Source of the DNA: Octopus sinensis
Lineage: Eukaryota
Direction of reading: 5' to 3'
NCBI RefSeq assembly: GCF_006345805.1
Contig: NW_021824819.1
Location: 1-18,385 of the forward strand
Length of the DNA stretch: 18,385 nt
Below are positions 1 through 18,385 of the stretch, in pieces (position 1 is the first letter of the stretch; every line of letters begins with the position of its first letter). Made by a program: the position numbers and the translations under genes. The notes beneath the pieces were generated by a model. It did no database searches. It had not been told where the DNA came from and worked only from the letters and a program-made list of their open reading frames with translations.

Positions 1-185
1 CTCTCTTACCGTATTGTATTTCTTTCTTTCCATTTCTCTGTCGCACACTCTTCCTCTCTCTCCCTCTTCCCCCCCTTCTCTCTCTAATAATGTATAATCC
101 TACTCCTTCTTTCTGTCTCTCTGTGTAGCTATCTCTAATGGTATCTCACTCTTTCACTCTTTCTCTCACATTGTATTTCTGTGTG
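1..185. repeat. CT-rich low-complexity polypyrimidine tract
   Basis: Degenerate (CT)n/(CTT)n runs such as ctcttcctctctctccctcttcc. Confidence 0.7.
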
Positions 186-522
186 AGTACCCTTATGTGA
201 ATTTTCCACACGAAACTCTGCAGATGTCAAACGATATTAAATTTCACCCCTAAAAGCTAAATTTTGTTGTGAGCTTCCCAAATGTTGAAAGGGACAAAAG
301 TGTACAGTGACATAACTTCATGAAAATAAGAGTGTTTAATCTCAAAATCTAACTGAATACACTGAAAAATAGAAATGAAATAAATAGTGTATGGTCTTTG
401 CATTAACAACAGTAACACTTAGGACTTTTACAAGTCAACGACTTAACCACTAAAAGGACAGACTACATTCTACACATAGCAGGCATACATCACTGAAACC
501 TCGGCTTATAAAATGGAAGAAT

Positions 523-612
523 ACTCTTTACTCATTTACTTGTTTCAGTCATTTGACTGCGGCCGATGATGGAGCACACGCCTTTAGTCGAGCAAATCGA
601 CCCCAGGACTTA
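523..612 (-). mobile_element. 3'-terminal fragment of tRNA-derived SINE family A (same family as 10359-10772 and 16561-16976)
   Basis: tgtttcagtcatttgactgcggcc...gcctttagtcgagcaaatcgaccccaggactta matches the ends of the two longer copies, including the (ACTCTTT)n tail. Truncated at a (TA)n tract. Confidence 0.9.
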
Positions 613-635
613 TATATATATATATATATTATATA

Positions 636-667
<32 letters not shown>

Positions 668-688
668 ATAATATATATATATATATAT

Positions 689-765
<77 letters not shown>
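611..765. repeat. (TA)n microsatellite
   Basis: Direct inspection. Confidence 0.97.
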
Positions 766-766
<1 letters not shown>

Positions 767-960
767 GCCCACATATACACACAGATGTGAGTGAGTCGTT
801 GGCGATTTTCTTCCTCCGTCTTCCCCTTCTTTTGGACTCCCCTCTATTTCTGCTAAAGAACTTTGCTCGAAACGTAAAATCATCTTTCCTTCTTTTTCTG
901 AGCGTCTGATAATACATTACTTGTACCACGTCCTCGCGTTTTTGTTTTTTCATATTTGTT
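766..960 (+). mobile_element. Probable Penelope-like element pLTR fragment carrying a degenerate hammerhead motif
   Basis: Pyrimidine-rich segment between (TA)n and (TACA)n tracts that contains attt-CTGCTAA-A-GAAC-ttt-GCTC-GAAAC-GTA-aaat, a decayed version of the PLE motif CTGANGA-A-GAGC...GCTC-GAAACGTA. Confidence 0.5.
846..880 (+). ncRNA. Degenerate minimal type I hammerhead ribozyme motif (probably inactive)
   Basis: Stem I attt(846-849)/aaat(877-880). Core CTGCTAA (850-856) has 2 substitutions relative to CUGANGA. Stem II GAAC/GCTC has one mismatch. GAAAC at 869-873, palindromic ACGT helix III, GUA cleavage triplet at 874-876. Confidence 0.45.
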
Positions 961-977
961 CTTCTTTATTTGGAGTC

Positions 978-1017
978 ACTATATATATATACATACATAC
1001 ATACATACATACATACA

Positions 1018-1055
<38 letters not shown>

Positions 1056-1220
1056 ATATATACACACATAAAATACATAAATAAATATATGTATACAGAT
1101 AAAAGAAGGAAATAAAATTGTTTTGCGCATCTGCATCGTATACACATAAACACACTCACAGTACATACATACATTCATTCATACATACATATATGCATAC
1201 ATACATACATATACACACAT
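978..1220. repeat. Compound (TA)n/(TACA)n microsatellite
   Basis: Direct inspection. Confidence 0.9.
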
Positions 1221-1573
1221 ATAATTATTGCCTTGACAATATTTGAAATGGTTCGACGTATTTACAGCAATCTAATGGCAGCCATATTTTATCAGAACTT
1301 GTTCAGAAAAATCGTCCTGTTTGCTATATTTACTGTGATTCAATTTAGATAGAAAAGCTTGACTTCAAAATCGTTCAATATGGAATAATGCCAGTGGGGA
1401 AGGTTTTAATCGAAAACAATTCTATATTTATCTTCTTCAGATGCAGTCGTGGCATTCCAACAAAATAGATTCTCGCAGAACAGAAATACGGTTCCAACTA
1501 AGAATACATTTTCATATAAACCTTCTCTACTTTTACGCTAACACCCCACCAAACGTAAAGGCACTCAGTGTTT

Positions 1574-1617
1574 TATATATATATATTTGTGTGTGTGAGT
1601 GTGCGTTACATATATGA

Positions 1618-1677
<60 letters not shown>

Positions 1678-1835
1678 ATAATTTAAATATATATGCATGC
1701 ACGTGCGTGTAAGCACATCCATACACGTATATACACACATGCATGTATGTATATATAAATGTATGTATATATAAATATATATATATATAGAGAGAGAGAG
1801 AGTGAGAGAGAGAGGGAAAGAAAGAGAGACAGAGA
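1574..1835. repeat. Compound (TA)n/(TG)n/(GA)n microsatellites
   Basis: Direct inspection. Confidence 0.9.
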
Positions 1836-1944
1836 AAAACAGGAAAACAGATGGATATATGAGTAAGTATTGATTTGTACATCTAAATATAATCACATTC
1901 TATATTACAACGCTTAACGTATCAGCCTTCCACTTTCGTTCTCG

Positions 1945-2230
1945 TCTCTCTCTCTGACATCACTCACTCACTCACTCACTCACTCACTCACTTACTCACT
2001 CACTCCACTCACTCTCTCTCTCTCCCTCCTATTTCTTTTTTAGATATATATATAGATATATATATATTATATATATAGATATATATATAGTATGTATGTA
2101 TGTATGGATGTATGTATGTATGTAGTATGTATGGATGTTATGTTGTATGTATGTTTGAATGTGTCTGTATGTATATTTGTATGAACGTACGCGTGTGTAC
2201 TTATATATGCATATACCTATATACATGCAG

Positions 2231-2275
<45 letters not shown>
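1945..2275. repeat. Compound (CT)n/(TCAC)n/(TA)n/(TATG)n microsatellites
   Basis: Direct inspection. Confidence 0.9.
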
Positions 2276-2277
<2 letters not shown>

Positions 2278-2519
2278 ATGCACACACTCTAGACCCACGC
2301 ATAGTTTTGTGCTTTATATCGTTATCTGAAATTCCGAAATTTCTTTATGGACGGAAGGGTACATCCTTATTTATGATGCTTCGTTTTTTTAGCTATTGAA
2401 ATAAATAATTACTTGTTTACAATCTCGTATGCCCACAATACCTTTATTGTCCAGGTTGGGTCAATAATGTTTTCATACTTCAAGCTTTAATTAATATTGA
2501 AATTACATACGAAAAGTGT

Positions 2520-2898
2520 TTATTGATCAGAATATATCCTATCATATTCTTCTGTTTGATGTCATCGTTGTGTTAGAAGCTCGATTCTACGCTTATAACA
2601 TTTGGCTGATTTGGAGTCAAAAGCCCTCTGCAACCATTTACAAATTCATCAAACCTGTTGATCCTCCCTCGAGCAGGCATTGAATCATGGCTCAGAGAAG
2701 ATGGTAATATGATGGCGCAACATCTGGACAGCAGGTAGGATGGGGCAGCACTTCCAGGCCCTCAAGATCCTCACGTTTGCTCCTGGTCACATTAACAGTG
2801 TGTACTGGGGCATAGTTATACTATAGAAGTGCTCATCTTCGATTAATCAATTCCTGGTAGCGTGTTTTCAAAGGATTGTACACTAGCTGCAGTTGTTG
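2520..2898 (-). pseudogene. Decayed mariner (Tc1/mariner) transposase, C-terminal catalytic region
   Basis: Manual minus-strand translation gives QQLQLVYNPLKTRYQELINRR*ALL*YNYAPVHTVNVTRSKREDLEGLEVLPHPTCCPDVAPSYYHLL*AMIQCL, then after frameshifts FDSKSAKCYKRRIELLTQR*HQTEEYDRIYSDQ*. This aligns to the mariner motifs HDNAPxH, EVLPHPPYSPDLAPSDYHLF and FYxxGIxKLxxRW. Internal stops and frameshifts are present. Confidence 0.85.
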
Positions 2899-4624
2899 AG
2901 CAGAACCACTAGCTTTCGCAGTATGCCGTTATTCGTTCAGAATCCGGATCCTATTTTAGAAGTCGTAGAAGTTATTTTACTATGAAATTTTACTCAAACC
3001 TCTATTGATAAAACTGGTTTTCGGGAAATCTTCCCAGCTACCTTCTAGGCACTTACATATCTATTAACTCCTTAAGATATCCAGATTCAATATACGCATT
3101 ATCAATTCTTGAAATCATTTGCATGAATCTCTTCAAACCCCAATTCCAGCAGCATTTTACTAGACTATGGTAACAGTATATTTCTTCATTCTATGATAGT
3201 GTCTATTGGACAATTTTTTTCCAAACTGCAATGATACTTCCAAAATATCTTTGATATTTTTATTGCTTGTATAACGTTGTAATTAATTGTTTTACAGACT
3301 GGTATACATCATTAGTTACTGTAATTAATCTACTTGAAGTTCTCCTAAGATAAAATGCTTGAAAATGGAAATAACTGCCCGATCGATAAGATGTATGAAT
3401 ATTATGTATGATGGCATGAAAATTGCTATAGCTATTACATATGTTTATAGTGAATTGAAATTTGAAAGATGACCATGCTCTTTGGCCGGCCGAAACCAGA
3501 ACCTTAAATTATTCTTTTCATAGTAACGTTTGACAGCAGGGGAGAAATGCGATCAATAAAGTATTCGGTAACCATATCCTGTTGAATTCTCAACATCCTC
3601 TATACAATTTCCATATAACATGTACGCAATATTTGGAAACTCGTTTAATTGTTCTTGGAGAAAAAGAACGAATAACAAGCAATGCCTTCAATTTAACTTT
3701 TTACTGTCATTTTGCTCTTATGCAATAGAATACTTTTCTAGTGTAATTTGAGATTTAAGTTTTAGAAGATAACATTTTAAAAATAATATGTATTTATCTA
3801 ACTTAAAAGCTAGATTTCCTCAATAATTACTTGTTGCTTTATACGCTAAAATGTTGATGTAATTAATTTCTAATGCTGGAAGTTTGTCAAAGCTTGCTGA
3901 TGGATTCGTTACCCATTACTTTAAAGATTAAATAGTTACTTGAACTTTACAAACCACAGTAAATTACGAGTCACTAAATGAATTGCTTAGGAATTTTTCT
4001 CTTTTTCACAGATTATATTTTAGAAATTTTACTGGATAGAGTGGCCCTATGAAAAACTTTACGATAAATTTTTTCATGTTTTAGTATGTAAACATATTAC
4101 TTCAAAGTGTTACACCAAATTTTCATTTGCAACAATTACAGAAGATTAAAAACATACGAAATTATTGCTCAACCAGAACGATGTAACTAAAGCAAATTCA
4201 TAATACAAAAGCAAGCAAGGTGAAGAACCTTCAGAGCTTTCATTTGTACGTGATAAAACATCTGCAAGATGGTTTAAATTTAAGCAGGAAATTCGGAGGA
4301 AGAATTTATATTGTATTGTTTGTGATTTAAAATTGTTGCAATATTAAGCATCTTTATAATAGGGATTTGTGCAACAAGGAAATGCAAACTTCGTTTTTGG
4401 AGAAGGCGCCGGAAATCTTAATAGATCTGGAGAAAAGGTTAGCTGATAAAAAAGTGTTGCTCTCGTATTCAAAAACGTATAAATTCATTTGAAATAGTAA
4501 TTTCTTGAAATTGTTCCTCTTTCTCATTCAGGCCTGCTAATATTCGCAGCTAGGTCTTAATTTCCTTTACCTATCAGTAAAGGGATATTTTATGAAGCTG
4601 AGAATTTATCATGTACAAAATACA

Positions 4625-4800
4625 GTATATATGAATGAATATATATGTATATTAGACATATGTATATATTATATATTATATATATATATAATGTAATATT
4701 ACATTATTAATATACTATACTATATTTTATAAGATTATATTGCATATATATCATATATACTATAATATATATATTATATTATATATATATATATATATAA
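4625..4800. repeat. Degenerate (TA)n/AT-rich tract
   Basis: Direct inspection. Confidence 0.85.
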
Positions 4801-5080
4801 TATAATTCGAGACAAAACCACTATTTTAAAACCAAACAAGGAAAGACTTAATCAATACATAAAATTTTAATATAAATTAAATAACCGCCACTACAAATGT
4901 TTCATGTCTGCTACCGACAATCTTCAGGTGGATTTTCGATCTAAAATATCAATATTTTAAAATATAATTTAAAATAATTTAAAATAATAAAATAATAAAA
5001 TTATCATGAAAGAATATAAAGAAATAAAAATATAATCTATATAATCTATATATAATCTATATATATCAATATATAATCTA
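4794..5080 (-). repeat. Left arm of ~290 bp inverted repeat
   Basis: Its reverse complement (tagattatatattgat...gatcgaaaatccacctgaagattgtcggtagcagacatgaaacatttgtagtggcgg...ggttttgtctcgaattatattatata) matches 7714-8003 apart from small, mostly homopolymer indels. Confidence 0.95.
4888..4931 (-). ncRNA. Minimal type I hammerhead ribozyme motif (left copy)
   Basis: Minus strand reads CCAC-CTGAAGA-T-TGTC-ggtagca-GACA-T-GAA-ACA-tt-TGT-A-GTGG: stem I CCAC/GTGG, core CUGAAGA, stem II TGTC/GACA, GAAA, helix III ACA/TGT. Predicted GUA cleavage between 4892 and 4891. Confidence 0.75.
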
Positions 5081-5154
5081 AAATAATCTAAAATAAACCC
5101 TATAAACAATTGAATATAAAACCTATTATAAAAGTTCTCATATTTAAAAATGTA

Positions 5155-5236
5155 CAAAAACCAAAAACAACAAGCAAAAAACAAAAAAACCAAAAACCAA
5201 AAAACAAAAAACAAAAAACAAAAAACAAAAAATAAA
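5155..5236. repeat. (AAAAAC)n microsatellite inside the element
   Basis: aaaaaccaaaaacaacaagcaaaaaacaaaaaaaccaaaaacc... Confidence 0.85.
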
Positions 5237-5545
5237 CTATATATACACACCACACATGCTCATACACTCACCACATTACTTATTCATACTTCCTCACACA
5301 CAAATACACACTCAATTCAAAACAATACATATACCCGCTCACACATACATATACATACACATACATACAGAACACGATATATACCAATATATAAACACCC
5401 ACACCCATACAGATAAATAAATTACGCAAACAATCACACACACAACACCCACACACACACATTCACACATACATAAACACTCAAAAGAAAACCGAACAAT
5501 TCTTTGCACGTGGATATCAAACGTTTAAAAAAATTATGAATGGAA

Positions 5546-6165
5546 ATGAAATCCATACATACAAGTATAAATATAACTATACAACCCCTAACACAATACA
5601 CACAAATACACACACATATATACACACACCACCACAAACATAACCATATACAATACACACTCACACATACTTCATACGTAGATACAAACAAACTTTAATA
5701 AAACGACCATGATAAACGAAAACTCATATATATATTAATATATATATAAATAAAAGAGTGTGTACACGCAGACGGGTGCAATCACACGCACATTCAAAAC
5801 TTACATGTATACAAGTGCATAAATAATCACACCCAATTACATAGCACTCATACACTCCCACATCTACACTTACACTTGTACACACGCACACATACATACA
5901 CACCCATATCTACATACAAAAATTCTTATTAAAATAATCATGATAAATAAAATACATACATACAAGTATAAATATAAAGATACAAGCCCTTACACAATAC
6001 ACACAAATACACACATATATATACACACACCCACAAACATAACCATATACACACTCACACATACAAATACATACGTACAAAACTCGATACAATCAAATAC
6101 GCACACGCACACACATTCACACATACATGAACATACAAAAGAAAACAACATTTCTACACATAATA
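5546..6165 (+). repeat. ~620 bp direct repeat, copy 1 (CA-rich, with a ~400 bp internal period)
   Basis: Colinear with 7055-7675. Shared anchor gagtgtgtacacgcagacgggtgcaatcacacg at 5756, 6517 and 7267. Confidence 0.9.
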
Positions 6166-6479
6166 CGATATATAAAATACTCCATAAGAAATCAGATTAT
6201 CATAAGTAACAAGATTAACAAAGGAGAAAAATAGACATACCTTCTAATCAGTATCAAATTTTGAAGTGAATAACTCTATCCGTTATTACAATAAACAAAA
6301 ATTACGTTACCATGGAACCGAACATATAAAAATTATTAGCGCTACGTAAAACAGCGTCTTTAAAATTATGAATGGAATATAAAATTCTTTGCGCGTAGTA
6401 AACAAACGTAAATTAAAAAATTATGAATGGATATACAAAACTTTCTACAAATTCTTTAAAAAAAACCATAAAAAACGAT

Positions 6480-6850
6480 AACTCATATAGATATTAATAT
6501 ATATATTTAAAAAAATGAGTGTGTACACGCAGACGGGTGCAATCACACGGACATTCAAAATTTGCATGTATACAAGTGCATAAATAATCACACTCAATTA
6601 CATAGCACTCATACTCTACCGCATCTATACTTACACTTGTACACACGCACACATACATACACACCCATACCTACATACAAAATACTTATTAAACTAATCA
6701 TGATAATGAAGTCTATACTTACAAATATAAAGATAAAGATAAAACCCCTTTCATACACAATACACACAAATACACACACATATATACACACACCCACAAA
6801 TATAACCATATACACACTCACACATACATATACATACGTACAAACTCGAT
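6480..6850 (+). repeat. Partial, more diverged third copy of the CA-rich unit
   Basis: Aligns to about 5720-6090 (actcatata...gagtgtgtacacgcagacggg...aaactcgata) with more substitutions. Confidence 0.85.
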
Positions 6851-7054
6851 ATATACACTAATATTCATTCCCACACTCAATAAAATATTAAGTAAATACA
6901 AAACAAAGAAATACCAATTAAATACTAACTATAATTAAAGTCTAAACTATATAACTAAAAATATATATATGGTACTCTAAACTAAAAACAAATTAATCTA
7001 AAGTAACCTTTATTAGGGGGCTATTAATTTTATTAATTTATATATCATTTATGA

Positions 7055-7675
7055 ATGAAATCCATACATACAAGTATAAATATAACTATACAACCCCTAA
7101 CACAATACAAACAAATACACACACATATACACACACCCACAAACATAACCATATACACACTCACACATACATATACATACGTACAAATCTCGATACAAAC
7201 AAACTTTAATAAAACGACCATGATAAACGAAAACTCATATATATATTAATATATATATAAATAAAAGAGTGTGTACACGCAGACGGGTGCAATCACACGC
7301 ACATTCAAAACTTACATGTATACAAGTGCATAAATAATCACACCCAATTACATAGCACTCATACACTCCCACATCTACACTTACACTTGTACCACGCACA
7401 CATACATACACACCCAATCTACATACAAAAATCTTATTAAAATAATCATGATAAATAAAATCCATACATACAAGTATAAATATTAAAGATACAACCCCTT
7501 ACACAATACACACAAATACACACACATATATACACACACCCTCAAACATAACCATATACTCACTCACACATACAAATACATACGTACAAAACTCGATACA
7601 AGCAAATACGCACACGCACACACTTTCACACATACATAAACATACAAAAGAAAAACAACATTTCTACACATAATA
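7055..7675 (+). repeat. ~620 bp direct repeat, copy 2
   Basis: Runs from atgaaatccatacatacaagtataaatataactatacaacccctaac to catttctacacataata, as in 5546-6165. Confidence 0.9.
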
Positions 7676-7713
7676 TTAATGGAATATACAAAACTTTCTA
7701 CAAATTCTTTAAA

Positions 7714-8003
7714 TAGATTATATATTGATTATATATAGATTATATATAGATTATATATAGATTATATTTTTATTTTTTTTATATCTTTCATTGATAATTT
7801 TATTATTTTATTATTTTAATTATTTTAAATTATATTTTAAATATTGATATTTTTAGATCGAAAATTCCACCTGAAGATGTCGGTAGCAGACATGAAACAT
7901 TTGTAGTGGCGGTTTATTTATTTATATTAAAATTTTATGTATTGATTAAGTCTTTCCTTGTTTGGTTTTAAAATAGTGGTTTTGTCTCGAATTATATTAT
8001 ATA
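7714..8003 (+). repeat. Right arm of ~290 bp inverted repeat
   Basis: Reverse complement of 4794-5080. Confidence 0.95.
7867..7909 (+). ncRNA. Minimal type I hammerhead ribozyme motif (right copy)
   Basis: CCAC-CTGAAGA-TGTC-ggtagca-GACA-T-GAA-ACA-tt-TGT-A-GTGG. Predicted GUA cleavage after 7905. One T shorter than the left copy at the base of stem II. Confidence 0.7.
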
Positions 8004-8077
8004 ATATTTTACTATAAAATTGGATTTAACCCTAAATCTGATTTTTCCCTGTAATTTTGGATTCATTCCCTAATATT

Positions 8078-8080
8078 TAT

Positions 8081-8118
<38 letters not shown>

Positions 8119-8146
8119 ATATATATTATATATATATAGATATATA

Positions 8147-8215
<69 letters not shown>
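8078..8215. repeat. (TA)n microsatellite
   Basis: Direct inspection. Confidence 0.95.
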
Positions 8216-8369
8216 ATTGAAATGGATAATGAATTATCTTGTTACGGATTATTCAAAATTTAACCGATACCTGGGTAGCAAAAATCACAACAGAAAAAAC
8301 ACGGTTGAGGTTACGACCATGGGGTGTCGCAACCGTGCCTTAGCGCGGATAATTGAAGTTTTATATATT

Positions 8370-8543
8370 TAATGAAGGGAAGAAATGGAGCTGAACGAAG
8401 ATTCTACAAAATTCTTTTTATTATTTTATTATTTTCTACACATGTTTCAAAATTGGAAATTTGCAGCCTTTGAAACATGTGTAGAAAATAATAAAAAGGA
8501 ATTTTGTAGAATCTTCGTTCAGCTCCATTTCTTCCCTTTACTA
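8370..8543. repeat. Foldback inverted repeat, possible MITE
   Basis: Arm 8375-8451 (aagggaagaaatggagctgaacgaagattctac...catgtttcaaa) is the reverse complement of 8469-8538 apart from small indels. 17 nt loop. TA sits at symmetric positions 8370-8371 and 8542-8543. Confidence 0.85.
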
Positions 8544-8545
8544 AA

Positions 8546-8574
8546 ATATATATTATATATATATATATATATAT

Positions 8575-8621
<47 letters not shown>

Positions 8622-8683
8622 GTGTATGTGTGTGTGAGCATACATATATACGTAGACAGATAGATAGATAAATAGCTAAATAG

Positions 8684-8742
<59 letters not shown>

Positions 8743-8762
8743 GATAGATAGATAGATAGATG

Positions 8763-8804
<42 letters not shown>

Positions 8805-8817
8805 AGATAGATAGATA
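8546..8817. repeat. (TA)n followed by a (GATA)n microsatellite
   Basis: Direct inspection. The (GATA)n tract directly abuts the LINE 3' end. Confidence 0.95.
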
Positions 8818-9742
8818 TCTTTATTGGCAACACAGAGCTGAACACAGAGGGGACAAATACAAATGTAGAGAAAAATGGAGGGAAAATAAGAAGAAAATTC
8901 CGATTAAAAGGGATCGGGAAAAACAAGCGATCAAAAGGGATCGTGTACGACAAAAGAATTTTTAAAATGTGAAAAGTAAGATCAGGTTTAACCGTGGAAA
9001 GAAAAGCCTACGGAAAATACCACGGTAACCTCAGGAAGAGAGAGAATATACACATGAGACGAACTTTCTCTCTCTCTCTCTTTTCGATTTAGAGGATCAT
9101 GCTCAAAGTTGTTTGGTCACTCGCACACACTCTCTTTGCTACATTCGCCCACCTTTTTTTGAAACTTTCACGAGACAAATCCTGACTATCCATTCTCATC
9201 TTCCTTTTCAAGTGGTACTCGAAAAAGTTGACGAGCGATTGGCCAGAGACGTAAGCGTTTGTCTCAAATCCTTTCGCTCGAGTCATTCTTTCAACATGGC
9301 CACACATTCTTTCAACATGGCCACCAGCACGATGAAGACTGTCTTGCCTTCCCGGTTGAGGGAAGGTGGCAGCGCAATCCACACGATAGACTCGGCCGAT
9401 AGGCGGACTCGTCCCACATGAGACCACAGCCGTTCGGCATAATCCCACAGATCCAAAATGGTTGGACACTGCACGAGTGCGAGCAGAACGGATTCGTCGC
9501 TCTTACCGCATCTTGGGCAAATCTGTCCGTTGTGTCTCGAACCGTGCCTATAGTGCTTATCCCGAACGGGTAATGCTTCTCGATAGTACTGCCAGTTGTC
9601 CTGGACCGGCGGGTCAGGTGTTCCACGTCGACGCCCAGATTCTGCCCGAGACCGTCGTCGCACCTTCCCTCCACTAATCCTCTGTAGAACGCCTTTGTTG
9701 TAATGAAGTCGCACAAGTTTGGTCCCGGACGGCAGAGTTGCA
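8818..9742 (-). mobile_element. 5'-truncated L1/Tx1-like LINE: disrupted ORF2 C-terminus with CCHC zinc finger (zf-RVT-like) plus 3' UTR
   Basis: Three overlapping minus-strand ORFs join into one frameshifted protein: QLCRPGPNLCDFITTKAFYRGLVEG... / WQYYREALPVRDKHYRHGSRHNGQICPRCGKSDESVLLALVQCP... / TRAKGFETNAYVSGQSLVNFFEYHLKRKMR...KKRWANVAK, stop at 9089-9091. A W...LP...CxxC...E(8)...C pattern is typical of L1/Tx1 ORF2 ends. The pyrimidine-rich 3' UTR ends in AATAAAGA at 8818-8825. Confidence 0.8.
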
Positions 9743-9860
9743 TACACATACATATGTGTATGTATATATGCATATATTTATATATTATTTATATTATATG
9801 ATCGAACGCCAAGCATCCTTTTCCAAGCAAATTTTATCTATACACACACACACACACACA

Positions 9861-9944
<84 letters not shown>

Positions 9945-9959
9945 ATATATATATATTAT
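9741..9959. repeat. Compound (TACA)/(CA)n/(TA)n microsatellite
   Basis: Direct inspection. Confidence 0.9.
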
Positions 9960-10102
9960 AACAATTGCAGCGTGGTAGGTGTTTATAAGCCATTTAAGAA
10001 ACGCACAAAAACCATCAAATTAAATTTAAATGTTGACGTGAATTTAACGGTTTTTGTGTGTTTCTTAAATAGCTTAGAAACACCTACCACACTGCAATTG
10101 TT
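9960..10102. repeat. Foldback inverted repeat with 62 bp arms
   Basis: 9960-10021 (aacaattgcagcgtggtaggtgtttataagcc...) versus the reverse complement of 10041-10102: 6 mismatches, no gaps, 19 nt loop. Confidence 0.9.
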
Positions 10103-10358
10103 TTCGTTCCAGTACACGATCTCAGATCAGGTCACTTGCTATGGAAGTACATCTCCGTAAATATATATATATACTCAAGCACACACATAGATACATAAAC
10201 AAACACAATGAGAGAATGAGCGAACGAGTGAGTGCATCTGAGTTAGTGTAATAATAATATAAATAGTACTTCCAGTGAAATACGTAAGCGATGAAAATAT
10301 TGACACCTCAAGTCGAGTTTTCTCGACGCATACTACGTATGTTGTTTGCCTGAAGATC

Positions 10359-10772
10359 CTCTTTACTCTTTACTCTTTACTCTTTATTCTTTTACGTGTT
10401 TCAGTCATTTGACTGCGGCCATGCTGGAGCACTGCCTTTAGTCGAGCAACTCGACCCCGGGACTTATTCTTTTTGTAAGCCCAGTACTTATTCTATCGGT
10501 CTCTTTTTGCCGAACCGCTAAGTGACGGGGACGTAAACACACCAGCATCGGTTGTCAAGCAATGCTAGGGGAACAAACACAGACACACAAACACACTCAC
10601 ATACATATATATATATATATATACATATATACGACAGGCTTCTTTCAGTTTCCGTCTACCAAATCCACTCACAAGGCATTGGTCAGCCCGGGGCTATAGC
10701 AGAAGACACTTGCCCAAGATGCCACGCAGTGGGACTGAACCCGGAACCATGAGGTAGGTTAGCAAGCTACTT
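10359..10772 (-). mobile_element. tRNA-derived SINE family A, near full length (slightly 5'-truncated)
   Basis: Minus strand has a B-box-like ggttcagtccc, then ccttgggcaagtgtcttc, an internal (TA/TG) microsatellite, and a 3' end gctccagcatggccgcagtcaaatgactgaaac with a (AAAGAGT)-like tail. Colinear with 16561-16976. Confidence 0.9.
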
Positions 10773-11149
10773 TTCGTTTTCTCTATCAATCTGTTTCCTT
10801 CAACATCATTTCAATAGTTTTTTTATACTCACATCGACCTTTTATACACTTTCCAATGAAGCCAAATTAGACGTCGGTTAGAGTACAAATATTAATTAAT
10901 CAAATTATTATCTCCACGTGTTTCACCAAAGATTGCGACTACCGATATTAGAAGATAGTTTCGTTTAATTCTAACTGATGTAGTCTACGTAATTCATTTC
11001 AAAGGTCTATTACCGAGCGTCCACTGATCAACGAACGAAAGTGTAAGATTTCTCAATGACATTAAGTGATATAAAGACATTCTCAATAATTCGGAGAATC
11101 AAATAAGTCTCAATGATGTTAGCCATTTTCATGAAATCTGGTATTTCGT

Positions 11150-11229
11150 TTGCGTGTGCGTGTGTGTGTATGTGTGTATGCGCGTGTCTGTGCGCGTATT
11201 TATATATACATATACATGCGTATGTGTGC

Positions 11230-11297
<68 letters not shown>

Positions 11298-11321
11298 TTA
11301 TATACATATATATATACATAT

Positions 11322-11357
<36 letters not shown>

Positions 11358-11410
11358 CTATATATATATATATATATAATATATATATACGTATAATATA
11401 ATATATATAT

Positions 11411-11448
<38 letters not shown>
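11150..11448. repeat. Compound (TG)n/(TA)n microsatellite
   Basis: Direct inspection. Confidence 0.95.
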
Positions 11449-11450
<2 letters not shown>

Positions 11451-11945
11451 AGGCGCAATGGACCAGTGGTTAGGGCAGCGGACTCGCGGTCGTAGGATCG
11501 CAGTTTCGATTCTCAGATGGGGTATTGTGAGTGTATATTGAGCGAAAACACCTCAAGATCCACGAGGCTCCGGCAGGGGTTGGTAGTGAACCCTGCTGTA
11601 CCCTTTCACCACAGCCTTTCTCTCATTCTTTATTCCTGTTTCTATTGTACCTGTATTTCAAAGGGCCAGCCTCGTCACACTCTGTGTCACGCTGAATCTC
11701 CCCGATTCACGTGTCTGTGGAGCGCTCTGACACTTGCACGTTAATAAATAAGCTGCGACATCACTGGTGCCAAGCTGTATCAGTCTTTGACTTTCCCTTG
11801 GATAATATCGGTGGCATGGAGAGGGGAAGCTGGTATGCGTGGGGGACTGCTGGTCTTCCATAAATAACTTTGCCCAGACTTGTGCCTCGGAGGATAACAT
11901 TAGGTGCAATCCCATGGTCATTCATGACCGAAGAGGGTCACAACA
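11449..11945 (+). mobile_element. tRNA-derived SINE family B with a long (~200 bp) 3' tail
   Basis: Head ggaggcgcaatggaccagtggttagggcagcggactcgcggtcgtaggatcgcagtttcgattctc has A-box-like (tggaccagtgg) and B-box-like (gtttcgattc) motifs. Body is shared with 13378-13686. Resembles octopus tRNA-derived SINEs, but the exact family name was not verified. Confidence 0.85.
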
Positions 11946-11949
11946 CAAC

Positions 11950-12195
11950 ATATATATTTATATAAATAGATATTTGTGCATGTATGTATATGTTAATATT
12001 AATATATGCATATATGCATATATATAAATATATGTATAGACATATAACACACACACACACACACAACACACACACACCACACACACACACATATATATAT
12101 ATATATACATATATGAAATTTTACATAGTTCATATGTGTTTGTGTGTGTTTGTGTAGTGTACGTATAACTGTATATTTGTGTTTATATTTTTTAA
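11950..12195. repeat. Compound (TA)/(CA)/(TG) microsatellites
   Basis: Direct inspection. Confidence 0.85.
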
Positions 12196-12551
12196 GTAAG
12201 TGTAAAGATATATATAAAATACATTTCAGTATTCACAACCAAAGATTTATTGTCAACCAACTCCTCTCGAGGTTCTTAGTTGAAGAGCAATTACGATACG
12301 TTTGCTGGTGTTAAAAAAAGACATAGTTACGTTTTTATTGCCCGAATGCTAAAATGATTTTGCTAATACGAAAAACTTCAGTAAGCCCAAATGTCCAATA
12401 AAGATACTCGAAAAATAAAGTAACAGCCACTTGACGTAATGGAATGAATGCGAAGTTAGATATTCACTGTTTTTATCCGCTATGAAACCCATGGTGTCCG
12501 ATAAGCTTAATTCCGTCATCAAGAAAGGCAGGTATCAAAGTCAACACTTTG

Positions 12552-12748
12552 CGTATACATCACTATATTATATATATATATATAGACATACATATATATT
12601 TATTTATTTATTTATTTATTTATTCATTTATTTACATATGCGTGTATGTGTGTGAGTATGTATATATGTATGTATATATGTATGTATATACATATATGTA
12701 TGTATATTATATATACATATATATGTATATATATAGATACATATATGC

Positions 12749-12802
<54 letters not shown>

Positions 12803-12872
12803 CATATATATACCCTTATATGTATGCATGTATGTATATATGCGTATGTGTGTCCATATATATGTATAATGA

Positions 12873-12909
<37 letters not shown>

Positions 12910-12975
12910 AGTGTGTGTGTATGTATGTATATATATGTATGTATGTATGTATTTATATATATGTGCATACACACA
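12552..12975. repeat. Compound (TA)/(TTTA)/(TATG)/(TG) microsatellites
   Basis: Direct inspection. Confidence 0.9.
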
Positions 12976-13301
12976 AAAGAACAATACAAAATAAAAAAGA
13001 AAACTATGTTTTCAAAATCAATGTTACCATGATGCTAGTTTGACCCTTCAGTGATGGGGAATGCATTTCAGAGGGTGCCCTCCTCAGTATAATGGAGAAT
13101 TCCAACGAGTAAAAATACACTTTGTTGATGTTATAACTACAGTAAGGGCTGTAATGAGTAATTCCCACATGCTAGAAATAGATGCCAAATTGCTATAAGA
13201 ATTACATCATTTACAACCTTGCACTGGCTGAAAGCGAGAGAAATGAAAAAGATCTTTTTTAAATGGTTTAACCATAGATTGATTTCTAGTTTAGGAATAT
13301 T

Positions 13302-13686
13302 GGATGGGAAGCACTCCGTCGGTTACGACGACGAGGGTTCCGGTTGATCCGATCAACGGAACAGCCTGCTCGTGAAATTAACGTGTAAGTGGCTGAGCAC
13401 TCCACAGACACGTGTACCCTTAACGTAGTTCTCGGGGATATTCAGCGTGACACAGAGAGTGACAAGGCCGGCCCTTTGAAATACAGGTACAACAGAAACA
13501 GGAAGTAAGAGTGAGAGAAAGTTGTGGTGAAAGAGTACAGCAGGGATCAGCACCATCCCTGCCGGAGCCTCGTGGAGCTTTAGGTGTTTTCGCTCAATAA
13601 ACACTCACAACGCCCGGTCTGGGAATCGAAACCGCGATCCTATGACCGCGAGTCCGCTGCCCTAACCACTGGGCCATTGCGCCTCC
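13302..13686 (-). mobile_element. Full-length tRNA-derived SINE family B with a short 3' tail and an 11 bp target-site duplication
   Basis: Minus-strand head ggaggcgcaatggcccagtggttagggcagcggactcgcggtcataggatcgcggtttcgattccc. TSD TTAGGAATATT at 13291-13301 and 13687-13697. Confidence 0.92.
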
Positions 13687-14153
13687 TTAGGAATATTACA
13701 CCCTTTACCGTCTTCAGCATTGTACAACTCAAAGTACATAATTATAAACAGTTACACCTACCCATACAAGTATATTGTATTCACGAGCGAATGTACATAC
13801 ATTCACACTTATATAACAAGCTAAGTCTAATTTGTCAACCTCAGCCGCGTGCCAATACAACCAAAATAATCACGGAAGTGGTTTATATTTATCTTTATAA
13901 AGATTTAAACCTTTATTATAAAGATAAATATAAACCCCTTCAACCGATATATTGTTGATTTTATATATCTGACCATTGTCTGACCAGAAATATGCTGTAG
14001 GGCAAGTGGCCGAGGAGGAGGAGGAGGGGGAGGAGAACAGACGTTTGTCTGTACGGGGTGGGGGGGTTCTGTGTGTGTGCGCGCGTGCTTACGTATATGT
14101 ATTGTGCGTATGGTATGGAGTAGCGTTTTTGTGTTTGTCTGTATGTGTGTGAT

Positions 14154-14154
<1 letters not shown>

Positions 14155-14201
<47 letters not shown>
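14155..14201. repeat. (TA)n microsatellite
   Basis: Direct inspection. Confidence 0.95.
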
Positions 14202-14202
<1 letters not shown>

Positions 14203-14591
14203 TAGCAGTATCGACCGGCGTTGCTCGGGTTTGTAAGGGAAATAACTATATAAACATTTTTAGAGAGCTATAGCCCAAAAATAGCAAAAAAATGCATTAA
14301 AAATGGAGAAAAAGTGATGGTAAATTTTTTTTGAAATCGTTGACTCATCGTAGACATTTTTAGAGAGTTACTTCCCTTATATAATAGCGAAAAAATGCAT
14401 TAAAATGGAAAACAAATGATGGTAAATTTTTTTTTAAATCGTAGACTCATCGTAGACGCGCGCTAATACCCAGAAGGGCTCGATATGAATCACGACTATA
14501 AGATACCCGGTTTTGGTTAAACTGCACCGCAAAATGTGGGAGTAGTTAGGAATCTAAATCGTAGGAGACAGACACACACTTTTATATATAA

Positions 14592-14594
<3 letters not shown>
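14202..14594 (-). mobile_element. Non-autonomous Helitron, copy 1
   Basis: Minus strand begins A|TCTTTATATATAAA and ends CTAG|T. A GC-rich subterminal hairpin (ccg-agcaacgc-cgg) lies about 10 nt before CTAG. Inserted between A and T with no TSD. Contains two ~100 bp internal tandem repeats (14254-14457). Confidence 0.8.
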
Positions 14595-14634
<40 letters not shown>

Positions 14635-14645
14635 ATATATATATA

Positions 14646-15042
14646 CTAGCAGTATCGACCGCGTTGGCTCGGGTTTGTAAGGGAACTAACTATATAAACA
14701 TTTTTAGAGAGCTATAGCCCAAAAATAGCAAAAAAATGCATTAAAAATGGAGAAAAAGTGATGGTAAATTTTTTTTGAAATCGTTGACTCATCGTAGACA
14801 TTTTTAGAGAGTTACTTCCTTATATAATAGCGAAAAAATGCATTAAAATGGAAAACAAATGATGGTAAATTTTTTTTTAAATCGTAGACTCATCGTAGAC
14901 GCGCGCTAATACCCAGAAGGGCTCGATATGAATCACGACTATAAGATACCCGGTTTTGGTTAAAAAAACTCAGCACCGCAAAATGTGGGAGTAGTTAGGA
15001 ATCTAAATCGTAGGAGACAGACACACACTTTTTATATAAAGA
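14646..15042 (-). mobile_element. Non-autonomous Helitron, copy 2
   Basis: Near-identical to 14202-14594 with the same TC...CTAG termini. Separated from copy 1 by ~51 bp of (TA)n. Confidence 0.8.
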
Positions 15043-16560
15043 TATATATATATATATATATATATATATGGATTTTATATACATTTCTCTGTATATGTGC
15101 ATAAGTGTGTGTAGGAGAGAATGGGGGCTAAATGGAGGGGAAGCAGAAATGTACCGTTATATTGTATTTTGAATGTCTCTGAGTACTCATGTCCGAGACT
15201 ACATCAGTGTCCTAATGTTTGGCAGGTAGAGAGTGCTACGCTTTATGTATCCAGAAGGAAAGTTCAAAACACCTTCGTCGCTTATTTGATAAGCGATTCC
15301 GGAACACCTTTGTCTAGAGCTGAGTAATTTGGTAGAACAATTGAGAGACATGATAAAGTTCCGTAAAGTATTTTGTTTAGACAGTCTCCCTTCTGATTTT
15401 TCAGGTCGCTGTAACCTTTGAGAGATAGCCGAGTAAATAGAAGGAAGAATAATATATGCTAGCGATACACTTATTAGCTTTTGTCATCGGAATCTACACT
15501 CCTCTCAAAAAATGGGCCGCCGTGCTTGGTCAAAGGAAATCAATAATACTAAGTATGCTGCGTTGCTACAGCCACTTAAGATCTCTTTATTCCCCCAGTT
15601 TATGGAGCGAATAAATCTTGGGAGTACACTGCGGTTGATTTAATTGTTTTGGCTTTGCTACATAATCAGTATCATAAAACATATTTATTCCGGACGTAGG
15701 CGTTGTTATTGTTTTGTTAACACCTATATAGTCTATCAACGAATAAGTTATATTATTAGTTACAATGTCCCAGATAGGGTAATTTTATCTATTTCTAGGC
15801 GATGCGTTATTTATCGCACTCAATACACGATGGTAGATAAAACGAATTTCTTTTAAAAATCCTTTATTTACTGAACATTCTACGTTTGTAGGTGTTAACT
15901 TTATTGATTAGAACCAAGTTAACAATGTCCGAACAATTCTGTGGACAAACAAATTCCAGCTACCATCATTTCAGTTTTTCTCTTTCACGTATGTTCGTCC
16001 ACCATTCAAAAAAGATTCATCTAGTTATCTTCAGGATGGAGTTGGCTACCTTGTCCAGTCCCTGAACGCAAGTGTCTTTGATAACGAGGACAGTGAACAC
16101 GGGCATCAGTGAGAAACCTGATGGCGTATTCCTTATTAGCCTCTCTATATTGTTATTGTTCAACTGCGGTATCTCTTGTCGCCCCTTTTCTCTCACAGCT
16201 GTTGTGGTCTGCTGCATACAATTCTCCTCTATTCAATGTCCGGTGCTCTAATTCTTTATGGTTTATATTGAAAACCATCAATGAAATCTTAAAATGGTTT
16301 TGCAAGGATTTCTCTGGTCGTCTAAAGAGCATTTACCGTGCAGAAGTTCGCTACGGAGCGGTAATACTGTGAGCCGGTGATGTGTCAGATTTAGTGCATG
16401 AGAGATTATTTTATCTAATAGGATCTTATTTTTAAGGAAAGCATATAGTGCGATTTGAAGGATAGTTTATCAAGTAAGTACGACCTGGTGATTAGAAATA
16501 CGGTCTTACGAGTTTCAGTAAGCAGGCCGTATATTTTATACATCTGCACAAAACATTGAT

Positions 16561-16976
16561 ACTCTTACTCTTTTTTACTCTTTTACTTGTTTCAGTCATT
16601 TGACTGCGGCCATGCTGGAGCACCGCCTTTAATCGAGCAACTCGACCCCGGGACTTATTCTTTTGTAAGCCCAGTATTTATTCTATCGGTCTCTTTTGCC
16701 GAACCGCTAAGTAACGGGGACGTAAACACACCAGCTTCGGTTGTCAGGAATGCTAGGGGGACAAACACAGACACACAAACACACACATACATATATACAT
16801 TATACATATATACGACGGGCTTCTTTTCAGTTTCCGTCTACCAAATCCACTCAAAGGCTTTGGTCGGCCCGAGGCTATAGTAGAAGACACTTGCCCAAGG
16901 TACCACGCAGTGGGACTGAACCCGGAACCATGTGGTTGGTAAACAAGCTACTTACCACACAGCCACTCCGGCACCT
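16561..16976 (-). mobile_element. Full-length tRNA-derived SINE family A
   Basis: Minus-strand head ggagtggctgtgtggtaag (A box tggctgtgtgg) ... ggttcagtccc (B box), then ccttgggcaagtgtcttc, an internal microsatellite and a 3' (AAAAGAGT)n tail. Confidence 0.92.
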
Positions 16977-17340
16977 ATAATATACTTTTCCATACAGTGT
17001 CTGGGAATTGTCTTCTGACAACGATGTTGTAAGTGTTAAATAGCGGCCAATGAATTCAAGGAGTAATTCCCGCAGCATATGTACTCTTTCTGATATAGGT
17101 ACAGGGAAATATGTAATAGAGGCAATGCGCTTTTGCTGAATTTCAAGCCATTGATTTCGTTAATTCTGATATAACACGTTAAACCTGGTTATAAATAATA
17201 TGCTTTGTTGTCTGCACCTTGATTTACACCGTCCTGCATGCCAAATAATCCAGCAGACACACCACGCCGAACACCACACAGCGCTATTCATCTGCTGTCG
17301 CTAAGATATCACTACACCAACCAGACAGTAGCAGATCATC

Positions 17341-17570
17341 AGCTGGCAGAAACGTTAGCACACCGGGCGAAATGCTTAGCGGTATTGCGTCTGTCGTTGC
17401 GTTCTGAATTCAAATTCCGCCGAGGTCGACTTTGCCTTTCATCCTTTCGGGGTCGATAAATTAAGTACCAGTTACGCACTGGGGTCGATGTAATCGACTT
17501 AATACCTATGTCTGTCCTTGTTTGTTCCCTCTGTGTTTAGCCCCTTGTGGGTAATAAAGAAATAGAAATA
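17341..17570 (+). mobile_element. SINE family C (Meta-domain-like), copy 1
   Basis: tRNA-like head (agctggcagaaacgttag...gttctgaattcaaattcc) followed by gcctttcatcctttcggggtcgataaattaagtaccag, which resembles the MetaSINE central domain from memory. The 3' tail ends aataaagaaatagaaata. Confidence 0.8.
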
Positions 17571-17752
17571 GGTATTGCGTCTGTCGTTGCGTTCTGAATT
17601 CAAATTCCGCCGAGGTCGACTTTGCCTTTCATCCTTTCGGGGTCGATAAATTAAGTACCAGTTACGCACTGGGGTCGATGTAATCGACTTAATCCATTTG
17701 TCTGTCCGTGTTTGTCCCCTCTATGTTTAGCCCCTTGTGGACAATAAAGAAA
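17571..17752 (+). mobile_element. SINE family C, 5'-truncated tandem copy 2
   Basis: 190 bp period relative to copy 1. 17571-17693 is identical to 17381-17503. Confidence 0.85.
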
Positions 17753-18124
17753 CAGTTAAATACTCTGTTAAGTAGAAGCCATTCCTTAAAACTCAAGCCT
17801 GAAGTAATGATATCGCCGATGCATCATATATTTCTTATACTTAGTTGACTTAGCGACGCTAACATCAAGATGGAGATGCAGATGTGTTATTGGTGAGTTA
17901 TTACCAGAACAAGGTGACTCTGGTTGACCCATGAGGATTAAGCAATCCATGTAATAAAAATGCGAAGTTTCTAAACTTCGCTTCTAAATATCCGAGGATG
18001 TGGACTGGTTTCTCACGTCCGCGAAACTTTAAGTAACATGAGGTGCTGAATCAGCCTCTTATGCAATAATTACGTACAACTTCAATTATGTCTTAAGTGT
18101 TGCTTCCGTTATTTTATCTACTTG

Positions 18125-18139
18125 TATATATATACATAT

Positions 18140-18208
<69 letters not shown>

Positions 18209-18217
18209 ATATATATT
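18125..18217. repeat. (TA)n/(TACA) microsatellite
   Basis: Direct inspection. Confidence 0.95.
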
Positions 18218-18385
18218 GCATGTACTCGTGTAGATAATATTCTCACATGAAATATAATAGTCGAGTTAATGTCCTTTAATAATCTATACGGCTATCAGCT
18301 GTTTTATAATCTTTTTATAGTATATAAGTTGTCAGATTAGTAATTAGCATATACCAGCAACGCAACTGGATTTCAACGGGAAAAT

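What the first reader, a model, noticed from the sequence alone, without database searches (positions are those of the whole stretch)
4794..8003. 3.2 kb ORF-less element bounded by ~290 bp inverted repeats that each carry a hammerhead ribozyme
Seen: 4794-5080 and 7714-8003 are near-perfect inverted repeats. Each contains CCAC-CUGAAGA-stem II-GAAAC-AUUUGUA-GUGG, pointing outward (left copy on the minus strand, right copy on plus). There is no transposase or RT ORF between them. The ends fade into TA-rich sequence with no clear TSD. Known: Penelope-like retroelements have pLTRs with minimal type I hammerheads and often occur with an inverted pLTR, while animal retrozymes are usually tandem direct hammerhead repeats. 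Inference: a non-autonomous, ribozyme-terminated PLE derivative, possibly an undescribed family. Because of the symmetry, a transcript from either strand would carry a self-cleaving site near its 3' end.
Basis: partly seen in the sequence, partly recalled or inferred. Interest (0 to 1): 0.88.

Follow-up and report, generated by a model that had tools for sequence, protein, structure and literature searches.

The report
Hammerhead-like motif in inverted repeat arms
A 3.2 kb non-coding repeat, probably in an octopod genome, ends in two almost identical inverted 290 bp arms that each carry a hammerhead-ribozyme-like motif. This layout is already described for Penelope-like retroelement insertions, so it is most likely a new member of a known kind, and that remains unproven because no other copy could be found.

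Summary
4794-5080 and 7714-8003 are inverted repeats that differ by 1 substitution and 12 single-base homopolymer indels. Each arm carries, pointing outward, a motif with every invariant hammerhead core base and three helices. Cleavage would fall at 7905|7906 (+) and 4892|4891 (-). The 2.6 kb between the arms has no ORF with a protein domain.

The motif is not canonical. Helix II lacks the G10.1-C11.1 pair, helix III is 2 bp plus a tetraloop, and no Rfam hammerhead model matches it even at E<=10. A U.U-based helix II with a 2-bp helix III does occur in active axolotl hammerheads.

The architecture matches published Penelope-like element (PLE) insertions:
- 3' ends face outward, as with an inverted 5'-truncated copy.
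- (TA)n lies on both sides.
- A one-sided extra tail is present.
- The repeat ends about 100 nt after the cut site.

Base composition ties the body to the left arm. The likely main copy is therefore on the minus strand, with the right arm as the inverted partial copy.

No second copy, autonomous partner or covariation could be obtained, so a long-TIR DNA transposon or an assembly artefact stays open. I rate it a probable new member of a known kind, of moderate interest.

The parts
4794..5080 (-). Left arm. On the best reading it is the 3' terminal module of the main (minus-strand) copy. The outer end abuts (TA)n.
   Evidence: Inverted repeat with 7714-8003. Its + strand composition (A 49 %, G 6 %) continues that of the body.
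4888..4931 (-). Hammerhead-like motif, left copy: CCAC-CUGAAGA-U-UGUC..GACA-U-GAAAC-AUUUGU-A|GUGG. There is a U.U mismatch at the base of helix II. Predicted cleavage is between 4892 and 4891.
   Evidence: Descriptor hits. A hammerhead-compatible fold lies 2.0 kcal/mol above the MFE in a 92-nt context. No Rfam hit.
5030..5090 (.). 11-bp tandem repeats (ATATAATCTAT, about 6 copies) at the inner end of the left arm.
   Evidence: Tandem Repeats Finder.
5081..7713 (-). Non-coding body. The + strand is A 48 %, C 23 %, T 23 %, G 6 %. It contains no hammerhead core.
   Evidence: Composition. No Pfam domains. No CUGANGA...GAAA anywhere in the body. No similarity to the rest of the window.
5150..5236 (.). 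(AAAAAC)n-like simple repeat just inside the left arm.
   Evidence: Tandem Repeats Finder, periods 7 and 29.
5525..7675 (.). Higher-order tandem array inside the body. 5545-6165 and 7054-7675 are 95 % identical (offset about 1510 bp). 6447-6851 is 89 % identical to both. Sub-repeats of about 350-400 bp are present.
   Evidence: the repeat finder families D11-D13. Self-BLAST. Pairwise counts.
7714..8003 (+). Right arm. On the best reading it is an inverted, 5'-truncated copy holding only the 3' terminal module. It cuts a body repeat unit at ...CAAATTCTTTAAA|.
   Evidence: Inverted repeat. 7674-7713 matches the body unit at 6422-6460 at 95 % and the homology stops at the arm. Composition is opposite to the body.
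7713..7767 (.). 11-bp tandem repeats (ATAGATTATAT x5) at the inner end of the right arm.
   Evidence: Tandem Repeats Finder; the repeat finder family D16.
7867..7909 (+). Hammerhead-like motif, right copy: CCAC-CUGAAGA-UGUC..GACA-U-GAAAC-AUUUGU-A|GUGG. Predicted cleavage is between 7905 and 7906. Helix I can extend to 9 bp with one bulged C.
   Evidence: Descriptor hits. Monomer and dimer folds. A hammerhead-compatible fold lies 1.4 kcal/mol above the MFE. No Rfam hit.
8004..8072 (+). Unique 69-bp stretch between the right arm and (TA)n. It is either a PLE-type tail present at one end only, or simply host flank.
   Evidence: No other copy in the window. Its position is read directly from the sequence. 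The tail concept comes from PMC8557442 and PMC11167929.
4639..4804 (.). (TA)n-rich microsatellite abutting the left arm; a candidate target site.
   Evidence: Tandem Repeats Finder.
8073..8200 (.). (TA)n microsatellite on the right side; a candidate other half of the target.
   Evidence: Tandem Repeats Finder: period 2, 66 copies.

Best explanation
This is a young, non-autonomous retroposon insertion of the Penelope-like (PLE) type in a (TA)n microsatellite of what is probably an octopod genome.

Structure. The main copy lies on the minus strand. It is a U/G-rich non-coding body (7713 down to 5081, built of tandem units) followed by a roughly 290-nt 3' module (5080 down to 4794). The right arm (7714-8003, + strand) is an inverted copy of that 3' module alone.

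How the two arms arose (inferred). One integration event made both arms. A PLE RT/GIY-YIG protein supplied in trans cut both strands of the AT-rich target. It primed cDNA synthesis from each DNA end on the same kind of template RNA. This leaves two 3' ends facing outward, one of them perhaps with an extra tail.

The ribozyme-like motif. The 3' module carries a minimal type-I hammerhead-like motif about 100 nt from its end. In a master copy arranged in tandem, this motif would trim longer-than-unit transcripts. It would work weakly as a monomer and better as a dimer through its 2-bp, near-palindromic helix III.

In this particular locus the ribozyme is probably idle. There is no second sense copy in cis. 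A read-through transcript would instead form a 290-bp arm-arm duplex.

Shown: the repeat geometry, the motif, the composition and the lack of coding capacity. Inferred: retroposition, PLE dependence and cleavage.
For: (1) The arms are effectively identical: 1 substitution in about 290 bp. The 12 differences are homopolymer indels. This fits one recent event that copied one template twice. The other inverted pair in the window has 29 substitutions.

(2) Each arm holds all invariant hammerhead core bases (C3 U4 G5 A6 N7 G8 A9, G12 A13 A14, A15.1-U16.1, H17=A) and helices I, II and III, oriented outward. Chance expectation is 0.004 per window, or 6e-5 per arm.

(3) The left-arm version has a U.U at the base of helix II and a 2-bp helix III with a tetraloop. 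That layout is described for axolotl HHR_Amex2, which self-cleaves (22 % in 1 h as a monomer, efficiently as a dimer; PMC7229834).

(4) Published PLE hallmarks match. An inverted 5'-truncated copy forming inverted repeats, (TA)n target bias and a one-sided tail are described in PMC8557442. Min-hammerheads on opposite strands and a helix I of 4-5 bp are described in PMC4209133. The Anolis PLE protein nicks and extends both strands at AT-rich DNA and starts reverse transcription about 85-92 nt downstream of the hammerhead cut site (PMC11167929). Here the repeat ends 97-112 nt after the cut site.

(5) The left arm and the body share a strongly skewed strand composition (G 6 % on the + strand), and the right arm has the opposite skew. 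This fits one minus-strand unit plus an inverted partial copy.

(6) The body holds no ORF or protein domain.

(7) The closest named relatives of the neighbouring LINE fragment are from Argonauta hians, an octopod.
Against: - No Rfam hammerhead model matches, even at E<=10.
- The G10.1-C11.1 pair, highly conserved in PLE hammerheads (PMC4209133), is absent. The right copy has an unpaired U before G12.
- Loop 3 (AUUU) is only near-palindromic.
- The hammerhead fold is not the minimum-energy fold in context.
- The arm has no direct repeat, so there is no pseudo-LTR.
- No RT/GIY-YIG remnant lies anywhere in the window.
- No second copy was found in any collection, so there is no covariation or family evidence at all.
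- (TA)n covers 7 % of the window and also flanks an unrelated SINE, so the target argument is weak.
- The 69-bp 'tail' is longer than the published 30-40 bp and may be host DNA.
- The chance estimate uses thresholds fitted after the fact. Genome-wide, several hundred chance motifs of this quality are expected.
Confidence: 0.5

Rival explanations
1. It is a non-autonomous DNA transposon of a foldback or long-TIR kind. The 290-bp arms are terminal inverted repeats bound by a transposase, the body is captured or expanded satellite, and the hammerhead-like motif is a chance match with no function.
For: Long, nearly identical terminal inverted repeats with tandem subrepeats at their inner ends (11-bp units) are typical of foldback-like elements (own knowledge). 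The interior is tandem-repeat and ORF-less. The TA-rich flanks are compatible with a TA target site. No Rfam hammerhead hit. Helix II is non-canonical.
Against: A motif of this quality is expected by chance 6e-5 times per arm. The termini show no recognisable superfamily signature or unambiguous target-site duplication. The strong strand asymmetry shared by the body and one arm is not expected for a symmetric DNA element. The distance from cut site to repeat end resembles that of a characterised PLE.
Confidence: 0.22
2. These are two independent insertions, in opposite orientation, of a short (about 300 nt) hammerhead-bearing retroposon (a solo 3' module or SINE-like unit) into TA-rich DNA on either side of a pre-existing local satellite array. 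On this reading the 3.2 kb 'element' is not a unit.
For: Both arms end at nearly the same inner position, as expected if about 290 nt is the full length of the unit. The body is a tandem array that the right arm cuts at an arbitrary point of its repeat unit. Most PLE hammerheads occur as single dispersed motifs (PMC4209133).
Against: Only 1 substitution separates the arms. The body and left arm share the same extreme composition. Neither inner junction has (TA)n. The body has no other copy in the window.
Confidence: 0.13
3. It is an assembly artefact or a local inverted segmental duplication. The second arm would have been created by mis-joining of noisy long reads, or by a replication-based fold-back event, and not by transposition.
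For: The arms differ almost only by homopolymer indels (12 against 1 substitution). That is the signature of unpolished long-read sequence in a repeat. PLE-type inverted structures are known to cause assembly problems (PMC8557442).
Against: A 2.6 kb asymmetric spacer separates the arms, whereas fold-back chimeras have little or no spacer (own knowledge). The arm boundaries are sharp and coincide with the (TA)n flanks. An artefact would not explain the hammerhead-like motif in the arm.
Confidence: 0.1

Closest known systems
Penelope-like elements: pseudo-LTRs with minimal type-I hammerheads, and insertions with an inverted 5'-truncated copy (Cervera & De la Pena 2014, PMC4209133; Craig et al. 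2021, PMC8557442; Frangieh et al. 2024, PMC11167929)
   Same: The hammerhead-like motif sits about 100 nt from the element's 3' end. Helix I is short (4 bp core) and helix III very short. Hammerheads occur on opposite strands. The inverted arms have 3' ends facing outward. The target is AT/(TA)n-rich. There may be a one-sided tail.
   Different: There is no RT/GIY-YIG ORF and no direct pseudo-LTR. Helix II is 4 bp rather than 6-8 bp and lacks G10.1-C11.1. The extra nucleotide is on the 3' side of helix II in the right copy. The candidate tail is 55-69 bp rather than 30-40 bp.
Metazoan non-LTR retrozymes (Cervera & De la Pena 2020, PMC7229834; Li, Clavereau & Pollet 2026, bioRxiv 10.64898/2026.07.22.740005)
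   Same: They are non-coding, AT-rich and carry a type-I hammerhead. [quoted passage not shown]
   Different: Retrozymes are head-to-tail tandems of 150-450 bp units, each with a hammerhead, and yield small circular RNAs. Here the two motifs are inverted and 2.9 kb apart, and the internal tandem units carry no hammerhead core.
Axolotl HHR_Amex2 hammerhead (PMC7229834)
   Same: It has a U.U mismatch at the base of helix II and a 2-bp helix III capped by a tetraloop, as in the left-arm copy. It has weak monomer activity and efficient dimer activity.
   Different: Amex2 keeps loop 1-loop 2 tertiary contacts and sits in 350-bp tandem repeats. No such contacts are evident here.
Non-autonomous Chlamys PLE derivatives such as MRC1 of Chlamydomonas (PMC8557442)
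   Same: They are ORF-less elements that share only the 3' end with an autonomous PLE and are mobilised in trans.
   Different: Those form pseudo-LTRs and head-to-tail multimers, and mostly lack hammerheads. They occur in green algae, not animals.
Foldback-type and long-TIR non-autonomous DNA transposons (own knowledge)
   Same: They have long, near-identical inverted termini with internal subrepeats and a non-coding, repeat-rich interior.
   Different: No transposase-family terminal signature or clear target-site duplication is seen here. The composition is strand-asymmetric. A ribozyme-like motif sits in the arms.

Membership tests
Hammerhead ribozyme, type I | Invariant core: C3 U4 G5 A6 N7 G8 A9, G12 A13 A14, A15.1-U16.1, H17 not G | tested here: met
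   CUGAAGA ... GAAAC ... GUA| is present in both arms.
Hammerhead ribozyme, type I | Three helices around the core, with helix I open | tested here: met
   Helix I is CCAC/GUGG, extendable to 9 bp with a bulge. Helix II is UGUC/GACA. Helix III is AC/GU with loop AUUU.
Hammerhead ribozyme, type I | G10.1-C11.1 pair closing helix II directly on the core | tested here: not met
   The right copy has U10.1-A11.1 plus an unpaired U before G12. The left copy has a U.U mismatch at that position.
Hammerhead ribozyme, type I | Match to a curated covariance model (Rfam Hammerhead_1, _3, HH9, HH10, _II) | tested here: not met
   No hammerhead family is listed at E<=1 on the whole window or at E<=10 on 141-nt and 81-nt stretches.
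Hammerhead ribozyme, type I | Compensatory changes in the helices across copies | not testable with these tools
   Only the two arms are available, and they are copies of each other. No other copy was found.
Hammerhead ribozyme, type I | Site-specific self-cleavage | not testable with these tools
   This needs a transcription or cleavage assay.
PLE minimal hammerhead (Cervera & De la Pena 2014) | [quoted passage not shown] | tested here: inconclusive
   It is present in the left copy (A9-U-UGUC) and absent in the right copy. The difference is a one-base T-run indel that may be a sequencing error.
PLE minimal hammerhead (Cervera & De la Pena 2014) | Palindromic 15.2-16.2 and loop 3, allowing a dimeric helix III | tested here: inconclusive
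   ACAUUUGU self-pairs as 6 bp with two central U.U mismatches. Cofolding gives a dimer at -18.5 kcal/mol against 2 x -6.1 kcal/mol.
PLE minimal hammerhead (Cervera & De la Pena 2014) | Short helix I (4-5 bp) and long helix II (6-8 bp) | tested here: inconclusive
   The helix I core of 4 bp fits. Helix II is only 4 bp (5 if A9 pairs).
Penelope-like element (autonomous) | ORF with reverse transcriptase and GIY-YIG endonuclease | tested here: not met
   No such ORF or Pfam domain lies in 4794-8003. The only RT-related fragment in the window is a LINE-type zf-RVT at 9286-9777.
Penelope-like element (insertion architecture) | Pseudo-LTR, meaning a direct repeat from a partial tandem | tested here: not met
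   The arm has no direct copy anywhere in the window.
Penelope-like element (insertion architecture) | Inverted 5'-truncated copy adjacent to the 5' end, giving flanking inverted repeats with 3' ends outward | tested here: met
   The arms are inverted with the ribozyme-sense 3' ends outward. Composition ties the body to the left arm only.
Penelope-like element (insertion architecture) | AT-rich or (TA)n target, with an optional one-sided tail | tested here: inconclusive
   (TA)n lies at 4639-4804 and 8073-8200, with 69 bp of unique sequence on the right only. However, (TA)n makes up 7 % of the window.
Non-autonomous PLE derivative | 3' end shared with an autonomous PLE of the same genome | not testable with these tools
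   The source genome is in none of the collections that could be searched by DNA pattern, and all DNA and protein searches returned nothing.
Metazoan non-LTR retrozyme | Head-to-tail tandem units of 150-450 bp, each with a type-I hammerhead | tested here: not met
   The motifs are inverted and 2.9 kb apart. The body repeats carry no hammerhead core.
DNA transposon with terminal inverted repeats | Terminal inverted repeats plus a target-site duplication of fixed length | tested here: inconclusive
   The inverted repeats are present. The flanks TATATAATATA and TATATTATATA are near-palindromic, so a duplication cannot be told from an extension of the repeat.

The most novel reading that the evidence does not exclude
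This could be a recently active, cephalopod-specific family of ORF-less elements whose only conserved part is a roughly 290-nt 3' module. That module would carry a non-canonical hammerhead with a U.U or U-A base to helix II. It would be mobilised by a PLE enzyme that primes on both DNA ends, and it would carry satellite DNA as cargo. Such a family would sit between PLE pseudo-LTRs and retrozymes. It would also place long dsRNA-forming inverted repeats in a genome known for heavy RNA editing.
Probability: 0.25. Interest if true: 0.5.

Novelty: new member of a known kind. Interest (0 to 1): 0.35.

Why it matters
If confirmed, the locus would be a clean, young example of the two-ended priming inferred for Penelope-like elements. 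It would also show that a short hammerhead-bearing 3' module is enough for mobilisation of unrelated non-coding DNA in a cephalopod. This bears on the current proposal that animal retrozymes derive from PLE termini. It would add a hammerhead variant without the G10.1-C11.1 pair to the natural repertoire. As it stands it is one locus without family evidence, and the architecture and the ribozyme association are already described in other animals.

Tried and rejected
- **Rfam.** I scanned the whole window and each arm separately at permissive thresholds. There was no hammerhead hit. The many sub-threshold miRNA hits lie in (TA)n, (CA)n and (TG)n tracts.
- **Exact-pattern scans for arm sequences.** I scanned JGI metagenome contigs twice, IMG/VR viral contigs once and GTDB genome contigs once. 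All returned 0 hits.
- **Protein-level route to other copies.** The query translations were the arm/body junction (4972-5259, -), a body unit (6511-6858, +) and the LINE fragment. No hits came back.
- **Exact-product look-ups.** Three window ORFs were looked up and none is on record.
- **Retrozyme reading.** I rejected it because the internal tandem units have no hammerhead core.
- **SINE reading.** I considered that the left arm is a + strand SINE with the (AAAAAC)n tract as its tail. I rejected it because the right arm has no matching tract on its inner side.
- **Real divergence between the arms.** I considered that the arm differences reflect age. I rejected it because 12 of 13 differences are homopolymer indels.
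- **Papers not available.** Lunse et al. 2017 on dimeric PLE hammerheads is not held. The supplements of Cervera 2014 are not held either.
Full report

Yes. The repeat finder reports the two blocks 4794-4946/7851-8003 and 4956-5066/7731-7841 as inverted repeats. A gapped alignment of the whole arms (4794-5080 reverse-complemented against 7714-8003) gives 281 identical positions in 295 columns.

The differences are unusual. There is one substitution (5021/7777) and 12 one-base gap events, every one in a homopolymer run. The other inverted pair in the window (11439-11705/13432-13696) differs by 29 substitutions and 2 gaps.

An indel-to-substitution ratio of 12:1 is not what divergence normally produces. 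I read it as uncorrected long-read homopolymer error in a repeat that is hard to polish (inference). The arms are therefore effectively identical, and the inverted structure is young.

**2. The hammerhead-like motif**

- **Location.** A descriptor scan of both strands finds exactly two hits, one per arm: 7867-7909 (+) and 4931-4888 (-). No other CUGANGA...GAAA pair lies within 4700-8100.
- **Sequence.** The right copy reads CCAC / CUGAAGA / UGUC-GGUAGCA-GACA / U / GAA / AC-AUUU-GU / A| / GUGG.
- **Core.** All invariant core positions are present.
- **Helix I.** It is 4 bp and can continue, after a bulged C, for five more pairs in the right copy.
- **Helix III.** It is 2 bp with a tetraloop.
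- **Helix II.** This is the weak point. The pair next to the core is U-A with an unpaired U before G12 in the right copy. In the left copy, which has one more U, it is a U.U mismatch.
- **Indels in the motif.** Two of the 12 homopolymer indels fall inside the motif (AAUUCCAC vs AAUCCAC; GAUGUC vs GAUUGUC). The true sequence at these points is uncertain.
- **Rfam.** No hammerhead family matches: not at E<=1 on the window, nor at E<=10 on 141 nt and 81 nt around each copy.
- **Folding.**
  - In a context of about 91 nt, a hammerhead-compatible fold lies 1.4 kcal/mol (right) and 2.0 kcal/mol (left) above the minimum-energy fold.
  - Two copies cofold into a dimer with an extended helix III at -18.5 kcal/mol, against 2 x -6.1 kcal/mol for monomers.

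**3. More than chance?**

| Descriptor | Expected per window (both strands) | Expected per 290-nt arm |
|---|---|---|
| Lenient (dinucleotide shuffles) | 0.11 | not computed |
| Matched to the observed quality | 0.004 | 6e-5 |

The two arms are one independent event. The strict thresholds were set after seeing the motif.

At 1e-7 per base and strand, a genome of a few gigabases would hold several hundred chance motifs. The motif alone therefore proves little. Its position inside a young terminal repeat, pointing outward, is what is unlikely by chance.

**4. What lies between and around the arms?**

- **Coding capacity.** The 2.6 kb body has only short low-complexity ORFs. None has a Pfam match near threshold.
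- **Repeat structure.**
  - The body is a higher-order tandem array. 5545-6165 and 7054-7675 are 95 % identical, and 6447-6851 is 89 % identical to both.
  - A unique A-rich part with an (AAAAAC)n-like tract precedes the array.
  - The body has no match elsewhere in the window.
- **Composition.** It is strongly strand-skewed. This continuity ties the body to the left arm:

| Part (+ strand) | A | C | T | G |
|---|---|---|---|---|
| Body | 48 % | 23 % | 23 % | 6 % |
| Left arm | 49 % | 12 % | 33 % | 6 % |
| Right arm | 32 % | 6 % | 51 % | 12 % |

- **Right junction.** The right arm cuts a body repeat unit at an arbitrary point. 7674-7713 matches 6422-6460, and the homology then stops.
- **Flanks.** The left arm abuts a (TA)n tract (4639-4804). 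The right arm is followed by 69 bp of unique sequence and then (TA)n (8073-8200).
- **Target-site duplication.** The last 11 bases of the repeat (TATATAATATA) are near-palindromic, so a duplication cannot be read.

**5. Most likely mechanism**

The published picture of Penelope-like elements fits on several counts:
- Their insertions often carry an inverted 5'-truncated copy next to the 5' end, which creates flanking inverted repeats. They prefer microsatellites such as (TA)n. They often show an extra tail at one end only (PMC8557442).
- Their terminal repeats carry minimal type-I hammerheads with a helix I of 4-5 bp and a tiny helix III. Pairs of such motifs on opposite strands were noted (PMC4209133).
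- A purified Anolis PLE protein nicks and extends both strands of an AT-rich target. It starts reverse transcription about 85-92 nt downstream of the hammerhead cut site, and the tail lies between two start sites (PMC11167929).

Here the repeat ends 97-112 nt after the predicted cut site.

I therefore read the locus as one minus-strand, ORF-less unit (body plus 3' module) together with an inverted copy of the 3' module alone. Both would have been made in one event by a PLE enzyme acting in trans.

The ribozyme-like motif would serve in tandem master copies to trim transcripts, mainly as a dimer. A hammerhead with a U.U at the base of helix II and a 2-bp helix III is known to cleave in the axolotl (PMC7229834).

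At this locus the motif is probably idle. No second sense copy is present. A transcript spanning both arms would pair them at about -361 kcal/mol.

All of this mechanism is inferred. Only the geometry, motif, composition and lack of coding capacity are shown.

**6. Rivals**

- **Long-TIR or foldback-type DNA transposon with a fortuitous motif.** It cannot be excluded. The arms have inner tandem subrepeats, the flanks are TA-rich, Rfam is silent and there is no family evidence.
- **Two independent insertions of a 300-nt hammerhead-bearing unit around a local satellite.** The shared inner boundary is the argument for this reading. The composition shared by the body and left arm and the single substitution between the arms argue against it.
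- **Assembly artefact or local inverted duplication.** The error-like indels suggest it. The 2.6 kb asymmetric spacer and the sharp boundaries argue against it.

**7. Comparison and membership**

- The element works like a non-autonomous PLE derivative. It is not an autonomous PLE, having no RT/GIY-YIG ORF and no pseudo-LTR.
- It is not a retrozyme in the defined sense, because there are no tandem hammerhead units.
- The motif meets the core and helix definition of a type-I hammerhead. It fails the G10.1-C11.1 criterion and the Rfam models.
- Covariation and cleavage could not be tested.

**8. Host and limits**

- **Host.**
  - The window is AT-rich and 7 % (TA)n.
  - It carries tRNA-like SINE copies and a LINE 3' fragment with zf-RVT.
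  - The closest named relatives of that LINE fragment come from the octopod Argonauta hians at 53 % identity.
  - One SINE also looks to me like the abundant octopus SINE, from memory only.
- **Limits.**
  - The source genome, or any close relative of it, is in none of the collections that could be searched by DNA pattern.
  - All pattern scans, protein searches and exact look-ups for further copies returned nothing.
  - The key test is whether the arm, the junction and the architecture recur, and whether an autonomous partner exists. That test remains to be done.

**9. Verdict**

The most likely reading is a new member of a known kind: a PLE-type non-autonomous insertion with a hammerhead-like 3' module. 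My confidence in that reading is about 0.5, and the interest is moderate.

Noticed in passing
window 4794-5080 vs 7714-8003: The arms differ by 12 one-base homopolymer indels and only 1 substitution. This looks like unpolished long-read error, so homopolymer lengths in this region, including two inside the ribozyme-like motif, should not be trusted.
   Followed up: partly
window 11439-11705 (+) and 13432-13696 (-): A second inverted pair lies about 1.7 kb apart and is 88 % identical (29 substitutions, 2 gaps). Each arm begins with a tRNA-like head (GGAGGCGCAATGGACCAGTGGTTAGGGC...). They are probably two SINE copies in opposite orientation. The left one abuts a long (TA)n tract (11231-11448). 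Neither holds a hammerhead motif, and ARAGORN calls no tRNA.
   Followed up: partly
window 10537-10750 and 16560-16980: Two copies of another SINE-like repeat carry an internal CA/TA microsatellite (...GCTAGGGG.ACAAACACAGACACACAAACAC...TTCAGTTTCCGTCTACCAAATCCACTCA...). From memory it resembles the abundant octopus SINE. I did not verify this with a tool.
   Followed up: no
window 9286-9777 (-): A 5'-truncated LINE 3' fragment has a weak zf-RVT match (E 0.0028). Its best representative hit is 61 % identical and comes from a metagenome. The closest named relatives are hypothetical proteins of Argonauta hians (53 %).
   Followed up: partly
window 14180-14375 / 14624-14819 and 17381-17565 / 17571-17755: There are two local direct duplications. 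One is 97 % identical at a 444-bp offset, and the other is a 95 % identical adjacent tandem of about 190 bp. Their nature is unknown.
   Followed up: no
whole window: There are 78 sub-threshold Rfam matches (mir-297, mir-3149, mir-466 and others). None reaches its family's gathering score. Those whose alignments were shown lie in TA/TG/CA-type simple repeats, and the rest carry names of the same AT/GT-rich miRNA families. They look like low-complexity artefacts.
   Followed up: yes
window 8761-8831: A (GATA)n microsatellite adjoins further (TA)n tracts. Perfect (TA)n runs cover about 7 % of the window, so adjacency of any element to (TA)n is weak evidence of target preference.
   Followed up: partly
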